The position numbers and the translations under genes are program-made. This document shows, piece after piece, positions 1 through 51,450 of a stretch of 51,450 nucleotides of DNA (positions are counted from its first letter, which is position 1; each line of letters opens with the position of its first letter). Below the pieces are notes generated by a model, which saw only the letters and a list, made by a program, of their open reading frames with translations, did not search any database and had not been told where the DNA came from. The stretch comes from Patescibacteria group bacterium. GTDB lineage: Bacteria; Patescibacteriota; Minisyncoccia; Phycocordibacterales; JBBUBG01. Location of the stretch: assembly GCA_040384765.1 (NCBI GenBank), contig JAZKIQ010000003.1:1-51450 (forward strand). The letters run 5' to 3'.

Positions 1-45
1 TCCAGGCATGCGCACTTACAAGCAACAGTCGCTCAATAAAAAATG

Positions 46-72
46 AAAAGCCCGAGCATGAAACTCGGGCTT
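46..72 (-). terminator. Intrinsic terminator for ORF 101-400
   Basis: AAGCCCGAG/CTCGGGCTT hairpin with an A-run on the + strand (U-run on the - strand). Confidence 0.6.
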
Positions 73-100
73 CGTGGTCGAACAGATAGCCGACCAACCA

Positions 101-400
101 TTAGCTGCTCGCAACCTTGAGCCTGCGCTGGGCCAAGGCATCTGCCCTAGCACGCTTCGGGTGGGGCCTAAGCTCTGGGGCTTCGCCACGCAACCGAAAC
201 GGTGACACCGTGAGACCTGGTCCCAGAATCACAAAGCTGTTCTGGCATTGTGAGCACTGTGCGAGCGCAGAAGAGCTCGCCTCGTGCGGGATCTGATGAG
301 TCCAGCTCCCCCGCCGATAGCAGTACGGACACCCAAACTGTTTGTGGTCTTGGCGCGATATAGCAATCACCTTTTCCAAAAACTGCTTCACAGCACTCAC
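101..400 (-). CDS. Small hypothetical Zn-ribbon-like protein
   Basis: CPYC...CSQC; AGGAGG upstream; followed by a terminator. Confidence 0.6.
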   Translation of the reverse strand: MSAVKQFLEKVIAISRQDHKQFGCPYCYRRGSWTHQIPHEASSSALAQCSQCQNSFVILGPGLTVSPFRLRGEAPELRPHPKRARADALAQRRLKVASS

Positions 401-471
401 CTCCTGGTGAACGTTCCCCTCTACTCTGTCATAAAAGACGTTGTAGTCAAAAAGAAAATGACATCCGAGGG

Positions 472-873
472 CTACTTTTTCCTTGCCTCCTTCGCCCGAT
501 ACGCTCGCTTAATTTTGTAGTAGGCTGCCTCCGTGCCTGGCTCACCTCCCGACTCTTTCATCTTTCGCATCAGTGCTGCGGGATATTTTTTACCAGCGAG
601 AGCAAGCTTATCGCGAACTATCTTTTCCGTATCAAACCCAAGCAGTACGCTCATCTCCAAAGCGTAGATCATCACGTCCGCAAGCTCTTTCCCGATCTCC
701 TCCTTGAGCTTCGCGTTCTTTTTCACGTCCGCAAGCTCGGGATTTGCCCACTGAAAAAGCTCGAGGAGCTCTGCTCCTTCAATCATGATCGACTTGGCAA
801 TATCACCCGGGCGAAGCTCGTCCCACCGGCGCTCCCGCAAGTGCTCGAGGACACTCTTTTCAAGTTCCTTCAT
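472..873 (-). CDS. MazG-like nucleotide pyrophosphohydrolase (dCTP pyrophosphatase-like)
   Basis: SIMIEGAELLELFQW and ELADVMIY motifs, KKYP tail; start placed at MKELEK. Confidence 0.85.
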   Translation of the reverse strand: MKELEKSVLEHLRERRWDELRPGDIAKSIMIEGAELLELFQWANPELADVKKNAKLKEEIGKELADVMIYALEMSVLLGFDTEKIVRDKLALAGKKYPAALMRKMKESGGEPGTEAAYYKIKRAYRAKEARKK

Positions 874-883
874 CAAAGAATGG

Positions 884-1498
884 TTACTCTTTCGCCTCAA
901 CATAACACGAGGAACCCTTGAGGAGCTCTACGAGCTCACCAGCTACCGGCTCAAATGAGATTATGCCACGGCCATCTTTAAGCCCGATATGCACCGCAAG
1001 ATCCTCTGTTTGATTGACCGAAACTACCGTGCAGCTTTGTATGATCTCTCGAGCTTTGGGCCACGAAACATACGCAAGACCCTTTGGAGGAAGAAATATA
1101 TTCTCTGTCTCACCCTCCCCCGCGATGCGCACTGTTTTTACCTTGAGGCGAAGCTCCTTTTCGACACCTTCAACAACAGCCGTCTTTCCCTCGAATACGG
1201 CACTGTAGAGCGAGCTCATAGCCACGCAAGGTAACGCTCCGCTTTGCTGAACACATATAGTGTCAGCATCGATCTCGAGGCTTATCTCAGTCTTAGGCGC
1301 TCCCTCTTCTCCATAGACAAAAACAAGTGCATCTTGGCTTCCCGTTGAAACAGTCTTCAGAGTACCCACCTCAACAAAGTTGGTTGGCTCAAGCTCAAGG
1401 GCGATCGGAGCAGGAGGTGCAAACACCCCCGTAAAAGCAAAAAGTCCAACCACTACCACTGCAGCTGCCAAGAAAAAGAGTGAGCGAGTTTGTGTCAT
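884..1498 (-). CDS. Membrane-anchored hypothetical protein
   Basis: N-terminal hydrophobic helix; TACAAT 8 nt upstream of ATG. Confidence 0.7.
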   Translation of the reverse strand: MTQTRSLFFLAAAVVVVGLFAFTGVFAPPAPIALELEPTNFVEVGTLKTVSTGSQDALVFVYGEEGAPKTEISLEIDADTICVQQSGALPCVAMSSLYSAVFEGKTAVVEGVEKELRLKVKTVRIAGEGETENIFLPPKGLAYVSWPKAREIIQSCTVVSVNQTEDLAVHIGLKDGRGIISFEPVAGELVELLKGSSCYVEAKE

Positions 1499-1535
1499 AT
1501 GGATCTATTGTACGCGGGTTTAGCGAGGACACAAA

Positions 1536-2150
1536 TTACTCACCCACGCGGCCAGTCTTAAAAGGCCCTGCAAACTCGTAGGTAGCGAGGATAACACCGC
1601 TACTAGAGATTTTAGAATCAGTAAGCTTGAACTGCTCAGCCTGCGTGCCCTCGGCAAAAAGGCGCTTGCCGCTACCGATAGTGAGCGGATAGATCCAAAG
1701 CTCCATGCGATCGATCAGATGGTTTTTAAGCAAGGTCTGAATGAGATTTCCACTACCCCACACCCACAGATCTGGGCCATCTTGCTCTTTTATTTTCTGA
1801 ATCTGCGCCACCACATCGCCCTCAATGCAGACCGAGTTGTGCCAAGCAGGCTCAAAAGCTGTGTGCGAGACCACATACTTCTTGGTGCTATTAAATGGCA
1901 CCGCCACTTCGTTGTCTGTCTTTGCGTGTGGCCAGTACGCGGCAAAGATCTCATAGGTAGTCTTGCCAAGGAGGAGCTCAAACGGGGCAGCCATTGCGGA
2001 CGAAAGCGTAGAACCCATCATCTCATCCATCGGCACCGCTGCTTGCCAGCCGCCATACTTGAAGCCATTTGAAGGGTCTTCTTCTGGCCCGCCCGGTGCC
2101 TGCATCACGCCGTCGAGCGTAACAAATGTAGTGGTGATTATTTTTCGCAT
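1536..2150 (-). CDS. Dihydrofolate reductase family (RibD C-terminal domain) protein
   Basis: MRKII..FVTLDGVMQAPGG, LLGKTTYE, VWGSGNL, GSGKRLF. Confidence 0.9.
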   Translation of the reverse strand: MRKIITTTFVTLDGVMQAPGGPEEDPSNGFKYGGWQAAVPMDEMMGSTLSSAMAAPFELLLGKTTYEIFAAYWPHAKTDNEVAVPFNSTKKYVVSHTAFEPAWHNSVCIEGDVVAQIQKIKEQDGPDLWVWGSGNLIQTLLKNHLIDRMELWIYPLTIGSGKRLFAEGTQAEQFKLTDSKISSSGVILATYEFAGPFKTGRVGE

Positions 2151-2197
2151 ATTCTCATCGTACGCTTATCTAGCCAATTGGGCCAAATTCAGCCTAG

Positions 2198-2243
2198 CAA
2201 ACGATAAATATATATTGACAAACGATAATGTCTAAACTAGACT
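2198..2243 (+). promoter_or_regulatory. Sigma70 promoter with putative operator repeats for the DUF2975/HTH pair
   Basis: TTGACA(2215-2220)-N17-TAGACT(2238-2243); CAAACGATAA repeated at 2198 and 2219, overlapping the -35. Confidence 0.55.
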
Positions 2244-2271
2244 TAGCGTACAGAAAACATAAGAACTAACC

Positions 2272-2754
2272 ATGAAAAAAAGTTCGACACTATTTCTTCA
2301 AGGAGTCGTTGTAGCTCTCGGTATCGGCGCTCTCGCTCTCTTGCTTTGGGAACCTCATCTTGAGGGAGTGAATGCCGACGCCACCACGCTCTACGAAATT
2401 TACTTCGACGACCCCTTCCTCGCGCTTGTCTATGTAGGCTCTATCCCTTTTTTCGTAGCACTCTATCAGGCGTTCACGCTATTGGGATATGCCGGACAGG
2501 GAAAAGTGTTCTCCCAGGCGGCGGTCAAAGCTCTGCGAACTATTAAAAAGTGTGCACTCGTCATTATTGGTTTTGTAATAGTAGAGGAAATTTTTATCAT
2601 GCTAAACCATGGGAACGACGATGCCGCAGGGGGTATTTTCATGGGCATCCTCATCACCTTTGGCTCTGTGGTCGTCGCCACTGCCGCGGCAATGTTTGAG
2701 CGAGTATTACAAAATGCCGTGGACATACAATCTGAGAACGACCTTACTGTTTAA
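2272..2754 (+). CDS. DUF2975 family membrane protein
   Basis: Four TM segments, PFFVALYQAF motif, C-terminal ENDLTV; paired with an HTH gene. Confidence 0.85.
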   Translation: MKKSSTLFLQGVVVALGIGALALLLWEPHLEGVNADATTLYEIYFDDPFLALVYVGSIPFFVALYQAFTLLGYAGQGKVFSQAAVKALRTIKKCALVIIGFVIVEEIFIMLNHGNDDAAGGIFMGILITFGSVVVATAAAMFERVLQNAVDIQSENDLTV

Positions 2755-2764
2755 TAAAACCGCC

Positions 2765-2968
2765 ATGGCAATCATCATCAACATCGATGTCATGCTGGCG
2801 AAGCGAAAGATGAGCGTCACTGAGCTTGCCGAAAAGGTCGGCATCACGATGGCTAATATTTCCGTCTTGAAAAACGGCAAAGCAAAAGCGGTCCGACTAT
2901 CGACCCTCGAAGCAATCTGTCAGGCCCTCGCATGCCAGCCTGGAGATATTTTGGAATATAAAGAGTAG
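2765..2968 (+). CDS. Cro/C1-type HTH regulator (YozG family)
   Basis: MAIIINIDVMLAKRKMSVTELAEKVGITMANISVLKNGKAKAVR...CQPGDILEY. Confidence 0.92.
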   Translation: MAIIINIDVMLAKRKMSVTELAEKVGITMANISVLKNGKAKAVRLSTLEAICQALACQPGDILEYKE

Positions 2969-2990
2969 GCGCTTTGCCCCGGGATCATGG

Positions 2991-3026
2991 ACGAAAAAGG
3001 CTCCCGAGAAGGGAGCTCTTTTTCGT
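2991..3026. terminator. Bidirectional terminator
   Basis: GAAAAAGGCTCCC...GGGAGCTCTTTTTC between convergent HTH gene and tRNA-Glu. Confidence 0.65.
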
Positions 3027-3032
3027 TAGCCA

Positions 3033-3106
3033 TGACCCCAACCGGATTTGAACCGGTGTTGACGGATTGAAAACCCGCTGTCCTGACCAGGCTAGACGAT
3101 GGGGCC
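3033..3106 (-). tRNA. tRNA-Glu(TTC)
   Basis: GGCCCCATCGTCTAGCCTGG...TTTTCAA anticodon loop...GGTTCAAATCC...GGGGTCA cloverleaf. Confidence 0.93.
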
Positions 3107-3347
3107 GAAAACCAAACCATTATATGATATTTTACTGGGAATGGCCAGAATCCTCCGTCCGCTTGCGGCGGAGATGAATGGCCATCTTTGGTTATGAGCG
3201 AGCGGAGCTCGCCCTTCTCCAGCAAAGTTTTCCCTGGCGCCCCGCCAAATGCCTCGCCGAGGTACTCCGAGGGGACGGCTTGCCGCGAGGATGAGGCGGG
3301 GCAAAAATTTACCAAAAAAGTAAAAAGTGGTAGAATCATTGACTGTT

Positions 3348-3434
3348 GGAGAGGTGACAGAGTGGTCGAATGTACCAGTTTCGAAAACTGGCAGGCTCGC
3401 AAGGGTCTCGAGGGTTCAAATCCCTCCCTCTCCG
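3348..3434 (+). tRNA. tRNA-Ser(CGA)
   Basis: GGAGAGG acceptor, CCAGT-TTCGAAA-ACTGG anticodon arm, long variable arm, GGTTCAAATCC. Confidence 0.95.
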
Positions 3435-3450
3435 CCCAACTAAAATTTCA

Positions 3451-4176
3451 ATGATAACTGTAGCAAAACTTTTTTTGTTTTTGGTTCTCGCCTACGCCAT
3501 CGTTGCTTTTATCCGCTTTCGACACTACGTGCGAGTCGGCACAGAGATGGCAGCAAACACGCTCCCCTTTCAGCGCATAGCGCCCGGCGCCGAAGAGCGC
3601 ATCCTGGTCGCAGGAGACTCATCCGCAGTGGGTACTGGAGCACGGACCCCCGAGGAGTCGACAGCAGGTAGGCTTGCCGAAAACCACCCAAAGGCCGAAG
3701 TGATCAATGTTTCAAAAAATGGCTTGCGTGCAAAGGGACTGCTTGAAATGCTGAGCAATCGAAACGACCTCGGCCACTTCGATATCGCGGTGATCCAGAT
3801 CGGCGGCAACGATATCAACTACGGTACGGATCTTGTCGAGCTCGAAAAGACGGTACGAGCAATCCTTGAGCGCACAAAGGAGCTCGCAGACAAAGTAGTG
3901 ATCATGCACTCCAGCAACATGGGTAACTCTCCGATTTTCCCACGCGTGATCGGCCTCTATATCACCCACCGCACCCGCCTTGTCCGAGAGATGTACCTGC
4001 GTATTGCTCCCGAGTATGGCGCTCGCTACGCAGACCTCTTCATGGAGCACAAGGAAGATATCTGGCTCACCGACCCCGATCGATACTACGCGCGCGACAA
4101 ATTTCACCCAGCTGGTCCCGGCTACGAACTCTGGTACGAAGCTATACAAAAAGCACTCCGAAAGCGGAGCATCTAA
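3451..4176 (+). CDS. SGNH/GDSL hydrolase with N-terminal TM anchor
   Basis: GDSSAVG block I, GGND block III, DKFHP block V; start moved past the tRNA. Confidence 0.88.
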   Translation: MITVAKLFLFLVLAYAIVAFIRFRHYVRVGTEMAANTLPFQRIAPGAEERILVAGDSSAVGTGARTPEESTAGRLAENHPKAEVINVSKNGLRAKGLLEMLSNRNDLGHFDIAVIQIGGNDINYGTDLVELEKTVRAILERTKELADKVVIMHSSNMGNSPIFPRVIGLYITHRTRLVREMYLRIAPEYGARYADLFMEHKEDIWLTDPDRYYARDKFHPAGPGYELWYEAIQKALRKRSI

Positions 4177-4182
4177 CTCTGC

Positions 4183-5313
4183 ATGAAGATACTCGGAATA
4201 GAAACAAGCTGCGACGAAACAGCTATTAGTATCATCGAAGCAACCGGAGGGCTCGAGAAGCCCAGCTTTGCGGTACTTTCAGAGGTAACGATCACTCAGC
4301 TCGACTTGCACAAAGCATACGGTGGGGTTGTGCCAAGCCTCGCCAAGCGCGAGCACCAGCGCACACTGATGCCGGTACTCATTGAGGCGATTGAACGATC
4401 GGGTGTCGCATGCGAGAAGAAAACGATTGCGCAGATTCCCGAGCTCGAGGCACTTCTCCCGAAAGAGCCCGATCTTTTGGCTGCATTTCTCCACCGTAAA
4501 GACGAATTTCTGTTTCCAAATATTGACGCGATAGCCGTTACGCACGGACCAGGCCTCGAGCCAGCGCTCTGGGTGGGAGTCAACTTTGCAAAGGCCCTTT
4601 CTCTCGTCTGGGGCGTACCCATCGTGCCCGTGAATCATATGGAAGGGCATCTGCTCTCCGGGCTTCTTGAGGGCGCAATCTCTTTTCCAACCCTTGGGCT
4701 TCTGGTATCGGGTGGCCACACAGAGCTCGTGCTCGCAAAAGCCTGGTGCGACTATGAGATCCTTGGCGCTACCCGCGACGATGCCGTCGGCGAAGCGTTC
4801 GACAAAGTGGCGCGCTTGCTCGGCCTTCCGTACCCAGGAGGTCCGGCTATTTCAAAACTTGCCGAAGAGCCGAGTGAACTCGCGTTTACGTTGCCTCGAC
4901 CGATGATCCATTCGGACAACTATGATTTTTCTTTTGCTGGTCTCAAAACAGCAGTTTTGTACCTCACCAAGGAGCTTGGTGCTCTCAGCGACGAACAGAA
5001 GCGAGCTATCGCGCGTGAGTTTCAAAATGCTGCAATAGATGTACTCATTTCAAAAACAAAGCGAGCGCTCGAACAATACTCTCCACGATCTTTCGTAATC
5101 GGGGGAGGAGTTTCTGCAAATACCGAGCTGCGCAGACGCATGACCGAGCTTCTCCATGATGAGTTTCCTGATACAACTCTCACCATACCGTCATTCAAAA
5201 TGTCGACCGACAATGCAACCATGATTGCGATTGCCGGATATATACGACACCAAAAGGGAGGGATACGTGAGGCAGGTGAAATACGAGCCGAAGGGAACCT
5301 ATCGCTCGCATAA
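4183..5313 (+). CDS. tsaD: tRNA N6-threonylcarbamoyladenosine synthase
   Basis: ILGIETSCDETA, HMEGH, SGGHT, DDAVGEAFDK, TDNATMIA. Confidence 0.97.
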   Translation: MKILGIETSCDETAISIIEATGGLEKPSFAVLSEVTITQLDLHKAYGGVVPSLAKREHQRTLMPVLIEAIERSGVACEKKTIAQIPELEALLPKEPDLLAAFLHRKDEFLFPNIDAIAVTHGPGLEPALWVGVNFAKALSLVWGVPIVPVNHMEGHLLSGLLEGAISFPTLGLLVSGGHTELVLAKAWCDYEILGATRDDAVGEAFDKVARLLGLPYPGGPAISKLAEEPSELAFTLPRPMIHSDNYDFSFAGLKTAVLYLTKELGALSDEQKRAIAREFQNAAIDVLISKTKRALEQYSPRSFVIGGGVSANTELRRRMTELLHDEFPDTTLTIPSFKMSTDNATMIAIAGYIRHQKGGIREAGEIRAEGNLSLA

Positions 5314-5323
5314 CATTGAAAGA

Positions 5324-5353
5324 AGCCCCGCCAGAATGGTTTCTGGCGGGGCT
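5324..5353. terminator. Hairpin terminator / REP-like palindrome
   Basis: AGCCCCGCCAGAA...TTCTGGCGGGGCT between convergent genes. Confidence 0.6.
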
Positions 5354-5366
5354 CTCGGTTCCGGCT

Positions 5367-5522
5367 CTAGCCAGCAACCTTTTCGTCTTCTTCGCCCGGC
5401 AATGCCTCTTCGGCCTCCTTGGCCTTCGGCGGCAGAATACTCGGGATATCTTCTCCGAGACCCCCTTCATCACCTTCCGGTATATCACGCGGGGTTGCGC
5501 AATCGATCTTTAAGTTCTTCAC
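5367..5522 (-). CDS. Small acidic orphan protein (51 aa, not in ORF track)
   Basis: GAGGAG SD upstream of GTG; MKNLKIDCATPRDIPEGDEGGLGEDIPSILPPKAKEAEEALPGEEDEKVAG*; ends just before a hairpin. Confidence 0.5.
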   Translation of the reverse strand: MKNLKIDCATPRDIPEGDEGGLGEDIPSILPPKAKEAEEALPGEEDEKVAG

Positions 5523-5648
5523 ACTCGCTCCTCTCAATCAGTGGCATCTTAGCGATGCGTCCTTCTCTAGAGATACGCTACCCGGACACTGACCATCGGT
5601 CAAGAAGCGAGCCTTCAAAAAACGGCTTCATTTTGATACAGTGCACAG

Positions 5649-7823
5649 ATGGACGATAAATTCCTCGAGCCGTACGATCACAAGGCAACTGAAGCCCGCA
5701 TCTACAAAGAGTGGGAGGAGAGCGGCTATTTCAACCCGGATATCTGTATTGAAAAAGGGGTAACTGCCCCGGACGCAGAGCCATACACAATAATGATGCC
5801 GCCGCCAAACGCGACAGGTGTCCTCCATATGGGCCACGCACTCATGCTCACCATCGAGGATATTCTCGTGCGCTATCATCGCATGAACGGCCGCCGCACC
5901 CTGTGGCTTCCCGGGACCGACCATGCAGCCATTGCCACACAATCAAAAGTTGAAAAAGAGATCTCAAAAAAAGAGGGAAAGTCTCGCCATGACCTCGGGC
6001 GAGAGGAGCTCGTGCGTCGAATAGAGGAGTTTGTTGAGGATAGCCGCTCGACTATTCGCTCCCAAATCCGCGTGATGGGCGCCTCGTGCGACTGGTCACG
6101 AGAGGCTTTTACCTTCGATGAGCCCCGCAACCGTGCAGTACGTACCATCTTCAAGATGATGTACGACGATGGCCTCATTTATCAGGGCAATCGTATCGTA
6201 AACTGGGACCCAAAAGGCCAAACGACAATTTCAGATGATGAGATCGTGCACGAAGAGCGAGTCACGAAGCTATACACCTTTAAATACTCGCCAGACTTCC
6301 CCATCTCCATTTCAACCACTCGCCCAGAAACAAAAGTGGGCGACACTGCAGTAGCTGTGCATCCAGATGATCCACGATACAAAGAGTATGTTGGCAAAGA
6401 GTATGACATGGTGTTTGCCGGTGTCCCCATCCATATCAAAATCGTTGCAGATGAAGAAGCAGACCCCGCATTTGGTACAGGCGCACTTGGCGTCACACCG
6501 GCGCATTCCCAAGCAGACTGGGCTATCGCTGACCGCCACAACCTCCCACGCCCACAGGTGATCAATGAGTTCGCAAAGATGACCGTGGGTGGGCCAGAAC
6601 TGCTTGGCAAAAAAACAACTGAAGCACGCGAGGTAATTGTATCGTGGCTCCGCGAGCAAAACCTGCTTGAAAAAGAGGAAGATACCAAACAAAATATCTC
6701 GACCGCCGAACGCACGGGCGGTGTCGTAGAACCACTTCCGAAGCTTCAGTGGTTTATTGATGTAAATAAAAAAATCTCTGCTCGTGGCAACCGCTCGCTC
6801 AAGGAGCTTATGCGAGATGCAGTGGCTGGCGAAGAAAAAGATGGACCAATCCGTATTGTTCCTGAGCATTTTTCAAAAACCTATTTCAACTGGATCAACA
6901 ACCTCCGCGACTGGTGCATCTCGCGCCAGATCTGGTACGGACATCGCGTGCCAGTATGGTATCGCGGTGATGAGATGTACTGCGGCGTAGAAGCTCCAGA
7001 GGGCGCAGGCTGGGAACAAGACCCTGACACCCTCGACACCTGGTTCTCTGCTGGCATCTGGACCTTCTCAGCACTTGGCTGGCCAGAGAAAACGGAAGAC
7101 CTCAAGATCTATCACCCGACACATGTTCTTGAAACAGGGTACGAAATTCTCTTTTTCTGGATCGCACGCATGATCCTTATGACCGAGTACGCACTAGGTG
7201 AAGTACCCTTTAAAACGATCTACCTCCACGGCACAGTACGAGATGGCCAAGGCCGCAAAATGTCCAAGTCGCTCGGCAACGGTATCGACCCGCTCGATAT
7301 CGCAGAAAAATTCGGTGCAGACGCAGGCCGTATGGCCCTTATTGCAGGCACCGCACCAGGTACCGACAGCAAGATCTCTGAAGACAAGATCAAAGGCTAC
7401 AAGCATTTCGCAAACAAAATCTGGAACATCACCCGGTTTGTACTTTCGAACACAGAGAATATACCAAGTGAAGAACCAGCCCTATCCGAAAAAGATGCAG
7501 CACACGTGAAGGAGCTGGAAACCCTCTGTCGCGAAGTGACTGCCGACCTCGAAGCGTATCGCCTCCATCTCGCATCGGAAAAAATCTATCACTATATCTG
7601 GCACACCTTTGCTGACGTAATCATCGAGGAGGCCAAGCCGCGACTTTTGGGCGCAGATGCCGCCGACAAACTCTCATGCCAATGGTTTCTCCGCGAGGCG
7701 CTTCTTACCTCACTCCAACTCCTCCATCCTTTTATGCCTTTCGTTACGGAAGAGATCTGGAAAAGCGCACGCTGGCCAAACCTCTCCCCAGTGCTCATGG
7801 TCGAGAAGTGGCCAAAAGGATAG
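5649..7823 (+). CDS. valS: Valine--tRNA ligase (short form)
   Basis: PPPNATGVLHMGH, PGTDHAAIATQ, DWCISRQIWYGHR, KMSKS. Confidence 0.97.
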   Translation: MDDKFLEPYDHKATEARIYKEWEESGYFNPDICIEKGVTAPDAEPYTIMMPPPNATGVLHMGHALMLTIEDILVRYHRMNGRRTLWLPGTDHAAIATQSKVEKEISKKEGKSRHDLGREELVRRIEEFVEDSRSTIRSQIRVMGASCDWSREAFTFDEPRNRAVRTIFKMMYDDGLIYQGNRIVNWDPKGQTTISDDEIVHEERVTKLYTFKYSPDFPISISTTRPETKVGDTAVAVHPDDPRYKEYVGKEYDMVFAGVPIHIKIVADEEADPAFGTGALGVTPAHSQADWAIADRHNLPRPQVINEFAKMTVGGPELLGKKTTEAREVIVSWLREQNLLEKEEDTKQNISTAERTGGVVEPLPKLQWFIDVNKKISARGNRSLKELMRDAVAGEEKDGPIRIVPEHFSKTYFNWINNLRDWCISRQIWYGHRVPVWYRGDEMYCGVEAPEGAGWEQDPDTLDTWFSAGIWTFSALGWPEKTEDLKIYHPTHVLETGYEILFFWIARMILMTEYALGEVPFKTIYLHGTVRDGQGRKMSKSLGNGIDPLDIAEKFGADAGRMALIAGTAPGTDSKISEDKIKGYKHFANKIWNITRFVLSNTENIPSEEPALSEKDAAHVKELETLCREVTADLEAYRLHLASEKIYHYIWHTFADVIIEEAKPRLLGADAADKLSCQWFLREALLTSLQLLHPFMPFVTEEIWKSARWPNLSPVLMVEKWPKG

Positions 7824-7874
7824 CAAAGCGAAGCCCTACCGTTTCCCCAACCCGCCACACCTTGTCGTGTTAAG

Positions 7875-7983
7875 ATGACGTGAGGTGTTTGTTTTTTGGA
7901 ACTAGCGAGCGCGACTGGCGCGAGCTCGAGGAATTTTTCACCAGAAAAATATCCGTGTCCAAAAAACAAACACCTCACGTCAT
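7875..7983. mobile_element. MITE-like element with a perfect 26-bp inverted repeat
   Basis: ATGACGTGAGGTGTTTGTTTTTTGGA (7875-7900) / TCCAAAAAACAAACACCTCACGTCAT (7958-7983). Confidence 0.65.
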
Positions 7984-8683
7984 GCTTGACTCTTTTTTTT
8001 CTTTTGATCCAAGCCATCTTCTCATCTCGCTTCTCGGGGGAATAGTTCCCGCCCTGCTCTGGCTCGGTTTTTGGCTTCGCGAGGATACGCTACACCCTGA
8101 GCCGCGACGTATCATATTCTGGACATTCTGCGCAGGAGCAGTAGCAGCACTTGTTTCTCTCCCTCTCGAGGCAATTGCATACTCTTTTACGGACGTAAAG
8201 ATCGTGCTGTTTCTTGCTGTCGCGGTGATCGAAGAGACGGCCAAATATATAGCGGCCAAAAAAGCCGCTCTCGGCAAGGCGACCTACGATGAGCCGGTTG
8301 ACGCTCTCATCTACCTCATCACAGCTGCTCTCGGATTCGCTGCACTCGAAAATACGCTCTTTATTGCAAGCTCTCTCGCAGGGAAAGGGCTCGTCACAGC
8401 CCTCATCGTAGGCGAAACGCGATTTGTTGGATCGACACTGCTCCACATTCTTGCCTCATCGATTATCGGCGTAAGTCTCGCACTACCCTTTTTCCACAAC
8501 GCGAAAGAGAAGAAACGAGATTTTCGTATTGGACTTATCCTCGCAATCCTTTTGCACACCCTCTTCAATTTTTCTATAATCCAGGAAGGGACACATTCTC
8601 TTTTCCTCACGTTTTTTTCTGTATGGGTTCTGGTAGTCCTTCTCCTACTCATCTTCGAAAAAGTAAAGCGGATACAGTCGTAG
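7982..8683 (+). CDS. prsW: PrsW family intramembrane metalloprotease
   Basis: HPEP, IEETAK, GFAALEN and conserved His residues; multiple TM segments. Confidence 0.85.
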   Translation: MLDSFFSFDPSHLLISLLGGIVPALLWLGFWLREDTLHPEPRRIIFWTFCAGAVAALVSLPLEAIAYSFTDVKIVLFLAVAVIEETAKYIAAKKAALGKATYDEPVDALIYLITAALGFAALENTLFIASSLAGKGLVTALIVGETRFVGSTLLHILASSIIGVSLALPFFHNAKEKKRDFRIGLILAILLHTLFNFSIIQEGTHSLFLTFFSVWVLVVLLLLIFEKVKRIQS

Positions 8684-8714
8684 CTCCGACCTTATTACCA
8701 GATACACCTATCCG

Positions 8715-9236
8715 ATGCCAAAAAATAAACTTTCTTTTTTTGAACGACTAACCGGCAGCATTCATATTGCCGACGACTTTGATGATGCACCTGCAAAGCC
8801 GCTCCGCAGCGCAAGGCCTGCCCCAATGCCCGAAGGTGAGCAAGAGTACGAGGCAGTAAAAGAGCGTGACGATACTCCGGCACCAGCCTGGGCCGCTGAC
8901 AACGAAGAGGGCGAGCTGCCGATCGATATGTATCAAACACCGCACGAGGTGATCGTAAAGGCGATGATTGCCGGTGTGCGCCCTGAAGATCTCGAAATCT
9001 CAATCTCGCGAGAGATGGTGACCATCCGTGGGCGACGCCAGGAGCATCACGAAGTATCCGGCGATGACTTTTTCCACCAGGAGCTCTACTGGGGTACCTT
9101 CTCACGCACGATCCTTTTGCCACACGAAGTAGAGGCAGAAGAGGCAGAGGCAATCGAAAAGCATGGCCTTCTCACCATTCGCCTCCCAAAAATAAATAAA
9201 GAAAAGGTTTCAAACCTAAAAGTGAAGTCGCTCTAG
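8715..9236 (+). CDS. Hsp20/alpha-crystallin small heat-shock protein
   Basis: LPIDMYQT...IAGVRPEDLEI...YWGTFSRTILLP...GLLTIRLPK. Confidence 0.92.
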   Translation: MPKNKLSFFERLTGSIHIADDFDDAPAKPLRSARPAPMPEGEQEYEAVKERDDTPAPAWAADNEEGELPIDMYQTPHEVIVKAMIAGVRPEDLEISISREMVTIRGRRQEHHEVSGDDFFHQELYWGTFSRTILLPHEVEAEEAEAIEKHGLLTIRLPKINKEKVSNLKVKSL

Positions 9237-9287
9237 AAAAAGAAGTAGCCCCCGCTTGTGTAGCAGGGGCCTCCTGAGTGGATGCGC

Positions 9288-9917
9288 TCAGGTCGCAGGT
9301 GCAGCACTAGCCTCCTCCTCCGGGGCTTCTTCGTATCTCGGTTCCTTGGGAAGAGGGGGGTTTTCGCGAAAGCACTCGTCGACAGCGCTGAGGCCGAAAG
9401 CGAGGGGATCCTGGTCCTCTCGTGGAGTCAGGAGTCGCTTGTGGCCGAGCCAGATCAAGCGAAGGCGACCTTCCACAGTCTTGTCCGGACCCGGCACGAA
9501 GATTACCGTATGATATCGCCCCTGGATCTCGGAGAGCGTCTTGAACTCGCCCCGGCTCACCTCCCCGGCAAACGAGTGCTGATGGAAAGCCTGGCAAAAG
9601 CCAAAGACGTCCGGCAAACCTCGCTCATGCACGATCAGCCGAACACCTCCCTTGTTGTACACGTAGTTCACCGTTGCACGGTCCAGGTTGTAACTCACCG
9701 CGAAGATCGCGATGTGCAGGTCCCGATCGAGCTCGGTTTTCGTATTCCCCGTCTCGTGTTCGGGGTTCGGCAGGCCGAGCTGGAGCAGCGCTCCACCGAC
9801 CGCGGGGACACAGTGCACCTCGCTGCCGTAGCGATCTTTGATCGCCTTGTACAGCTTGTCCTTCGTCTCCGAGGTCGGCCCCGTAATAGCGAGTCGCCTC
9901 GTCTCGTATCTATCCAT
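9288..9917 (-). CDS. Orphan hypothetical protein
   Basis: AAGGAG SD before MDRYETRR; own promoter and hairpin-rich leader. Confidence 0.7.
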   Translation of the reverse strand: MDRYETRRLAITGPTSETKDKLYKAIKDRYGSEVHCVPAVGGALLQLGLPNPEHETGNTKTELDRDLHIAIFAVSYNLDRATVNYVYNKGGVRLIVHERGLPDVFGFCQAFHQHSFAGEVSRGEFKTLSEIQGRYHTVIFVPGPDKTVEGRLRLIWLGHKRLLTPREDQDPLAFGLSAVDECFRENPPLPKEPRYEEAPEEEASAAPAT

Positions 9918-10086
9918 CGCCTCTCCTTGTTCATCTCCCCCAGATCTATACCCTCCGCAGGATACCTGAGGCGAGCTCCCTTGGAAAGCTCTGCTGGTCG
10001 ATTGGTGCCGCGTGAGTGAATCGAACACTCTTCAGACGCTCTTCAGGCGTCTGCTTTACCGTTAAGCTAACGCGGCTTAGGCATCT

Positions 10087-10115
10087 ATACTACAAAACTT
10101 TCCTCGTTCTATCAA
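10087..10115 (-). promoter_or_regulatory. Sigma70 promoter for ORF 9288-9917
   Basis: TTGATA-N17-TAGTAT on the - strand. Confidence 0.5.
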
Positions 10116-10152
10116 CTTCTGCTCCTTTCTTCTTCCGTCCCGAATTTTTGAG

Positions 10153-10446
10153 CTACTGGCCCTGCTGCCCGATATATTTCTCCGCCTGGGCGCGGAACTG
10201 CTCAAATAGTTTTTGAGAAAACTCCTCACTTGTTTTGCCAGGGTTCGCCGCGGCCTCCTTGATCGGCTCAATAAAGGGCTGGATATAATAGTAGGCGCCC
10301 ACGGCAGAGCCGATGATGATTGTGTAGTAGATAAGGCGCCCAACACGAGCCCAGCGGGCTCCACTGACAAGCTTCTGGAGCATCCTGTTGTTCTCCTTTG
10401 TCGCAGCAAGAAGCTCGTCTATTTTTCTGTCTTGAAGATCAGCCAT
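10153..10446 (-). CDS. Single-TM hypothetical protein
   Basis: ENNRMLQKL..ARW..LIYYTIIIG..GAYYYIQP; TACACT 6 nt upstream of ATG. Confidence 0.75.
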   Translation of the reverse strand: MADLQDRKIDELLAATKENNRMLQKLVSGARWARVGRLIYYTIIIGSAVGAYYYIQPFIEPIKEAAANPGKTSEEFSQKLFEQFRAQAEKYIGQQGQ

Positions 10447-10460
10447 ATATATAGTGTATC

Positions 10461-10494
10461 AAAAAAATAGCCGCCCGAGATGTGCCCGGGCGGC
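10461..10494 (-). terminator. Terminator closing the ribozyme-containing operon
   Basis: GCCGCCCG...CGGGCGGC stem followed by TATTTTTTT on the - strand. Confidence 0.75.
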
Positions 10495-10513
10495 AACGAA
10501 CGATCGAAATCTG

Positions 10514-10729
10514 TTATTTCGAAAACTTCGAGCTGATCCAGTACGCGAGCCCCATAAAGATCGTGATCTTGATCCCATGCAGCTCAACGAACTTTCCAGC
10601 ATCGGTGCTGACCGCTGTGTACAGTGGCCCTGCGTAGCTCGGGAAAAACATATGCCCGAGCACGAGGAGGGCAATCACTGTCCAGAGCAGTGCGCTCTTG
10701 AACAGCTTTTCCTCGAAAAATTCCTTCAT
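10514..10729 (-). CDS. Small two-TM orphan protein (71 aa)
   Basis: AAAGGAGG SD before MKEFFEEK; two hydrophobic segments. Confidence 0.7.
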   Translation of the reverse strand: MKEFFEEKLFKSALLWTVIALLVLGHMFFPSYAGPLYTAVSTDAGKFVELHGIKITIFMGLAYWISSKFSK

Positions 10730-10940
10730 AGGACCTCCTTTCCCGAGCAGGTACTCCTGCTTAGGGCTTTCATATTCCAACCCTGCAATGAGACCATCTC
10801 AAGAGAGAGATCAAGACGGTCTCGTTGCAGGATTTGAATTTTCCAAGCACCAGCCTTCGATCAAAAATCAAAAGCTTGTAATTGGAGAGCTGCCGAATCT
10901 CCTTTCGAATTTTCACGCAGCTCTTCGAGGAAACGTCCTC

Positions 10941-11267
10941 TTACGGAAGAGGAAGCATTCCTCCTGTACCAGGCGGGGGGACCGGTGTACCAGGCGGCAG
11001 GATCGGTGCACCCGGCGAGATAACCGGAGCGTGTGCCGGCATCGGACAGAGGATCGCAGCTGACCCACCCACGTCGCACGCCGTCGCGTTCGCGCTTGCT
11101 CCTGCGACCGTCGCAGGGAACCAGCAGCGGATGACCGTTCGCTCGGCCGCGCTAACGCACAGTCCGCAAGAGCGATCGTGCTTCGCCTTCTTCACGCGCT
11201 TGCGAGCGGCGAAGAGGGGGCTGGTCGACACGAGGATGAGGACGAGGCACCAGACGAGCATGCGCAT
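10941..11267 (-). CDS. Secreted Cys-containing orphan protein with Pro-rich tail
   Basis: AAAGGAG SD; signal-peptide-like N-terminus; PG..PPG repeats. Confidence 0.65.
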   Translation of the reverse strand: MRMLVWCLVLILVSTSPLFAARKRVKKAKHDRSCGLCVSAAERTVIRCWFPATVAGASANATACDVGGSAAILCPMPAHAPVISPGAPILPPGTPVPPPGTGGMLPLP

Positions 11268-11423
11268 GGCATACTCCTTTCCCGGAATGACCGGATTAAT
11301 TTTTTATGAACATCGGATTCAGTCCGAGCCGAGCACCATCTTTCAATGATGCTTGGCAAAAGACTGCGGAGGATGGATGTTTTTACACATCCCCGTCCGC
11401 AAGCGATCCACTTCGAGGTGGGA

Positions 11424-11708
11424 TCAACTACCTCTCTTCTTGGGCCCGCCTCCCCCGCCACCTCCACCGAACCCAAGTCCCTTGAAGAGGAACTTGAACG
11501 CGTAGGCAACGATGAGGCAGCCGACCACGAACCAGACGATCTCCCAAACGAGGGGACCGAGCCGGAGCCAGAACTGGTTCCAGAGGTGAATGCCGCCACG
11601 CGAGAGACGCGTGGTCACCACATTCACTCCCTTCTCGAACCCGAGTGGGTCGAGCACCATCCATGCACCGAGCGAGAGCACCGCGATCAGGATCAAGCGA
11701 TTGCGCAT
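11424..11708 (-). CDS. Two-TM orphan protein with poly-Gly/basic tail
   Basis: GAAGGAGG SD; ends GGGGGGGGPKKRGS. Confidence 0.7.
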   Translation of the reverse strand: MRNRLILIAVLSLGAWMVLDPLGFEKGVNVVTTRLSRGGIHLWNQFWLRLGPLVWEIVWFVVGCLIVAYAFKFLFKGLGFGGGGGGGGPKKRGS

Positions 11709-11710
11709 GA

Positions 11711-12043
11711 TTACTCCTCCTTCGACTCCTCAGCGTTGTGCTTCTGGAGATTGTTGTCGACCTCATGGAGACCCTTGATGATGGCATCGATCTGATCGGC
11801 CACCCTGTTAGTGTCCAGAGCCACCATGGAATCCCTCCGAAGGAGAGCTTCCATGGTCACTTCGAGCTGCTCGATGGTCATGAACTGCGGCGGGCAGAGT
11901 GAGGTCCGATAGCAGTACTGGGCGCTATTGTACTTGTTGAGCATCCTCTCGAGCGCGGTGGCAGATTCTGCCTCCACGATCGCGAAAGACTTCTCAAGGC
12001 ACCCGTGGACCAAGTCCATCTGATGCACCATGAACCTCGGCAT
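11711..12043 (-). CDS. Orphan protein, probable paralogue of 12064-12285 with coiled-coil extension
   Basis: AAGGAGG SD before MPRFMVHQ. Confidence 0.7.
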   Translation of the reverse strand: MPRFMVHQMDLVHGCLEKSFAIVEAESATALERMLNKYNSAQYCYRTSLCPPQFMTIEQLEVTMEALLRRDSMVALDTNRVADQIDAIIKGLHEVDNNLQKHNAEESKEE

Positions 12044-12063
12044 AGGTTCCTCCTTGTCGAAAT

Positions 12064-12285
12064 TTATGCACGGTCCTTCTGATCTCGATCTCGCACCAAC
12101 GACTCGAGCTCTGAAAGAGAAACGCATTCCGTAGGCATTGGAATAGCCTCGTAGTCGAATTCCCTTCGGCAGTAGCTCCGCAGAAGATTCATCACATGAC
12201 TCGCCGAAACGGCCTCAATCACCGCGATGATATTCTGCTTCCTACTACCCCAGTTCTGAGTCTGAACAACGAGAAACTGAGCCAT
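12064..12285 (-). CDS. Orphan protein (73 aa)
   Basis: AAAGGAGG SD before MAQFLVVQ. Confidence 0.7.
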   Translation of the reverse strand: MAQFLVVQTQNWGSRKQNIIAVIEAVSASHVMNLLRSYCRREFDYEAIPMPTECVSLSELESLVRDRDQKDRA

Positions 12286-12310
12286 GCTGGCCTCCTTTCA
12301 GGTGCTTCTT

Positions 12311-12423
12311 GTTGAACCCCAAACTGAATTTTGAACTGCACTACCACTGTCGGTCATACAATACTGCGCGGTGCTAAAAAGCATCGTACGCGCGGACTTT
12401 CAAAATTCAGTTCGGGGTTCAAC
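12311..12423 (-). ncRNA. Repeated structured RNA motif, copy A (family unknown)
   Basis: 25-bp closing stem with core GAACTGAATTTTGAA/TTCAAAATTCAGTT; inner GCGCG-TACGA-hairpin-C-CGCGC; homologous to 14980-15071. Confidence 0.6.
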
Positions 12424-12526
12424 TATTCAAAGAACTCTAGTGAAAAGCGAACGTCTGTTCCCTTTTCTCATAAAGCTGGCGAGAGGTATGAAACTCTCGC
12501 CGTGCGCGGGCTATCCGGCGCACTAC

Positions 12527-13039
12527 CTACTCGGTGCGGATAAGCACCGACGGCCCCAGGATCTGCACCCGCTCTCTGCGGCGCTTCTCCCGGCGCTCCT
12601 TCTCACCGATCAGCACGTTGAGCTGCCGGGCCCGAGCCTTCAAGGCCAAGTTCTGCCAGAAGAGGATCAGGTAGATCTTCTTCTGCACGGCGTTGGTCCG
12701 CTCGATGAACTCGAGCGCCGGCGCGATCTCCGCGTCGGCCGGCGCGATCTCCGCGTCGGCCCGCACCCTCTTCACGAGCGGCACGAACCGATTGCTGACC
12801 CGCTCCGCGAACTTCTCGAAGCGCGGCTGCTCCCGCTCCATGATCCTCGCCAGGCGTCCTTCGAGACGCTTGCTCGAGCTCGCCCGGAGGCGGTCGAGGT
12901 CGAGGCCATGAAAGAGGCGCTCGTAGCACAGGAGCGTCACCGTCTCCTCCGCGACCACCGTCTCGATGGGGGTGTACCCATGAGCCGACGATGCGAGGGC
13001 GACCGAGATGAACAGCACTGCGAACATGAGCTTCTTCAC
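12527..13039 (-). CDS. Secreted helical orphan protein
   Basis: AAGGAG SD before GTG; MKKLMFAVLFISVALASSAHG signal peptide. Confidence 0.72.
   Translation of the reverse strand: MKKLMFAVLFISVALASSAHGYTPIETVVAEETVTLLCYERLFHGLDLDRLRASSSKRLEGRLARIMEREQPRFEKFAERVSNRFVPLVKRVRADAEIAPADAEIAPALEFIERTNAVQKKIYLILFWQNLALKARARQLNVLIGEKERREKRRRERVQILGPSVLIRTE
12717..12758. repeat. Exact in-frame 21-bp tandem duplication
   Basis: GCCGGCGCGATCTCCGCGTCG x2, encoding ADAEIAP twice. Confidence 0.9.
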
Positions 13040-13281
13040 GAGAACGCTCCTTCCCGATGCGCGAAGCATCGGATCATTCCACCCTTCCTGCAGATTTTGC
13101 ACGGAGGAGTTTGGAAGCGTGGCCTCAATTTTTGAGATAACGATTCCAAACTCCTCCTTCAAAGAACATCTTTCAGGACCTACGATCCTTTCAGATCACA
13201 AATCCATTCAAGACGGACAGGTGGGCATTTTTCATGCGAAACACCTGTCCGTTACCTCTACTTCTTGCCTACCTGCTTTTC

Positions 13282-13452
13282 CTAGTTGCGACGCGTGCTC
13301 CGGGACGAGCTATCGGATCCCTTCCAGATGGAATCCATGTATCGCGACCCAATGCGCTGATGCTCCAGCTGCTTGCCGGGGCAATCCTCGATCGGATCGG
13401 AATCGTCATGGTTCTGGAAATGCACAACGCCGCAGATCTCGCACACGTTCAT
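13282..13452 (-). CDS. Small orphan protein with CxxC...H...C (56 aa)
   Basis: MNVCEICGVVH...EDCPG; GAGG upstream. Confidence 0.5.
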   Translation of the reverse strand: MNVCEICGVVHFQNHDDSDPIEDCPGKQLEHQRIGSRYMDSIWKGSDSSSRSTRRN

Positions 13453-13708
13453 TTCTCGTTTCCTCACAGTTACAGTTACGGTTAGTAGGTATGCAACAGT
13501 AGGCAACTCAGGCGACTATTCTTATTTTATTGAGAACTATTCCGGTGCTTAGAGCTCCAGAGCTGGTTCGAAACTATTGTTTTCGAATTCAGCATACGAA
13601 GTTCAAGCTCTCCACCTACAGAACGCGAAACTCGTGCTTCGCATTCTGATGAGTGGGACGCATTAGTTTTACAACGCTCGTCCCGACGTTGCTCCTTTCA
13701 GAGAGTTA

Positions 13709-14092
13709 CTATTCCTTCCACTCCGGTTCCGACCAGTCGGTCACGAATCCGATTGCGGTTTCCTTCTTCTTGAGGAGAGCATCGCCCTCTTCGAGAGAAA
13801 GCGGAATCCGCTTCTCGTATTCCCGACCCTCTAGGCCGACGTAATGTCCGCCTTCGAGGAGTTCGTACCAGTCCCAAGACCCCTGCTTCAAGCGTTGGAT
13901 CCGAAACCGTACCGGCATCTGGTCAGGGCTGACCTCGTGCCATTCGGCGCACACAATGCTCTCCACGTAGACAGAGGCGGCAGGTCGAGTCATGACCCGC
14001 TCCTCTGCTTCGAGAGCAAGCGCGTCGAGCGTCCACACATGTGCCAGCACCAGAAGGGTCAATGCAACGACGATCGTGATGTTTCTCATCAT
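13709..14092 (-). CDS. Signal-peptide/TM orphan protein
   Basis: MMRNITIVVALTLLVLAH hydrophobic start; GAAGGT upstream. Confidence 0.65.
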   Translation of the reverse strand: MMRNITIVVALTLLVLAHVWTLDALALEAEERVMTRPAASVYVESIVCAEWHEVSPDQMPVRFRIQRLKQGSWDWYELLEGGHYVGLEGREYEKRIPLSLEEGDALLKKKETAIGFVTDWSEPEWKE

Positions 14093-14114
14093 ATTCGTGT
14101 CACTTACCTTCGGG

Positions 14115-14282
14115 CTAGAGCATGTCAGACATGGTCTCGGATGCCACCGCGCGGCGCTTCGAGTCGATTTCGCGGACGAGATCCTTGCAGATGACCTTGC
14201 GGCCAACCGGACCGTCCTTGAATTCGACATCGAGGCGAGCGAGGAGGTTCTGGGCGTAGCGGTACGTGCGATTGGTGTTCAT
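14115..14282 (-). CDS. Small orphan protein (55 aa, not in ORF track)
   Basis: AAGGAG-N6-ATG; MNTNRTYRYAQNLLARLDVEFKDGPVGRKVICKDLVREIDSKRRAVASETMSDML*. Confidence 0.65.
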   Translation of the reverse strand: MNTNRTYRYAQNLLARLDVEFKDGPVGRKVICKDLVREIDSKRRAVASETMSDML

Positions 14283-14424
14283 GTCGTGCTCCTTGTTTGG
14301 GAAAAGAGCGCGGCAACTTCATGGTACTTCTGCTGCGTCGTGTGCTGCATACTTCTGGCGCAGGTAAGCGCCAACTACTACGGCAACTGCAACTTCTACT
14401 ACCACTACAAAACAACTACTCGCA

Positions 14425-14520
14425 CTAACCCTGGTGCACCACGGCGGCGAAAGCCGTCATGAGCACCGTGGCCACCACCCAGAAGGGCGGCAGCAACTCC
14501 AGCGCTACGATCTTACTCAC
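14425..14520 (-). CDS. Small hydrophobic peptide (~31 aa), start uncertain
   Basis: GAAGGAGGTGA then SKIVALELLPPFWVVATVLMTAFAAVVHQG*; directly 3' of hammerhead 2. Confidence 0.4.
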   Translation of the reverse strand: MSKIVALELLPPFWVVATVLMTAFAAVVHQG

Positions 14521-14538
14521 CTCCTTCAATTTGTTCAA

Positions 14539-14611
14539 GAGCAACTGTTTCGTCCTTTCGGACTCATCAGGCGGAACGTCGTATTGACGTAAATTCCGCG
14601 ACAGGTGGCTC
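14539..14611 (-). ncRNA. Type III hammerhead ribozyme (HHR2)
   Basis: CUGUC^GCGGAA-(UUUA bulge, CGUC/GACG)-UUCCGC-CUGAUGA-GUCC-GAAA-GGAC-GAAA-CAG; complete core, GUC triplet, cleavage predicted between 14600 and 14599. Confidence 0.93.
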
Positions 14612-14639
14612 GCGAGAACCCGAGGGTTCCCGCCAGCCG

Positions 14640-14771
14640 CTACTCTTCCATGAGTTCTTTAATACGATGGTCCCGTCGCTCTCGGGGCGTCATGTTCGCG
14701 AGCCTCCAGAGGCTCACCGACATTTTCACCATTCCGATCGCGAGCGACCCGACCGCGACTACAGCCAGCAT
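14640..14771 (-). CDS. Small TM peptide (43 aa) or frameshifted 3' part of 14759-14941
   Basis: GGAG-N6-ATG; MLAVVAVGSLAIGMVKMSVSLWRLANMTPRERRDHRIKELMEE*. Confidence 0.45.
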   Translation of the reverse strand: MLAVVAVGSLAIGMVKMSVSLWRLANMTPRERRDHRIKELMEE

Positions 14772-14941
14772 GCCATTCTCCGAGCAACCGTCGGGTTGCC
14801 CCAGGTGGTCATGCGCCGCTCACTGCTCTTTTCCCGCTCGACACGCACCAGGTGCGCTTCGAGGGAGATGCGCGCGAGCATCTGTCCACCGAGCCACCCA
14901 AACGCGATCAGTACCGGCGAGAAGATCAGCACGATTGTCAT
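14759..14941 (-). CDS. Small TM orphan protein (60 aa)
   Basis: AAAGGAG-N6-ATG; MTIVLIFSPVLIAFGWLGG hydrophobic start. Confidence 0.6.
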   Translation of the reverse strand: MTIVLIFSPVLIAFGWLGGQMLARISLEAHLVRVEREKSSERRMTTWGNPTVARRMACWL

Positions 14942-14979
14942 CTCAATCTCCTTTGTCAGAAAAACTACAGCTCCCGATG

Positions 14980-15071
14980 CGGAGTCCCGAACTGAATCTT
15001 GAAACCTAACGGCTGCGCAGTGGAAAAATTTCCATCGATATGCGCTATTCAAAACTCAGTTCGAGACTCCG
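14980..15071 (-). ncRNA. Repeated structured RNA motif, copy B (family unknown)
   Basis: 24-bp closing stem with core GAACTGAGTTTTGAA/TTCAAGATTCAGTTC; inner GCGCA-TATCGA-hairpin-C-TGCGC. Confidence 0.6.
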
Positions 15072-15085
15072 TTTTTAATGTTCTT

Positions 15086-15136
15086 CTGCTTTCGCTCTTT
15101 CGAGCTCATCAGTCGGGATACACATCCCGAGAGCAG
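15086..15136 (-). ncRNA. Type III hammerhead ribozyme (HHR1)
   Basis: CUGCUC^UCGGGA-UGUGUA-UCCCGA-CUGAUGA-GCUC-GAAA-GAGC-GAAA-GCAG; all three stems pair; cleavage predicted between 15131 and 15130. Confidence 0.93.
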
Positions 15137-15193
15137 TCGGTATCTATTGGAGACACCGCGAGACTTTATAGAGTTTCTCGATCTCTTTTAGTG

Positions 15194-15766
15194 CTAGTAG
15201 TTAGCGAGCAGCGCGAACGGGGAGGTCCGGTCTTCCTCGATGTGGACATCGCGAACGATGTCCACGAGCGTGAAGTTCCGGTTCTCGACCACCCTGGACG
15301 GGAGCCCCATGAAGGAGCTCTCCCTCCCGGTGGCCGTGTCCCACTCGAGCGTGACTTCGAGGGTTTCGGCATCGACAGTTGCCTGGAACCAGCGACCAGT
15401 GGTCGCAGCACCATCCCAGCGGAGGATGGAAACCGTTCCAGTGGTAAATACATGTGCATTGATCCACCAGCTGCTTGCCGATGAGAAGCCGAGCATCGCT
15501 TGCTCAGCCAACTTCGTGAGTGCCGTCGGCAAGTCCAGCTTCCGGTAGATCGCTTCCCAAAGGGCTTCGTCGTACCGCCCCTGGATCCCCACGCGAAGGA
15601 ACTGGTCCAAACCGAGGCGTACCGCTTCGGCCCCGACACCAATCGCCCTTCCATGGGTAGCGACCCCCGTCTCGATCTCTTCTCCGTCACTGATGACGTC
15701 GAAGAAAGAAGTCGGGAGGCTTGCGAAGCGGACTGCGGACTGGGCACCATTCTGGATTGCGTTCAT
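15194..15766 (-). CDS. Orphan protein (190 aa), first gene of the ribozyme operon
   Basis: GGAG-N7-ATG before MNAIQNG; long open frame. Confidence 0.7.
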   Translation of the reverse strand: MNAIQNGAQSAVRFASLPTSFFDVISDGEEIETGVATHGRAIGVGAEAVRLGLDQFLRVGIQGRYDEALWEAIYRKLDLPTALTKLAEQAMLGFSSASSWWINAHVFTTGTVSILRWDGAATTGRWFQATVDAETLEVTLEWDTATGRESSFMGLPSRVVENRNFTLVDIVRDVHIEEDRTSPFALLANY

Positions 15767-15774
15767 GATCATTC

Positions 15775-16492
15775 TCCGTGGTCGCTCTGCGACCGACAAT
15801 CGAAAAAAGTTTCAAACAATCCTCTATAGCTATGGCGAGGCGAACTACAAACTAGCACTTGGAAATGTACTACCCGGATACCATGTCCGAGAGAAATCTA
15901 GGCAGAAGCGCGAGGATCCAAATTTTAAATAATTGATCTCGGGTCCGCCCAGGTTTCTCTCCTCAATCACACCCGCCACAAGCTTCGCAAGTTGGCGGAT
16001 TATTTTTCGTATACGAAAAATAAAAAGCGATTGAGATCTACCTTTAGAAAAAGATATGCCTCAATCGCTCTTCGATTCGTTGTCCCGAATCAAGGCGAAG
16101 GTTTGGCTCTCTCTTTCCAAAACTTCATATTTAGTTTTCAAATTTCCTACCCCCACTCGAGTAAACGAACTATTTCATTTACTCGATAAGGGGAGGGGGT
16201 CATGAGCGGCGCGCGGCGTTGTGAAAGTCGAATGCGCGCCGAATCACTCCCCCTCGTCGATCGAACAAAGTTGTCGATCCGTCAACCATACTCAGAATTC
16301 AAAGGAACCTCCTCTGTAAAATTCCCTGTACAATACAGTATCCGCGAATCGGCATTTGGTACGGGGGCTTCCCTTCTGGACCCTTAAAGTTTCCTTCAAA
16401 GGTGGAGCGAGCCGTCCTACGCCGCGCGATGTGGGGAGCTGGTCACTAGGTGGGCATCGGTCGCCCATCCCTCAACCTGACCTTATCCCTAC
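15775..16492 (-). ncRNA. ~720-nt hairpin-tiled non-coding leader (putative large structured RNA)
   Basis: No convincing ORF; more than ten consecutive stem-loops; starts just after a strong promoter. Confidence 0.5.
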
Positions 16493-16498
16493 ATGAGT

Positions 16499-16528
16499 AT
16501 AATAGCATACTATTGACTACTTTGTCAA
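16499..16528 (-). promoter_or_regulatory. Sigma70 promoter of the ribozyme operon
   Basis: TTGACA(16523-16528)-N18-TATTAT(16499-16504) with an extended TG. Confidence 0.6.
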
Positions 16529-16553
16529 GTACTCTGCAGCGTGAGATTTAGGT

Positions 16554-16587
16554 ACTAAAAAATGGCTCTATTGAGCCATTTTTTAGT
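16554..16587. terminator. Terminator downstream of tRNA-Arg
   Basis: ACTAAAAAATGGCTC-TATT-GAGCCATTTTTTAGT. Confidence 0.75.
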
Positions 16588-16595
16588 CATATTTG

Positions 16596-16667
16596 TGCCC
16601 CTGGGAGGAATTGAACCACCATCTACCCCTTAGGACGGGGCTGTTCTATCCGTTGAACTACAAGGGC
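16596..16667 (-). tRNA. tRNA-Arg(CCT)
   Basis: GCCCTTGTAGTTCAACGGATAGAACA-GCCCC-GTCCTAA-GGGGT...GGTTCAATTCC...GGGGCA. Confidence 0.9.
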
Positions 16668-16674
16668 ATTTTCT

Positions 16675-16962
16675 TTACAACGTAGCTAGAATATCACGGT
16701 TATCTTCCTTGGCCACTTTATTCCTGCGCTCGATTGTGCACTTCGCACAGCGATACAAGATATCGTGCTCGCCGCTTGCCATCTCCTGCCCTATCGGCTC
16801 CATGAGCCCACCGCACGTTTCTGCTCTGTCACCAGGAAACACATCTACATGCTTTGACCAAAGGCACTCTGGGCAATGGTTTGTGTACCCATTCCCTTTT
16901 ACTTCGAGCCCGCATTGCTCACATATAAAATCTTCGATTTTCCGCTTGAATTGGATAGACAT
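16675..16962 (-). CDS. RNHCP domain protein
   Basis: FICEQCG...TNHCPECLWSKHVD..PGDRA..CGGLM. Confidence 0.9.
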   Translation of the reverse strand: MSIQFKRKIEDFICEQCGLEVKGNGYTNHCPECLWSKHVDVFPGDRAETCGGLMEPIGQEMASGEHDILYRCAKCTIERRNKVAKEDNRDILATL

Positions 16963-16977
16963 GGTGGATACGCCAAA

Positions 16978-17427
16978 TTAATTTAAAAAGTTTTTAAGGA
17001 GAAACGGCGAAAGATACGGTTTTAACATTTCTCGCTCCTTCTCGGAAAGTTTTTTAAAACCGGCAATCCTTCCTTTGCATGCACGGGCGGCACATAGGCA
17101 ATCAAAAATATCTTCACCATCCCAATCGCTCGTTAGGTAGTTGTAGGTAATCTCTTCATCGATACTAATATTTCGCATCGCCCTGAGCTCGAGCGCACTC
17201 CATCCTATATAGGCCGTAGGATCACAGGAGTGGTTGAGAAAATTTTCTGGAAGGTCAGGGTTTGTACTCAACTGATGCAGATCGAGGTCGACCCGCAGGG
17301 TTTTGTTCGTCGGCTTCGATACAAAACTCTGCTCAAAGGTAAAGAGTAACTCCTTTGGCTGGAACTGCTTAAGCGCAAACAACCCATATCCAGCGCCTTT
17401 TCTTCGCACTTCAATTCTTCCAGACAT
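16978..17427 (-). CDS. SET-domain protein-lysine methyltransferase with post-SET
   Basis: GYGLFA, FLNHSCDP, EEITYNY, CLCAARACKG. Confidence 0.9.
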   Translation of the reverse strand: MSGRIEVRRKGAGYGLFALKQFQPKELLFTFEQSFVSKPTNKTLRVDLDLHQLSTNPDLPENFLNHSCDPTAYIGWSALELRAMRNISIDEEITYNYLTSDWDGEDIFDCLCAARACKGRIAGFKKLSEKEREMLKPYLSPFLLKNFLN

Positions 17428-17433
17428 GGGAGC

Positions 17434-17511
17434 TTACGCAGTTTTTACACTACCAAGAAGCGCAAAGACCAGAAGTGTAATAGCTACAATCCAATAAAAT
17501 TCTCGTTGCAT
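17434..17511 (-). CDS. Possible 25-aa hydrophobic peptide
   Basis: MQREFYWIVAITLLVFALLGSVKTA*; ATG overlaps the tRNA CCA end. Confidence 0.25.
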   Translation of the reverse strand: MQREFYWIVAITLLVFALLGSVKTA

Positions 17512-17584
17512 GGTGCGGGATAGGAGAATCGAACTCCTGCCTCAACCTTGGGAAGGTCGCGTCCTACCACTAAACTAATCCCGC
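17511..17584 (-). tRNA. tRNA-Gly(CCC)
   Basis: GCGGGATTAGTTTAGTGGT...GACC-TTCCCAA-GGTT...GTTCGATTC...TCCCGCACCA. Confidence 0.95.
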
Positions 17585-17838
17585 ATATTGTAATTTTCCA
17601 AACGGCGCTTTAAATATCCTCTTCCAAAACCTGTCTTGAGCTGCTTCTCTCTTATTAACGCATCTGTCTTATCTAGACAAGCCTCGTAATACACCAGCAC
17701 AACTGAAGCAAACTTTTTGGTTGTAGTTACTTCTTTTCTTAGGTGCTGAGCCAACCTTTTCTTTAGATCAGAGGTTGATCCGACATACAAAATCTTCTGC
17801 TCAAGATCTCTACATTCAAGTACATAAACATAGTGCAT
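17575..17838 (-). CDS. GIY-YIG nuclease family protein
   Basis: YVYVL...LYVGSTSDLKKRLAQH...LVYYEAC...REKQLKTGFGR. Confidence 0.92.
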   Translation of the reverse strand: MHYVYVLECRDLEQKILYVGSTSDLKKRLAQHLRKEVTTTKKFASVVLVYYEACLDKTDALIREKQLKTGFGRGYLKRRLENYNMRD

Positions 17839-17854
17839 CTTAAAATCTCATGTG

Positions 17855-17944
17855 ACCACTACCCGCCAAAAACTTTTTGATAAAAGTATTTGGGCGGGCC
17901 CGTCAAAATGGGCAAAGCCCTTTTGTCGGGAACTAATCCCGCAT
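17855..17944 (-). repeat. Duplicated tRNA-Gly 5' end split by a 69-bp double-hairpin insertion
   Basis: ACCACTA (17855-61) + AACTAATCCCGCAT (17931-44) equals 17566-17586; CCCG...CGGG hairpins lie between. Confidence 0.8.
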
Positions 17945-18307
17945 TTACCAAAACTTCCACCACGCTTTCTTTGGGCTTGTCGTGGCAACCGTCGTGGTCG
18001 CCTCGTCCACTAGTATTACCACCTCTTCGCCAGGGCGCGCAACCTGGAAATGCGCACGCACCTCCTTTTCGATACCACGATCTGTCGAAAGACTCGTGGT
18101 CTCTTTCTCAAGCTCACCTGTGCGCTCGAGGAGCTTCTCGTGAGCTGTCTTCGCTTGAGCAAGCAGGTCTTGGGTACGAGCGTATTTTGTGTACGCCCCC
18201 CAAACACCCTTCGCCAGGAAAAGGGTTACGATGAGAAGCAGGATAAGGACGGGTATCGAGTAGATCGTACGCCTCACCTGCCTGCGTGCTTGAAAATTCC
18301 TCGTCAC
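17945..18307 (-). CDS. Septum formation initiator (FtsB/DivIC-like)
   Basis: TM + coiled coil + GIEKEVRAHFQVARPGEEVVIL. Confidence 0.85.
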   Translation of the reverse strand: MTRNFQARRQVRRTIYSIPVLILLLIVTLFLAKGVWGAYTKYARTQDLLAQAKTAHEKLLERTGELEKETTSLSTDRGIEKEVRAHFQVARPGEEVVILVDEATTTVATTSPKKAWWKFW

Positions 18308-18328
18308 TCCCTCATACTACCAAAAACA

Positions 18329-18433
18329 ATGCTATTCGACCCAAGATACCGCAAACGCTTCCAGCTCCTCTGGTCTGCCATATCAGTACTCATCATCCTC
18401 TCGATGGTGCTTCTGTACGCAGTGCAGTTTTAA
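18329..18433 (+). CDS. Small single-TM protein (34 aa)
   Basis: MLFDPRYRKRFQLLWSAISVLIILSMVLLYAVQF*. Confidence 0.5.
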   Translation: MLFDPRYRKRFQLLWSAISVLIILSMVLLYAVQF

Positions 18434-18479
18434 AAAACAGACCGCCCTCGTGTTGGGGCGGCCATTACTAGGATACAAA

Positions 18480-18716
18480 TCACGAACGACCGCAGGGGCT
18501 CCGCACAGACGGAGGCGAATAGACCCAACAGGCAAAACCCGCGATGCTTAGACACATCCACGCTAAGCTTTTACCTTGCGTGCACATGAGCCTATCCGGC
18601 GCGCTGCCGCAATAGGTGCAAAAGTTACACACGGCACCGATCAGACCGGCAATGTATGCAAGCGTGCCGAGCGTGGACAAAACAGTCCCGAACATAAGCC
18701 GCACATAACCCATCAT
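18480..18716 (-). CDS. Small Cys-rich membrane orphan
   Basis: GAGGTGA upstream; two hydrophobic segments; downstream hairpin at 18440-18463. Confidence 0.45.
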   Translation of the reverse strand: MMGYVRLMFGTVLSTLGTLAYIAGLIGAVCNFCTYCGSAPDRLMCTQGKSLAWMCLSIAGFACWVYSPPSVRSPCGRS

Positions 18717-18830
18717 TCTCACCTCTATTCATCACCTTAAGAGATCCCCACGAAAAGGCAAGGCTCACTCTTTAGCTACTCAAAGCAGACAGTTTACTAT
18801 CTCAGCCCGCAGTATTCCCAACCCAGGCAA

Positions 18831-19009
18831 GTGAGACGCGACGTTTTGAAAACATCTGCAGGAAGCCTTTAAAAGAAAGGAGGGGTTCGGTTCCGAAAAT
18901 AGTGGTCGCCGGACACGAAGTGCCGGCGGGAACCACGGCCATTTTCGAGAAACGAAACCGACTATTCTTTTTTAGGACTCCGAAGCCGTTTTCAAAACAA
19001 CGCTCTCAC
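18831..19009. repeat. Long rod-like inverted-repeat element (MITE/REP-like)
   Basis: GTGAGA..GTTTTGAAAAC / GTTTTCAAAAC..TCTCAC arms with nested pairing. Confidence 0.55.
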
Positions 19010-19014
19010 GAGCC

Positions 19015-20808
19015 CTACTCCTCTTTCATTACTTTTAGAAACACATCGTTTGGAATGTTGACGCGGCCGACCGCCTTCATCTTCTTCTTCCCCTTCTTCT
19101 GCTTCTCTCGCAACTTCATTTTTCGAGTAATATCGCCACCGTATAGATAGTCGGTCACATCTTTCTTAATACCGCTCATAGCACGCGATGCGAGGATACG
19201 CCCCATCGCTTTTCCCTGAATCTTGAAATCAAACATCTGGCGTGGCAAAAGGTTCTTGAGCCGCTCCACCACATCCTGCGCCTCTCGCTCTGCTCGCGCG
19301 CGGGTCACAATACGCGAAAATGCCGCCACGCGGTCCTCTGCCACCAACACATCAAGGCGCACCACATCTGCTTCGCGAAGCCCGGAGAGCTTGTACGAAA
19401 GGGAGGCGTACCCAGAAGTGGTGCTTTTGAGCTGGTCAAAAAAGTTGCGCATCAGCTCGCGCAGCGGCATCTCAAGGAGTATCTCGTTGCGATTGTCACC
19501 GAAGAGATCTATCCCCACCACATTTGCCTCATGTTCATGGAACATCACCATGAGGTCGCCAAGATATTCCGGGGGCGTGATGATGGTCGCGATCACCCAC
19601 GGCTCGAATATCTTTTCAATATCGTTTGCTTCTGGAAAAAGAGCGGGGTTGTAGATGATCTCGCGCTCACCACCCGTGCGTACCACTTCGTAGGTGATCG
19701 TCGGGCTCGCAATTACGAGCGAAAGGTTATGCTCGCGCTTCAAGCGCTCGCTAATGATCTCGAGATGAAGCATGCCAAGAAATCCGACACGAAACCCTCG
19801 CCCAAGCGTACCGGAGGCCTCCTCCTCAAAAGAGAGCGATGAGTCAGAGAGCTTGAGCCGCTCGAGTGCCTGTCGCAGGAGCACGAAATCGTCCTGGCCC
19901 TCGGGATAGATCGAAGCCCACACGAGCGGCTGCACCTCCTGATAGCCTGCAATGGGCGGCAGCTTGTCGTGTTTATGGGTGAGCGTATCACCCACCGATG
20001 CCTGAATCGCCTTTTTGATACCGGTGACGATATAGCCAATCTCGCCATGCGAGAGCGAATCACAGGCAGTTTTTTCCGGAGAGAACGTCCCCACCTCGAG
20101 CACAGTAAACGACTCTCCCAGTGCACAAAAGGTGAGCAGGTCGCCCGTTTTAATACTACCGTCGAGCACACGCCCATACACCACCACCCCTTTATGCTTG
20201 GAATATTCAAAATCAAAAATAAGCGTCCGCGAGCTCCTTGTCTCGGGATAATCAGACACAGGCGGCGGCACACGCTCGATCACAGCCGAAAGCAGCTCGA
20301 GCACCCCCTGGCCGGTCTTCCCAGACACCTCAAGTATCGAGCCGTGCGACACCCCGAGAAGCTTTGCAATCTGGTCTTTTGTTTCGTGCACCTGCGCAAA
20401 CGGCAGATCCACCTTGTTGACGACAGGGATAATGGTAAGGCCTGAGGCACGTGCCATCTCAAGCACAGTGAGTGTCTGCGCCTGCACGCCCTGAGTGGCG
20501 TCCACGAGAAGCACAGCGCCTTCTACGGCCTTGATCGCACGAGACACCTCGTACGAAAAGTCGATATGGCCTGGGGTGTCGATCAGGTTGAGTACGTATG
20601 GTGTGCCGCCCACGGTGTGGTCCATCCGCACCGGCTGCATCTTGATAGTGATGCCGCGCTCACGCTCGAGATCCATCTGGTCGAGCACCTGCTCGCGCAT
20701 CTTGCGCTTTTCGATCGTACCCGTGATCTCGAGCATGCGGTCCGCAAGCGTCGACTTGCCATGGTCGATGTGGGCTATGATGCTGAAATTTCTAATATGG
20801 TTTTGCAT
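19015..20808 (-). CDS. lepA: Elongation factor 4
   Basis: IRNFSIIAHIDHGKSTLADR, DTPGH, NKVD, YGGDITRKMKL...QKKGKKKMK. Confidence 0.98.
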   Translation of the reverse strand: MQNHIRNFSIIAHIDHGKSTLADRMLEITGTIEKRKMREQVLDQMDLERERGITIKMQPVRMDHTVGGTPYVLNLIDTPGHIDFSYEVSRAIKAVEGAVLLVDATQGVQAQTLTVLEMARASGLTIIPVVNKVDLPFAQVHETKDQIAKLLGVSHGSILEVSGKTGQGVLELLSAVIERVPPPVSDYPETRSSRTLIFDFEYSKHKGVVVYGRVLDGSIKTGDLLTFCALGESFTVLEVGTFSPEKTACDSLSHGEIGYIVTGIKKAIQASVGDTLTHKHDKLPPIAGYQEVQPLVWASIYPEGQDDFVLLRQALERLKLSDSSLSFEEEASGTLGRGFRVGFLGMLHLEIISERLKREHNLSLVIASPTITYEVVRTGGEREIIYNPALFPEANDIEKIFEPWVIATIITPPEYLGDLMVMFHEHEANVVGIDLFGDNRNEILLEMPLRELMRNFFDQLKSTTSGYASLSYKLSGLREADVVRLDVLVAEDRVAAFSRIVTRARAEREAQDVVERLKNLLPRQMFDFKIQGKAMGRILASRAMSGIKKDVTDYLYGGDITRKMKLREKQKKGKKKMKAVGRVNIPNDVFLKVMKEE

Positions 20809-20821
20809 TCAGAAAAGAGAC

Positions 20822-22171
20822 TTACGTGACCGTCCCAAAATCACGGGAAAAAGAGCGCCAGTGCAAACACACATTAAGTATCATGCCGATCGAAAAGGCA
20901 AGCGGGAGCGCGAGCACCGTGCCGTAGGCTTGCACGAGCACCACAGCGAGGAGTATCGTCACCACCGAAGCAAACGCATTGGCGATGACCGGCTTCCTAG
21001 TCTCCCCCGCTGCATAGTACGAGCGAGTATAGAGAAGCAAGAGCCCCTGTGCCCACAGAGAGATGAGGAAAAGCCCAAGCGCGTCCGCGGTGAGGGCGGT
21101 ATCCGCCACGCTAAACTGCCCCGTACCGAGCAGAAGATACACGAGCTGTTTTCGAAGCAAAATCCCCCCAAGAAGAAGCGGAAGCGAGAACAGGGTAATC
21201 TGCCTTCGTGCTAAGAGCACGTGTCGTACAAACGCCCCTCGTTCACCTTTCCCTATATGCTCCGAGAGCTTGGGGAATGCAGCAACAGAGTACGATACGC
21301 CAACAATCGAAAGCGGCACAGACTGCAGGTTCAAGGCAAAGTTGAAGATAGCGATTGAGCCCTCTTTCATATAGGAGGCAAGAGCGATAAGCACCAAGAT
21401 GACGAGCTGGCTCATGCCAAGCCCTGCGGTGCGAGGAAGCGAGAGCCGGATCACCTCTCGCATCTCAGTCCAGTTGATCGAGCGCGCGAGGCGAAGCGAA
21501 AACCCTGCACCACGTACAGTCGGAAGCTGGATCGCGCCATGGAGAAGCGCGCCGAGGATCACCCCCATCACGAGGCCCGTGAGCCCATAGTAGGGGTAGA
21601 GAAAAAGCGCACCCAGAATGATGCCGAGGTTGTACACCAGCGGCGCAAGTGCATACACCGCAAAGCGCCGGAGCGACTGGGTTACACTTCCAAGAAGGTT
21701 CGAGACGCCCAAGAGAAACGGAGAGAGCAGCAATATGCGCGCAAGGTGAACAAACTCTGCCCGTGCAGCCTCGCCAAAACCTGGCGCGACGAGATACGAG
21801 AGCCACGGCATTGCAACAAAGAGCGCTACCGAGACCACCGCCATCACAAAACAAAAGACCGTGAGCACCTCGGCAAGGAAGTCTGCTGCACGCTCTGTCG
21901 ACACGACGCTTTTTCCGTCCATCTTCTTGATCAGAATCGGAATAAGCACGGTCATAGAGACAAACGATGCGACCGTCACAAACAGGAAATCGGGGATGCG
22001 AAACGAAGCGTAGTAGATATCAAGCTCGCTGCCCGCACCGAGCGTATGCGCAAAGATGCGATCTCGTACAAGCGCAAGCACGCCGGAGGCAAGAGAAGAT
22101 ACACCTAAGAGAAAGGCGGCCCCATGGAGACCGCCCTCCTCTCGCGTAAATATGTTTCGTAGTCCGCGCAT
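20822..22171 (-). CDS. murJ: Lipid II flippase MurJ/MviN
   Basis: LVRDRIFAH..GAG.ELDIYYASFRIPD, APLVYNLGII, FPKLS. Confidence 0.88.
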   Translation of the reverse strand: MRGLRNIFTREEGGLHGAAFLLGVSSLASGVLALVRDRIFAHTLGAGSELDIYYASFRIPDFLFVTVASFVSMTVLIPILIKKMDGKSVVSTERAADFLAEVLTVFCFVMAVVSVALFVAMPWLSYLVAPGFGEAARAEFVHLARILLLSPFLLGVSNLLGSVTQSLRRFAVYALAPLVYNLGIILGALFLYPYYGLTGLVMGVILGALLHGAIQLPTVRGAGFSLRLARSINWTEMREVIRLSLPRTAGLGMSQLVILVLIALASYMKEGSIAIFNFALNLQSVPLSIVGVSYSVAAFPKLSEHIGKGERGAFVRHVLLARRQITLFSLPLLLGGILLRKQLVYLLLGTGQFSVADTALTADALGLFLISLWAQGLLLLYTRSYYAAGETRKPVIANAFASVVTILLAVVLVQAYGTVLALPLAFSIGMILNVCLHWRSFSRDFGTVT

Positions 22172-22179
22172 GTACACTA

Positions 22180-24573
22180 TTACCTCTTCGGTGTCGTCTT
22201 CGTAGGCTCCGGCACTGGCTCACCCGAGAGAGCACTTCTACCTGCCTCGAGATTCTTGATAATCTGCTTTACCTCAGCACTATCCGCATTGAGCGCGAGG
22301 ATCTGCTTGAACTGTTCGAGCGCACGGTCTTCGAGACCAAGGCGATCGTACGAAAGTCCAAGATAGTAGCGAGCGTTTGAGTAGCTCGAGTTGATACGGA
22401 CAGCCTGCTCAAGCGCTTCTGACGCACCTTTGTAATCTTTGTTTTCATACTTGAGCACACCCACCTGGAACCATACGCCAATATCGTTTGGCGCAAGGAG
22501 CGCTGCTTGCTCAGCATTTTTGATCGCGTTTGGAAGATTGCCTTGCTTTGCTTCGATTTGAGAAGCAAGAAAGATCAGCTCGGCATAGTTTGGCTTGAGC
22601 GCAAGGCCGTTTGCAATATATGCTTTCGCTTTTACGTTATCCCCCTTTGTATACTCAAGACGTGCAAGCTGGAAGAATGCGAACGGACTGCGAGGGTTTG
22701 TAGCCACTGCAGTGGTGTACGCTTTTCCAGCGGCTTCATAGGAGCCAGGGATCTTTGCTGGCACCACCGCCTCATACACGCGACCGAGAGCGATCCAGTT
22801 GTCCGAGTTGCCCGCATCGATCTTCGTTGCCGTGTCGGCAAAGTCGTACGCCTGTCGGAACAGCTCCGTAAACTGCGCCTGGGCCTGTTCCTGGGGAATT
22901 GTTGTATCAGCAGCTACTTTGCTAAAGCGTGCAATGGTGATCTCTGCGAGGGAGCGGAAGTAGACATCCTGTCGTGAGAGCTTGCTTGCCTTCTCGACGA
23001 GTGGATATGCACCTTCGGCGTTCGACTCTCGAGCGAGCTTCGTTGCGCCCTCTCCAAAGAGAGTCGCTGCGTAGATGCGCTTTGCGTTTACATAGGCACC
23101 CACAAGCGAAAGGATGGCAATAAGGACACTTGCGAAAATGCCAACAAATCGTGCCCGTGATGCACCACCAAACGAGAGATGAAGCGATCGAATAGCACCC
23201 ATCTCAGAGAGAAATCCGATGAACATACCGGTCACCACAAAGGCGAGGCCCAAGAGTACGTTGTCAGGAACATAGAAGAGTGCGACTGCCCAGAGATAGA
23301 GCCCGAGCACAAACAGAGTGAGTGCGTGCTCGAACCGCTCTCCGCTCCTCCCGAGGCGATACAGAGTCCGAATAGAGACAAACAGGAACCCCAACAGAAG
23401 CGAGAGCCAGGCAGCGACACCAAACAGACCCGTTGTGACAAACGAAGAGAGGATAAATCCGTAGCCAGAGCCAAAATCTGCGTTCCAGAAAAGGGACTGG
23501 TTGATCACTGCTGGCTTTGAAAGTCGCCACTCGCGTGCAAAGTTGTTTGGCCCAACACCCAGAATGAGGCTTTTGCTCGCAACTGCACGACTCATCTCGA
23601 GCGTAGCCGGCCATGAAGGACGCGCTTCGATCGAGGCGATGCCAAACTTGTTTTCAAGATTGGTGATAGCAGCACCCAAAATCTGCTGACTGCCATCTGC
23701 CCGAGTGCCGCCGAGAAGCACAAAGAGAAGGGCTACCACGAATGCAATGCCCTGTGCTGAGAAAATATTGCCACGTGAAAGGTCAGAATCAGTAAACGAA
23801 AACTTGCCAGAGATTCGATACACCAAAAGCGCAAGCGAGAAGAAAGTAAGCAGGTACCACCCGAGTGCTAGGTTTACGGCAACTGCGCCAAGGAGCGAAA
23901 GGGCAAACACGACTCGTGTCAGCTTCTTGCTCCCCGTTACGCCCGTCTCAAGCGAAAGCATCGTAAAGAGCACCATGAATACGGAGAAGAGACCGAAGTC
24001 GTTCCATTTTCCGAGCAGTGTGTCGGTCGGGCTTCGCAATACGCCTTCAAGAAAACCTGGCCATGCCAAGTGGGCAACAAATGCTGCCGCCACAATGACA
24101 TATCCCCACATAAGTGCTCCACCAAGCCGCTTGAGCGACTCTTCGGTGCGCCAATAGAGCGACGAAAGGAGCGCGACGAGCGCCCAGATAACCACCGTCA
24201 CCCCAGTCGTAACTTCAAACCCAACTCCAAAAAATGAGTGCGCAGCGGTTCCCGAGAAAAGGGTCGAGAGAATTGTAGAGAGCACCAAGAGAACTATCGA
24301 AAAGTTGAGGAAGCCGCGAGGGATATGGATCTCGCCTTTTTCGAGGCGCGAGATCACCCAGAGCGCGACAGCGATGAGTACCCCAACCCCGAGAAGCGCT
24401 TTTTTGCCAAGCTCAACGGGAAACGAAAGTGGCAACACAAAAAACGGCAACAGAAATATCGAAAGTGCAAAGACAGTGCGCGAGAGCCACTCAAAGAGCG
24501 ACGGACGCGGAAGGGCTGCGGGTGCTGCGGACTGCTCCGAAGCAGGCATCTCCCCAAACGTAGTAGGTTCCAT
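22180..24573 (-). CDS. Polytopic membrane protein (O-antigen ligase-like) with C-terminal TPRs
   Basis: About 12 TM segments, LGVGPNNF, TPR repeats. Confidence 0.8.
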   Translation of the reverse strand: MEPTTFGEMPASEQSAAPAALPRPSLFEWLSRTVFALSIFLLPFFVLPLSFPVELGKKALLGVGVLIAVALWVISRLEKGEIHIPRGFLNFSIVLLVLSTILSTLFSGTAAHSFFGVGFEVTTGVTVVIWALVALLSSLYWRTEESLKRLGGALMWGYVIVAAAFVAHLAWPGFLEGVLRSPTDTLLGKWNDFGLFSVFMVLFTMLSLETGVTGSKKLTRVVFALSLLGAVAVNLALGWYLLTFFSLALLVYRISGKFSFTDSDLSRGNIFSAQGIAFVVALLFVLLGGTRADGSQQILGAAITNLENKFGIASIEARPSWPATLEMSRAVASKSLILGVGPNNFAREWRLSKPAVINQSLFWNADFGSGYGFILSSFVTTGLFGVAAWLSLLLGFLFVSIRTLYRLGRSGERFEHALTLFVLGLYLWAVALFYVPDNVLLGLAFVVTGMFIGFLSEMGAIRSLHLSFGGASRARFVGIFASVLIAILSLVGAYVNAKRIYAATLFGEGATKLARESNAEGAYPLVEKASKLSRQDVYFRSLAEITIARFSKVAADTTIPQEQAQAQFTELFRQAYDFADTATKIDAGNSDNWIALGRVYEAVVPAKIPGSYEAAGKAYTTAVATNPRSPFAFFQLARLEYTKGDNVKAKAYIANGLALKPNYAELIFLASQIEAKQGNLPNAIKNAEQAALLAPNDIGVWFQVGVLKYENKDYKGASEALEQAVRINSSYSNARYYLGLSYDRLGLEDRALEQFKQILALNADSAEVKQIIKNLEAGRSALSGEPVPEPTKTTPKR

Positions 24574-24749
24574 AATAGTGACGGCCCTTTTTAGTGTTGG
24601 CTAAACACCTGTTCCTCTCCCCCACGGATACCGTGATGGCGAAACTGCTGCGCCGGATAAAGGATGCGGCCAGGGCCGAAAAACACGCACTTTATTCCTG
24701 CACGAGGTGCATCTCTAGTATACCCCTGAACCTTACTCATACAAAGAGA

Positions 24750-24777
24750 AAAGGCCGCCCGTGAGGGCGGCCTTTTC
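24750..24777. terminator. Terminator after RNase P RNA
   Basis: AAAAGGCCGCCC-GTGA-GGGCGGCCTTTT. Confidence 0.8.
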
Positions 24778-24781
24778 ATGT

Positions 24782-25111
24782 ACTGTATCTGTAAGCCGAA
24801 TTCTGTATCCACCGAAATGGACGATAGGCATTTATCTGGGCCTCACATTACTGTGAAGCTCGAGCGGCACTCCCTCCGAAGAGGGCACGGCCTTGCACTG
24901 AAGTAAGGATTTAGCCGTTTCACCCTCGTGTTACCACGAGGACGGTCCACGGGGGACCTCCTAGTCTTTCGACATCGGACGTTTCTGCTCGCACCTCTTG
25001 GATTACTCCAGACGGGTGTTACCCGCTACTCTCGCCACATCAATGAATTGTTGCAGCTCAGTGTTCGGACTTTCCTCTCCTGCTCTCGCAGGAGCACCTA
25101 CCCGACACAGC
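24782..25111 (-). ncRNA. rnpB: RNase P RNA
   Basis: GAGGAAAGTCC near the 5' end, ACAGAATTCGGCTTA near the 3' end, P1 GCTGTGTC/GATACAGT; TTGACT-N16-TATAAT promoter at 25118-25145. Confidence 0.95.
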
Positions 25112-25191
25112 AATACAATTATACCATAACTAACCGATAAGTCAAAAAGAAAAAACCGCCAGATAGCGGTTTTTTCTTTTCTAGCCTCTTT

Positions 25192-27513
25192 CTAGCGCTT
25201 TCCGCTTGCTGCGCTGTCCGATGCACTCACCGGATACTCTACTTCGCACACCCCAGATACACAGGCGAGCTCTTTCTTCACCTCGGTCTCATCGTGCTTC
25301 TCGTAGGTCACGATCTTTGAAAAGTCGATATTCTCAAACCGCTTGGTCATCTCTTCGTAACGCTCTTTGTTGATCTCTTCATACGGAGCAAGCTGGTATA
25401 CATGCTCGTCGCGCGGGAGAAATGAGAGGCCGCCCACAAGCTCCCAGTTTTTGTAGAGCCAGTGCGCCGCTTCGATCCACTCGTGCTCGCCTACCGACAC
25501 CGTTACCGACGGATTGTGCTCAGTAAAGTTCTCTTTCACAATCTTCCAGTACTCAAGCTGATCGATAGCACTCTGGTCGTTCTTGAAGATCGAGCCGTTG
25601 GGAGCCTTTACTGGGAACTCGAGCACGTAGGTGGTTGCGCCCTCCATTGTCTGCCCTACCTCTGGATAGTACGGAATCCCCTGATCTCGGAGCATCTTAA
25701 AGAGTGCGTCGGTCGAGGCAATACGTACGCGACGGATATAGTAGGGAGCAAAGCGAGGATGCATACCAGAGGAGCAGTCTACCGTCTGCGAGAGGTTGCC
25801 CGATGGCTTCACGCAGGTGATGCAGGTCGACTGGTTGATACCAAAGCGCTTTGCGTAGATCTTGTTGAGTCGCACTGCTTCCTGACGGAGCTTTTTGAGC
25901 ACTTCGGGCTTCCTTGCTGCTGGACAGTCCCACTGGCCGGTCACCGACACACCAAGGAGCCGCTCTGCCTCACAGTGCTGCTTCCACTCCTTCGAGAGGT
26001 ACGGAAACTTGGTAAGGGTCGCTTGATAGGTACCAAGGATAACAGCAGTCTTCATCTTGCGCATCAGATCCTCCTCCTTGTCCTCTGCACGCGCCACAAT
26101 CTCTGAGAGGTTGCAGAACTGCTTTGACTGGAGAATGATCTCGCCGCACGGGTTGGTGCCCCACTGAGGTGCTGCATCCTCCTTAAACTGTGCGAGACGG
26201 CGCTCGGGGAGCTGCTTTTTGAGCCCACCACGGTTGAAGATGCCACGCTCACCAGAACCCGACTTCATAAGAGCTACCCACTCGTCGAGAAACTCACTCG
26301 CAAGAGGCTTTGCTTCGTACACCGCAGAGTTGTTGGCAAGCGATCGCTGAGGCTCGGTCATATAAAACTGGCCTTTCTTTGCATCGCGGATATGCTCGTC
26401 GTCGAGATCGGAGAGGGAGATCATCGCACTGCGACGCACCCCTCCAGCCACCACGATCTCACCTACCTTGCAGATAATGTCGTGCGCATCGAGGTTTGTC
26501 AGGCGGCGGCCCTGGCGCTTGAGCATCTTTTCACGCGTGAAATCAAGCAGCTGCCGGAGCGGCTCGGGGCCCGAGCTCTTGCCTCCCATAGTCTTCAGGC
26601 GTGCGCCTGCTGGACGAAGCTGGGAATAATCAAACTTGATATCGTTGCCCGCGGCCCATGTGTTCATGCCAAGCGCAAATGAATCGCACCAGCCCTCTTT
26701 TGAGTCGGGGATTAGATGCACTGCTGCGGCCTTGCCTGTCTGCACCTTGATCTGCGGAAGCGACTGAATATTGCGACTCTCTACCGACCATCCCACACCA
26801 GTACCACACATCGAGATATACATAATCTCCGCAAAGTCCTGAAACGAGGCAGGTGCGATAAAGGAGCAGTTGTAGGCGGTAACGTTGGTGGCACGAGCAG
26901 CAGGCCCCGCAAACTGGAGGAGTCGCATCGAGGGCATTGCCTCTTGGGCAAGCACTGCCTCGCGCACCTCTGCGTACTCAGACTCTTTGAGCTTGTTGCC
27001 AAGGTTCTCCTTCATAAAGGAGATATACCGGTCGACAGTCTCAATCCAAGTTTCGCGACGATTCTTCTCCTCGATCCACTTGGAGTAGGTGCGATAGTAC
27101 ACAAACTCTCCGAGCGGGTTTTTAAAATATTTCTTGCTCTCTGCTGCAAGGGCGCGCACCTCCTCAGGTACAACACCCTGATCGCGGCGAATCTTTGCGC
27201 GCTGCTCGCGGTAGAGGATGTACGCCTTGGCGGTCTTTGGGAAGTTCTGCGCAACGAGCTTCTTTTCAACAAGGTCTTGAATCTCCTCGACGGTTGGAAC
27301 ATATGCCTTGTTGCCGAGGCGGCGCTCTGCAAGCTCTACAAGCACGCGGCCCGCTACGTGGTCGGCACTCTCTTCGGTGCCTTCAGAAGCAGCAATCATC
27401 GCCTTCCAGATGGCATTGGAAACACGCCCCACGTCAAACTCCACGAGACTTCCGTCGCGCTTTCGGATCTCCTTCGGACCGATCACTTTTTTCTTTGTTT
27501 TTTCGTCCTTCAT
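25192..27513 (-). CDS. nrdJ: Adenosylcobalamin-dependent ribonucleotide reductase (class II, RTPR-type) with ATP cone
   Basis: IRKRDG ATP cone, PSMR, YNCSF, TNPCGEI, CVKPSG, C-terminal CVSGVC. Confidence 0.92.
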   Translation of the reverse strand: MKDEKTKKKVIGPKEIRKRDGSLVEFDVGRVSNAIWKAMIAASEGTEESADHVAGRVLVELAERRLGNKAYVPTVEEIQDLVEKKLVAQNFPKTAKAYILYREQRAKIRRDQGVVPEEVRALAAESKKYFKNPLGEFVYYRTYSKWIEEKNRRETWIETVDRYISFMKENLGNKLKESEYAEVREAVLAQEAMPSMRLLQFAGPAARATNVTAYNCSFIAPASFQDFAEIMYISMCGTGVGWSVESRNIQSLPQIKVQTGKAAAVHLIPDSKEGWCDSFALGMNTWAAGNDIKFDYSQLRPAGARLKTMGGKSSGPEPLRQLLDFTREKMLKRQGRRLTNLDAHDIICKVGEIVVAGGVRRSAMISLSDLDDEHIRDAKKGQFYMTEPQRSLANNSAVYEAKPLASEFLDEWVALMKSGSGERGIFNRGGLKKQLPERRLAQFKEDAAPQWGTNPCGEIILQSKQFCNLSEIVARAEDKEEDLMRKMKTAVILGTYQATLTKFPYLSKEWKQHCEAERLLGVSVTGQWDCPAARKPEVLKKLRQEAVRLNKIYAKRFGINQSTCITCVKPSGNLSQTVDCSSGMHPRFAPYYIRRVRIASTDALFKMLRDQGIPYYPEVGQTMEGATTYVLEFPVKAPNGSIFKNDQSAIDQLEYWKIVKENFTEHNPSVTVSVGEHEWIEAAHWLYKNWELVGGLSFLPRDEHVYQLAPYEEINKERYEEMTKRFENIDFSKIVTYEKHDETEVKKELACVSGVCEVEYPVSASDSAASGKR

Positions 27514-27861
27514 CCCGTTAGAAGCTATGTTAATTAATCTAACCTTTTCAATAGAAACTACTTAAAATAATGAATGTGAGTTTTGCATCGCACCTCTACT
27601 TCTAACGGGATTCATATCCCGTCGAGGATTACTTTTTTAATTACTTTTTTAGATAGATTCGAAGCTTTTTTCGAGCACTTCTCAAAAAAGATACTCACGT
27701 ATTGTACGCCTCGCCTCGAACCCCCGTCGCTGTGGATAACTCTTTTTTTGCTGTAGCAAAACAGATGAAGCAAGGTGTCTAATTTACCTGCCATAGAGTG
27801 CCTATTTGCAACCGTTTTTGAAAAGCTATCTCATCCGATCGCCAGAAAAAACTTTTTGAGA

Positions 27862-28371
27862 CTACCCGGCCACATACCGAAGCGCGAGCACGCACGCAAC
27901 AATCCCAATTGCAGAGCCTGCGATCACATCCGTCGCATAATGTACTCCCAAATAAAGACGCGAAAGCGCCACCAAACTGGCAAACACGATGCCTGCTAAC
28001 CGCAGAGCATTCGCTGCCATTTCCGACTCAGCTTTTCGCGCTACCAAGAAGAAAAAAAGGGCAAAGAAAGAGAAGCCCACTACCGCGTGACCTGAGGGGA
28101 ATGAAAAGGTGGACTCATCGAGAAGTGCATAGCCGGGGCGCGCACGGGCAACCAGAAGCTTGAGGAGATACGACACGAGCTCGGAGCCTGCGACCGACAA
28201 AAGCAGTGCATATGCATAGCTCCGAAGACCGTGCACCCAAAAAAAGAGGGCGGTCGTAGCCAACAGAATGGTGAGGGGCATCGCTCGGGCAATCTCGGTA
28301 AAAAAGAGAAAGAAGTCGAGGCCTGCGGCAGTGCGCAACGGGGCTATCAAGCTTTCAACATAGAGATCCAT
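27862..28371 (-). CDS. PAP2 family phosphatase
   Basis: KLLVARARP, SFPSGH, SRLYLGVHYATD. Confidence 0.92.
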   Translation of the reverse strand: MDLYVESLIAPLRTAAGLDFFLFFTEIARAMPLTILLATTALFFWVHGLRSYAYALLLSVAGSELVSYLLKLLVARARPGYALLDESTFSFPSGHAVVGFSFFALFFFLVARKAESEMAANALRLAGIVFASLVALSRLYLGVHYATDVIAGSAIGIVACVLALRYVAG

Positions 28372-28404
28372 ACACTCAGAATATCATGCCCCGAGTACGC
28401 GCGA

Positions 28405-29178
28405 TCAGGTACGCGGCGCAACATGGAAAAGCACAAAGAGCGGGATCTTCTGGTGGCCAGCCCAAAACGCAGGATCTTTTTCTTTTGCTTCGTAGATCGC
28501 GCGCGGCTCCTGCATGTCGATGATCTCAAAGCCTGCATCGCGAATATCACGGAGCATATCGGCAAAAGGGCGCGACCAGTACGTGGCCTTCAGCGTGTTC
28601 TGGAGAGTGCCCTCGAGCTTCACCACGCCGAGATAGTCGCCATACGGCACCACGGTGCCATCTTTGCGCTTTGTGTAGCCTAGGAGCCTGTGGCGGTCTC
28701 CTTCTTCTTTCGACGCTTCTGCGCTCCAGTAGACCGGGTGATTTACCGAAAAAAGAAATGATCCGCCAGGGCGAAGAAGCCGCCGCACGCCGATGAGCGT
28801 GTGGCGCCAATTGGGAAGGTAGTGCAAGGCAAGGCTCGCGTACGCAAAATCAAACGACGCTTTGGGAAAGTCGAGCTTCTCCATATCCATCACGAGAAAC
28901 TCGTGCGCCGGATACGCTTTCTTTGCCTCCTCGATGAGGCCTGCGGAGATATCGGTGCCTACGATGCGCGCCGCTCCGCGGCGCGCAATCTCCCCCGCCT
29001 CCTCCCCGCTTCCGCATCCGACAAGCAGCACCTCTTTGCCTTTGAGGTCGGGAAGCATCTCGTGCATAGCAGGCCGCTCAAGGAGCGAGCTGCCGTTGCG
29101 GCGACCCGAGCGCGACCCGAGAGCCCACGCCTCGGCGTTTGTATCGTACGACTCAACCGTTTTTGGATCAGTGGGCAT
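28405..29178 (-). CDS. Class I SAM-dependent methyltransferase
   Basis: LLVGCGSG, GTDIS, SLALHY, LRPGG. Confidence 0.88.
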   Translation of the reverse strand: MPTDPKTVESYDTNAEAWALGSRSGRRNGSSLLERPAMHEMLPDLKGKEVLLVGCGSGEEAGEIARRGAARIVGTDISAGLIEEAKKAYPAHEFLVMDMEKLDFPKASFDFAYASLALHYLPNWRHTLIGVRRLLRPGGSFLFSVNHPVYWSAEASKEEGDRHRLLGYTKRKDGTVVPYGDYLGVVKLEGTLQNTLKATYWSRPFADMLRDIRDAGFEIIDMQEPRAIYEAKEKDPAFWAGHQKIPLFVLFHVAPRT

Positions 29179-29221
29179 ATAGAGTCATCTTACAACAGAT
29201 ACGGTAAGCCCAGCAGAACTA

Positions 29222-29249
29222 TTGACTTTTTGTATAAATATAGTATAAT
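29222..29249 (+). promoter_or_regulatory. Sigma70 promoter
   Basis: TTGACT-N16-TATAAT upstream of an AGGAGG-led ORF. Confidence 0.6.
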
Positions 29250-29292
29250 TAATCAGGGGTACAACAAACACTGAAACCAGGAGGAACACACC

Positions 29293-29565
29293 ATGCGGCT
29301 GAACGAACTCATCAGCAAGCTCAACGTGCTCGACGTCGCTCGCGGAATGCCGATCGCGTTCATGATCGAGACCCCCGCCGGAGAGCGCAAGCTCTACGGC
29401 AGCCTCATCAACTACCAGAGCGCCGGCGTGATGCTGTTCACCGGCATGGGTGAGCCGGAGATGATCGAGGCCGAGAAGATCAAGGAGGTCGTCGGGGCGG
29501 TGACCCTCCCCGAACTCCTGCGGATCGCCAACGAGCAGGCGACGGCCGACAAGCAGAACTGCTAG
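29293..29565 (+). CDS. Orphan hypothetical protein (90 aa)
   Basis: AGGAGG SD, GC3-rich codons, terminator at 29593-29629. Confidence 0.75.
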   Translation: MRLNELISKLNVLDVARGMPIAFMIETPAGERKLYGSLINYQSAGVMLFTGMGEPEMIEAEKIKEVVGAVTLPELLRIANEQATADKQNC

Positions 29566-29634
29566 CTACTTAACGCCGAGCTTCGCAGGGTGGGCGCTCT
29601 CGATACAGATCGAGAGCGCCTTTTCTTTTAGATA

Positions 29635-30078
29635 CTACTCTCCCTCGTCCGCGTCCTCATCCTCTTCTACGCCCTTTTCAATCAGAGCCATGCGCACGCG
29701 CCGGGCGAGGTGGGTCGCTGCAAGCACCAGTGCCTCTGCGCCGCGAATACCGGTAACGCCCGCTTTGCTTTCGGCAAAGGCATCGAGCGATCGGCTAAGC
29801 TCATCGGGGCTCATCCCCTTTTTATAAAAATCACGAAAAAGCGCGCGCTGGTTTTCGAGAGCCTGAATCTTGCCGTCGATACCGTCTCGCAGAGGGCCAC
29901 TTGGGGCATCTTCAAAATCTGCCTGAAGATCAAGAATCTCGTCCTCGATCGTATCGAGAACGCGTAGTACTGTGCGATCTTGTTCGAGGCGGGACTCACC
30001 GCCTTCGAACGGCGTTCTCCCATCCTCGCTCTCCTCCGGCCGCTTTGGGCCGGACTCATCTTTTCCTCTTTTTGTCAT
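29635..30078 (-). CDS. Acidic helical hypothetical protein
   Basis: 147-aa ORF convergent on a shared terminator. Confidence 0.6.
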   Translation of the reverse strand: MTKRGKDESGPKRPEESEDGRTPFEGGESRLEQDRTVLRVLDTIEDEILDLQADFEDAPSGPLRDGIDGKIQALENQRALFRDFYKKGMSPDELSRSLDAFAESKAGVTGIRGAEALVLAATHLARRVRMALIEKGVEEDEDADEGE

Positions 30079-30145
30079 TTAAAAAGTCGTTCTAAATAAG
30101 ACGAAACCAGTATACCGCCCACGCGCCCAAATCCAAGAGGGTTGA

Positions 30146-30276
30146 CCCCGCACTAGATTTTGGCATTGCTCTTCGTGCTTTTTAGCCTTTCCGTAAAGGA
30201 AGAAGCTGTGACACTCTACCAAGTTGCTTACTTACTCGAACAAGAGCTAGCACGATGCCAAAATTCAGTGACGGGG
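30146..30276. mobile_element. MITE-like element with ~22-bp imperfect TIRs and TTGA target duplication
   Basis: CCCCGCACTAGATTTTGGCAT / ATGCCAAAATTCAGTGACGGGG flanked by TTGA at 30142 and 30277. Confidence 0.6.
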
Positions 30277-30311
30277 TTGACAACTCGACAATAGATATGT
30301 ATTTTAAAACT

Positions 30312-30487
30312 ATGTGCAACTCACATCTCATCTTCTATAAGAATCCCCAGGCCGGCATCTCGCCGACCGCTCTTCCTCGACGCCTAGCCAAGGCTCTGTT
30401 TGCAGAAACATCAAAAGACACGTATCAGTAAGTCTCACGAAGTAACCCGCAAAAACAGTCTCGGCTAGGCAGCTGAGACTGTTTTTT
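30312..30487 (+). promoter_or_regulatory. uORF (30312-30431, 39 aa) plus terminator: putative attenuator
   Basis: 15-bp stem 30451-30465/30472-30486 with U-tract; alternative pairings available. Confidence 0.5.
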
Positions 30488-30556
30488 GTTTCGACTGCCT
30501 AGAATAGTTCTTTCCCATCTACAGGCCAACATGCCGCTTTGGCGGCAAGGAGCACT

Positions 30557-31819
30557 ATGACGGAGTGCGATCGCACGATCCGCCTCTACTACCTGTTCTC
30601 GATCACCCGCTTCCCTGTGTTCTGGGGCACGATCATCATCACCTACATCATGGAGGTGGGTCAGATGACCCTCTCCGAGGTGTACAACTTCGAGATGTGG
30701 TGCGTGATCATCGTGGCCGCGCTCCAGGTGCCGACCGGTGCATACGCCGACCTCGTGGGTAGGGTGCGCGCACTCAAGATCGGCCTCGTCTTCTTGATCC
30801 TCCAGGGTATCGCGTTTGTCCTCGCGGACGGACCGTTCCTGATCTGGGTCTCGAACATTCTCTGGGCGATCGGTTTTTCGTTCGCCTCGGGTGCCGACAG
30901 CGCATTCCTCTACGACACGCTTCTCGACTATGGCCGGGAAAAAGAGTTCCGCAAGATCCAGGGCCGCGCGCTCGCCTACGCCCTCGCGCTCACTGCGGTG
31001 CTTGCACCGCTCGCAGGGCACCTCGCCGCGTGGAATATCCGCGCACCGCTCATGGCGGACGTGGTGATCCTCTGCATCGGGCTCTTCTTCGCCTGCAAGC
31101 TCTCCGAGCCTGCGCATCATACGCAGGGGACGAAGCGGAGTGCCGGTCGACAGATCTGCCTCGGTGCACGCGAAGTGGCTACACATCCGCGCATCATCTG
31201 GCTCATCGCTTTCATGGTGACGATCGCCGTTACCGGGAAGCTCTGGTTCTTTACCTACAACCCGTACTTCAAGCACGTGGGGATGCCGATCCACCAGTTC
31301 GGCTATCTCTTCTGCCTCATGAACGTGATCGCTGCTACGTCGGGCTACTATGCCGATAGTCAGGCAAAACGTCTTTCGTCGAAGCAGAGCGTGACATTCA
31401 TCTTGCTCGCGATCGCGATTCCGATCTGGCTCATGGGTGCGTGGGTGTCGAAAGGTGCCGCACTCCTCGTGCTCTTTCAGCAGTGGGTGCGCGGCTACCT
31501 CAAGCCCTTTGTCGACGGACTCTTCCAGAGCGAAGTGGCAAGCGACAAGCGGGCGACCGTAGCATCGGTACAGTCGATGGCGGCAGGCCTCCTCGAGGTG
31601 CTGTGCCTCGCCTGGTTCTCAAAGGTGACCGAGGAGCACACGCTTCCCGTCGCCCTCCAGGGGTTAGGTATCACCGCACTCGCAGTCGGCCTCGTGCTGA
31701 TCGCAACGTACGGAAAAGTGTTCAAGGAAAACGACTCGGAAGCTACGAAGGGTGACGCGGCAGAAGCCACGCTCAGCCTCGAGTCCGAAAGCGAAGTCCG
31801 CAAGACCGCCAACATGTAG
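30557..31819 (+). CDS. MFS transporter
   Basis: QVPTGAYADLVGR motif A, SGADSAFLYD, RATVASV; about 12 TM; AAGGAG SD. Confidence 0.9.
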   Translation: MTECDRTIRLYYLFSITRFPVFWGTIIITYIMEVGQMTLSEVYNFEMWCVIIVAALQVPTGAYADLVGRVRALKIGLVFLILQGIAFVLADGPFLIWVSNILWAIGFSFASGADSAFLYDTLLDYGREKEFRKIQGRALAYALALTAVLAPLAGHLAAWNIRAPLMADVVILCIGLFFACKLSEPAHHTQGTKRSAGRQICLGAREVATHPRIIWLIAFMVTIAVTGKLWFFTYNPYFKHVGMPIHQFGYLFCLMNVIAATSGYYADSQAKRLSSKQSVTFILLAIAIPIWLMGAWVSKGAALLVLFQQWVRGYLKPFVDGLFQSEVASDKRATVASVQSMAAGLLEVLCLAWFSKVTEEHTLPVALQGLGITALAVGLVLIATYGKVFKENDSEATKGDAAEATLSLESESEVRKTANM

Positions 31820-31851
31820 ATGTAGTACACCTGGTCCCATAGACCAGAAAG

Positions 31852-31882
31852 CCCCGCCAAAAATTGGCGGGGTTCTTTTTTT
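31852..31882 (+). terminator. Terminator after MFS gene
   Basis: CCCCGCCAA-AAA-TTGGCGGGG then T-run. Confidence 0.7.
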
Positions 31883-31904
31883 AGATAAATCTCTGTGATG
31901 CAGC

Positions 31905-32345
31905 CTAGACTTCCAGATCGTCTTTTGCGTCTTTGATCAGCTGGATCAGCTTATCGAGCTTGATGTTCACGAGCTCGAGCTGGCGCTTCATATCGGAGCT
32001 GCCGCTGTCTGTCGCGCGCGGTGCAGGGCGGGAGAACGAAGAGCCGCCAAAGTCGCGCTTTGGGTAGCCCGATGTTGGGCGGTCGCCCGAGTCAGGAGCA
32101 TTCGTACGGAAACAGTCTCGGCAGAGCACTGGCTTTTCGCCGTTTGGGCGAAACGGCACCTGGCACTCCTTGCTGCAGCGTGAGCAGACCGCGTCGTGGA
32201 ATGTGCGCTCACCACCGTCGAAAGCACCGCGCTTGGCGCCAAATTTTGGTCCAAAGCTGGGCTTCCCGCCAAAGCTTGGGCGGTCGCCACCACGCTTAAA
32301 GCCCCCCGGCTTCCCAAACTTCTCCCTCTTTTTAAATTCAGCCAT
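31905..32345 (-). CDS. CxxC-x17-CxxC domain protein
   Basis: AVCSRCSKECQVPFRPNGEKPVLCRDCF within RG/FG-rich low-complexity sequence. Confidence 0.9.
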   Translation of the reverse strand: MAEFKKREKFGKPGGFKRGGDRPSFGGKPSFGPKFGAKRGAFDGGERTFHDAVCSRCSKECQVPFRPNGEKPVLCRDCFRTNAPDSGDRPTSGYPKRDFGGSSFSRPAPRATDSGSSDMKRQLELVNIKLDKLIQLIKDAKDDLEV

Positions 32346-32486
32346 AGAAACGGTGTAAATATGATGTTAATTCCCCCTTCAAGAGTTCGATTCCTTGAGA
32401 GGCAACAATACCACTATTTGGAGGTTTTGGCTAGATATGGTGCACGAACCTCACTTCTTTTACACGAGGCGTCGTGACACTAGCTT

Positions 32487-34103
32487 CTAGCGTGGAGGTA
32501 GGTGTGGAGTAAACGCAGCAACCAAAGCGTTCTTCAATTTTAGGAACGTAGGATCTTCCGCCCCGGCAGGCTGACGAAGCGCAGTGCCAATCAGATCAAT
32601 ATAGATATCCTCCGAGATATCCAGATTAGAGAGCAGTATTTTGAAACAGTCTTTCCCCGGTAATATTTTGAGGAACTCTGTCGGTGGTCCTGCAATCGCG
32701 GTATTTACGGCCATCTCTTGTTCATCGAAGGTAGTCCCCGCATCTATCCCGGCGAATTTCGACTTTAGATCGTTCACGAATGTCGTCCGCAAGACTTTGG
32801 GATCATCGTCCAACTTCGTACCATTGGCCAAGCCGTCTAGCTGACCGTCGATCTGCTGCTTTACTCGTTCCATCAAGTGCTTGTGCATTCGCCCGCGTAC
32901 GAAGGTCGAGCGGACTTCAGCCTCAAAGGCCAGATAGTGGTTGTCAAAATCTGTTTCTGTCATGCCGAAATGAAGGGCAAGTGCTTTAGCAACATCTCTC
33001 ATGCAAAGTAACCCTTCGACTTCCTGGGTGGGCAGCACAAAAATACCACTGGTCCCCGAAAGGTGCGCCAGATACTTTTCTGGAAAATAGTCACGCTCGA
33101 CTATTCCCAAGGGCTCGGCATTACTTACGACTTTCTTTTGTTGGAACACTCGCACTGCGTCAAGTACAGCACGGCAACTTCCTACTGGAACGACGGCTGT
33201 GCCAGGAGATTGAAACCATGCGCCGTAAAATTCAGAATCGATGCTTGCGGAAGGCACTCCCTCGCTGAACACGAGCCTTTTAGCAACTAACGAAAGACTC
33301 GCTGCACCTAGGATATCTTCAATGATCTCGGGTGGTATGCCAGAATTTCGATCTACCATTTCCGCCTCGGATACACTTTTCACGATTCCTATTTCCGCTC
33401 CGCGCCGTGATAGAGCAAAAGGCAGATCGTGTGTGACATAGACAAAGCGACAGTCGGGACGCTCTGCTTGGAGCGTGTCCCAAAAACTGCGTGCCAATAG
33501 CGAGTGAAAATGAACCTCTGGTTCGTCAATCACGACCACTCCGGCGGGTGCTCGCAAGACACGAGCAATAAGATAAATCGCGACGCGCTCGCCATCACTC
33601 ATCGTATGCGCACCATAAGGCGTAGTAGCTGTACCGCTGAGTGCTGAGGTCACCTTCGGTTCGTTTGTAGTGAAATCAAGTTTCCTGCCAGGAAACGTTT
33701 GATGCCAGATGCGCAGCAATGCATCGAGTTTGGTCGGAACTATTTCAGCCTTCAATCGGTCCTCCCGTGCCGCCTCACGGAATCTAATAGCTTCATCAGC
33801 GTGCGTTGCCATCAGCTCCGAAAGCATTTCGTTAAACTCGTCTGCCTGGCGAAAGTATTCGGTTAGGCTTCGAGTTATCTTGCTCGAAGCTTCGCTTGTT
33901 GCTTCACGCGACGCTCGTGATGGTATGACCTGCTCGAACGCAAGTGAACGCAATGCTGGGATTCTTTGACCATTAGATTTTTGCGCAACCGAAACACCAA
34001 AGCGGGTTTTACCAGCTCCATTGGGACCAATAAAAACAACAGGGGCTGTGCCCCCTATCTCGGTACCGCTGGGGAGAATTACTTTTATTTCCGTTCCTGC
34101 CAT
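32487..34103 (-). CDS. ABC-type ATPase fused to TOPRIM-like (DUF4435/OLD-like) domain; PARIS-like defence candidate
   Basis: GPNGAGKT, MSDGER, VIDEPEVH, VTHD; then FSEG..SID and GIVERDY. Confidence 0.75.
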   Translation of the reverse strand: MAGTEIKVILPSGTEIGGTAPVVFIGPNGAGKTRFGVSVAQKSNGQRIPALRSLAFEQVIPSRASREATSEASSKITRSLTEYFRQADEFNEMLSELMATHADEAIRFREAAREDRLKAEIVPTKLDALLRIWHQTFPGRKLDFTTNEPKVTSALSGTATTPYGAHTMSDGERVAIYLIARVLRAPAGVVVIDEPEVHFHSLLARSFWDTLQAERPDCRFVYVTHDLPFALSRRGAEIGIVKSVSEAEMVDRNSGIPPEIIEDILGAASLSLVAKRLVFSEGVPSASIDSEFYGAWFQSPGTAVVPVGSCRAVLDAVRVFQQKKVVSNAEPLGIVERDYFPEKYLAHLSGTSGIFVLPTQEVEGLLCMRDVAKALALHFGMTETDFDNHYLAFEAEVRSTFVRGRMHKHLMERVKQQIDGQLDGLANGTKLDDDPKVLRTTFVNDLKSKFAGIDAGTTFDEQEMAVNTAIAGPPTEFLKILPGKDCFKILLSNLDISEDIYIDLIGTALRQPAGAEDPTFLKLKNALVAAFTPHLPPR

Positions 34104-34205
34104 GCCGAGTCATTCTATTTCTTTCAGCGGGACAATACAACAATTCACGGCCGCGCGACCGCCTGTTGGGCTGTCACGTCACCGTCTCATGTTACTGCGC
34201 GGTGT

Positions 34206-35453
34206 TTACCTTTTCTTTGCGCGATCCCTATATTTCTTCCTCTGAAGCCCAAGGTGGTATCGGTGAAAATCCTCACTATCACACTCCTTCTCAATCGTTA
34301 GCGCTTGCATACATCGCCCGCGCCTATACGGGCCGAACAATTTCGCGAATTCTCCCTGAAACCATGGCAGGGTTTGATACTCCTTGCCCTTCGTTGTCTC
34401 CGCTTCAAAATCAGGATTACCTGGAAGTCTCCCGTACTCATCCATTGCACCGGAACCGCCTGGACCGCCGCCCCACATGATTGTTCCTCCCCAGTGAATG
34501 GCTCGTGGGTCAGGCATCAGCAGATAGCCATGACCGTACGTATTCCAATCTGATTTTGAGACATGACGTTCCGGATATAGCCACTCTTCTTTCGCGGCGG
34601 CAATGTAACGAGCTGCTCGGCTCTTGATGATGAAATTAATCTCGCGAACTTCTTGCTCGCTCAGATCGCGTAATACTTGCACCTCAGTAAATTTGAATAT
34701 CGCACCTCGGAATGGATTTGGATTCGGCCGAGGCTTGGTGGCTGACTGGTACGGATTCCGCACCCACGAGAGATTGGTGAGAATGAGTGCTTTATCGATT
34801 GAAAGCGGGAAGATCGTATGGGTCCCCTGGAGCCAAATCTCGGGGTCATTCGACTCACGACACCATTGTGATCGAGGTCCGCATTCTCGGTTATATACGG
34901 TGACTGGGTGATCAGAGACGACAAACTTTGTAGCTGACTGAGACGCATCGACAATAAGCCAGACGCATTCCATCCAGAGCGCGGAGTGGAGTTGCCGCAG
35001 GCGGATCATTGCTCGGAGAAGCTGGTCTTTGTCCGAGCTGCCGATTTTTTTACTCAAGTACGATAGCCCTTTAGGCGTTCGAAGTTTTTGGGTACTCATA
35101 TAGAGCATTATGTCCTCAAGAGAGCTACCCCAGTCGATAAGCGGATACCCGAAATTCTCAAAGTACTCGACAGCAGGTCGCCCCTTCGTGTCAATCTCGC
35201 CGAAAAAGTGTTTCTCGATATCTTTCACTTCGATGCCACGGATTTTTGTGGTATAGAGATCCTTTTCGACGAAACACCTTTTGCTGCCTCGCGGCTCCAC
35301 GGCCTTTCTTGTATGACGCACGCCACGCGGATCGGTGAAAGTATCCGGATTGAAATCCAGGTGGAACAACTTATGCTCGCCAGGGAGCATGAATTTCCTT
35401 TGATACCACTGAGGCACATAATGGTGATTGCGGTATTCATCGGGCATTCCCAA
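34206..35453 (-). CDS. DUF4238 domain protein
   Basis: HHYVPQWYQRKF, FVVSDHPV, IFPLS. Confidence 0.8.
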   Translation of the reverse strand: MGMPDEYRNHHYVPQWYQRKFMLPGEHKLFHLDFNPDTFTDPRGVRHTRKAVEPRGSKRCFVEKDLYTTKIRGIEVKDIEKHFFGEIDTKGRPAVEYFENFGYPLIDWGSSLEDIMLYMSTQKLRTPKGLSYLSKKIGSSDKDQLLRAMIRLRQLHSALWMECVWLIVDASQSATKFVVSDHPVTVYNRECGPRSQWCRESNDPEIWLQGTHTIFPLSIDKALILTNLSWVRNPYQSATKPRPNPNPFRGAIFKFTEVQVLRDLSEQEVREINFIIKSRAARYIAAAKEEWLYPERHVSKSDWNTYGHGYLLMPDPRAIHWGGTIMWGGGPGGSGAMDEYGRLPGNPDFEAETTKGKEYQTLPWFQGEFAKLFGPYRRGRCMQALTIEKECDSEDFHRYHLGLQRKKYRDRAKKR

Positions 35454-35739
35454 AGATTACTCCTGTCAGCAAAAAAGTTCGAATCTCTTTCAGGTTCGAA
35501 CTTTTTTGCATTTATACGCGCCTTCAAGAATCCTTATTCTACAAGGTGAAATGGCCGCGTAACACCACCCCACTTTTCTGCGGGGACGATATCCGGAAGT
35601 TTGAACCGGAAAAGTGGCTCAAATTCAATAATCTTGATAAAAACATGTAGAAATTACGAACCATGCTCAAGCACTACTCTCAATGAGCGGAGGGGCACCG
35701 AAGCCAAAATCAACTGAGGGCAAGAATGAAGCTGGTTAT

Positions 35740-36819
35740 TCAATTAAAATCCAGTAACTCCCTGAAAAACTCCTTCGACTTCCAAAACAAATACTGCATG
35801 GTATAGAAGATTTTCTTCAAAAAACTACTTTCCATTTCTTGAGAAAGTCTTCTGTAAGCTGCCAGGCGAGTCGGAGTAACTAAGTCATTTTTGTAATCAT
35901 TCCAAAACTGATCAGTGTTGCCGTAGAACTCTACGTCCGAATTGTTTATGGAAAGACTATTAACCATAACTGTCAAACTTTCAGATAGTTTCTTATCGTT
36001 AATTTGATGATATGGCTTATAAGTTTTTCCAAAAACAATTGCTTTACGAGGCGAAATCGGGAGAATAAATGAATAGCCATCATCTCTGTTAAAGTCCCAT
36101 AGACTAGTAACTTCTAGTAGATCGTCGTCTCTACCGATAATACACACTGGGGAATCAGATAAAATGAAATAATGATTTTTTGGTGCAACTATTGTGTGAA
36201 GATTTTTTTGGTAAATCTCCTCAACGATGAACTCAGCAACTTGAATGGCTATAAAAAGCTCCTGCCCTCTTGTTTCTTCTAGACTGGACTTCCTAAGAGT
36301 TATGTCATTATCTATTTGCTTTCTGGTAATTTTGTATTTGTTCTTTACGATTATTTCTTGAATTTTTTCTCTGTTGCCGAGATCTTCTATGCTTATTAAA
36401 GCATTCAGCAGAAGGTATGCGATGCATTTATTGATCAACTTCCTGAATTTTCTTGTTCTAGTTAACTGATGAGCAACTAGAGTCGCCAAAATGCTTTCCT
36501 CTTCATATTTAAGGCTTAATATCCCATCTTGCCCTAAAACTTTTTTAACTACAGCAGGAGCGTGCTTCGCTTTTTCTATTTCTTTATAAACCTCATCGGA
36601 GACTTTTGCTGGCTCTTTTGTTTCTGCATGTCTTCCTAGGTAAAAATCAACTTCGTTTCCAGCATGCTTTGCAATGCTTCCTTTTTTGCTATCGAAAGCA
36701 GGTCTTTTATAAATGTACACAAGACCGGACTCCTGACCTGTCTGCTCTATAGCAAAATTTCTAAGTAGAAATTGTGGAACAAAATGATCTTTCTTATTTT
36801 TTACTCCATTATTCGCCAC
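35740..36819 (-). CDS. DUF4238 domain protein (AT-rich)
   Basis: DHFVPQFLLRNF, HQLTRT, FILSDSPV, LPISPR. Confidence 0.8.
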   Translation of the reverse strand: MANNGVKNKKDHFVPQFLLRNFAIEQTGQESGLVYIYKRPAFDSKKGSIAKHAGNEVDFYLGRHAETKEPAKVSDEVYKEIEKAKHAPAVVKKVLGQDGILSLKYEEESILATLVAHQLTRTRKFRKLINKCIAYLLLNALISIEDLGNREKIQEIIVKNKYKITRKQIDNDITLRKSSLEETRGQELFIAIQVAEFIVEEIYQKNLHTIVAPKNHYFILSDSPVCIIGRDDDLLEVTSLWDFNRDDGYSFILPISPRKAIVFGKTYKPYHQINDKKLSESLTVMVNSLSINNSDVEFYGNTDQFWNDYKNDLVTPTRLAAYRRLSQEMESSFLKKIFYTMQYLFWKSKEFFRELLDFN

Positions 36820-36820
36820 A

Positions 36821-37276
36821 TTATAGTGATTTTAGAAATTTTTCTTTAACAAAAACATAGAAAAATGTCCTGCTAATGAGCCAAAATATTACACTAACAA
36901 TAATAAACGATAGCACGTAAAAACCAGCCTTCTCAGATACTGAATATCTTGGTTTAGAAATTTGTGAATATTCTAGATTTTCTGGCACCGCTCCGTAGTC
37001 AAGAGGATTTACTTTTTTCCCGTTAATCACTGGGATTTCATCGGGATTTTGGCAACGCTTAGACAAATCATTTTCATTACTAAACCTATAGAAGTCTAGT
37101 CCGGGGTAAGGATTTTCAAATTCTTTGCCGTTGTCACATTTTACGAAAGAAACTTTTTTACTAGTAACGCTATAAGTTATCCAGAAACCAAATCCTTGGG
37201 CAAGGAAAAATGCGAGTACAAAAAATACTTTTAACGCTCGGTACCAGGCTTTTTGGTTTAAGGTTGATCTGTCCAT
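36821..37276 (-). CDS. Two-TM hypothetical protein (AT-rich)
   Basis: WYRALKV..TM, Cys pair, C-terminal TM. Confidence 0.7.
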   Translation of the reverse strand: MDRSTLNQKAWYRALKVFFVLAFFLAQGFGFWITYSVTSKKVSFVKCDNGKEFENPYPGLDFYRFSNENDLSKRCQNPDEIPVINGKKVNPLDYGAVPENLEYSQISKPRYSVSEKAGFYVLSFIIVSVIFWLISRTFFYVFVKEKFLKSL

Positions 37277-37336
37277 ACTGTTTAACTGATTTTATCAGAA
37301 AATTCCTTATTTTACTTGGGTTCGAATTTGGACATC

Positions 37337-37426
37337 TGGCGGAGAGAAAGGGATTTGAACCCTTGAGGGGATTGCTCCCCAACATCCTTTCCAGGGATGC
37401 GCTTTAGACCGCTCAGCCATCTCTCC
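37337..37426 (-). tRNA. tRNA-Ser(GGA)
   Basis: GGAGAGATGGCTGAGCGG...CATCC-CTGGAAA-GGATG, long variable arm, CCA end. Confidence 0.96.
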
Positions 37427-37503
37427 AATCTCATCACATTACGCGAAGCGGGGCACTGTTTCAATGGCTCGCCAAAATGCCCGTGCTCACTATAATAGCT
37501 CTC

Positions 37504-38526
37504 ATGATAACCCTCGTCGTCGGCGGACAGTATGGAGGAGAGGGCAAAGGGAAGGTTGCCGCATTCCTCGCAAAACGAGATAGGCCCACTATTGTTGCCC
37601 GCACAGGCGGCGTGAACTCAAAGCACACGGTAGTGGAGGGCGGAAACTCTTTCGATCTGAGACAGATACCCTCTGCATGCGCCGTGGGGCATACGTGGAA
37701 AGTAGTATACGGCGCTGGCTCCCTCATACATATCCCAACCTTGTTCAAAGAGATGGAGATGCTCGGCGTCTCACGTTCTCAGATTCTCATCGACGAAAAG
37801 ACAGGCATCCTAGGCGAGGATCAGGTGCGCGATCAACGCGCGGACAAAAGATATGAGCAGATAGGCTCCACACTTACCGGCACGGGGTACGCCACAGCAC
37901 AAAGAGCTCTGAGAAAGCTGCCTCTTGCAAAAGATTTTCCTGAGCTCGCAGAGATGATCGGTGATGTTCCCTCTTTCATTTTTAAAAATCTTAAAGAAAA
38001 GGAGTCGGTTTTAGTAGAAGGACATCAGGGCGCCGGACTCTCTAACTTTCACGGAGATTATCCATACACCTCCAACCGCGACTCGACAGCAGCGGCACTT
38101 CTCTCCGAGCTCGGCGTAGGGCCGCTCACGGAAATGAAGATTGTGCTCGTGCTCAAGGTGTTTCCAACCCGAAACCACAATGGCCACCTTCCAAATGAGA
38201 TGAGCGCTGAGGAGGCTCTGCAGCTCGGCATCGAAGAGTACGGAGGCGGGTCGTGGGGTATCGACAACAAGCGCCGTCGCGTGGGACAGCTTGATATGAA
38301 AGAAGTGCTGAGGGCCGTATACCTTAATACCCCATCAGAGATCGCCCTCACTGGCATGGACTATCTCGACCCCGCTTCAAAAAACTCTAGTTCCGAATCC
38401 ACGCTTTCCGAACAAGCACGAAATCTGATTGCTGAGATTGAAGGCGCGACAGGAGTTAGAGTGACACTTATATCTACCGGTCCCGAAACCGATTCGATGA
38501 TCTCTAGAATTTCATTGACGGCATAG
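37504..38526 (+). CDS. Divergent short adenylosuccinate synthetase (PurA/PurZ superfamily)
   Basis: GGQYGGEGKGK, GGVNSKHT, IGST..GTG, EGHQG..YPY, RRRVG, ISTGP. Confidence 0.85.
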   Translation: MITLVVGGQYGGEGKGKVAAFLAKRDRPTIVARTGGVNSKHTVVEGGNSFDLRQIPSACAVGHTWKVVYGAGSLIHIPTLFKEMEMLGVSRSQILIDEKTGILGEDQVRDQRADKRYEQIGSTLTGTGYATAQRALRKLPLAKDFPELAEMIGDVPSFIFKNLKEKESVLVEGHQGAGLSNFHGDYPYTSNRDSTAAALLSELGVGPLTEMKIVLVLKVFPTRNHNGHLPNEMSAEEALQLGIEEYGGGSWGIDNKRRRVGQLDMKEVLRAVYLNTPSEIALTGMDYLDPASKNSSSESTLSEQARNLIAEIEGATGVRVTLISTGPETDSMISRISLTA

Positions 38527-38593
38527 ACAGAGCAGGTAGGATAGAGCCAGTTTGTAACCGATCGGAAGCAAGCTCGATAAAGAGGAGCGTCGG

Positions 38594-39106
38594 ATGATAA
38601 TCATCAAAGAGTTCGCTATCGCCGAGGTGCGTGCAGTCAACTGTATCAACGCCCCATTCCAGATCATCCTGGAGGGAAACCTCTTGCAGGGGATCGAGGG
38701 ATCCTCCCTCACCCTCGACAACGCAACCTGTGAACGAATGGGGATTCCCAGGTCGGTCGAACTTCTCGAGAAGAAACTCATGGCAACCTTCGTGAGCCGC
38801 GAGCTCCCCAAGGAGCAAAAGAACGAGTTCGCAGTAATGAAGGGCCTCACGAGCGAAGACCTCATGATCTCCAAGCTCGAACATCGCGATGTGACGAGCT
38901 GGAACCCGTACTCTCTCTCGGGAAAATCGACCGAAGAGTTTCGCATACTCAAGATGGAAAGCTTCGGCGCAGAAGGAGGCCGAGGAGCGAGGCTTTCACC
39001 TTGTCCGCTGTACCGGATCTTCCTCGAGCTCGGCGAAGGCGAATACACGGCATGCAAAGCATTGCCAAGGAGGTCGATCTTTAGTGTGAACTTCCAAGTC
39101 ACCTGA
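38594..39106 (+). CDS. Orphan hypothetical protein
   Basis: GAGGAG SD; terminator at 39123-39153. Confidence 0.65.
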   Translation: MIIIKEFAIAEVRAVNCINAPFQIILEGNLLQGIEGSSLTLDNATCERMGIPRSVELLEKKLMATFVSRELPKEQKNEFAVMKGLTSEDLMISKLEHRDVTSWNPYSLSGKSTEEFRILKMESFGAEGGRGARLSPCPLYRIFLELGEGEYTACKALPRRSIFSVNFQVT

Positions 39107-39250
39107 AAAAGAAGCAGGATGCGCGGGCGACACTAGTCGCCCGCCATTTTTTTAATAAAAAAGAAAAACCGCCCAACTACCGAGAGCCAGGCGGCTTTCG
39201 GGATCGGACGGCATGATTGTACACACACAGCTCTGCGAAAGAGCGCGGGC

Positions 39251-39952
39251 TCAGGTCTCCGCGTCGACCTTCGCCTTCTCCGAGGTGCAGGTGGGGCAGA
39301 GGATCTCCTTGTAGCCGGGCTCCTCTTTGGCGCCGCAGCGCAGGCAGAAGTTCTTGACCCACCGATACTTGCCCCCGTACGGGAGACAGGTGAGACAGTG
39401 GTACAGCTTCGTCCACACGCCAGGCGCACACCCCTTATAGCTATCCTTCGAGTGAGCCTTGCCACACGTCAGGCAATGCTTCTTCACCATGTACGCAGTG
39501 AACTCGGCCCTGCGAAGCTTGAGCTCCTCTTGTCGCTTTTGCTCCTCAAACTCTCCTGCGAACAGGAGATCTTCTGGGGTGGGAGGACGGAGAGAGGCGA
39601 GGTTGATCCTCTCGGGATGTTTTTCAGCCCGGGAAGAGGGCGACCACTTGAAACAGAAGAGGATACGCCACTTCTCGAGGTCGACCCACTTCACAATCCG
39701 TTCATCAGGATTTTCTTCGCCTTTATAAAGAACCTTATAACTCCACCCGAGAGCGAGACCTGCTTCGACAAGGCGTTTGACCGCATCCGTGCTGCGCTTG
39801 CGAGCAAGCTCCTTACGCAGCTTCGAATCATCGCGAGCAGCTCCGTAGCGAAGGTCCCGCGCGTCGTTGTCACTAATGCCCTTCGGCACGCTCACCTTCA
39901 TCCGATCGAGCGAATCGTACTGCCAGTCGGCCATCTTGCCTTTGCGTCCCAT
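39251..39952 (-). CDS. Hypothetical protein with C-terminal multi-CxxC Zn-finger region
   Basis: CLTC, CLTC, CLRC, CPTC; GGAGG SD. Confidence 0.7.
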   Translation of the reverse strand: MGRKGKMADWQYDSLDRMKVSVPKGISDNDARDLRYGAARDDSKLRKELARKRSTDAVKRLVEAGLALGWSYKVLYKGEENPDERIVKWVDLEKWRILFCFKWSPSSRAEKHPERINLASLRPPTPEDLLFAGEFEEQKRQEELKLRRAEFTAYMVKKHCLTCGKAHSKDSYKGCAPGVWTKLYHCLTCLPYGGKYRWVKNFCLRCGAKEEPGYKEILCPTCTSEKAKVDAET

Positions 39953-40014
39953 GGTAAACCTCCGCTGTCATAGATCCGTTTTTGGTCTAAAGGATATTAT
40001 AGCACATTTTATGG

Positions 40015-40052
40015 AAAATAGCAAAAGCCCCGCGAGGGGCTTTTGCTATTTT
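40015..40052. terminator. Perfect palindromic terminator
   Basis: AAAATAGCAAAAGCCCC-GCGA-GGGGCTTTTGCTATTTT. Confidence 0.75.
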
Positions 40053-40070
40053 CCCTGCCTTTTTAAAGGG

Positions 40071-40844
40071 CTAGTTTGTCTTCAGCTTCACCTCCACTAC
40101 AAGTGCGTTCGAAGTACCAAGCGAGTTGGCAACATGCAGCTTATACTGCCCTACCGGGATAGTTTCCGAGGCAATCAGCTTGAGCGCCTCATCGCCCTTC
40201 ACAATATAGTCGAGGTTGTACTGCTTTGAGTCAGTCGTAGAGATGAGCCATGCAGCGTTTACCCCTTTGAGAGAGCTCCCGATCGCTATGCCGAAGGAGC
40301 CTGCAACGATCGTATTCACACCCCCATCGAGCTTTGAGAGCACCGGCACTGCCTCCACCTTCTTTTCAGCAATCTTCTCCTCTTTTTTCTCTTCCTTCTT
40401 TACCTCCTTAATCTCTTTTGAAATTGCCGTGGCTGCTTTTGCGCAGAGCGAGTTGAGCTTGCCGCGGGTGAGCGGACCTACGATACCTGTCTGGCGAATG
40501 CCATGCTTGCCTTGAAACTTCACGACAAACGCTGCGAGGTCTTCGTCGTACGATCCATCTGCAGCAACATCGAGGCCGAGCGACTTGAGCGCTTTGCGAA
40601 GTACGATCACATCGTCGCCCTTGCTCCCTGGAGTGAGGTCGCGGTTAAACGAAGGACACACAGGAGCATTTGATTTTTCTGCCTTCAAGCGATCGATCTT
40701 GCCTAAGAGCTCCGCGACCTGACGCTGGAGCGAAGCGATAAGATCGTCGATACCCTTCGGACTACTCGTACTCTCTGCAAATGCTACACCTGCCGGCATA
40801 AGCAAACTAAGAGCCAAAACGCCTGTCAAAAGATATTTTTTCAT
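40071..40844 (-). CDS. Secreted peptidoglycan-binding domain protein
   Basis: Signal peptide; RDLTPGSKGDDV..L...VVKFQ..GI..TGIVGPLTRGKLN. Confidence 0.85.
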   Translation of the reverse strand: MKKYLLTGVLALSLLMPAGVAFAESTSSPKGIDDLIASLQRQVAELLGKIDRLKAEKSNAPVCPSFNRDLTPGSKGDDVIVLRKALKSLGLDVAADGSYDEDLAAFVVKFQGKHGIRQTGIVGPLTRGKLNSLCAKAATAISKEIKEVKKEEKKEEKIAEKKVEAVPVLSKLDGGVNTIVAGSFGIAIGSSLKGVNAAWLISTTDSKQYNLDYIVKGDEALKLIASETIPVGQYKLHVANSLGTSNALVVEVKLKTN

Positions 40845-41229
40845 GGTGTTGTAGAGGCGGGTCGCCCCATGCATCTATTTTACTCCTCTCCTCATTCCAC
40901 GCCAGTGCAAAAAAGGATAGCCATGATTCACACCGAGCCGAACATGCTCTATACTAAAACTATCACTTTCACCCATGCACACTCCCGCATCTATCAAGCT
41001 TGCTCTTAGCGCTGCGTTTATCCTCGGATTGCTCGGCATGATGGCTGACAAAGCTGCACCTCCAAGCTCTCGTGTATACGTACCACAAGTAGCACCAGTT
41101 TCTTGATAATAAGTACTATCTCTTGCCTCCTTACAGGAGCAGTACACCTTTTGGATATATTCTTCGCAAAGCTCGAATCTACCTCAAAAGGTCTTGCGAA
41201 GCTTTGCCCATCTGCTGATGGGTTCCCAT

Positions 41230-41484
41230 TTAAAGCTTCTCACCCCAGCGCCAGCTGGGTTTTTCGCCCTTCCAATAACAAACCGCAAGAAGAAGTGCTG
41301 TCCAGATAATAAAGAATGGTGCTCCGCCAATGAGCGTATCGCTCCCTCTGTGCGAACCTTGGTCAACGAGGATTGAATAGTTGATAGCACCTGCTACATA
41401 AATCGCGAGCACGAGCCACCCTTCCCAGGTCGAAGGCTGCCAACCCCACCCATACCGCTTGGCTTTAAACCAGATCTTATTCAT
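41230..41484 (-). CDS. Small two-TM membrane protein
   Basis: WFKAKRYGWGWQPSTWEGW...KGEKPSWRWG. Confidence 0.8.
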   Translation of the reverse strand: MNKIWFKAKRYGWGWQPSTWEGWLVLAIYVAGAINYSILVDQGSHRGSDTLIGGAPFFIIWTALLLAVCYWKGEKPSWRWGEKL

Positions 41485-41546
41485 ACGAGGAGTATATCCC
41501 TCTGCGAATATAAAAAAAGCGAGCCGGTCCCCCCTAGGACCGGCTC

Positions 41547-42350
41547 TTATGCTTTGCTCAACGATAAATCGCCGAGCGTAGCCCGCCTGCCGAGGCGGTT
41601 TTCATATTCGGTTATGCACAGAAGGGTGAGGGCAAACGTCTCCGGACGCATGCCGAAGCCGTGTTGATGTGCTGGCCGCTTTGCACACACCCAGAAGCGG
41701 TTGCACGCTCCGATCACAAACTTCGTGCTCACACCAAGCACTCGTGCGACATCGGCTGCCCGAGAGATGGTGAACGTCTCGTCCCAGAGGCCGTAGTACA
41801 TGAGCACAGCAGTGGTCTGCTCGGCACTCCATTTTTTCTTCATCGAGAAGAGAATCCGGAGAAATGCATGCACTACTCGCACAAGGGACTCAAGCCGACC
41901 CTTCATGAGAACTATCTCCTCCGGAGTCAGAGCGGCGGAAGGGGTAACATGCTCGAGCACGAACTTGCCGTCTCCTTTCACGAGCGGCTGTTCAAATGCC
42001 AGAAACTTCCTGTTGCTAAACAACCCCTTTCCGCTCGCATCTGGAGCATCTCCACCCCGCCTCACGCGTGCTGCACCTTCGCGAAGAACGCGAAGGATGC
42101 CCCACTCGATACCTCTCCCCAAGAAAGTGCTCCGCTTTTTCGGCGGCGCATCTACCTCGAGCTTCGGCGCACTCTTCATGAGGCCGAGCGTGCCGAAATG
42201 AATCAGGTCCGAGTAGTCGTACCCGATCTCCTTGGCTCGATACCGATACTTGTCTGCAACAGCGCGGATAAGACCCAGGTTTTGGGTTACCACAGGCTGC
42301 CAGTTGCGCAGATCGGGCCCAACCAAAGGGCCCTTACTTTCCGTTATCAT
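41547..42350 (-). CDS. Divergent sigma70-family factor-like protein
   Basis: Region-2-like NLGLIRAVADKY..DLIHFGTLGLMKS; region-4-like AADVARVLGVS. Confidence 0.6.
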   Translation of the reverse strand: MITESKGPLVGPDLRNWQPVVTQNLGLIRAVADKYRYRAKEIGYDYSDLIHFGTLGLMKSAPKLEVDAPPKKRSTFLGRGIEWGILRVLREGAARVRRGGDAPDASGKGLFSNRKFLAFEQPLVKGDGKFVLEHVTPSAALTPEEIVLMKGRLESLVRVVHAFLRILFSMKKKWSAEQTTAVLMYYGLWDETFTISRAADVARVLGVSTKFVIGACNRFWVCAKRPAHQHGFGMRPETFALTLLCITEYENRLGRRATLGDLSLSKA

Positions 42351-42468
42351 ATTTCACCTCCTTTGGTGAATGTCTGACCTGAGAATGCGAGAAGGAGCCT
42401 GAATTGTCAACCAACTTACGAAAGACCCCGCAGAGCTTTGATCCGCTCCTCTACTGGAGGATGCGACA

Positions 42469-42497
42469 CCCCGCACCAAAGAGTACTTGGTACGGGG
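42469..42497. repeat. REP-like palindrome
   Basis: CCCCGCACCAA...TTGGTACGGGG; ends resemble element 30146-30276. Confidence 0.5.
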
Positions 42498-42521
42498 CGA
42501 GACTCATTCCAGAAACGATCG

Positions 42522-43406
42522 CTAACTTTGGCCACGTAGTGCGGCAATACGTTCCTCTATCGGTGGGTGGGACATGAAAAGCGTAGTCCAAGCACGCTTG
42601 CCGGGACCAAAGGGGTTGGCGATAAAAAGATGCGCGGTCGCCGACGAAGGGGTGAGCATCGGGCGCGCGTATTGGCCAATCTTTTCAAGCGCGGAGGCAA
42701 GCCCCTCGGGATAGCGCGTGAGGAGCGCACCCGAAGCATCGGCAAGAAACTCACGTCGACGCGAGATGGCGAGCTGCATGAGCGTGCCAAAAATAGGTGC
42801 CAGGATTGCGAGCAGAATACCGACAACAGTAAGGATGCCGTTCCCTCGATCTCGGTCGCGGCCGCCGCCCCACCAGAGGCTCCGCAAAAACATATCAGCG
42901 AGAATAGAGATGCAGCCTGCAAGAAGCACCGCAACGGTCGATACAAGAATATCTCTGTTGCCGATATGCGAAAGCTCGTGACCGATCACCCCTTCGAGCT
43001 CTGTTTTCGTGAGGATCGAAAGGAGGCCGGTGGTTGCTGCCACGACGGCGTGCTCTTTATCACGCCCTGTGGCAAAGGCGTTTGGCGCAGGGTCCTCGAT
43101 GATATACACCTTTGGCTTTGGGAGGCCCGCAGTGATCGCAAGGTTCTCGACGATCTGATGGAGCTCGCGATACTCGCTTGGATCTGCCGGTACGGCACGC
43201 GAGAGCGCAACAACCAGACGATCAGAAAACCAGTACGAGGCGATGTTCATAGCGAGGCTGAAAAAAATTGCCCCATAGAAGATGGCTGAGTTGTTGTACA
43301 GGTATGAAAAGAACCACCCTATCGCCCCCACGAGCACGAGAAATGCCGCGAAGAGGAGGTAGGTTTTACGAACGTTTTCGTCTTGATGAGTATAGAGGGA
43401 AGCCAT
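42522..43406 (-). CDS. htpX: M48 zinc metalloprotease HtpX
   Basis: PNAFATGR, HELSH, SRRREFLADA, SHPP. Confidence 0.95.
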   Translation of the reverse strand: MASLYTHQDENVRKTYLLFAAFLVLVGAIGWFFSYLYNNSAIFYGAIFFSLAMNIASYWFSDRLVVALSRAVPADPSEYRELHQIVENLAITAGLPKPKVYIIEDPAPNAFATGRDKEHAVVAATTGLLSILTKTELEGVIGHELSHIGNRDILVSTVAVLLAGCISILADMFLRSLWWGGGRDRDRGNGILTVVGILLAILAPIFGTLMQLAISRRREFLADASGALLTRYPEGLASALEKIGQYARPMLTPSSATAHLFIANPFGPGKRAWTTLFMSHPPIEERIAALRGQS

Positions 43407-43478
43407 GGGCTCAGTTTGTAGTTAGTAGTTGGTAGTTACTAGCCAGAAATCCTTCTACTAACAACTAGAAACTATTAA

Positions 43479-44027
43479 CTAAAAACTCACCTTGGGATTT
43501 TCGCGCTCCTTTGAATCTCCGGCGAGTTCGAAATAGGAGAGTGACTTGAAGCCAAACAGCTTTGCAGTGAGATTTGAAGGGAAGCTTTCGATCGCTACGA
43601 TAAGGTCACGTACGTTGGTGTTGTAAAAGCGCCGCGCAGCCTGGATCTTGTTTTCCGTGTCGGCAAGCTCCTCGGCAAGGCGGAGGAAGTTGTCGTTTGC
43701 CTTGAGGTCTGGATACGCTTCGGAGATCGCAAAAAGGCTCTTGAGAGCACCCGAAAGCTGATTCTCCGCTTGCGCATGTTCGCCTACGCTTTTCGCACCC
43801 ATAGCGAGAGCGCGTGCCTTCGTCACATTCTCAAACGCTTCCCTCTCGTGTGTTGCGTACCCCTTTACCGTGCTCACAATATTAGGAATGAGGTCGTAGC
43901 GGCGCTTGAGCTGCACATCGATATCTGCCCACGCCTCTTTTGCACGCGAGGTAAGGGTGATCAGGCGGTTGTACGTACCCGCGAAGTAGATGATAACAAC
44001 AAGAAGTATTATGCCGAAAATGAACAT
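43479..44027 (-). CDS. lemA: LemA family protein
   Basis: WADIDVQLKRRYDLIPN, EAYPDLKAN, ARRFYN. Confidence 0.96.
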   Translation of the reverse strand: MFIFGIILLVVIIYFAGTYNRLITLTSRAKEAWADIDVQLKRRYDLIPNIVSTVKGYATHEREAFENVTKARALAMGAKSVGEHAQAENQLSGALKSLFAISEAYPDLKANDNFLRLAEELADTENKIQAARRFYNTNVRDLIVAIESFPSNLTAKLFGFKSLSYFELAGDSKERENPKVSF

Positions 44028-44037
44028 ATAGGTATGG

Positions 44038-46215
44038 CTATTCTAGGGGGTTGCGGCCCGCGCGTATCTCTGCAGTAGCGCGTTCTACATCTCCTTTGAG
44101 TGACGGATCAATGATAACAACCTGTGCGAGCTCGGCAATAGCAGCCTCGCGCTGGCCGGTTTTTAGATACGCTCCTGCAAGGGAGATACGGCCCTGCTTG
44201 CTGCCAGGCTCATCCGCAAGAATATGCTTCCAGTAGTCGATGAGCACAGGATACTCCTTATTCGCAGAGTAGGCGCTTGGGATGCGCTCCTCTGTTGGAT
44301 ACGCCGTACCGATCTTTTCAACCATAAGAGCCTTCGCATCGGCGACCCGGTGATTGTAGATAAGAGCTACGGCATACCACAGTACTGAGGTGCGCGAACT
44401 TGTTTCAAGCTCGTACGCATTTTTCATGACGGCCAATCCCTTTTCAAGCTCACCTTTTGAGAGATACGCGCGACCAAGCTCAAACATAATCGACTGCTTG
44501 CGCGGCGAAAGCTCGGACGCCTTTTCGAGGATCTGTGCACCAAGAGAAGCGTTTCCCGAAGACAGGTGGAGATCTCCCAAAAAGAGTGCGTACCTGGCGT
44601 CGTATGGATTCTCGGCAACCTGAGTGGTCATCTCGGACTGCGCAAGAAGCACGATCTCTTGCCTCACCTTTGGATCAAGCGTACTTATCGACCCCGACTG
44701 ATACGCTATCTGCACAAGCTGCTCGCGTGCCTCAGAGGTGCCCAATGTATTGTACGCAATTGCTTTCTTGAAATATTCAACATTCTTTGTGATCCCCTCC
44801 TTTTGACCAGAGAGCGCTTTGATCAGCGTACGAGCAGTGAGGAATGGCTTGAGATCAACGAAGTAAAATGCGAGCACAAATACGATAACACCAAGCGAGA
44901 AGAGGCCATCGCGAAGCGCCGCTCCGATCGCATAGGGAGCATGAGACTCTTTTTCTTTAAAGTGAAGCGGTGGGGAGTGGTGGTGGAGATACGCAAGCAC
45001 CGCCATAAAGTAGATGTCGCTGACGAGGTTGTCGAACACTGTGAGGTTCTGAACAAAATAGCCAATGAGCAGACCGGTGAGAATCGCCTTTTCTGCGGGC
45101 GGCAAAGAGGTGGAGCGCCACAACACATACGCGGCCGATCCAAACAGCGAAAGGTACGCAAGAAGGCCAAGGAGCCCAGCAGCGGTAAGCCAGTCGAAGA
45201 ATACACTATGGGCTCGGTCGAACCACTGCTCTTGGTCGTAGAGGCGCGGATCGTAATGCTTGTTAAACACCAGGTTGAAATTCTCTTGGCCAGTACCGAG
45301 GATTGGGTGCTCTTTCCATCCTTCGATCGCCATGCCCCAGAGAATAAAGCGAGCGCGGGTTGTCTGGTCGGAAAGCGAGATATTCGCAAAACGGGAGAGG
45401 ATCGGGCTCTGCTGTACAAATGGGCTTTTGCGTATGATAACAAAGGTGCCGCCCGCCACAGCAAGCAGGACAAATAGTATCGCCCCGGCCTTGCGGACAG
45501 CACCCTCTTCGGAGAGAAACATGAGCGAAAATGCCGTCACGAGCAGTCCGAGCACGAGGCCGATCAAGGCACCGCGAGTACCGGTGTACACGAGCACCAC
45601 AAAGTTGAGCAAGAAAGGTACTGTGTAGAGCCACCGGAAGCCCGACTTCGTGCGTGCGAAGAGAAGGAGGGATACAAAGATGTTGAAAAGCAGATATACC
45701 GCAAAGTAGATTGCGTTGCCGAAAAGACCGTCCACGCGCACGCCGCCCTGGTTGATCGCGAGCTTGCCACCAATCTGAAGCAGCGAATACAAGCACATGA
45801 AAAGGCTTGCCACGATCGAGCTGTTCCAAAACCATCTCCAATGCTTCTCATGGAACAAAGCACCTGCCATAACACCAAAAAGAGAGAAGTGCAGGAGCGA
45901 AAGCAGACCCTCCATACGCTCAAAGTTGGACCAGAAACTGCGTGTTGGGTTGGCGCCAAGAAGGTCCGCCACACTTACGACCGAAACAAACAGAGCAAGA
46001 GATGCCACGATGGCAGTCTTTTTTGGGCGCGCTTCGGGATAGCGCAGAGCGAGGTAGAGGTAGATAAGCGCCGCAATCTGTATAACAAAGCGGAAAAAGA
46101 ACGCCTTGCCGGTGATAAACGGAAAGAAAAGGCTGTTCGTAACAATAAACGGAACAAGGAGTACGAGAAACAAGAGCCCTATGGCAGTTTTGCGAAGAAG
46201 AGAGTGTTCAAACAT
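44038..46215 (-). CDS. O-antigen ligase family protein with TPRs
   Basis: FPFITGK, ERMEG, TGTRGA, LGTGQENF, DRAHS; TPR C-terminus. Confidence 0.85.
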   Translation of the reverse strand: MFEHSLLRKTAIGLLFLVLLVPFIVTNSLFFPFITGKAFFFRFVIQIAALIYLYLALRYPEARPKKTAIVASLALFVSVVSVADLLGANPTRSFWSNFERMEGLLSLLHFSLFGVMAGALFHEKHWRWFWNSSIVASLFMCLYSLLQIGGKLAINQGGVRVDGLFGNAIYFAVYLLFNIFVSLLLFARTKSGFRWLYTVPFLLNFVVLVYTGTRGALIGLVLGLLVTAFSLMFLSEEGAVRKAGAILFVLLAVAGGTFVIIRKSPFVQQSPILSRFANISLSDQTTRARFILWGMAIEGWKEHPILGTGQENFNLVFNKHYDPRLYDQEQWFDRAHSVFFDWLTAAGLLGLLAYLSLFGSAAYVLWRSTSLPPAEKAILTGLLIGYFVQNLTVFDNLVSDIYFMAVLAYLHHHSPPLHFKEKESHAPYAIGAALRDGLFSLGVIVFVLAFYFVDLKPFLTARTLIKALSGQKEGITKNVEYFKKAIAYNTLGTSEAREQLVQIAYQSGSISTLDPKVRQEIVLLAQSEMTTQVAENPYDARYALFLGDLHLSSGNASLGAQILEKASELSPRKQSIMFELGRAYLSKGELEKGLAVMKNAYELETSSRTSVLWYAVALIYNHRVADAKALMVEKIGTAYPTEERIPSAYSANKEYPVLIDYWKHILADEPGSKQGRISLAGAYLKTGQREAAIAELAQVVIIDPSLKGDVERATAEIRAGRNPLE

Positions 46216-46265
46216 GCATCTCACTCTAGCACAGCAGCTATCAAAAATGAACGGGGGAGGTCGGC

Positions 46266-48092
46266 CTACAATGCGGTCTCATCGAGAGCACGCGAAACGC
46301 TTTTCATCTCACCATGCTGCATCATCTGACGGTAGTACGAGCCTTCCCGGCCGGAAAGCTCAAGCGGGGAACCCTGCTCCACCACACGCCCGCCTTCAAA
46401 CACAATAACGCGGTCAACATACTCGATTGTGCTTGGCTTATGAGCGATCACGATAAGCGTGATGCTCCCCTTGAGTGCCACAAGGGTTTCCTTGATAGCA
46501 GCCTCCGATGTGCCATCGAGGGCACTCGTCGCTTCGTCGAGAATGAGCACCGCCGGCTTTCGTGCAAGCGCTCGTGCAAGCACTATCCTCTGACGCTCGC
46601 CACCCGAGAGGCGCGTACCTCGCTCGCCCACATGCGTAGCAAGCTGCTTCGGGAGCTCTTTTATCATGTCATATATATGTGCGCGTTTTGCAGCCTCGAT
46701 CACATCTTCATGGGTGATGGTCTGATCGTAGAAACGAATATTCTGCTCGATCGTATCATTCATCAAAAAAGGCTCCTGTGAGACGTACACGACATGCTTT
46801 CTCCAGTCGGCAATCAAAATATCCTCAATTGGGGTGCCATCCATAGTGACTACGCCGCCTTTCGGGTAGATAAGACGAAGCAGAATATCGGCGAAGGTTG
46901 TCTTGCCTGCTCCAGAGGAGCCCATCACCCCAATCGCCTCACCCCGACCCACCTTGAGAGAAAAATCTTCGAGGATCGGGAGCGTTTTATCGTACGAAAA
47001 GGAGACCTTTTCAAATGCGATCTCTCGCTCAAACGAGAAAGGCTGATCTCCAGACGTGCGCTCTGGGTGAGATTTTACGAGATTGAGCAGGTTCTGTACC
47101 TCCTGAGCCGCCGGGATTGTCTCGCTCGCAACATGCAGCGATGATTGTATATTTTCTATGTTTGAGAAAATGCGGTTTACCAGATACATAACAGACGCAA
47201 ACGAAATAATATCGAACTGAAAATATTTATAGGTGATCGCGAACACCACCACGATGAACATAATGGAAAGCGGCTCGAGAGATACTTTAGCGAAATGCTT
47301 CGCAATCTGTTTTTTGAATTCAGCCTCCTCGATCTCCAAAAAACGAGCACCCATCTCCCGCACTAAGCCTTGCTCAACACCCGCAGCTTTTATTGTCTTC
47401 ATACCCAGGAGAGATTCACCAATGCCATGCGAAATCTCCTTGGACATAGCAACGGCCTTTCTCGAATATTGACGCACTAAGCGAATGATCGGCTTGTAGA
47501 GCACGAGAATACCTACGCCAAAGAGGAGCGCAGCAATGGTGATATAGGGCGAGATGAAAAAAGAGACCGTGGCATAGATAAAAGTGTTTGAAACCGCCAA
47601 AAGCACGGCAACCATTTTTTCAAGAAATTGCGTGCTTTGCTTAGTATCTCGAAGAATCACGCCGTCTACATAGCCAATCTTCTGAGAGCGTAAAAATGAA
47701 TAGTCTGCCAAGAGAAACCCTTCATATATCGCTCTGCGCGTATCATTCTTATAGTTTGTAAGCATCCGGGTACGGTAGTATCCAAAACCGAAGAGTACCG
47801 CTGTCTTGAGAAGAAAAACAAATATCGTAACAGCAAGGAGGGCCTGAAAACCGATACGAATATTAGTAATCTCAAAAAATCGCTGAACAAGCTCTACAGA
47901 AAAACTTCCTCCAAGACCTGTCCCACCCGTAAAAAAGGTGAAGAGCGGAATAAGAAGCGTGATACCAAAACTCTCAAGAAAACCTACAACGAGGCCGAGC
48001 GCAGAGAGCACGAGCATGGTCTTTCGATAATCACCGTAGAGATTACCGACGAGGAGCCACGCTTTTTTTATAAGATCACGCAAAGCACGCAT
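46266..48092 (-). CDS. ABC exporter, fused permease/ATPase (MsbA-like)
   Basis: N-terminal TM domain; GSSGAGKT, LSGGERQR, LDEATSALD. Confidence 0.92.
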   Translation of the reverse strand: MRALRDLIKKAWLLVGNLYGDYRKTMLVLSALGLVVGFLESFGITLLIPLFTFFTGGTGLGGSFSVELVQRFFEITNIRIGFQALLAVTIFVFLLKTAVLFGFGYYRTRMLTNYKNDTRRAIYEGFLLADYSFLRSQKIGYVDGVILRDTKQSTQFLEKMVAVLLAVSNTFIYATVSFFISPYITIAALLFGVGILVLYKPIIRLVRQYSRKAVAMSKEISHGIGESLLGMKTIKAAGVEQGLVREMGARFLEIEEAEFKKQIAKHFAKVSLEPLSIMFIVVVFAITYKYFQFDIISFASVMYLVNRIFSNIENIQSSLHVASETIPAAQEVQNLLNLVKSHPERTSGDQPFSFEREIAFEKVSFSYDKTLPILEDFSLKVGRGEAIGVMGSSGAGKTTFADILLRLIYPKGGVVTMDGTPIEDILIADWRKHVVYVSQEPFLMNDTIEQNIRFYDQTITHEDVIEAAKRAHIYDMIKELPKQLATHVGERGTRLSGGERQRIVLARALARKPAVLILDEATSALDGTSEAAIKETLVALKGSITLIVIAHKPSTIEYVDRVIVFEGGRVVEQGSPLELSGREGSYYRQMMQHGEMKSVSRALDETAL

Positions 48093-48140
48093 TACTTCAA
48101 TTTATATTAGTTTTCTATCGCACGCTATCGAACGCGCACC

Positions 48141-48869
48141 TTATGCGCGAGGCTTTCGAATAAACGACTTCCCTGAAGGCGCATCGAACACGATGGCAAG
48201 AGAATGTTTCTTCGAAAATTCATCGATCGCCTTCACGCTTCCGGGCCACTTCTCTCGATCGCCTTCGCCTTGATATTCATCAAACATAATGATGCCGCCA
48301 GGAGAAACTCGAGGGTAGAGCTCTTCGAGACAAAGCTTATAGGAAGCGTACAGATCAACATCGAGATGGAGGAGTGCAATCTTGGCAGGAGCCTTGTGGA
48401 GTGTGTCCTCAAAAAAACCTTTTACAAACCTCGTCCTCTTCTCCACAAAAAGATCGGTGAGACCTCCGCGAATGAGACGGCGCGTGACGATCTCGATCTT
48501 AGTAACGCGCGCCCAGCTGTCGCCAAGCATCGGCTTCCGGACACTTTCGTCTTCAGAAGTCGGCTCGGGAAAACCTTCGAATGAATCGAACCCCCACAGA
48601 AGCCGCTCGGACACCTTGTAGATATCGAGCAAAAGGGCAAACATAAGGAAGCTTCGGCCTTTGCCCACGCCGCACTCCACAATATCGCCAGACACTCCCT
48701 CGATCTCAAAAAAACGATCTCGGTAGTATAAAAAACGAGCAGCGTTCTTCCTCGCGAGGGGCACATGCTCACGCTCAAACCGCTCGAGACTGTATCCGAG
48801 TAAGCCAGCCATCCTACGCACCCAAAAAAGCGGACTCACTCTTTTTTTTAATTTTGAAAAATCAGCCAT
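48141..48869 (-). CDS. TylF/MycF family O-methyltransferase
   Basis: GDIVECGV..G, FDSFEGFP, KGFFEDTL, LHLDVDLY, GGIIMFDEY. Confidence 0.9.
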   Translation of the reverse strand: MADFSKLKKRVSPLFWVRRMAGLLGYSLERFEREHVPLARKNAARFLYYRDRFFEIEGVSGDIVECGVGKGRSFLMFALLLDIYKVSERLLWGFDSFEGFPEPTSEDESVRKPMLGDSWARVTKIEIVTRRLIRGGLTDLFVEKRTRFVKGFFEDTLHKAPAKIALLHLDVDLYASYKLCLEELYPRVSPGGIIMFDEYQGEGDREKWPGSVKAIDEFSKKHSLAIVFDAPSGKSFIRKPRA

Positions 48870-48882
48870 AATCATCGCTTGT

Positions 48883-50676
48883 TTAAGCTGTCGGTCTTTT
48901 TTCTAAGATGCAGTTCTCGAGCACCAGATACTCCATACCGGAGGCCAGAAAACATCGAATCGCTTCAGCGGGAGTTTCGACGATTGGCTCCCCGGCAAGA
49001 TTAAACGAGGTGTTGAGCACAAGTGGCACACTGGTCTGGCGCTCAAAGGCCTGAAGAAAGCGGTAGTACCGCTCGTTTGATTCTTGCGTCACCGACTGAA
49101 TGCGGCACGAGCCATCTACGTGCACAATGGAAGGAACCTGCGAGCGCTTCTCGGGCAACACTTGCGCAGCAAGAAGCATGAAGGGGCTTGGGTGCTCGAG
49201 CGCAAACCATGCACTCTGGCGTTCGGCCAAGACTGACGCAGCAAAGGGGCGCCACGGCTCGCGAAATTTTACTTTTTTGTTCGCAATGTTGGCCATCTCT
49301 GGATTGCGCGCATCACACAAAATAGAACGGTGGCCGAGCGCTCGAGGACCGTACTCAGCGCCCCCCGAAAACCATCCCACGATCTTTGAGTTGGCAACAT
49401 GCGTTGCTGCAACTTCCGCAATATCAGTCGGCCGAGTCACCACGATCTTGTCAGCATACGCTTTAAGCGCGGCCTCGATCTCCACCTCGCCATACGGCCT
49501 TCCAAGCGCCACATTCGACATGCGCCAAAAGCGTGGTAGTCCTGCGATCATATGTGCGCCGTAGAGTACACAGCCAAGTGCAATACCCGTATCCGAGGCT
49601 GCAGGCTGCACAAACAGATGCTTAAATTCGACGTCCTCGAGGAAGCGCCTGTTCGCATCGATATTAAGACCGACGCCGCCTGCAAGACACAGATTGTCTG
49701 AACCGGTCACCGCCCGGAGCCGCTTCCCGAGGCGCACCATCACCTCTTCGAGCACCTTTTGTGCGGCATATGCCACCGACGCATAGTAAGGGTCAGGGAG
49801 CGGATCTTTTGCTCCGCGCGCAGGCTGGCGGAGATTGATCTCCGTAAAATGGGATGGGCGTTCAAAAAACTCCTTTCGTCCACCCGAAACAAAAGAGATG
49901 ATCGCAAACGCGACATCTTCAAGCCGCTCTTTTATGCGAGCAGAAAATGGAGAGTCGACTTTTCTGCCTTCGAGATATTTCTCCGCGCCAGGAAACGTGA
50001 TGTTTGCGTTGCAGATAAGATGACCGTCCACTTCGGCGAACCATCGCTCGAGTGGAAATTCACGAAGCACCCGATCATCTCCGTATGGCGCGAGGCCCAT
50101 CATCTTGCCTTCGTTGTAAGCGCCAAGCGAGAGGTACGCCTCGCAGATAAAAGTGTACAGCTTGCCGATACCCATTGAGTGGCGAAATGCCCTGCGACGG
50201 CGCTGGTGAATGGTCTTCTGTATTTCGATAAGCTTGTTCCCCGACCCTCGGTACAGAGTCTCCGTTTCGGTGCCGATCACGCCAAGGTAGTTTTTCCTCT
50301 TTTCACCCGAGCCGTCCGCGACCATGACCGCGGACTCTTCGAACGGCGAAGCAAAGAAGGCAGATGCCGCATGCGCATCATGATGGTTGATGATATGGAT
50401 CGGTACACCCGCAAACCGACCCTTCATGTTCTCCATAAAAATCCGGTCCGAAGGCACCTCATTGCGGTAGCCAACCTGGTCGAGAACGATCATATCGATA
50501 TCGCCGTCAGCAAGCCCCGCCTCCTTAAGGCAGTAGTCTATTGCAAGGCGGGGAAACATGTTTTTCGAGTGCTTTACGCGGTTTAAACGCTCTTCGGCAA
50601 TAGCAACAATACGAGCCCCAGCGAGTACCGCTGCACCCGTATCGTGCGATGTGACCTTTACCCCAAGGATGTTCAT
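48883..50676 (-). CDS. Carbamoyltransferase (NodU/CmcH family)
   Basis: HDTGAA, EERLNRVKH, HHDAHAASAF, GKMMGLAPYG, EYGPRALGHRS, LNTSFN. Confidence 0.95.
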   Translation of the reverse strand: MNILGVKVTSHDTGAAVLAGARIVAIAEERLNRVKHSKNMFPRLAIDYCLKEAGLADGDIDMIVLDQVGYRNEVPSDRIFMENMKGRFAGVPIHIINHHDAHAASAFFASPFEESAVMVADGSGEKRKNYLGVIGTETETLYRGSGNKLIEIQKTIHQRRRRAFRHSMGIGKLYTFICEAYLSLGAYNEGKMMGLAPYGDDRVLREFPLERWFAEVDGHLICNANITFPGAEKYLEGRKVDSPFSARIKERLEDVAFAIISFVSGGRKEFFERPSHFTEINLRQPARGAKDPLPDPYYASVAYAAQKVLEEVMVRLGKRLRAVTGSDNLCLAGGVGLNIDANRRFLEDVEFKHLFVQPAASDTGIALGCVLYGAHMIAGLPRFWRMSNVALGRPYGEVEIEAALKAYADKIVVTRPTDIAEVAATHVANSKIVGWFSGGAEYGPRALGHRSILCDARNPEMANIANKKVKFREPWRPFAASVLAERQSAWFALEHPSPFMLLAAQVLPEKRSQVPSIVHVDGSCRIQSVTQESNERYYRFLQAFERQTSVPLVLNTSFNLAGEPIVETPAEAIRCFLASGMEYLVLENCILEKRPTA

Positions 50677-50692
50677 AGGAGGCTATGGTAGC

Positions 50693-51450
50693 TCAAAAAG
50701 GCCCTGATTGCACGCCTTTTTCGGGCAGGGAAAGCTTCCAAATTTCGTCGGCAACAACCTCCCCAACGGACCACTCGAGGCCTCGGGGTCGGATACTTTC
50801 TGCAATAAACGCCTCACGTTCCTTTTTTCTCGGATCTCCCCCCGCGAGGATCTTCTTGAGTGAAGCTAGAAATTGCGGACCGAGAGGAACAGCCTCCACG
50901 GCACCACTCGCAAGAAGGTGCTGAAAATGCTGAGCGCGCTGCACACCCGAATCATTTGAACGCATGATCACGATTCCTGGCTTACTTTTGATCAGTGCGT
51001 CGACAATCCCCGTTGTATGCACAGTAACGGCAACAAAAGAGTGCGTAATCGAATCAAAAAGCATCTGAACCTCATCCGGGTCATTCATGGAGAAAATCTT
51101 TGACGGCGCAACAACAGTATCCCGTGCTGCAAGATCTGTATACGTAAGAACCGTAAGCGGCGAGGGACGCACAAGAATCTGAATTGAGCGAAGTTCTGCA
51201 TCCTCTGCATTATTGAGATGCTCACGAATTTCACGCACCATATCCGGACCATCGCCCGTTGCGGCGCCTGACCCGAGGTACAAAAGTATCGGCCTGACAG
51301 GATCGAGACCATACCGCGCACAAAATGCTACACGATCAAGAGAAGAGCTGTTTACCCGAAACCAGTCATCAAACTGATATGCACCCACAATCGTAATATT
51401 ACTTTCTGGGATACCATGATGCTCCATTGTTTCCCTTACCTGCTCCTTAT
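50693..51450 (-). CDS. GT-B-fold surface polysaccharide protein, C-terminal part (extends beyond window)
   Basis: Frame open to the window edge; I..VGAYQFD, ILLYLGS, TTGIVDALI.SKP; glycan-locus context. Confidence 0.55.
   Translation of the reverse strand, partial: KEQVRETMEHHGIPESNITIVGAYQFDDWFRVNSSSLDRVAFCARYGLDPVRPILLYLGSGAATGDGPDMVREIREHLNNAEDAELRSIQILVRPSPLTVLTYTDLAARDTVVAPSKIFSMNDPDEVQMLFDSITHSFVAVTVHTTGIVDALIKSKPGIVIMRSNDSGVQRAQHFQHLLASGAVEAVPLGPQFLASLKKILAGGDPRKKEREAFIAESIRPRGLEWSVGEVVADEIWKLSLPEKGVQSGPF

Follow-up and report, generated by a model that had tools for sequence, protein, structure and literature searches.

Our analysis suggests that positions 10461-16528 on the minus strand of the window, the whole 51,450-nucleotide stretch of DNA that was analysed, probably form one transcription unit on a lineage-specific islet, and that its polycistronic mRNA would cleave itself to yield three RNAs, the stability of which would be shaped by hairpins. 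The unit is flanked by tRNA-Arg(CCT), which it adjoins as the initial annotation described, and by tRNA-Phe, in a genome of 0.82 Mb. It contains a promoter, a structured leader, 13 small ORFs, two hammerheads, two copies of a long-hairpin motif and a terminator (Table 1). The strong minus-strand promoter and the clear terminator previously assigned to the locus were both recovered. Sites matching at least 11 of 12 promoter consensus positions are rare: there are 36 in the 822,710-bp genome, 20 of which have the TG extension, and shuffled sequence gives ~0.95 promoter-like sites per 100 kb. A simple scan found no other such site inside the unit, including none upstream of g1. The earlier assignment of the host to Parcubacteria is probably wrong, its relatives being labelled Saccharibacteria.

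Table 1. Features of the 10461-16528 unit, in the order of the proposed transcript.
Feature	Coordinates	Strand	Evidence or remark
Sigma-70-type promoter, TTGACA / 18 nt / TG-TATTAT	16499..16528	-	11/12 consensus plus TG extension
Highly structured leader RNA, ~490 nt	16005..16495	-	MFE -197.7 kcal/mol, z -7.47
Terminator-like hairpin then U run, within leader	16012..16072	-	inverted repeat I5, arms 16023-16045 / 16050-16072
g1, 192 aa	15194..15772	-	best coding frame; homologue at 54% identity
Hammerhead HH2, type III, predicted cut after C15131	15084..15138	-	RF00008 match 15086-15136, 32.0 bits, E 6.9e-4
Long-hairpin motif, copy A: 24-bp outer stem, inner hairpin	14973..15079	-	model R1 110.1 bits; MFE -51.3, z -9.57
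g2, 60 aa, hydrophobic N-terminus, AAGGAG SD	14759..14941	-	coding-frame analysis
g3, 43 aa, hydrophobic, overlaps g2 end	14640..14771	-	coding-frame analysis
G+C-rich hairpin directly before HH1 cut; would cap 3' end of upstream product	14607..14638	-	fold of spacer s2
Hammerhead HH1, type III, extended stem I, predicted cut after C14600	14542..14607	-	RF00008, 45.8 bits, E 8.4e-8
g4, up to 39 aa, one hydrophobic helix	14425..14544	-	coding-frame analysis
g5, 55 aa, AAGGAG SD	14115..14282	-	coding-frame analysis
g6, 127 aa, signal-peptide-like N-terminus	13709..14092	-	homologues 98%, 66%, 31% (last in G002:C36)
g7, 56 aa, contains Cys	13282..13452	-	weakest ORF: annotated frame not best
Hairpin, 26-nt arms, upstream of g8	13103..13157	-	inverted repeat I2, 85% complementary; spacer s6 z -6.0
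g8, 170 aa, signal-peptide-like N-terminus	12527..13039	-	homologue 89% identity; GC3 0.92
Long-hairpin motif, copy B	12305..12430	-	R1 94 bits; MFE -57.5, z -7.97; inverted repeat I1, 96% complementary
g9, 73 aa, paralogue of g10	12064..12285	-	BLASTP vs g10, E 4e-5
g10, 110 aa, paralogue of g9	11711..12043	-	BLASTP, coding-frame analysis
g11, 94 aa, two hydrophobic segments, Gly-rich tail	11424..11708	-	coding-frame analysis
g12, 108 aa, signal-peptide-like N-terminus, Pro-rich tail	10941..11267	-	coding-frame analysis
g13, 71 aa, one hydrophobic segment	10514..10729	-	coding-frame analysis
Intrinsic terminator	10461..10494	-	10494..10470: 10-bp stem, 9 G-C pairs, T run

Both hammerheads have the entire CUGAUGA...GAAA core, the A15.1-U16.1 pair and C17 (at 15131 in HH2 and 14600 in HH1), with no mispair adjoining the core. 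Their three helices, with stem III open, give the type III topology, and RF00008 aligns over positions 1-54 of 54. Cleavage is predicted at 15131/15130 in HH2 and at 14600/14599 in HH1, which upholds the initial claim of two complete type III hammerheads with cleavage sites at 15130 and 14599. The scores of both are lower than the RF00008 gathering score of 48.5 bits, that of HH2 being 33.9 bits in the whole-genome search against 32.0 in 7 kb, and the two are therefore absent from a gathering-mode scan. Since this cut-off is exceeded in only one of 151 genomes of the order, the Rfam model fits the short variants of the lineage poorly; at E <= 1e-3 the same search finds matches in 31 of the 151 genomes and in none of 14 control genomes. 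A lineage-specific model (R2), whose training set excluded HH1, gives HH1 53 bits (E 7.5e-14), and the scan of the genome with it found no third hammerhead in the locus or elsewhere. Across the hammerhead family of the order (25 sequences), 98.4% of cells are paired, against 36-48% in slid controls, and 13 of 15 pairs show compensatory changes on both sides, a result equalled by none of 500 shuffles. An orthologue of HH2 in another genus (G002:C58) has compensatory changes in stems I and II, and there too the ribozyme and the long hairpin are kept together as a module.

The long-hairpin motif is an imperfect, intergenic palindrome of ~65-130 nt. Besides the two copies in the unit, already seen as a recurring RNA motif in the initial annotation, a third lies on another contig of the genome, and G002 has the motif in seven places. 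The outer stem has 24 paired positions in all three copies of the genome. In 11 of 11 copies the sense strand folds better than the antisense, and in 10 of these it has 4-8 G-U pairs, against 0-2 on the antisense. Such a strand-specific fold points to selection on RNA rather than on DNA ends. In all six copies examined, a co-oriented start codon follows 22-63 nt downstream. Continuous stems of at least ~20 bp, together with the RNase III domain encoded in the genome (130.6 bits), are what RNase III-type cleavage calls for, and cleavage of these hairpins is predicted. RNase J and RNase Y are also encoded. The description of the spacers as tiled with hairpins is equally borne out: seven of eight intergenic spacers fold with z between -3.1 and -9.0, and in every spacer, the eighth included, the sense-strand fold is the better one.

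The 13 ORFs are co-oriented, encode 39-192 aa, and in 12 cases the annotated frame scores best by codon usage. A hydrophobic 19-mer is found in eight of them and, from a reading of the upstream sequences, a strong AAGGAG-type SD precedes eight. This agrees with the proposal of about 13 small genes, about half of them membrane or secreted and most with AAGGAG/GGAGG SDs, save that the annotated frame of g7 is not the best-scoring one and that g4 has an uncertain start codon, because the listed TTG falls within stem III of HH1. The ORFs were regarded as orphans, and searches against Pfam, PHROGs and PADLOC gave no match; the best PHROG hit was a marginal one, between g12 and a family whose function is unknown (E 9.9e-4). 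Homologues were found elsewhere for g1, g6 and g8, and g1, with 18 relatives at E <= 1e-3, belongs by alignment to a small uncharacterised family that shares the conserved motif EWDTATG..ES.

These elements can be assembled into a mechanism. Transcription would start at ~16490, some 7-9 nt past the -10 hexamer, and enter the 490-nt leader, whose terminator-like hairpin may gate read-through into the 13 small genes, eight of which would encode products with membrane or secreted segments. HH2 would then cut after C15131 and HH1 after C14600, giving three RNAs: the leader with g1 (~1.36 kb), g2-g3 (531 nt) and g4-g13 (~4.1 kb). Hammerhead cleavage leaves 5'-OH and 2',3'-cyclic-phosphate ends. The upstream products would thus end in a 3' hairpin and a 2',3'-cyclic phosphate, and the downstream ones would carry a 5'-OH and open with the ribozyme body in its folded form, to which the 24-bp hairpin is added after HH2. 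Such ends, with probable RNase III cleavage at the 24-26-bp hairpins, may confer segment-specific stability and translation rates. The opposite outcome is conceivable: in Bacillus, the 5'-OH products of the glmS ribozyme are degraded by RNase J1 and, since RNase J is present in this genome, cleavage could destabilise the downstream RNAs rather than stabilise them. Self-cutting at the two hammerheads into separately stable RNAs, as originally suggested, is the reading that the sequence best supports.

The leader had been described as ~720 nt of non-coding RNA. It is indeed structured (none of 100 shuffles matches the native MFE) and has no convincing ORF, but its length is ~490 nt and it has its own terminator-like hairpin and U run, of 15+7 bp in the fold, which a simple terminator scan did not list. 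As this good hairpin ends the leader, transcription from the strong promoter may mostly terminate before reaching g1, and expression of the operon might then depend on read-through or on a promoter that went unrecognised. It is possible, if in our judgement somewhat improbable, that promoter and leader terminator delimit an independent structured RNA gene of ~480 nt, with the downstream genes transcribed separately or by regulated read-through of a riboswitch or attenuator type. The strong fold, the closing hairpin and the lack of a convincing ORF fit such a gene. So does the finding that 16022-16302 differs by one letter in ~280 in contigs from two other runs, other parts of the locus differing by ~7-11%, but this comparison is built on low-depth pieces from a single study. 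The leader also matches no Rfam family at E <= 10 besides terminator-like noise, no homologue of it was found elsewhere in the genome or among 40 relatives, and the simple promoter scan offers no second site upstream of g1 from which the genes might be separately transcribed.

The distance from tRNA-Arg to the homologue of the gene at 10153-10446 is 885 bp in a same-family genome, against 6,148 bp here. GC3 averages 0.566 +/- 0.065 over the genome, where just 4.2% of 385 long ORFs reach 0.69, whereas 12 of the 13 ORFs of the unit lie at 0.69-0.92. Absence from the same tRNA-Arg site in the relative and atypical GC3 therefore make this stretch an accessory islet of ~6.1 kb. Might it be a decayed prophage or integrated mobile element, such as a phage early region, that lost its mobility genes and kept the hammerhead-punctuated operon? 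The position directly 3' of a tRNA gene, the absence there in the relative and the atypical GC3 would all suit this origin. Published bacterial hammerhead clusters are mostly prophage-borne (PMC3088659, PMC6155905), and the clusters of relatives have higher G+C than their hosts, e.g. ~47% against 30% in L044. Yet no ORF matches a PHROG of known function or a known prophage module, and no duplicate of the tRNA 3' end is present to act as an att repeat. The sole tyrosine recombinase of the genome lies on another contig, in line with the reported lack of an integrase in the window, and in five relatives with clusters the single integrase is 9-32 kb away or on another contig. Two members of the g1 family also gave no match by tblastn against 50,697 phage records. 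We regard a prophage origin as a tentative option that is rather doubtful. It concerns the provenance of the islet and is compatible with the self-processing mechanism.

Retrozymes and viroid-like circular RNAs carry type III hammerheads, and the initial annotation had raised the possibility that the locus is a DNA-resident source of such RNAs. The two ribozymes, of the same type and strand, do bound a short segment (15130-14600, 531 nt), and double cleavage would leave it with the 5'-OH and 2',3'-cyclic-phosphate ends from which a circle could be made. However, this segment carries g2 and g3 with SD, coding-frame and hydrophobic signals, the ribozymes do not lie in long direct repeats and no direct repeat includes HH1 and HH2, and neither reverse transcriptase nor RdRp is present. 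RtcB (PF01139) is not matched in the 99.83%-complete genome, although the same profile matches in 10 of 14 control genomes. For bacterial clusters, spliced or circular products were sought and not detected in the work of Perreault et al. (PMC3088659). Excision and circularisation of the segment is thus very improbable, and this portion of the initial proposal lacks support. Equally improbable is an operon processed by host RNases only, in which HH1 and HH2 match by chance or are relics without activity, since the sub-threshold Rfam scores that would favour it are outweighed by the E-values in 7 kb, the intact cores free of adjoining mispairs, the conservation of HH2 in another genus, the family-wide covariation and the empty control genomes.

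The locus belongs to a kind of hammerhead cluster described in 2011, in which the ribozymes gather around one gene or a short block of genes and flank small non-conserved ORFs (Perreault et al. 2011, PMC3088659; such gene clusters are reviewed by de la Pena et al. 2017, PMC6155905). In the 2011 account, tandem hammerheads of polycistronic RNAs cleave in vitro (PMC3088659). As in those prophage clusters, at least two same-strand hammerheads lie in a polycistronic unit, HH2 and HH1 flanking g2-g3 and parting g1 from g4-g13; the cargo consists of small non-conserved ORFs of unknown function; and the proposed role is the same, the division of one long RNA into mRNAs that each span a gene or an operon. 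In contrast to them, this locus has no integrase, phage gene or att repeat and so falls outside a prophage context, both ribozymes are type III, one is paired with a family-specific 24-bp hairpin, the host is of a reduced-genome group labelled Saccharibacteria, and a TrmB-type regulator often adjoins the clusters of relatives. What is new here is the lineage, the lack of prophage hallmarks and the conserved hammerhead-plus-hairpin module.

Other systems share single traits with the locus. The early mRNA of phage T7 has RNase III processing hairpins between genes, and here too long intercistronic hairpins stand just upstream of cistrons in a genome encoding RNase III. Unlike in T7, conservation is confined to a near-perfect 24-bp duplex, the interior being variable, two boundaries would be cut by ribozymes rather than by protein, and cleavage of the hairpins is predicted. 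The Correia elements of Neisseria are small palindromes repeated between genes, whose transcripts are cut as hairpins. The long-hairpin motif resembles them in its size, imperfect palindromy and several intergenic copies per genome, but differs in the sense orientation before start codons of all six copies examined and in its G-U-dependent, strand-specific fold.

Similar clusters occur across the order, where the ~55-nt ribozyme is 83-95% identical between different families. The adjoining TrmB-type regulator is frequently divergent, and in two genomes the cluster lies directly upstream of a Ro60-type RNA-binding protein. A more speculative view, which we consider unlikely as it stands, is that short type III hammerheads are the native punctuation of accessory gene cassettes throughout this order of epibiont-type bacteria with reduced genomes and not a phage leftover, the intervening genes being exchanged and often under TrmB control, with ribozyme and RNase III-type hairpin coupled in the family of this locus. 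If so, genes for small surface proteins would be exchanged, and their expression controlled, in units of hammerhead-bounded cassettes. The role of bacterial hammerheads is still termed an open question in the review (PMC6155905), and a full-text literature search found no paper linking hammerheads with the Saccharibacteria-labelled lineage. Since its promoter and terminator are defined, its ribozymes number exactly two and hairpins stand at both new ends, the unit offers a compact test case for ribozyme cuts that may set differential mRNA stability. More broadly, clusters that are common in a reduced-genome lineage (31/151 genomes), without recognisable phage genes, widen the setting of bacterial hammerheads beyond prophages.

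Our analysis confirmed the overall observation of the initial annotation, a locus of small genes punctuated by hammerhead ribozymes, which lies between tRNA-Phe and tRNA-Arg(CCT) in a genome of 822,710 bp (12 contigs). Rfam in gathering mode reported no hammerhead in the window, and the scores of the two candidates in E-value mode are both lower than the cut-off of 48.5 bits. Yet both are complete type III hammerheads, as first described: read directly, both show the core (CUGAUGA, GAAA), the A15.1-U16.1 pair, a C17, and three helices without core-adjacent mispairs. The cut sites predicted earlier (15131/15130 and 14600/14599) agree with this reading. In an alignment of 25 compact hammerhead copies, from which HH1 was left out, the textbook structure pairs 98.4% of the cells (36-48% with slid partners), and 13 of 15 pairs show compensatory change, a covariation matched by none of 500 shuffles. 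The model built from these copies gave the held-out HH1 53 bits (E 7.5e-14 in 8 kb). Judged from their sequences, HH1 and HH2 are genuine hammerheads; they belong to a short variant specific to the lineage, to which the Rfam model gives too low a score. The further hammerheads for which a genome-wide scan had been suggested did not materialize: the genome holds only these two, and the 25-copy model found no third in locus or genome, the next best match having 11.6 bits.

Features of the locus and its surroundings (copies A, B and C are those of the long-hairpin motif; G000 is the genome under study, C4 one of its contigs, and L051 the fetched locus around copy C)
Feature	Position	Strand	Evidence or remark
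tRNA-Phe	10003-10076	-	ARAGORN and Rfam
Terminator, strong; 10-bp stem with 9 G-C pairs, then T run	10494..10470	-	simple scan, one
Copy B	12305-12430	-	25 nt ahead of g9
HH1 (Hammerhead_3)	14542-14607	-	Rfam E-value mode, 45.8 bits, E 8.4e-8
Copy A	14973-15079	-	directly 3' of HH2; 41 nt ahead of g2
HH2 (Hammerhead_3)	15086-15136	-	Rfam E-value mode, 32.0 bits, E 6.9e-4
Promoter, near-consensus; TTGACA / 18 nt / TG / TATTAT, 11/12	16528..16499	-	simple scan, one
tRNA-Arg(CCT)	16595-16667	-	ARAGORN and Rfam
Copy C	G000:C4:32081-32184 (L051:5082-5185)		22 nt ahead of orphan ORF

An order-wide search at E <= 1e-3 gave hammerhead matches in 31 of 151 genomes, our own counted, often as same-strand clusters (eight matches in G123, six in G109, four in G008, and three each in G011 and G028, all relatives), and in none of 14 control genomes. 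Only one of the 151 has an Rfam hammerhead above the cut-off. Across a phylum-wide sample, hammerheads were present in 13 of 151 genomes, again counting our own, and mostly in single copy. Nine clusters fetched from relatives share at the DNA level only the ribozymes of ~55 nt (83-95% identity), and the genes between the ribozymes are not common to them.

In six of the nine fetched clusters (L042, L044, L047, L048, L049 and L050, from G123, G008, G011, G028, G050 and G079), the distance between the first hammerhead and a gene for a TrmB-family regulator (PF01978) is 0.5-1.1 kb, and in four cases this gene is divergent. These genomes have just 1-6 TrmB-family genes apiece, and the sole one of G079 adjoins its hammerhead pair. 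The locus in the window has no TrmB gene; the three of its genome are all on contig C4. A Ro60-type protein (TROVE and Ro60 vWA domains) is encoded in clusters from two genomes of different families, its ORF starting 52 nt (L046:3836-5518, minus strand) and 111 nt (L047:5402-7246, plus strand) downstream of a hammerhead. In L047, this gene is followed by ~1.1 kb without a good ORF, which could house Ro60 partner RNAs, and then by two more hammerheads. A small protein family with a Cys-x2-Cys..Thr-Cys motif and no Pfam match recurs within three clusters (L045:5608-5919, L046:2097-2753 and L048:2579-2944). The G+C content is ~46-49% in one cluster (L044:6000-9500) and 52-58% in another (L047:5500-8000), against ~30% and ~40% in the respective host DNA.

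The strong minus-strand promoter and the clear terminator proposed for the locus were both recovered by a simple scan. Promoter-like sites of at least 11/12 number 36 genome-wide, 20 of them with the TG extension; shuffled sequences gave ~0.95 per 100 kb. One 11/12 site with TG extension, at 25145, lies immediately upstream of the RNase P RNA gene (bacterial class A, 24776-25113, 114.9 bits). The promoter of the locus is therefore credible in the host organism. The leader (16495-16005; MFE -197.7 kcal/mol, z -7.47) is structured, and its 3' end, a terminator-like hairpin of 15+7 bp followed by a U run, had been missed in the initial annotation; this closing hairpin suggests that the leader may constitute a separate RNA gene or an element controlling read-through. 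Seven of eight intergenic spacers fold with z-scores of -3.1 to -9.0, and the sense strand outdoes the antisense in every intergenic spacer folded.

DNA contigs of three sequencing runs from one study cover the locus to differing extents; the low-depth contigs of two of them (X2 and X3) were compared with the window over the parts that they cover, outside which lie, for example, g5 and most of g1. One letter in ~280 differs over part of the leader (16022-16302), and the pieces over ORFs are ~7-11% divergent. Within the locus, two similar 23-nt stretches (13140-13162 and 14507-14529, 74% identity), one in the 5' arm of the hairpin preceding g8 and the other ahead of g4, each hold an SD-like GAAGGAGG and then, after 8-9 nt, an in-frame ATC; they may represent unusual starts or SDs that are sequestered.

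Of the RNA motif reported in two copies, both copies stand (A and B), and the whole genome adds a third (C). We defined it from two inverted repeats, I1 and I4, together with a self-match that lies on a different contig. Each copy is a 24-bp outer stem with an inner hairpin; the MFEs of A, B and C are -51.3, -57.5 and -42.8 kcal/mol (z -9.6, -8.0 and -6.6), and six outer-stem pairs are altered on both sides between copies. Copy C lies between orphan ORFs of 163 and 138 aa, neither with a Pfam or PHROG match, and no hammerhead was found near it. The covariance model of the motif, R1, matches in four of 151 genomes of the order: our own, G002 of the same family (seven places), G134 (one place) and one marginally. 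One-arm exact-pattern matches in a metagenome (L076) and a Clostridia-labelled locus (L078) lack an R1 match and were set aside as chance or partial. The sense strand folds better than the antisense in all 11 motif copies (e.g., -41.2 vs -14.3 kcal/mol), and it has 4-8 G-U pairs in 10 of them, the antisense 0-2. This strand bias and these G-U pairs argue that the hairpin is selected as RNA.

Contig C58 of G002 has a hammerhead and then the motif, arranged as in the window; compared with the window's, its hammerhead has compensatory changes in stems I and II, with loop 1 and core identical. Contig C36 of the same genome has an operon in which three motif copies each precede an ORF by 34-63 nt; a g6 homologue (31% identity) is encoded there as well. 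Records labelled Candidatus Saccharibacteria hold the same hammerhead-plus-hairpin module. We excluded that the motif is a new self-cleaving ribozyme: in one G002 copy nothing is left beyond a 24-bp hairpin closed by a triloop, so that conservation is confined to the duplex. A 24-bp duplex is a classic RNase III substrate, and RNase III, RNase J and RNase Y are all encoded in the genome. The motif is a putative RNase III-type hairpin.

The locus is an accessory islet, since it is absent in a genome of the same family, G003, and has atypical GC3. Synteny at tRNA-Arg(CCT) had been proposed as a check: both flanks of the window are collinear in G003, where 885 bp separate the tRNA from the homologue of the 10153-10446 gene, against 6,148 bp in the window. 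These 885 bp contain two unrelated ORFs. GC3 is 0.69-0.92 in 12 of the 13 islet ORFs, the genome mean being 0.566 +/- 0.065, and a value of 0.69 or higher occurs in just 4.2% of 385 long ORFs. The islet was probably acquired. A search for att-like repeats of the tRNA-Arg 3' end with up to three mismatches found none, and the window has no integrase, as already noted, the only tyrosine recombinase of the genome being on another contig.

Between tRNA-Gly and tRNA-Arg (16675-17427), the window has RNHCP-domain and SET-domain genes that are missing there in G003; in one X2 contig, 35 other letters stand in place of 16963-17459 (the SET gene). At 36001-37000, adjoining tRNA-Ser(GGA) (37337-37426), the G+C content falls to 0.349, vs ~0.52 around.

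The islet encodes 13 co-oriented ORFs of 39-192 aa (g1, nearest the promoter, to g13), matching the earlier count of about 13. With 288 long ORFs from this genome as training set, a codon-usage log-likelihood ranked the annotated frame first in all but g7. A strong AAGGAG-type SD precedes eight of the 13 (upstream sequences read by eye), and eight have a hydrophobic 19-residue window, in line with the earlier view that most have SDs and about half are membrane or secreted proteins. Two of them, g9 and g10, are paralogues (E 4e-5). The true start of g4 is uncertain, because its listed TTG falls within stem III of HH1. The initial annotation found none of the ORFs recognisable and named a match to a known prophage module as grounds for refutation. 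There was no such match, and searches were blank or marginal: just two Pfam matches, both sub-threshold, for 12 ORFs (g4 left out); a best E of 9.9e-4 in PHROGs for all 13, to a family without known function; and none in PADLOC for 10 (g2, g3 and g4 left out).

Three ORFs have homologues: g1 and g8 a single one each (54% and 89% identity), and g6 at 98% and 66%. The relatives of g1 (54%), g8 (89%) and g6 (98%) are each encoded on a 4,914-bp contig; this is presumably one and the same contig, in which case the related islet is mosaic. In a search of 1.84 billion proteins, the g1 family numbered 18 representatives (E <= 1e-3); it has a conserved EWDTATG..ES motif and no Pfam domain in the 10 members scanned. 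Genome and metagenome contig collections gave no confirmed relative of the g1 locus. The AlphaFold2 pLDDT of g1 rose from 32.9 with 2 sequences to 80.7 with 19. Foldseek found nothing for the latter model at E <= 1e-3 in PDB and BFVD, and we give g1 no fold or function because its best VIA-align Z (7.4) is inside the range of models without true match. The best feature score in a protein atlas, 0.88, is under the 0.9 bar and provides a lead only.

Perreault et al. (PMC3088659) report in vitro cleavage of three tandem hammerhead arrangements, and that spliced or circular products of bacterial clusters were sought and not detected. A 2017 review (PMC6155905) describes hammerhead-flanked ORFs as encoding small non-conserved proteins without known function and the biological role of bacterial hammerheads as still open. 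We therefore place the locus with the hammerhead-flanked gene clusters of Perreault et al., from which it differs by its host lineage, the absence of phage hallmarks, the coupling to a family-specific, putative RNase III-type hairpin, and a structured and terminated leader. None of the papers found by full-text search ties hammerheads, by title and abstract, to the Candidate Phyla Radiation, Patescibacteria or Saccharibacteria, although survey supplements may include the lineage.

The suggestion that the locus is a source of retrozyme- or viroid-like RNAs is not supported, because the hammerhead-flanked segment is coding and RtcB is absent from this 99.83%-complete genome. The best reading is instead a predicted self-processing of the transcript at its hammerheads. 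A G+C-rich hairpin stops one base short of the stem III strand of HH1, and a smaller hairpin precedes HH2, so that each upstream RNA left by cleavage would carry a hairpin at its 3' end.

Follow-up and report, generated by a model that had tools for sequence, protein, structure and literature searches.

The minus strand of positions 14539 to 14611 carries a type III hammerhead, HHR2, which is probably a functional cis-cleaving ribozyme lying, as far as the sequence can tell, within a polycistronic minus-strand transcript of small ORFan genes. It is a hammerhead of an already known type and, judging by sequence and predicted structure, it belongs to a conserved hammerhead subfamily whose abundance in Patescibacteria we did not find in a literature search. 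The window, that is the whole stretch of 51,450 nt analysed here, is contig 3 of a genome of 0.82 Mb that is 99.8% complete and whose LepA is 60-69% identical to that of MAGs labelled Vogelbacteria, Yonathbacteria, Paceibacterota and Patescibacteria. The parts of HHR2 and the hairpin next to it are given below.

14539-14611, minus strand: HHR2, type III hammerhead (sequence, Rfam, MFE fold, covariance model R1, RNAalifold)
14611-14608 with 14542-14539, minus strand: outer arm GAGC/GCUC of HHR2 (sequence)
14604-14601 (CUGU) with 14548-14545, minus strand: stem III, 4 pairs
14600, minus strand: C17, predicted scissile bond 14600/14599
14599-14571, minus strand: stem I, 6-7 pairs, 5' bulge UUUA/UUA, 4-bp extension, loop AAUAC
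14570-14564, minus strand: CUGAUGA (sequence)
14563-14552, minus strand: stem II, GUCC-GAAA-GGAC (sequence)
14551-14548, minus strand: GAAA, followed by CAG at 14547-14545 (sequence)
14607-14638, minus strand: GC-rich hairpin directly upstream of HHR2, GGCU.GCGGGAACC-CUCG-GGUUCUCGC.AGCC

From 14611 to 14539 the minus strand reads exactly as given in the preliminary description of this DNA, which had called the element a second hammerhead of the same polarity with a core identical to that of a first one, HHR1. Sequence and Rfam both bear this out. Its structural claims hold as well: stem I is bulged, in the sequence and in the 73-nt fold, and all three stems of HHR1 and HHR2 differ in sequence while both sets pair. 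The predicted cut, 14600/14599, is the one that we obtained from our own numbering of the hammerhead positions.

Like the Rfam family RF00008 (Hammerhead_3, clan CL00010), HHR2 has the CUGAUGA...GAAA core, three helices with an open stem III, the cleavage triplet GUC (G14602-U14601-C14600) and the pairs G10.1-C11.1 and A15.1-U16.1. Unlike RF00008, it has a bulge and an extra 4-bp hairpin in stem I in place of a simple loop (GCGGAA(U), bulge UUUA/UUA, CGUC-AAUAC-GACG, (G)UUCCGC), and its score lies below the gathering cut-off. The conserved core, C3-U4-G5-A6-N7-G8-A9 and G12-A13-A14, is complete; the core-adjacent pairs, G1.1-C2.1 included, are all canonical; A14548 pairs with U14601, and C17 agrees with the H17 rule. 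Stems I and II are closed by loops, stem III is open and the core-flanking pairs are intact, which is the type III topology.

A search for the bare hammerhead core pattern was not significant: the window has 3 matches where 0.97 are expected, and 3 or more were also obtained in 11 of 100 shuffles. The full HHR2 motif, on the other hand, is statistically significant. RF00008 scored it at 45.8 bits (E 7.2e-8 for 6 kb x 4227 families), to be compared with a gathering cut-off of 48.5 bits, which is a curatorial threshold and not a biochemical one. For this reason HHR2 went unlisted in the gathering-score scan of the whole window, where only RNase P RNA and six tRNAs appeared. With R1, a covariance model built from 14 short related hammerheads that include HHR1 and leave HHR2 out, HHR2 obtained 51.6 bits (E 3.3e-12 within the window, filters off), whereas the top non-hammerhead match in the window had 12.2 bits. 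Searches with RF00008 and R1 found just two hammerheads, HHR1 and HHR2, in the whole genome. RNAalifold, run on a plain MAFFT alignment of 47 copies with their flanks that was not fitted to R1, recovered the three stems with HHR2 in register.

The MFE fold of the 73 nt is the three-way junction (-24.3 kcal/mol, z -2.87, 3 of 200 shuffles equally stable), and the stem I insert forms a clean 4-bp hairpin in it. In the 151-nt MFE fold stem III is displaced, and a rival outer pairing joins 14647-14639 with 14545-14537; as modelled in this longer context, the GAGC arm more likely serves as the base of the strong upstream hairpin (14638-14607). The loss of stem III in that fold, the score below the Rfam cut-off and the fact that HHR2 is the only one among 61 aligned copies with a stem I insertion could all be taken to mean that it is a chance or decayed look-alike, made non-cleaving by its bulged, extended stem I and its short stem III. 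We regard this as very unlikely: an independent model gives the motif an E-value of 3e-12, every core and core-adjacent position is canonical, and the insert is a regular hairpin, not random sequence. Moreover, similar hairpin insertions occur in stem II of 13 of the 61 copies, meaning that helix extensions are tolerated in the subfamily.

Taking HHR2 as an intact hammerhead, its periphery nevertheless differs from that of its relatives. These have a UGUGU-like loop I and an AAAA or GAAA loop II; in HHR2 the U-rich bulge UUUA stands at the equivalent place, 6-7 pairs from the core, where the relatives have their U/G-rich loop I, and loop II is GAAA. As a bulge takes the place of the usual loop I, which could contact loop II, it is uncertain whether HHR2 would be active at cellular Mg2+. 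In the Schistosoma type I ribozyme an internal stem I bulge contacts loop II. HHR2 is similar in that its U-rich stem I bulge faces loop II, the tertiary contact being only putative here, and it differs in having the type III topology.

We then looked at the distribution of the subfamily. Of 61 genomes of the Patescibacteria order to which this one belongs, 13 had RF00008 matches at E <= 0.01, and none of these matches reached the gathering cut-off (0/61), so that standard annotation will miss the subfamily in Patescibacteria. With R1 at E <= 1e-4 there were 75 matches, spread over 35 of the 151 genomes that were sampled from the order; of a further 150 genomes sampled from the phylum, 15 had R1 matches. 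A consensus pattern of the right half of the motif matched 62 IMG/VR viral contigs, in which R1 found 107 full type III matches; in the one contig that we inspected, genes for a Sak-like annealing protein and for exonuclease VIII lie near the hammerhead. The subfamily is thus common to phages and Patescibacteria. BLAST of one member against phage isolates returned weak partial matches only.

Alignment of 61 copies to R1 shows no variation in CUGAYGA and GAAA (61/61) or in U16.1 (60/60), and position 17 is C in 48 copies, A in 7, U in 5 and never G. Standard pairs fill 96.8% of the stem cells, compared with 30-47% when the partners are slid by 1-3 columns, a percentage that is partly built in by the fitting to R1 and by the structure-aware search; this does not apply to the compensatory changes or to the never-G rule. 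Fourteen of the 16 stem pairs carry changes on both sides, as counted on copies found by structure-aware searches in related genomes that are not independent. Covariation supports all three helices of the subfamily.

The preliminary description had judged HHR2 itself to be probably under selection and had proposed to look for covariation in homologous loci. The first statement stands for the hammerhead family only, as we found no locus orthologous to that of HHR2; likewise, covariation could be followed in the family copies and in an orthologue of HHR1, an HHR2 orthologue not being found. Three same-family genomes yielded only the HHR1 orthologue and a short core-level match to HHR2. The HHR1 orthologue lies on contig 58 of the same-family genome G002, where it was recognised through a common downstream leader; its core is intact and all three stems have changed compensatorily. 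HHR1 itself scores 32-34 bits with Rfam and its MFE fold has a z of -3.01; it reaches 74 bits with R1, but it is a seed member of that model.

The leader shared by these loci contains a long hairpin (14980-15071 here), for which RNAalifold on 3 loci from 2 same-family genomes gave -33.8 kcal/mol with 1 compensatory pair (counterparts at L191:55-185 (-) and L192:1440-1545 (-)). On contig 122 of G002 the leader hairpin occurs without a hammerhead, upstream of a different gene. In another hammerhead of that genome (L193, G002:C36:1135-1189, minus strand) the pair at the base of stem II is G10.1-U11.1, not G-C, and position 17 is A; on this sequence the hammerhead may be a weakened copy.

The GC-rich hairpin that abuts HHR2 turned out to be a general feature. 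At HHR2 the 41-nt upstream fold has -25.3 kcal/mol, the strongest of 60, and the hairpin (14638-14607) is also present in the 151-nt fold. A hairpin adjoins the 5' strand of stem III in 55 of the 60 Patescibacteria copies and in 80 of the 86 viral copies. The 41 nt upstream of the hammerheads have a mean MFE of -11.7 kcal/mol, compared with -7.4 in 355 control windows (Mann-Whitney p 7e-11, a value that overstates the case because kin are not independent). This rule leads to a testable idea for the use of self-cleaving RNAs, namely that both products keep structured ends.

In some copies the upstream element fits an H-type pseudoknot lying just before the hammerhead, with S1 of 4-5 bp, a short L1, an S2 of 5-9 bp that runs up to stem III and an L3 rich in A (18/60 copies, compared with 4.8 +/- 2.0 and a maximum of 10 for shuffled 5' parts). 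Examples are L113:2800-2840, L121:4029-4068, L109 and L110, and the S1 sequence varies between copies. HHR2 has no such pseudoknot, and ten loci of this type matched no Rfam family at gathering score.

On the other side of the hammerhead, a motif like (G/A)UUCUUUGAAAA occurs within the first 22 nt after 31 of the 61 Patescibacteria copies and in 3.1% of control windows, the regex having been defined after the data were seen; the motif follows only 1 of 86 viral copies. HHR2 carries CUCUUGAACAAA at 14541-14530. We also considered an outer helix between the 5' flank of the hairpin and the downstream motif. When folding was constrained to keep the hammerhead pairs, 37/60 copies formed 5 or more flank-flank pairs, compared with 49.5% of 600 shuffles, and HHR2 formed none; this candidate was rejected.

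The surroundings of HHR2 on the minus strand are, in the order of transcription:

16499-16528, minus strand: promoter-like site TTGACA-18-TATTAT with TG, 11/12 consensus
15194-15772, minus strand: 192-aa near-ORFan gene (ORF201), ending 55 nt before HHR1
15084-15138, minus strand: HHR1, type III hammerhead, C17 = 15131, predicted cut 15131/15130
14980-15071, minus strand: long conserved hairpin of the leader, after HHR1 and before the first small ORF, 24 predicted pairs
14759-14941, minus strand: 60-codon ORF, one hydrophobic helix, ATG preceded by AAGGAG at a distance of 7 nt
14640-14771, minus strand: 43-codon ORF with one hydrophobic helix, its ATG overlapping the end of the preceding ORF by 13 nt
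14425-14544, minus strand: hydrophobic mini-ORF of 28-39 codons after HHR2, with the SD-like GAAGGAGG at 14527-14520
13709-14092, minus strand: 127-aa ORFan whose N-terminus resembles a signal peptide, the next larger gene after HHR2

The abutting hairpin and HHR2 come between the 43-codon ORF and the mini-ORF. Both hammerheads are thus intergenic and on the same strand, 531 nt apart, and they bracket the two small ORFs. The promoter-like site, found by a consensus scan only (1 site, 2.7 expected in shuffles), is a weak candidate for the start of a transcript carrying both hammerheads. A search of 5.8 billion proteins gave a single homologue of ORF201 (54% identity), a search of 400 other genomes of the order gave none, and ORF201 matched no Pfam or PHROG family. 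Alignment searches of genome, viral and metagenome contigs found no relative of it, and a back-translated peptide pattern gave 3 chance loci, none with a tblastn or R1 match. A longer, 97-aa reading of the 60-codon ORF had no Pfam or PHROG family, the 43-codon ORF had only weak sub-threshold matches to such families, and the 127-aa ORFan had no Pfam, no PHROG and no relative in viral contigs.

The SD-like GAAGGAGG lies 72 nt past the predicted new 5' end, close to the distance of about 75 nt proposed earlier. No canonical start codon stands at a normal distance after it, the only in-frame candidate there being AUC at 14511-14509; TTG at 14529 or 14544 are the other candidates and the start of the mini-ORF is uncertain. 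The string UUGAAGGAGG-N8-AUCGU occurs twice on the minus strand, at 14507-14529 after HHR2 and at 13140-13162 at the head of a 211-aa ORF. The AUC at a normal SD distance at both UUGAAGGAGG sites hints at AUC initiation, or is due to chance.

If the genes of this locus are co-transcribed, the following processing can be proposed. The HHR2 transcript would fold into the three-way junction and cut after C17, between 14600 and 14599. The upstream RNA would then carry a 2',3'-cyclic phosphate after hairpin(14638-14607)-ACCUGUC, the hairpin becoming its 3'-terminal structure, and the downstream RNA would have a 5'-OH and open with the hairpins of stems I and II, with the SD-like site 72 nt in; the module would in this way leave both cleavage products with structured ends, which may protect them. 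Together with the HHR1 cut at 15131/15130, HHR2 cleavage would release a 531-nt RNA (15130-14600) encoding two tiny membrane proteins and separated from the upstream 192-aa gene and from the downstream genes, and each piece could have its own stability and translation. If the ribozymes do cleave, mRNA ends would be set without protein RNases. The stretch from 13600 to 15900 is present in three DNA runs of one study, with no RNA run listed.

The hammerhead pair thus probably chops a long mRNA into single-gene pieces, which is a known arrangement. In the available part of their paper, Perreault et al. 2011 (PMC3088659) describe tandem prophage hammerheads flanking single genes in three species (the Agrobacterium tumefaciens ardA triple, Clostridium scindens and Azorhizobium caulinodans), all of which cleaved in vitro and one set of which cleaved in vivo, and propose that long transcripts are processed into gene-length mRNAs. 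Our loci resemble these clusters, as far as described there, in that several same-strand intergenic hammerheads flank single genes or short blocks of varying identity. They differ in that the host of HHR1 and HHR2 is a 0.82-Mb Patescibacteria genome with no recognisable prophage genes nearby, and in that the module has a hairpin abutting stem III, which the available part of PMC3088659 does not mention. The supplementary alignments of PMC3088659 may already hold such sequences. A full-text search found no paper joining hammerheads with Patescibacteria, Parcubacteria or candidate phyla radiation, one unrelated review aside, and the roles of bacterial hammerheads were still described as largely elusive in the available part of a 2019 review (PMC6765202).

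The loci of the relatives show the same layout. Within each of 29 loci all hammerheads are on one strand, and the ORFs whose spacers they occupy share a strand, are often SD-led and measure about 58-175 aa. On one contig of 3.7 kb there are six hammerheads, mostly separated by single genes. The distance between the hammerheads of an array is irregular, ranging from about 250 nt to 3.1 kb, and the cargo varies as well. Few of the 113 candidate cargo ORFs have any family: TROVE/Ro60, RNA polymerase alpha CTD and STIV B116-like were each matched twice, and DnaJ, dCTP deaminase, RNHCP and tRNA_lig_CPD once.

Two hammerheads can also make a circle. In retrozymes and viroid-like circular RNAs, paired same-polarity type III hammerheads release an RNA of a few hundred nt with 5'-OH and cyclic-phosphate ends. 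HHR1 and HHR2 likewise bracket a few-hundred-nt RNA with the same polarity and would give the ends required, so that the 531-nt segment could be excised as a circular or autonomous RNA, its ends being joined by an RNA ligase or by the reverse reaction. The matches of the relatives' cargo to tRNA_lig_CPD (1) and Ro60/TROVE (2), which are RNA-end and RNA-quality-control proteins, fit this idea, and the available part of PMC3088659 raises spliced or circular products as a possibility; the same part reports that such products were looked for and none seen. Here this reading is highly improbable. Unlike retrozymes, HHR1 and HHR2 have no terminal or flanking direct repeats that we could find, their cargo is protein-coding, and neither RtcB nor TROVE genes were found in the 99.8%-complete genome. 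The irregular spacing and differing cargo of the relatives' arrays mean that there is no unit-length element, and flank-flank pairing of the kind that would hold the ends together was not enriched over shuffles (37/60 copies against 49.5%).

The processing of a host mRNA is also to be weighed against the view that the hammerheads remain from a former phage or mobile island, where they processed phage transcripts, and that they do nothing for the present host. The 6 kb around them, in an island bounded by tRNA-Arg (16595-16667) and tRNA-Phe (10003-10076), hold only small same-strand ORFans; ORF201 has a single known homologue; and the subfamily with the same hairpin is common in IMG/VR contigs, beside the Sak-like annealing protein and exonuclease VIII. 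These observations would suit a relic. However, Pfam and PHROG searches of the neighbouring window ORFs recognised no integrase, capsid, terminase or other PHROG gene near HHR1 and HHR2, those of the relatives' 113 cargo ORFs no integrase, virion protein or other phage gene, and no att-like repeats were found. Both cores are intact and compensatory changes have preserved the structure of the HHR1 orthologue in another genus, which argues for continued function, and the frequency of the downstream motif in Patescibacteria (31/61) compared with viral copies (1/86) argues for a host-lineage-specific form. We therefore hold a mere relic to be unlikely, and a processing role in the host is the reading that we prefer.

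A broader proposal, which is possible though doubtful, is that the hairpin and hammerhead modules form a punctuation system for the mRNAs of phages and Patescibacteria. Each small accessory gene of a hypervariable island would be released as its own mRNA, with a 3' end capped by the hairpin and the cyclic phosphate (about a third of the copies possibly having an H-type pseudoknot there) and a 5' end capped by the 5'-OH and the ribozyme fold. The system would replace terminators and promoters in genomes with few regulatory parts, and HHR2 would be a variant with a stem I bulge in place of the loop-loop contact. The locus and its subfamily are compact natural cases of tiny genes bracketed by hairpin-preceded ribozymes in very small genomes.

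Several observations were made on the genes near the hammerheads. Ro60/TROVE-vWA genes start 110-114 nt after a hammerhead in two loci (L028:6402-8246 and L111:4839-6455, the latter on the minus strand); downstream of the L028 gene there is a stretch of about 1.1 kb with no clear ORF, and L033 has a third homologue close to another hammerhead. A family of proteins of about 100 aa with a C-x-x-C-x-T-C motif and no Pfam family recurs directly after hammerheads in four genomes (L029:2579-2941, L033:6005-6334 (-), L109:3064-3354 (-), L110:5623-5916 and L111:3100-3753 (-)). A link to defence systems was dropped, as PADLOC on the 113 cargo ORFs gave scattered matches only and nothing consistent. Of 12 loci of relatives, 8 have TrmB-type regulators near the arrays; in this genome the three TrmB genes lie on a different contig, and TrmB is thus not part of the HHR1/HHR2 locus.

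Just after tRNA-Arg, a 15-bp perfect inverted repeat with flanking A and T runs (16554-16587) looks like a bidirectional terminator; the promoter-like site at 16499-16528 comes next on the minus strand. Just upstream of the island lie genes for an RNHCP-domain zinc-ribbon protein (16675-16962, minus strand, E 1.6e-28) and a SET-domain protein (16978-17427, minus strand, E 2e-11). Elsewhere in the window, the RNase P RNA (24776-25113, minus strand) is of bacterial class A (114.9 bits) with several helices shortened, which is ordinary for the group, and the G+C content of the region from 35001 to 37000 is 0.35-0.44, compared with about 0.52 in the rest.

What the first reader, a model, noticed from the sequence alone, without database searches (positions are those of the whole stretch)
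14600..15130. The two ribozymes would excise a 531-nt coding RNA with ligatable ends
Seen: the cleavage sites at 15131/15130 and 14600/14599 bracket 531 nt containing RNA motif B and two small TM ORFs. Established: 5'-OH plus cyclic-phosphate ends are the substrate of RtcB-type ligases, and tandem hammerheads yield circular RNAs in retrozymes. Inference: a chromosome-encoded circular mRNA is possible. The junction would pair CUGU with AGCAG, a G-G mismatch next to the core, so a circle would probably not re-cleave efficiently.
Basis: inference. Interest (0 to 1): 0.7.

Follow-up and report, generated by a model that had tools for sequence, protein, structure and literature searches.

The report
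Tandem hammerheads cutting out a small mRNA
Two real self-cleaving hammerhead ribozymes in a tiny bacterial genome should cut a 531-base messenger for two small membrane proteins out of a longer transcript, but nothing indicates that this piece is then closed into a circle.

Summary
Observation confirmed. Two canonical type III hammerheads lie on the minus strand. They cut at 15131|15130 and 14600|14599, so they bracket exactly 531 nt. That stretch holds the remnant of hammerhead 1, a 96-nt hairpin, and two overlapping small ORFs that each have a Shine-Dalgarno site.

Circle idea not supported:
- The genome (99.8% complete) has no RtcB, no Rnl-type ligase and no RtcA. It has one LigT-like 2H protein.
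- RtcB is found in 4 of 151 genomes of the order, none of them among the 31 with hammerheads.
- The circle junction would leave 1 bp of helix III, so ribozyme-catalysed ligation is out.
- No RNA run holds the locus, so junction reads could not be sought.

Wider pattern: this hammerhead subtype is common in Patescibacteria-type genomes. It occurs alone (19 of 31 positive genomes) or in same-strand arrays 270-1100 nt apart, between unrelated ORFan genes. A hairpin usually abuts helix III.

Best reading: co-transcriptional punctuation of an operon into discrete linear mRNAs. Each would start with a 5'-OH and the ribozyme fold and end with a hairpin and a cyclic phosphate. Clustered bacterial hammerheads and the circle idea were published in 2011, and circles were not detected. 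This is a new member of a known kind, in a lineage where I found no report.

The parts
16499..16528 (-). Promoter-like site (TTGACA-18 nt-TATTAT, TG before the second hexamer). Possible start of the transcript that runs through both ribozymes.
   Evidence: 11 of 12 consensus matches. It was the only site found; shuffles give a mean of 1.7, so this is a weak inference.
15194..15799 (-). Upstream ORFan gene (201 aa), ending 58 nt before the hammerhead 1 cut.
   Evidence: No Pfam, PHROGs or NCBIfam family.
15138..15158 (-). 8-bp hairpin that ends 1 nt before helix III of hammerhead 1. It would become the 3'-terminal hairpin of the upstream cleavage product.
   Evidence: -10.4 kcal/mol; part of the minimum-energy fold.
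15086..15136 (-). Hammerhead 1, type III. C17 = 15131; cut at 15131|15130; cleavage triplet CUC.
   Evidence: No listed difference inside it in a strain about 90% identical.
14978..15073 (-). Long 5'-leader hairpin ('motif B'): a stem of about 23 bp with G-U pairs that work only on this strand.
   Evidence: Related copies lie at window 12311-12423, G000:C4:32089-32174 and in G002, each upstream of a Shine-Dalgarno site and a different gene. The base pair C15071-G14980 reads U-A in the variant strain.
14759..14941 (-). ORF1, 60 aa: one hydrophobic N-terminal segment and a charged tail. AAGGAG lies 6 nt before the ATG.
   Evidence: In the variant strain 8 codons differ: 6 synonymous, plus I3V and A13M. 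No homologue except itself.
14640..14771 (-). ORF2, 43 aa: hydrophobic N-terminal segment. GGAG lies 6 nt before the ATG. It overlaps the end of ORF1 by 13 nt.
   Evidence: No family.
14607..14638 (-). Strong hairpin (-27.4 kcal/mol in its 40-nt window) that ends 2 nt before helix III of hammerhead 2. It would become the 3'-terminal hairpin of the 531-nt RNA.
14542..14607 (-). Hammerhead 2, type III. C17 = 14600; cut at 14600|14599; cleavage triplet GUC; enlarged helix I (29-nt insert).
14425..14544 (-). Possible third small hydrophobic ORF just after hammerhead 2. AAGGAGG lies at 14526..14520. The start codon is uncertain: no ATG, with in-frame GTG, ATC or TTG as candidates.
   Evidence: No family. 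That it is coding is not shown.

Best explanation
The two hammerheads are cis-acting processing sites in one minus-strand transcript of an ORFan gene cluster.

Proposed sequence of events:
1. As the RNA is made, each ribozyme folds and cuts itself. A hairpin abutting its short helix III helps the fold.
2. Hammerhead 1 detaches the upstream 201-aa gene's mRNA.
3. Hammerhead 2 detaches the downstream part.
4. The middle product is a linear 531-nt bicistronic mRNA for two small membrane peptides.

The 5' end of that mRNA is a hydroxyl on the first base of helix I, so it starts with a terminal stem-loop, followed by the long leader hairpin. Its 3' end is a strong hairpin, a 7-nt tail and a 2',3'-cyclic phosphate.

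The likely purpose is to uncouple the stability and translation of neighbouring cistrons. This is operon punctuation or insulation, as proposed for clustered prophage hammerheads and as exploited by synthetic ribozyme insulators (the latter recalled, from no call here).

Shown here (computationally): the ribozymes, their conservation, the flanking hairpins, and that ORF1 behaves as a coding sequence.
Inferred: cleavage in vivo, a single transcript, and the effect on stability or translation.
For: Ribozymes:
- Perfect cores and helices. There are 2 core-pattern hits against 0 expected.
- The clade pattern hits at least 120 stretches, almost all in Patescibacteria-type assemblies.
- In 90 distinct pattern-only hits, helix I has at least 5 bp in 100% (1.7% when shuffled). 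Helix II pairs in 97% (1.3% when shuffled).
- On 59 aligned hammerheads, 97.5% of cells are paired, 13 of 16 pairs change on both sides, and 0 of 500 shuffles reach the covariation score.

Position relative to genes:
- RF00008 matches occur in 31 of 151 genomes of the order. 19 of those have a single match and 11 have same-strand neighbours.
- 52 of 85 locus-strands have one hammerhead and 33 have two to five, with spacing mostly 270-1140 nt.
- A Shine-Dalgarno site, start codon and ORF follow within 60 nt in 31% of hammerheads, against 16% of random points.
- The flanked genes are unrelated ORFans.

Hairpin module:
- The 40 nt upstream of helix III fold to a mean of -11.2 kcal/mol, against -7.5 in control windows (n = 127, p about 3e-8).
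- A hairpin of -8 kcal/mol or stronger ends within 2 nt of helix III in 67 of 127 hammerheads, against 28 of 127 controls.
- Both window ribozymes have such a hairpin.

Selection:
- In contigs of a strain about 90% identical, no listed change falls in hammerhead 1 or inside the leader hairpin. One stem pair changes on both sides.
- ORF1 changes are mostly synonymous.

RNA decay enzymes: RNase Y, two beta-CASP (RNase J-like) proteins, RNase R/II and RNase III are present, and RNase E/G is not found.

Literature: processing of polycistronic RNAs is the role proposed for such hammerheads (PMC3088659 and PMC6765202, passages read).
Against: - No RNA data exist for this organism here, so cleavage, transcript extent and product fate are all untested.
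- With flanks, hammerhead 2's minimum-energy fold does not show the 4-bp helix III. It shows a competing longer closing helix instead.
- Hammerhead 1 uses a CUC triplet, which by recall is cleaved less well than GUC.
- In Bacillus the 5'-OH left by the glmS ribozyme is a signal for RNase J1 decay (recalled). Cleavage could therefore destabilise the downstream mRNA rather than protect it.
- The Shine-Dalgarno distance statistic rests on a crude ORF heuristic. Half the hammerheads have no gene start within 95 nt.
- The alignment for one search came from a descriptor that demands pairing. Only one search is free of that bias.
Confidence: 0.6

Rival explanations
1. Circular mRNA. After double cleavage, a ligase joins the 5'-OH to the 2',3'-cyclic phosphate, giving a 531-nt covalently closed coding RNA.
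For: - The ends have the right chemistry (established for hammerheads).
- One 2H-family (LigT-like, PF13563) protein is encoded at G000:C1:82-489. By recall, enzymes of this family can join such ends in vitro through a 2'-5' bond.
- In relatives, about 80% of adjacent hammerheads share helix III (17 of 21 and 40 of 50 pairs have at least 4 bp in trans). There, an excised unit could in principle re-form a nicked hammerhead and self-ligate.
- The excised RNA is very structured (z = -7.9).
Against: - RtcB, Rnl-type RNA ligase and RtcA were not found in a 99.8%-complete genome.
- RtcB occurs in 4 of 151 genomes of the order and in 0 of the 31 with hammerheads.
- In this window the junction leaves 1 bp of helix III, so ribozyme-catalysed ligation is excluded.
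- Where helix III deviates, it is compensated in cis and not with the neighbour. Trans compatibility of neighbours (81%, 80%) equals that of random hammerhead pairs (85%, 81%).
- The ends are not paired with each other in the predicted fold.
- Most hammerheads of the clade are solitary.
- Circles were sought and not detected for three bacterial tandem arrangements (PMC3088659, passage).
Confidence: 0.06
2. Constitutive down-regulation. Self-cleavage exposes a 5'-OH that RNase J-type enzymes attack, as with glmS in Bacillus. The ribozymes would then limit expression of the genes downstream of them rather than stabilise them.
For: - Two beta-CASP/RMMBL proteins and RNase Y are encoded, and RNase E/G is not found, so this is Bacillus-type decay machinery.
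- The flanked genes are accessory ORFans, some of them small hydrophobic peptides that could be harmful if over-made.
Against: - The downstream product begins directly with the 7-bp helix I. By recall, a 5'-terminal stem-loop blocks 5' exonucleases.
- A second long hairpin follows.
- The conserved hairpin on the upstream side points to protection of products rather than their disposal.
Confidence: 0.17
3. Baggage of a mobile or viral element. The hammerheads belong to an integrated element (the prophage context of the 2011 report) and serve its own RNA processing, or they mark cassette boundaries, with no role for the host.
For: - The ORFan stretch 10.1-16.5 kb lies between tRNA-Phe and tRNA-Arg genes and is flanked by housekeeping genes.
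- Its GC content is slightly higher, 0.548 against 0.517 for the genome.
- Gene content between hammerheads varies from genome to genome, and neighbouring hammerheads are sometimes identical.
Against: - There is no integrase, no PHROGs function and no att-like direct repeat at the tRNAs.
- No contig joins across the unit in three DNA runs.
- The core is invariant in 59 of 59 aligned copies, so RNA catalysis itself is selected whatever the carrier.
- This reading does not exclude the processing mechanism.
Confidence: 0.12

Closest known systems
Clustered hammerhead ribozymes flanking genes in bacterial and prophage DNA (Perreault et al. 2011, PMC3088659; passages read)
   Same: - Several same-strand hammerheads flank single genes or short gene blocks of variable, mostly unknown function.
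- The proposed role is processing of polycistronic RNA.
- Circular or spliced products were considered there too.
   Different: - The host here is a genome of about 0.8 Mb, probably Patescibacteria.
- No phage genes are recognisable.
- All copies are a compact type III subtype: 7-bp helix I, 4-bp helix II, CUGUC/ACAG helix III.
- Rfam's threshold misses this subtype; 1 of 57 matches passes it.
- A hairpin abuts helix III. I did not see this described in the passages read.
Retrozymes and viroid-like circular RNAs with hammerheads (PMC5680766, abstract in listing; PMC7761336, passages read)
   Same: Type III hammerheads in tandem on one strand release a unit a few hundred nucleotides long, with a 5'-OH and a cyclic phosphate.
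   Different: - In those elements the two ribozymes are copies within direct repeats, so the junction regenerates a hammerhead.
- Their RNA is non-coding, and circles are observed.
- Here the two ribozymes differ in all three helices, the junction keeps 1 bp, the unit codes for peptides, and no circle has been looked at.
glmS ribozyme and synthetic ribozyme insulators such as RiboJ (both recalled, from no call here)
   Same: A self-cleaving RNA in a 5' leader sets the mRNA's 5' end to a hydroxyl and changes its stability or its independence from the upstream sequence.
   Different: glmS depends on a metabolite and triggers decay. RiboJ is engineered. Here cleavage is presumably constitutive and its direction of effect is unknown.

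Membership tests
Hammerhead ribozyme, type III (Rfam RF00008) | Conserved core: C3-U4-G5-A6-N7-G8-A9 and G12-A13-A14 | tested here: met
   Both copies carry CUGAUGA and GAA(A).
Hammerhead ribozyme, type III (Rfam RF00008) | Three helices around the core, with helices I and II closed by loops and helix III open. A15.1-U16.1 pair. Cleavage triplet NUH. | tested here: met
   HH1 has helices of 7, 4 and 5 bp and triplet CUC. HH2 has 7, 4 and 4 bp and triplet GUC. Clade covariation supports the helices.
Hammerhead ribozyme, type III (Rfam RF00008) | Score at or above Rfam's gathering threshold (48.5 bits) | tested here: not met
   The scores are 45.8 and 32-34 bits. The whole subtype scores low, with 1 of 57 matches in the order passing. 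This looks like a limit of the model rather than a missing feature of the RNA.
Hammerhead ribozyme, type III (Rfam RF00008) | Self-cleavage activity | not testable with these tools
   Needs in vitro transcription or end-specific RNA sequencing.
Retrozyme or viroid-like circular RNA | The flanking ribozymes are repeats, so the ligated junction regenerates a hammerhead | tested here: not met
   The two ribozymes differ in helices I, II and III. The junction's helix III has 1 bp.
Retrozyme or viroid-like circular RNA | A circular RNA form is detected | not testable with these tools
   No RNA run holds the stretch.
RtcB-dependent RNA ligation | RtcB is encoded in the genome | tested here: not met
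   PF01139 gives no match in G000 (99.83% complete), while the control rings in 10 of 14 genomes. In the order, 4 of 151 genomes have it, none of them hammerhead-positive.
Clustered prophage hammerheads (Perreault 2011) | Two or more same-strand hammerheads flanking a gene or short gene block | tested here: met
   The 531-nt interval holds two ORFs. The same layout occurs in 11 of 31 positive genomes of the order.
Clustered prophage hammerheads (Perreault 2011) | Prophage or integrase neighbourhood | tested here: not met
   No integrase or phage function was found within 9.3-16.5 kb by Pfam, PHROGs or NCBIfam.

The most novel reading that the evidence does not exclude
In Patescibacteria-type genomes, hairpin-plus-hammerhead modules may form a lineage-wide punctuation system for accessory operons.

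About 80% of neighbouring hammerheads share the same helix III. Units excised from such arrays could therefore re-anneal their own ends into a nicked hammerhead and close into circular mRNAs with no protein ligase.

This window's unit has a mismatched junction. It would be either the linear exception or would need the LigT-like 2H enzyme.
Probability: 0.06. Interest if true: 0.8.

Novelty: new member of a known kind. Interest (0 to 1): 0.38.

Why it matters
The biological role of bacterial hammerheads is still open. The 2019 review (PMC6765202, passage read) says more work is needed to define their purpose.

What this locus and its relatives offer:
- A compact and very regular case: hairpin, ribozyme, leader, Shine-Dalgarno site, small gene, repeated along operons.
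- It occurs in bacteria with minimal genomes and a Bacillus-type set of RNases.
- That makes the 'ribozyme punctuation' idea directly testable with short constructs.
- Standard Rfam thresholds miss almost all of these ribozymes, so their abundance in this radiation is probably unrecorded.

Literature checks: a search for 'hammerhead ribozyme' with 'Patescibacteria' found 0 papers. 'Hammerhead' with 'candidate phyla radiation' found 3 papers whose titles and abstracts do not concern such ribozymes.

For the specific claim of a chromosome-encoded circular mRNA, the result is negative as far as sequence analysis can go.

Tried and rejected
- **RNA evidence.** No RNA holder was listed for 14300-15400, so junction reads, transcript ends and expression could not be examined.
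- **DNA contigs of three runs**. They showed no joint across the unit and no piece spanning the whole stretch. Only part of the difference table is shown (66 rows hidden), so 'no change in hammerhead 1' rests on the listed rows. It also rests on one 317-nt contig for which 10 of its 11 substitutions are listed.
- **ORF1 homologues.** Only the window's own protein was found among proteins of 33-105 aa. Longer and shorter lengths were not searched.
- **Protein families.** Pfam, NCBIfam and PHROGs gave nothing for the three small ORFs or their ORFan neighbours.
- **Nucleotide search of 60 relatives.** It found the ribozymes and the leader hairpin but not the ORFs.
- **Metagenome scan with one arm of the leader hairpin.** One hit, carrying that arm only and no hairpin, judged to be chance.
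- **att-like repeats at the flanking tRNA genes.** None convincing.
- **The 30-nt circle junction as DNA in the genome.** 0 occurrences, so there is no tandem DNA copy.
- **Splicing-out of the unit, with the two flanks joined.** Rejected, because the flanks' helix III strands are also non-complementary (CUGCU with ACAG).
- **Integron-like cassette boundary.** Rejected as the main reading, because the catalytic core is invariant in 59 of 59 copies.
- **Supplements of PMC3088659.** Its figures S1-S3 and lists of hammerheads could not be seen. They may already list examples from such genomes.

Full report
**1. What is there**

On the minus strand the window carries two textbook type III hammerheads.

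- Hammerhead 1 (15136..15086) reads CUGCU-C | helix I (7 bp, loop GUGU) - CUGAUGA - helix II (4 bp, loop GAAA) - GAA - AGCAG.
- Hammerhead 2 (14604..14545) reads CUGU-C | helix I (within a 29-nt insert) - CUGAUGA - helix II (4 bp, loop GAAA) - GAA - ACAG.
- The scissile bonds are 15131|15130 and 14600|14599, so the interval is exactly 531 nt.
- Rfam's model scores them 32-34 and 45.8 bits. Both are under its 48.5-bit threshold, with genome-wide E-values of 5.6e-6 and 2.3e-9.
- The core pattern occurs twice in the window and never in 100 shuffles.
- A descriptor scan of all 12 contigs of the 822,710-bp genome finds no other compact hammerhead.
- With flanks, the minimum-energy fold of hammerhead 1 is exactly 'hairpin plus three-way junction'. 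Hammerhead 2's fold keeps helices I and II but replaces the 4-bp helix III with a competing outer helix.

**2. What the 531 nt contain**

In order, the unit holds:
- the body of hammerhead 1;
- a 96-nt hairpin (15073..14978, a stem of about 23 bp);
- AAGGAG, then six bases, then the ATG of ORF1 (60 aa);
- ORF2 (43 aa), with its own GGAG and a 13-nt overlap with ORF1;
- a strong hairpin (14638..14607) that ends two bases before helix III of hammerhead 2.

Both peptides begin with a hydrophobic stretch. Neither matches any family, and ORF1 has no homologue but itself.

Contigs of a strain about 90% identical, from two other runs of the same study, bear on selection.
- Eight ORF1 codons differ: six are synonymous and two are conservative (I3V, A13M). 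ORF1 therefore behaves as a coding sequence.
- No listed difference lies in hammerhead 1 or in the interior of the hairpin.
- The hairpin's closing pair C15071-G14980 becomes U-A.
- The difference table is truncated. For one 317-nt contig, however, 10 of its 11 substitutions are listed.

**3. The wider family**

- RF00008 finds matches in 31 of 151 genomes of the same order, 57 matches in all, of which only one is above Rfam's threshold.
- 19 of the 31 genomes have a single match. 11 have same-strand neighbours a few hundred bases apart.
Nearly all carry Patescibacteria, Paceibacterota, Parcubacteria-group or 'Saccharibacteria' labels.
- This, together with the 0.82-Mb genome size, is why I take the host to be a member of that radiation. 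That is an inference.
- In the 80 loci returned, 52 of 85 locus-strands have one hammerhead and 33 have two to five. Spacings are mostly 270-1140 nt, so 531 nt is typical.
- Pattern-only hits, for which no pairing was demanded, show helix I of at least 5 bp in 90 of 90 distinct inserts (1.7% in shuffles) and helix II pairing in 97% (1.3% in shuffles).
- A gapless alignment of 59 copies has 97.5% of cells paired, 13 of 16 pairs changed on both sides, and an invariant core. That set was chosen by a descriptor that requires pairing.
- Genes between and after the ribozymes are unrelated ORFans. The few exceptions include a Ro60/TROVE protein in two genomes and an AAA_28 ATPase.

**4. A feature beyond the ribozyme**

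A hairpin abuts the 5' strand of helix III.
- The 40 nt upstream fold to a mean of -11.2 kcal/mol, against -7.5 for windows 80 or 150 nt further up (n = 127; Wilcoxon p about 3e-8 and 2e-7).
- A terminal hairpin of -8 kcal/mol or stronger ends within 0-2 nt of helix III in 67 of 127 cases, against 28 of 127 controls.
- Both window ribozymes have one.
- On the other side, a Shine-Dalgarno site with a start codon and an ORF of at least 40 aa follows within 60 nt in 31% of hammerheads, against 16% of random points. This rests on a crude heuristic.
- In the window, and in a same-family genome (G002), hammerhead 1 is followed by the long hairpin.
- Related hairpins also stand in front of other genes without a ribozyme: window 12311-12423, G000:C4 and G002:C122.

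**5. The circle question**

*Ligases.*
- RtcB, Rnl-type ligase and RtcA are not found in this 99.83%-complete genome.
- A LigT-like 2H protein is present.
- RtcB occurs in 4 of 151 genomes of the order, none of them hammerhead-positive.

*Self-ligation.*
- It needs the junction to re-form helix III.
- Across the clade, 17 of 21 and 40 of 50 adjacent pairs are compatible in trans (at least 4 bp).
- That equals the rate for random pairs of hammerheads (85%, 81%), so it reflects the clade-wide CUGU/ACAG helix and not selection on junctions.
- In the 4 and 10 pairs with a deviating helix III, the change is compensated within the same ribozyme and not with its neighbour.

*Other points.*
- The predicted fold of the 531-nt RNA (-240.5 kcal/mol, z = -7.9) does not bring the ends together.
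- Solitary hammerheads are in the majority and cannot excise anything.
- Perreault et al. 2011 described clustered bacterial hammerheads and proposed processing into gene-length mRNAs. They mentioned circular or spliced products and did not detect them (PMC3088659, passages).
- The 2019 review repeats the processing idea as unproven (PMC6765202, passage).

**6. Mechanism proposed**

A promoter-like site at 16528..16499 (weak evidence) could drive one transcript through the 201-aa gene, both ribozymes and the genes beyond them. Each hairpin-ribozyme module would cut as it is made.

- The upstream product ends in a hairpin, a tail of 5-8 nt and a cyclic phosphate.
- The downstream product starts with a hydroxyl directly on the first pair of helix I.
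- The genome encodes RNase Y, two RNase J-like beta-CASP proteins, RNase R/II and RNase III, but no RNase E/G.
- By recalled knowledge, 3' hairpins and 3' phosphates hinder 3' exonucleases, and 5'-terminal stem-loops hinder RNase J. But a bare 5'-OH is a decay signal in the glmS case.
- Whether cleavage raises or lowers expression of ORF1/ORF2 is therefore open.
- The long leader hairpin is a plausible RNase III substrate. This is a speculation.

**7. Verdict**

- The excised, end-modified 531-nt coding RNA is a sound inference.
- The circular mRNA is unsupported and less likely here than in most related arrays.
- This is a new member of a known kind (clustered bacterial hammerheads) in a lineage for which I found no report. 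The conserved abutting hairpin is a modest new detail.

Noticed in passing
window 12311-12423 (minus strand), upstream of the 73-aa ORF 12285..12064: A second long hairpin, with 25-nt arms 96% complementary, whose arms resemble those of the 15073..14978 hairpin. Together with the copies at G000:C4:32089-32174 and G002:C122 it forms a small family of 5'-leader hairpins placed before Shine-Dalgarno sites of unrelated genes.
   Followed up: partly
L015 (G000:C4) about 1400-1500 and L018 (G002:C122) about 1590-1530: The C4 and G002 hairpin copies share a further conserved stretch of about 80 nt upstream of the hairpin. In the window, hammerhead 1 stands in that position instead.
   Followed up: no
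L057:2402-4243 (G011) and its homologue in L058 (G109): A Ro60/TROVE plus vWA protein (614 aa; 64% identical between the two genomes) starts about 100 nt after a hammerhead in G011. In other bacteria Ro60 genes sit in RNA-repair operons (recalled).
   Followed up: no
order-wide: Only 1 of 57 hammerhead matches in 151 genomes reaches Rfam's gathering score. Standard annotation would miss this subtype almost entirely.
   Followed up: partly
window 24776-25113 (minus strand): The RNase P RNA scores 114.9 bits, just above the threshold of 100, with several helices shortened or missing in the alignment.
   Followed up: no
window 17575-17838 (minus strand): A stand-alone 87-aa GIY-YIG protein lies immediately beside tRNA-Gly, followed by SET-domain and RNHCP-domain proteins.
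   Followed up: no
window 14538-14645 (minus strand): Seven bases around ORF2's stop codon can pair with seven bases just after hammerhead 2. This would enclose the hairpin and the ribozyme in one domain and could hold the two cleavage products together.
   Followed up: no
window 10965-11006: Two tandem 21-nt units, 86% alike, inside the ORFan block.
   Followed up: no

Follow-up and report, generated by a model that had tools for sequence, protein, structure and literature searches.

HHR1 is a compact type III hammerhead encoded on the minus strand at positions 15086..15136 of a 51,450-nucleotide stretch of a Patescibacteria genome (hereafter, the window), where it occupies the spacer between two small genes. 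It is very probably a true self-cleaving hammerhead. We favour, with some reservation, the reading that HHR1 is functional in a polycistronic mRNA, which it would cleave co-transcriptionally, thereby uncoupling neighbouring cistrons. The argument draws on the observed sequence, fold, covariation, distribution and gene layout of the element. HHR1 is not a new kind of element; hammerheads of this sort have been described before in bacteria and in their viruses.

Sequence and fold of HHR1 and HHR2

The minus strand of 15136..15086 agrees letter for letter with the reading given in an earlier note on this DNA. Stem III (15136-15132 with 15090-15086) consists of 5 pairs and precedes the cleavage-site nucleotide C17 (15131), which lies in the triplet CUC and thus conforms to N-U-H. 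Stem I (15130-15125 with 15118-15113) has 6 pairs and a 6-nt loop, UGUGUA. The core strand CUGAUGA (15112-15106), in which the conserved C3-U4-G5-A6-N7-G8-A9 residues are present, leads into stem II (15105-15094), which features 4 pairs and a GAAA loop. The G12-A13-A14 residues (15093-15091) follow, and then A15090 (A15.1), opposite U15132 (U16.1). The pairs required next to the core are U-A (1.1-2.1), G-C (10.1-11.1) and A-U (15.1-16.1). The core had been described as complete and the three stems as fully Watson-Crick, and this holds for 15 of 15 pairs, with no deviating core position. Loops close stems I and II and stem III is open, as in type III hammerheads, an identity supported by all sequence features of the class and by helix covariation in relatives. 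Cleavage is predicted between 15131 and 15130.

The hammerhead is the minimum-energy fold obtained with RNAfold for the 51-mer (-19.1 kcal/mol, z -2.93; 3 of 200 shuffles are as good), and again for a 121-nt nascent transcript ending at HHR1. In a 252-nt context, a stretch immediately past motif B, the long hairpin that follows HHR1, is paired in the minimum-energy fold with parts of the HHR1 core and stem III.

A second type III hammerhead, HHR2, maps to 14542..14607 of the minus strand. It features a 17-nt loop 1 with an extra helix, and its cleavage is predicted between 14600 and 14599. A G+C-rich hairpin of 9 pairs (14612..14633, minus strand) is located just upstream. HHR1 and HHR2 lie on the same strand, 531 nt apart, and are unlike in all three stems; the 5' strand of HHR2 stem III is not complementary to the 3' strand of HHR1 stem III. 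The minimum-energy fold of HHR2 in its 121-nt context lacks stem III. Judging from these predictions, competing folds could reduce the cleavage yield.

Covariance model scores

The earlier note had proposed a cmsearch with the Rfam Hammerhead_3 model (RF00008) as a check. The search found the site, with a score under the gathering cut-off of 48.5 bits, which is a curation rule and not a property of the RNA. HHR1 scored 32.0 bits (E 4.9e-4 in 5 kb, E 5.1e-3 in the whole window), and 33.9 bits (E 5.6e-6) when the whole genome was searched with this one family. The corresponding RF00008 score of HHR2 was 45.8 bits (49.8 bits in a further model scan). No hammerhead was listed in the window by a default Rfam scan at the gathering threshold; HHR1 and HHR2 emerged once E-value thresholds were applied instead. 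In the alignment of HHR1, score is lost at stem III, which is two pairs shorter than the 7 pairs of the model, and at loop 2, which is four bases shorter than the 8 nt of the model. All 26 RF00008 matches in 61 related genomes also remain under the gathering score, as do two IMG/VR records of 366 and 377 nt, sizes typical of virusoids. The low Rfam score is therefore a property of the model rather than a defect of HHR1.

A leave-out model, R2, was built from 24 hammerheads of 17 other genomes and includes no sequence of the genome that carries HHR1. With R2, HHR1 scored 70.1 bits (E 3.6e-18 per 822,710-base genome) and HHR2 51.5 bits (E 2.6e-12); these two were the only matches at E<=1 in the 822,710 bases. 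The sub-pattern CTGATGAG-N10-CGAAA, allowing at most 1 mismatch, occurs 2 times in the window against 0.06 expected, a number reached in 0 of 100 shuffles.

Covariation and conservation among relatives

In relatives, the helices of HHR1 are paired in 97.8% of 270 cells, 13 of the 15 pairs are changed on both sides, and the covariation score is matched by 0 of 500 shuffles; in a 56-row alignment, 97.3% of 829 cells are paired. In both data sets the rows had been chosen and aligned by covariance models, a choice that favours structure. Pairing was also assessed at sites picked by pattern, where it had not been demanded. All 6 pairs of stem I are present at 105 of 105 IMG/VR and 133 of 134 genome sites, and the same counts were obtained for the 4 pairs of stem II. 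None of these sites has a G at the cleavage-site nucleotide. A hammerhead of a sister genus retains the fold via compensating changes, four of its stem I pairs being compensated.

The heptamer CUGAUGA is found in 52 of 55 full-length relatives, the core being mutated in 3, and GAAA (G12-A13-A14-A15.1) is invariant (55/55). Cleavage triplets are GUC in 32 and CUC in 4 of these 55 relatives, and position 17 is a G in none. The UGUGUA loop 1 of HHR1 is the commonest variant (13/55), and UG opens 43 of the 55 loops. For loop 2, the sequence AAAA was seen in 31 relatives and GAAA in 9. Of 45 rows with a 4-nt loop 2, 39 have a 5-6-nt loop 1 starting with UG, as opposed to 2 of 10 rows with a long stem II, in counts uncorrected for kinship. 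The 366- and 377-nt IMG/VR records combine the loop 1 of HHR1 with a GAAA or AAAA loop 2. The pair of loops had been likened to those of viroids and satellites; its recurrence in relatives and in these two records lends the likeness indirect support. Contact between loops 1 and 2 may allow fast cleavage of HHR1 at low Mg2+.

Distribution of the compact form

Samples of 150 genomes each were surveyed for the compact form, which was identified in 35 genomes of the same order, in 16 of the phylum, and in none of another phylum. It is also found in at least 120 viral stretches of IMG/VR and in 71 Pseudomonas phage records, including PaP3. Among the matches listed in named species genomes, 61 of 80 carry Patescibacteria lineage names. 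A full-text search, in which co-mentions were judged by title or abstract, retrieved no paper linking hammerheads with Patescibacteria, Saccharibacteria, Parcubacteria or the candidate phyla radiation.

The gene array around HHR1

The genome carrying HHR1 has 822,710 bases (0.82 Mb) and is 99.83% complete. A search of sequencing runs for the stretch listed three DNA entries, all from one study and one of them containing most of it, and no RNA run. HHR1 is embedded in an array of about 13 small orphan ORFs, all on the minus strand, flanked by promoter-like and terminator-like sites. The promoter-like site (16499..16528, minus strand; TTGACA and TATTAT separated by 18 nt, with TG before; 11 of 12 consensus matches) is the candidate start of the unit; it is a consensus match alone, and the region holds 2 such sites against 3.1 expected in its shuffles. 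The candidate end is a terminator-like hairpin (10470..10494, minus strand), also a consensus match only, in which 10 pairs, 9 of them G-C, are followed by a T run. This arrangement suggests that the array is transcribed as one unit.

ORF1 (190 codons; 15194..15766, minus strand) starts with an ATG with GGAG upstream. HHR1 lies between this first ORF and motif B, as the note had placed it, and would define the 3' end of ORF1. Pfam and PHROG searches with ORF1 returned no match, a search of 5.8 billion protein clusters recovered only ORF1 itself and one relative (54% identity), and the ESM Atlas gave no lead (top scores 0.88, with low recognition). On the other side, ORF2 (60 codons; 14759..14941, minus strand) is preceded by AAGGAG at 14953-14948, and its end is overlapped by the start of ORF3 (43 codons; 14640..14771, minus strand). 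Both products have a hydrophobic N-terminus. Genes of the array are equipped with ribosome-binding sites on the same strand.

None of the 9 array proteins scanned against Pfam and PHROGs belongs to a family. A weak match to a PHROG of unknown function was obtained with a single protein, encoded outside the transcription unit. The scanned proteins of the array and its neighbours included no recognisable integrase or phage family; the other scanned neighbours are housekeeping genes, present on both sides. A search for attachment sites revealed no direct repeat of the flanking tRNA genes. Because its ORFs are orphans, the array may have a degraded or unrecognised phage origin. No counterpart of the array proteins was detected in the flanks of other hammerheads (tblastn against 18 loci, then against 297 loci, 2.1 Mb); the sole match was obtained with p97, which is encoded outside the transcription unit. 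RNase J (511.8 bits, cut-off 400) and RNase Y are both encoded in the genome. Genes for RNase E/G, RtcB and TROVE were not found in it.

Flanking hairpins, motif B and the box

A hairpin of 8 pairs (15138..15158, minus strand) ends 1 nt before stem III of HHR1, in both the minimum-energy and the centroid structures. Within the order, 33 of 47 relatives have a similar hairpin directly adjoining stem III, compared with 10-19 of 47 at control offsets, and such a hairpin is present at 62 of 88 IMG/VR sites, compared with 9-16 of 88 in controls. At named-genome sites, there is no enrichment (49/106 versus 32-42/106 in controls), and the downstream 120 nt do not exceed controls in structure. Since named-genome sites are unenriched, the “hairpin-ribozyme-hairpin” module characterises this order and the viral set but does not extend to the class as a whole.

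HHR1 and motif B are separated by an A-rich, single-stranded spacer (15072..15085, minus strand). This is the position at which relatives carry the box GTTCTTT(G/A)A, a pattern that the spacer of HHR1 does not match. The box occurs 2 times in the window against 0.35 expected, and 6 of 100 shuffles reach 2. It accompanies 30 of 134 named-genome sites and 0 of 105 viral sites. The box was considered as a promoter and rejected, as no promoter-like call was made at any box.

Motif B is a nearly perfect long hairpin of 92 nt (14980..15071, minus strand), which starts 15 nt after HHR1 on the 5' side of the ORF2 cistron. The 252-nt fold that includes it has a z of -6.04, equalled by 0 of 200 shuffles. 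Motif B is repeated: a copy of 81% identity is found on another contig of the genome, and partial copies occur in the sister genus, one of which stands after the hammerhead with the four compensated stem I pairs. Motif-B-like copies at 12423..12311 and on contig C4 have no hammerhead in front, nor has a further box-plus-hairpin at 13167..13103. Downstream, motif B is followed by the ribosome-binding site of ORF2 and not by a 3' end-forming element. A ribosome-binding site with a start codon is found within 400 nt downstream of the hammerhead at 35 of 50 sites of the order (median 113 nt) and at 68 of 92 viral sites (median 24 nt). Elsewhere in the order, a Ro60/TROVE gene of another genome is directly preceded by a hammerhead and a long hairpin. 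The products of such genes bind structured RNAs.

Comparison with known hammerheads

Bacterial and prophage hammerheads are reported by Perreault et al. 2011 (PMC3088659) to be clustered, with individual genes or small groups of genes, variable in identity, between them. The same paper proposes that clustered hammerheads process long transcripts and describes in vitro cleavage of three arrays. PMC6155905 and PMC6765202 give the same account, and the role of bacterial hammerheads has been called open since 2010-2011. The HHR1 locus resembles these clusters in having consensus hammerheads, several close together, in intergenic positions on the coding strand, beside one or a few small genes whose identity varies between genomes, with processing of long transcripts as the proposed role. 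It differs from them in its host, which has a 0.82-Mb genome with housekeeping genes around the array and no recognised integrase or phage family, and in featuring type III hammerheads only. A further difference is that, in the order of HHR1, an upstream hairpin abuts the ribozyme and a long hairpin is often present downstream.

HHR1 is closely matched by a phage hammerhead, with 23 of 25 nt identical over stem I, loop 1 and the core; this hammerhead is present in the 71 Pseudomonas phage records (PaP3 and 70 related ones). The PaP3 hammerhead is listed among active variants in the legend to Fig. S6 of PMC3088659. Like HHR1, it is a compact type III form, with a 6-pair stem I, a UGUGU(A/G) loop, and a 4-pair stem II with an NAAA loop. 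It is unannotated, stands directly before an ORF, and scores 61.7 bits with R2. In contrast to HHR1, it has a U-U at the first stem II pair (a canonical G-C in HHR1) and a different stem III, the start codon follows immediately with no long hairpin between, and the host is a proteobacterium.

The type III hammerheads of plant satellites and virusoids, such as that of the tobacco ringspot virus satellite, share with HHR1 their topology and helix lengths, and in them, too, a four-base loop 2 faces a loop 1 that begins with UG. Plant satellite ribozymes cut multimeric intermediates of circular RNA replicons; in contrast, HHR1 is a single-copy, non-repeat element of a chromosomal DNA operon.

Proposed role of HHR1

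We consider that transcription of the minus strand probably proceeds from the promoter-like site at 16528..16499 through the array to the terminator-like hairpin at 10494..10470. Once polymerase has passed 15086, HHR1 would fold and cut itself after C15131. The predicted upstream product comprises the leader and ORF1 and would end in a 2',3'-cyclic phosphate, 7 nt past the 8-pair hairpin. The downstream product would carry a 5'-hydroxyl on U15130, a nucleotide already paired in stem I, followed by the rest of the ribozyme, motif B, and the ribosome-binding site of ORF2-ORF3. HHR2 would repeat the same cleavage 531 nt downstream. Each cistron would in this way gain structured, nuclease-resistant ends and a fixed 5' leader. 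Because the cistrons would then be separated, each with its own ends and leader, their stability and translation would be mutually independent. Cleavage of HHR1 in vivo, transcription as one unit and the direction of the effect on expression are inferred steps of this proposal.

Uncoupling of this kind would be a natural counterpart of the synthetic RiboJ insulator. E. coli degrades RNA through RNase E. In this host, RiboJ roughly doubled mRNA and increased protein 2- to 10-fold (PMC6206723). RiboJ resembles HHR1 in its layout, in which a hairpin and a ribosome-binding site come, in this order, after a type III hammerhead of satellite origin, and its cleavage removes upstream RNA and leaves a structured 5' end. 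RiboJ differs from HHR1 in being man-made and in having a hairpin of 23 nt rather than 92 nt, and its effect was measured in E. coli, which has RNase E, an enzyme not found in the HHR1 genome.

Alternative explanations

The same cleavage could have down-regulation as its purpose. The RNA from ORF2-3 onward, bearing a 5'-OH, would be decayed 5'-to-3' by RNase J, producing a stepwise drop in expression comparable to the action of the glmS ribozyme or to a “torpedo” mechanism. We regard this explanation as unlikely, although the genome encodes RNase J and RNase Y with no RNase E/G found. In Bacillus, self-cleavage of glmS yields a 5'-hydroxyl product that is degraded by RNase J1, an enzyme that prefers the 5'-OH product. 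Given this precedent and the presence of RNase J, cleavage could lower, rather than raise, the expression of ORF2-3. Cellular RNases are known to degrade the RNA once the glmS ribozyme has cut (PMC6765202). However, the new 5' nucleotide of the HHR1 product is paired in stem I, which leaves no single-stranded 5' end exposed, and it is backed by stem II and the 92-nt hairpin. Moreover, the downstream ORFs retain strong ribosome-binding sites, and the median distance of 24 nt between ribozyme and start codon at viral sites resembles that of a 5' leader made for expression.

A broader proposal, which we hold to be rather doubtful, is that in this small-genome lineage the hammerhead is one interchangeable “front end” of a modular leader (box, motif B and ribosome-binding site) copied around the genome. 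HHR1 would then set the precise 5' terminus either of a discrete motif-B RNA or of an mRNA capped by the leader, and ribozyme-made ends would stand in for promoter-terminator pairs and RNase E-type processing, which are missing from these reduced genomes. If this were true, Patescibacteria would be the cellular lineage in which hammerheads have a housekeeping-like role in operon punctuation, and cultivable Saccharibacteria with the same ribozyme form would provide a test system.

It is quite improbable that HHR1 serves primarily to set the exact 5' end of a separate motif B RNA, which would function independently as a small RNA, as a decoy that binds protein or as a mobile repeat, with any effect on mRNA being secondary. 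The position of motif B, its folding far better than shuffles, its repetition in this genome and in the sister genus (once after a hammerhead), and the hammerhead and long hairpin upstream of a Ro60/TROVE gene elsewhere in the order all fit such an RNA. However, two or three of the copies (12423..12311, contig C4 and the box-plus-hairpin at 13167..13103) lack a hammerhead, the element that follows motif B is a ribosome-binding site rather than a 3' end, the HHR1 genome has no TROVE gene, and viral sites leave no room for such an RNA.

There is very little probability that HHR1, carried along in a horizontally acquired gene cassette, is a relic without activity or resembles a hammerhead by chance. 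The score under the Rfam gathering cut-off and the orphan flanking genes, which suggest recent acquisition, would agree with this explanation; the intact core, the leave-out E-value of 3.6e-18, and the compensating changes by which the sister-genus copy keeps its fold argue against it, and core mutations, which are expected of relics, are seen in only 3 of 55 relatives.

The excision by HHR1 and HHR2 of a 531-nt RNA (15130..14600), circularised like viroid-like RNAs or retrozymes, is very unlikely: HHR1 and HHR2 are type III hammerheads of one strand at a distance of 531 nt, the product ends are of the type joined by RtcB-type RNA ligases, and the possibility is raised for clustered hammerheads in PMC3088659, where the product was reported as not detected, but HHR1 and HHR2 are not repeats, their stem III strands cannot pair, so that the ends would stay apart and self-ligation is unsupported, no RtcB gene was found in this nearly complete genome, and the 531-nt piece carries two ORFs with ordinary ribosome-binding sites. 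A viroid-like or retrozyme-type replicon unit has repeats of the same ribozyme at its ends, from which one ribozyme is rebuilt on joining; HHR1 and HHR2 do not delimit such a unit.

Implications

Every copy scored with Hammerhead_3 in this study falls below the gathering score, and compact hammerheads are for this reason missed by routine annotation. Recognition of the compact form is thus of use for annotation and offers a route to a functional test. To the question of what hammerheads do in bacteria, the HHR1 locus contributes a clean case, in which two canonical ribozymes lie in one simple same-strand array of small genes, in a 0.82-Mb genome with RNase J and RNase Y and without RNase E/G and RtcB.

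Structure and classification of HHR1

The compact type III hammerhead HHR1 lies at 15136..15086 on the minus strand, and the reading of this strand in the earlier note is exact when compared with the window sequence. Stem III, consisting of five Watson-Crick pairs (15136-15132 with 15090-15086), is followed by the cleavage-site nucleotide C17 at 15131. In stem I, six pairs (15130-15125 with 15118-15113) close the loop UGUGUA; the core strand CUGAUGA spans 15112-15106, and stem II is formed by four pairs and a GAAA loop (15105-15094). GAA is located 3' of stem II, and the next A pairs with U16.1. According to RNAfold, the three-way junction is the minimum-energy structure of the 51-mer (-19.1 kcal/mol, z -2.93), and a 121-nt nascent transcript ending at HHR1 contains the junction and an adjoining upstream hairpin of 8 pairs. 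Competing folds for HHR1 and for HHR2, a second type III hammerhead (14607..14542, minus strand), appear in longer sequence contexts.

The earlier note had proposed a search with the Rfam Hammerhead_3 model. HHR1 was aligned end to end, but its score (32.0 bits; E 4.9e-4 in 5 kb, 5.1e-3 in the window) is below the gathering threshold of 48.5, and the default Rfam scan of the window at that threshold did not report it. When Hammerhead_3 was searched as a single family in the whole genome, the score was 33.9 bits (E 5.6e-6). Scores are low because HHR1, with 5 pairs in stem III and 4 nt in loop 2, is shorter at both places than the model, which is built for 7 pairs and 8 nt. Every copy scored here with Hammerhead_3 is below the curated threshold. 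Circularity was avoided by building a covariance model, R2, from 24 hammerheads of 17 other genomes, leaving out the genome of the window. HHR1 (70.1 bits, E 3.6e-18) and HHR2 (51.5 bits, E 2.6e-12) are the only R2 matches at E<=1 across all 822,710 bases. The sub-pattern CTGATGAG-N10-CGAAA is likewise found in the window only at HHR1 and HHR2, against 0.06 occurrences expected. Core, fold and model scores bear out the original identification: HHR1 is real and correctly classified as a hammerhead. It belongs to an already known kind, the clustered bacterial and phage hammerheads.

HHR2 features a 17-nt loop 1 that includes a further helix of 5 pairs. When HHR2 is folded within 121 nt, its 3' flank and the end of ORF3 (14771..14640, minus strand) pair in place of stem III, a predicted pairing that could be a competing or regulatory fold.

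Covariation and consensus of compact hammerheads

When 60 relatives were searched with the Rfam model, 12 of them had matches, often 2-5 lying on one strand at intervals of a few hundred bases; none exceeded the Rfam cut-off. In an alignment of 18 compact copies 97.8% of 270 cells are paired, and in one of 56 copies 97.3% of 829 cells, with changes on both sides in 13 of 15 pairs in either case; the rows of both alignments were picked and aligned by structure-aware models, which is a bias toward the structure. The covariation score of the 18-copy alignment was reached by none of 500 shuffles, and only 34-47% of its cells remain paired if partners are shifted by 1-3 columns. Two pattern scans free of structure bias constrained no positions other than loop 1, the core, the AAA of loop 2 and CGAAA. 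Among the matches listed, all six pairs of stem I, and likewise all four of stem II, are present at 105/105 unique viral and 133/134 unique genome sites, and at least four of the five stem III pairs at 102/105 and 131/134; G at position 17 occurs at none of these 105 viral and 134 genome sites.

HHR1 is close to the family consensus. Its loop 1 is the commonest form (13/55 relatives), and its GAAA loop 2 (9/55) is second to AAAA (31/55). The triplet CUC, which obeys the N-U-H rule, is a minority form (4/55; GUC, 32/55). A 5-6-nt loop 1 beginning with UG is found in 39 of 45 rows with a 4-nt loop 2 versus 2 of 10 rows with a long stem II (Fisher p about 9e-5, kinship ignored; three of the ten are paralogues). 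This is the association that a loop-loop contact would predict. The HHR1 loop pair presumably resembles that of the tobacco ringspot satellite ribozyme. That peripheral loops confer activity at physiological Mg2+ in natural hammerheads is described as established in a review (PMC6155905). By analogy, HHR1 may be active at physiological Mg2+ through its peripheral loops.

Two IMG/VR records of 366 and 377 nt (L094 and L120) each carry a type III hammerhead with the loop 1 of HHR1 and a GAAA or AAAA loop 2, scoring 44.2 and 43.8 bits against Rfam, also under the cut-off. They look like viroid-like or satellite RNAs, and such sizes are typical of virusoids.

The gene array around HHR1

HHR1 maps within an array of small minus-strand ORFs flanked on both sides by housekeeping genes (TsaD, a class I tRNA synthetase, PrsW, Hsp20, LepA, MurJ), and the locus is therefore chromosomal rather than a stray phage contig. 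Between the boundary genes tRNA-Phe (10003-10076) and tRNA-Arg (16595-16667), every plausible gene is on the minus strand. The approximately 13 ORFs, ranging from 37 to 190 codons, have ribosome-binding sites, and several encode hydrophobic N-termini. The array is bracketed by a promoter-like site (16528..16499; 11/12 consensus with TG) and a strong terminator-like hairpin (10494..10470), both on the minus strand and recognised purely by consensus match. No Pfam family was found for any of 9 scanned proteins, and PHROG gave one weak match of unknown function, for a protein outside the array. For ORF1 (15766..15194), the only relative found in 5.8 billion clusters is 54% identical, and the ORFs of the array were not found beside other hammerheads in 2.1 Mb of flanks. 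HHR1 is placed between the end of ORF1 (15194) and the start of ORF2 (14941..14759), HHR2 between the end of ORF3 (14640) and the next small ORF; the predicted cuts (15131/15130 and 14600/14599) are 531 nt apart.

Other elements were observed in the window. About 720 nt from the promoter-like site to ORF1 (16490..15767, minus strand) have no convincing ORF and include hairpins at 16193..16150 and 16072..16023. The stretch also contains a box-like GGTTCCTTTGAATTC (16309..16295) with ACAGAGGA in front of it; together they are similar to the 3' end of relatives' hammerheads and may be a ribozyme relic. A bacterial class A RNase P RNA (24776..25113, minus strand; 114.9 bits, cut-off 100) has several helices shorter than those of the model. 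Six tRNA genes are present.

Flanking hairpins and motif B

The 8-pair hairpin (15158..15138, minus strand) ends one base before stem III of HHR1. Similar hairpins adjoin stem III in 33/47 relatives of the order versus 10-19/47 at five control offsets, and at 62/88 viral sites versus 9-16/88 at controls; in named genomes there is no clear excess (49/106 versus 32-42/106). Downstream of HHR1, an A-rich stretch of 14 bases leads to the 92-nt hairpin motif B (15071..14980), which precedes AAGGAG and ATG. A ribosome-binding site and start codon occur within 400 nt downstream at 35/50 sites of the order (median 113 nt) and at 68/92 viral sites (median 24 nt), and in named genomes the 120 nt downstream show no excess of structure over controls. 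It is thus the order, not the class, that typically has the complete hairpin-ribozyme-hairpin arrangement.

Motif B has no Rfam family at E<=1. Copies were identified on contig C4 of the same genome (32089-32174; 81% identity), and in the same array (12423..12311, minus strand; diverged); a sister genus has partial ones. In the copies examined, a short box, GTTCTTT followed by G or A and a final A, lies a few bases before the hairpin and a ribosome-binding site lies after it. A hammerhead precedes only the copy at 15071 and one sister-genus copy.

At 13167..13103 (minus strand) a 26-pair hairpin directly adjoins the 3' side of another box, GTTCTTTGAA; no ribozyme match was found upstream. The next ORF, when read at its longest, overlaps this element; the true start of the ORF is probably 13039. 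In another genome of the order (L173), a hammerhead and a long hairpin (5234-5307) are directly upstream of a Ro60/TROVE gene (5402-7246, 614 codons, vWA domain).

Proposed role of cleavage

Transcript processing is the role proposed for clustered bacterial hammerheads (PMC3088659, PMC6765202). In HHR1, cleavage would occur close to the 5' end of the motif, as a consequence of the type III topology. The ORF1 RNA would end in a cyclic phosphate 7 nt past a hairpin. The first base of the ORF2-3 RNA would carry a 5'-OH and would be engaged in the stem I helix, with stem II and then motif B downstream of it. With the glmS ribozyme, the cleavage product that has the 5'-OH end is removed by RNase J1. 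Genes for RNase J and RNase Y are present in the genome of the window, and RNase E/G was not found there. We favour insulation and stabilisation as the outcome of HHR1 cleavage, the direction of the effect being a proposal, because the modelled 5' end is flush and structured and the ribosome-binding sites are intact. The proposed role would mirror that of RiboJ, a synthetic part for which increases of about twofold in mRNA and of 2- to 10-fold in protein were reported in E. coli (PMC6206723).

Alternatively, HHR1 may mature a separate motif-B RNA, as motif B is a repeated element and a hammerhead with a hairpin precedes a Ro60/TROVE gene elsewhere; however, most motif B copies have no ribozyme in front and have a ribosome-binding site immediately after, and no TROVE gene was found in the genome of the window. 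Circularisation of the 531-nt piece between the cuts is unlikely, since HHR1 and HHR2 do not repeat one another, the stem III strands of one do not match those of the other, and a search for an RtcB gene in this genome was negative. That HHR1 is a dead relic is also unlikely, given its intact core and its scores.

Distribution in genomes and viruses

At E<=0.001, the covariance model R1, which includes HHR1, has matches in 35/150 further genomes from the order, with as many as 8 copies in one genome, in 16/150 genomes of the same phylum and in 0/150 other genomes in the phylum of a control genome titled Polynucleobacter; no more than 32 first-look candidates were scored per genome, and the loss through this cap may be greater in larger genomes. 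These three surveys, as the Rfam-model survey of relatives, used Infernal's stricter filters. The genome of the window is 0.82 Mb at 99.83% completeness, and sizes in the phylum sample range from 0.4 to 1.4 Mb. An exact-pattern scan of one genome per species identified at least 120 stretches, some sharing a genome. Among the 80 listed, 61 are titled Saccharibacteria, Parcubacteria-group or 'Patescibacteria', 11 belong to other phyla and 8 are unlabelled. The NCBI taxonomy places the Parcubacteria group inside the Patescibacteria group and treats Saccharibacteria as a candidate phylum; GTDB usage includes Saccharibacteria within Patescibacteria.

The same type of scan in viral sequences (IMG/VR) found at least 120 stretches. 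Among cultured phages, one hammerhead is common to 71 Pseudomonas phage records, PaP3 included. This unannotated element, directly 5' of an ORF, scores 61.7 bits under R2 and is identical to HHR1 at 23/25 nt across stem I and core. The legend of Fig. S6 in PMC3088659 lists a PaP3 hammerhead, which may be this site, among active variants. In Pseudomonas phage Clew-1, a second, weaker hammerhead-like match with long loops (2335-2396; 12.9 bits, E 0.013) directly precedes the next early ORF.

We found no relevant literature tying hammerheads to these Patescibacteria-type lineages, co-mentions being judged off-topic by title and abstract, and the compact subclass may already stand in the supplements of the 2011 paper (PMC3088659). 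The compact hammerhead form is common among Patescibacteria-type genomes and among phages.
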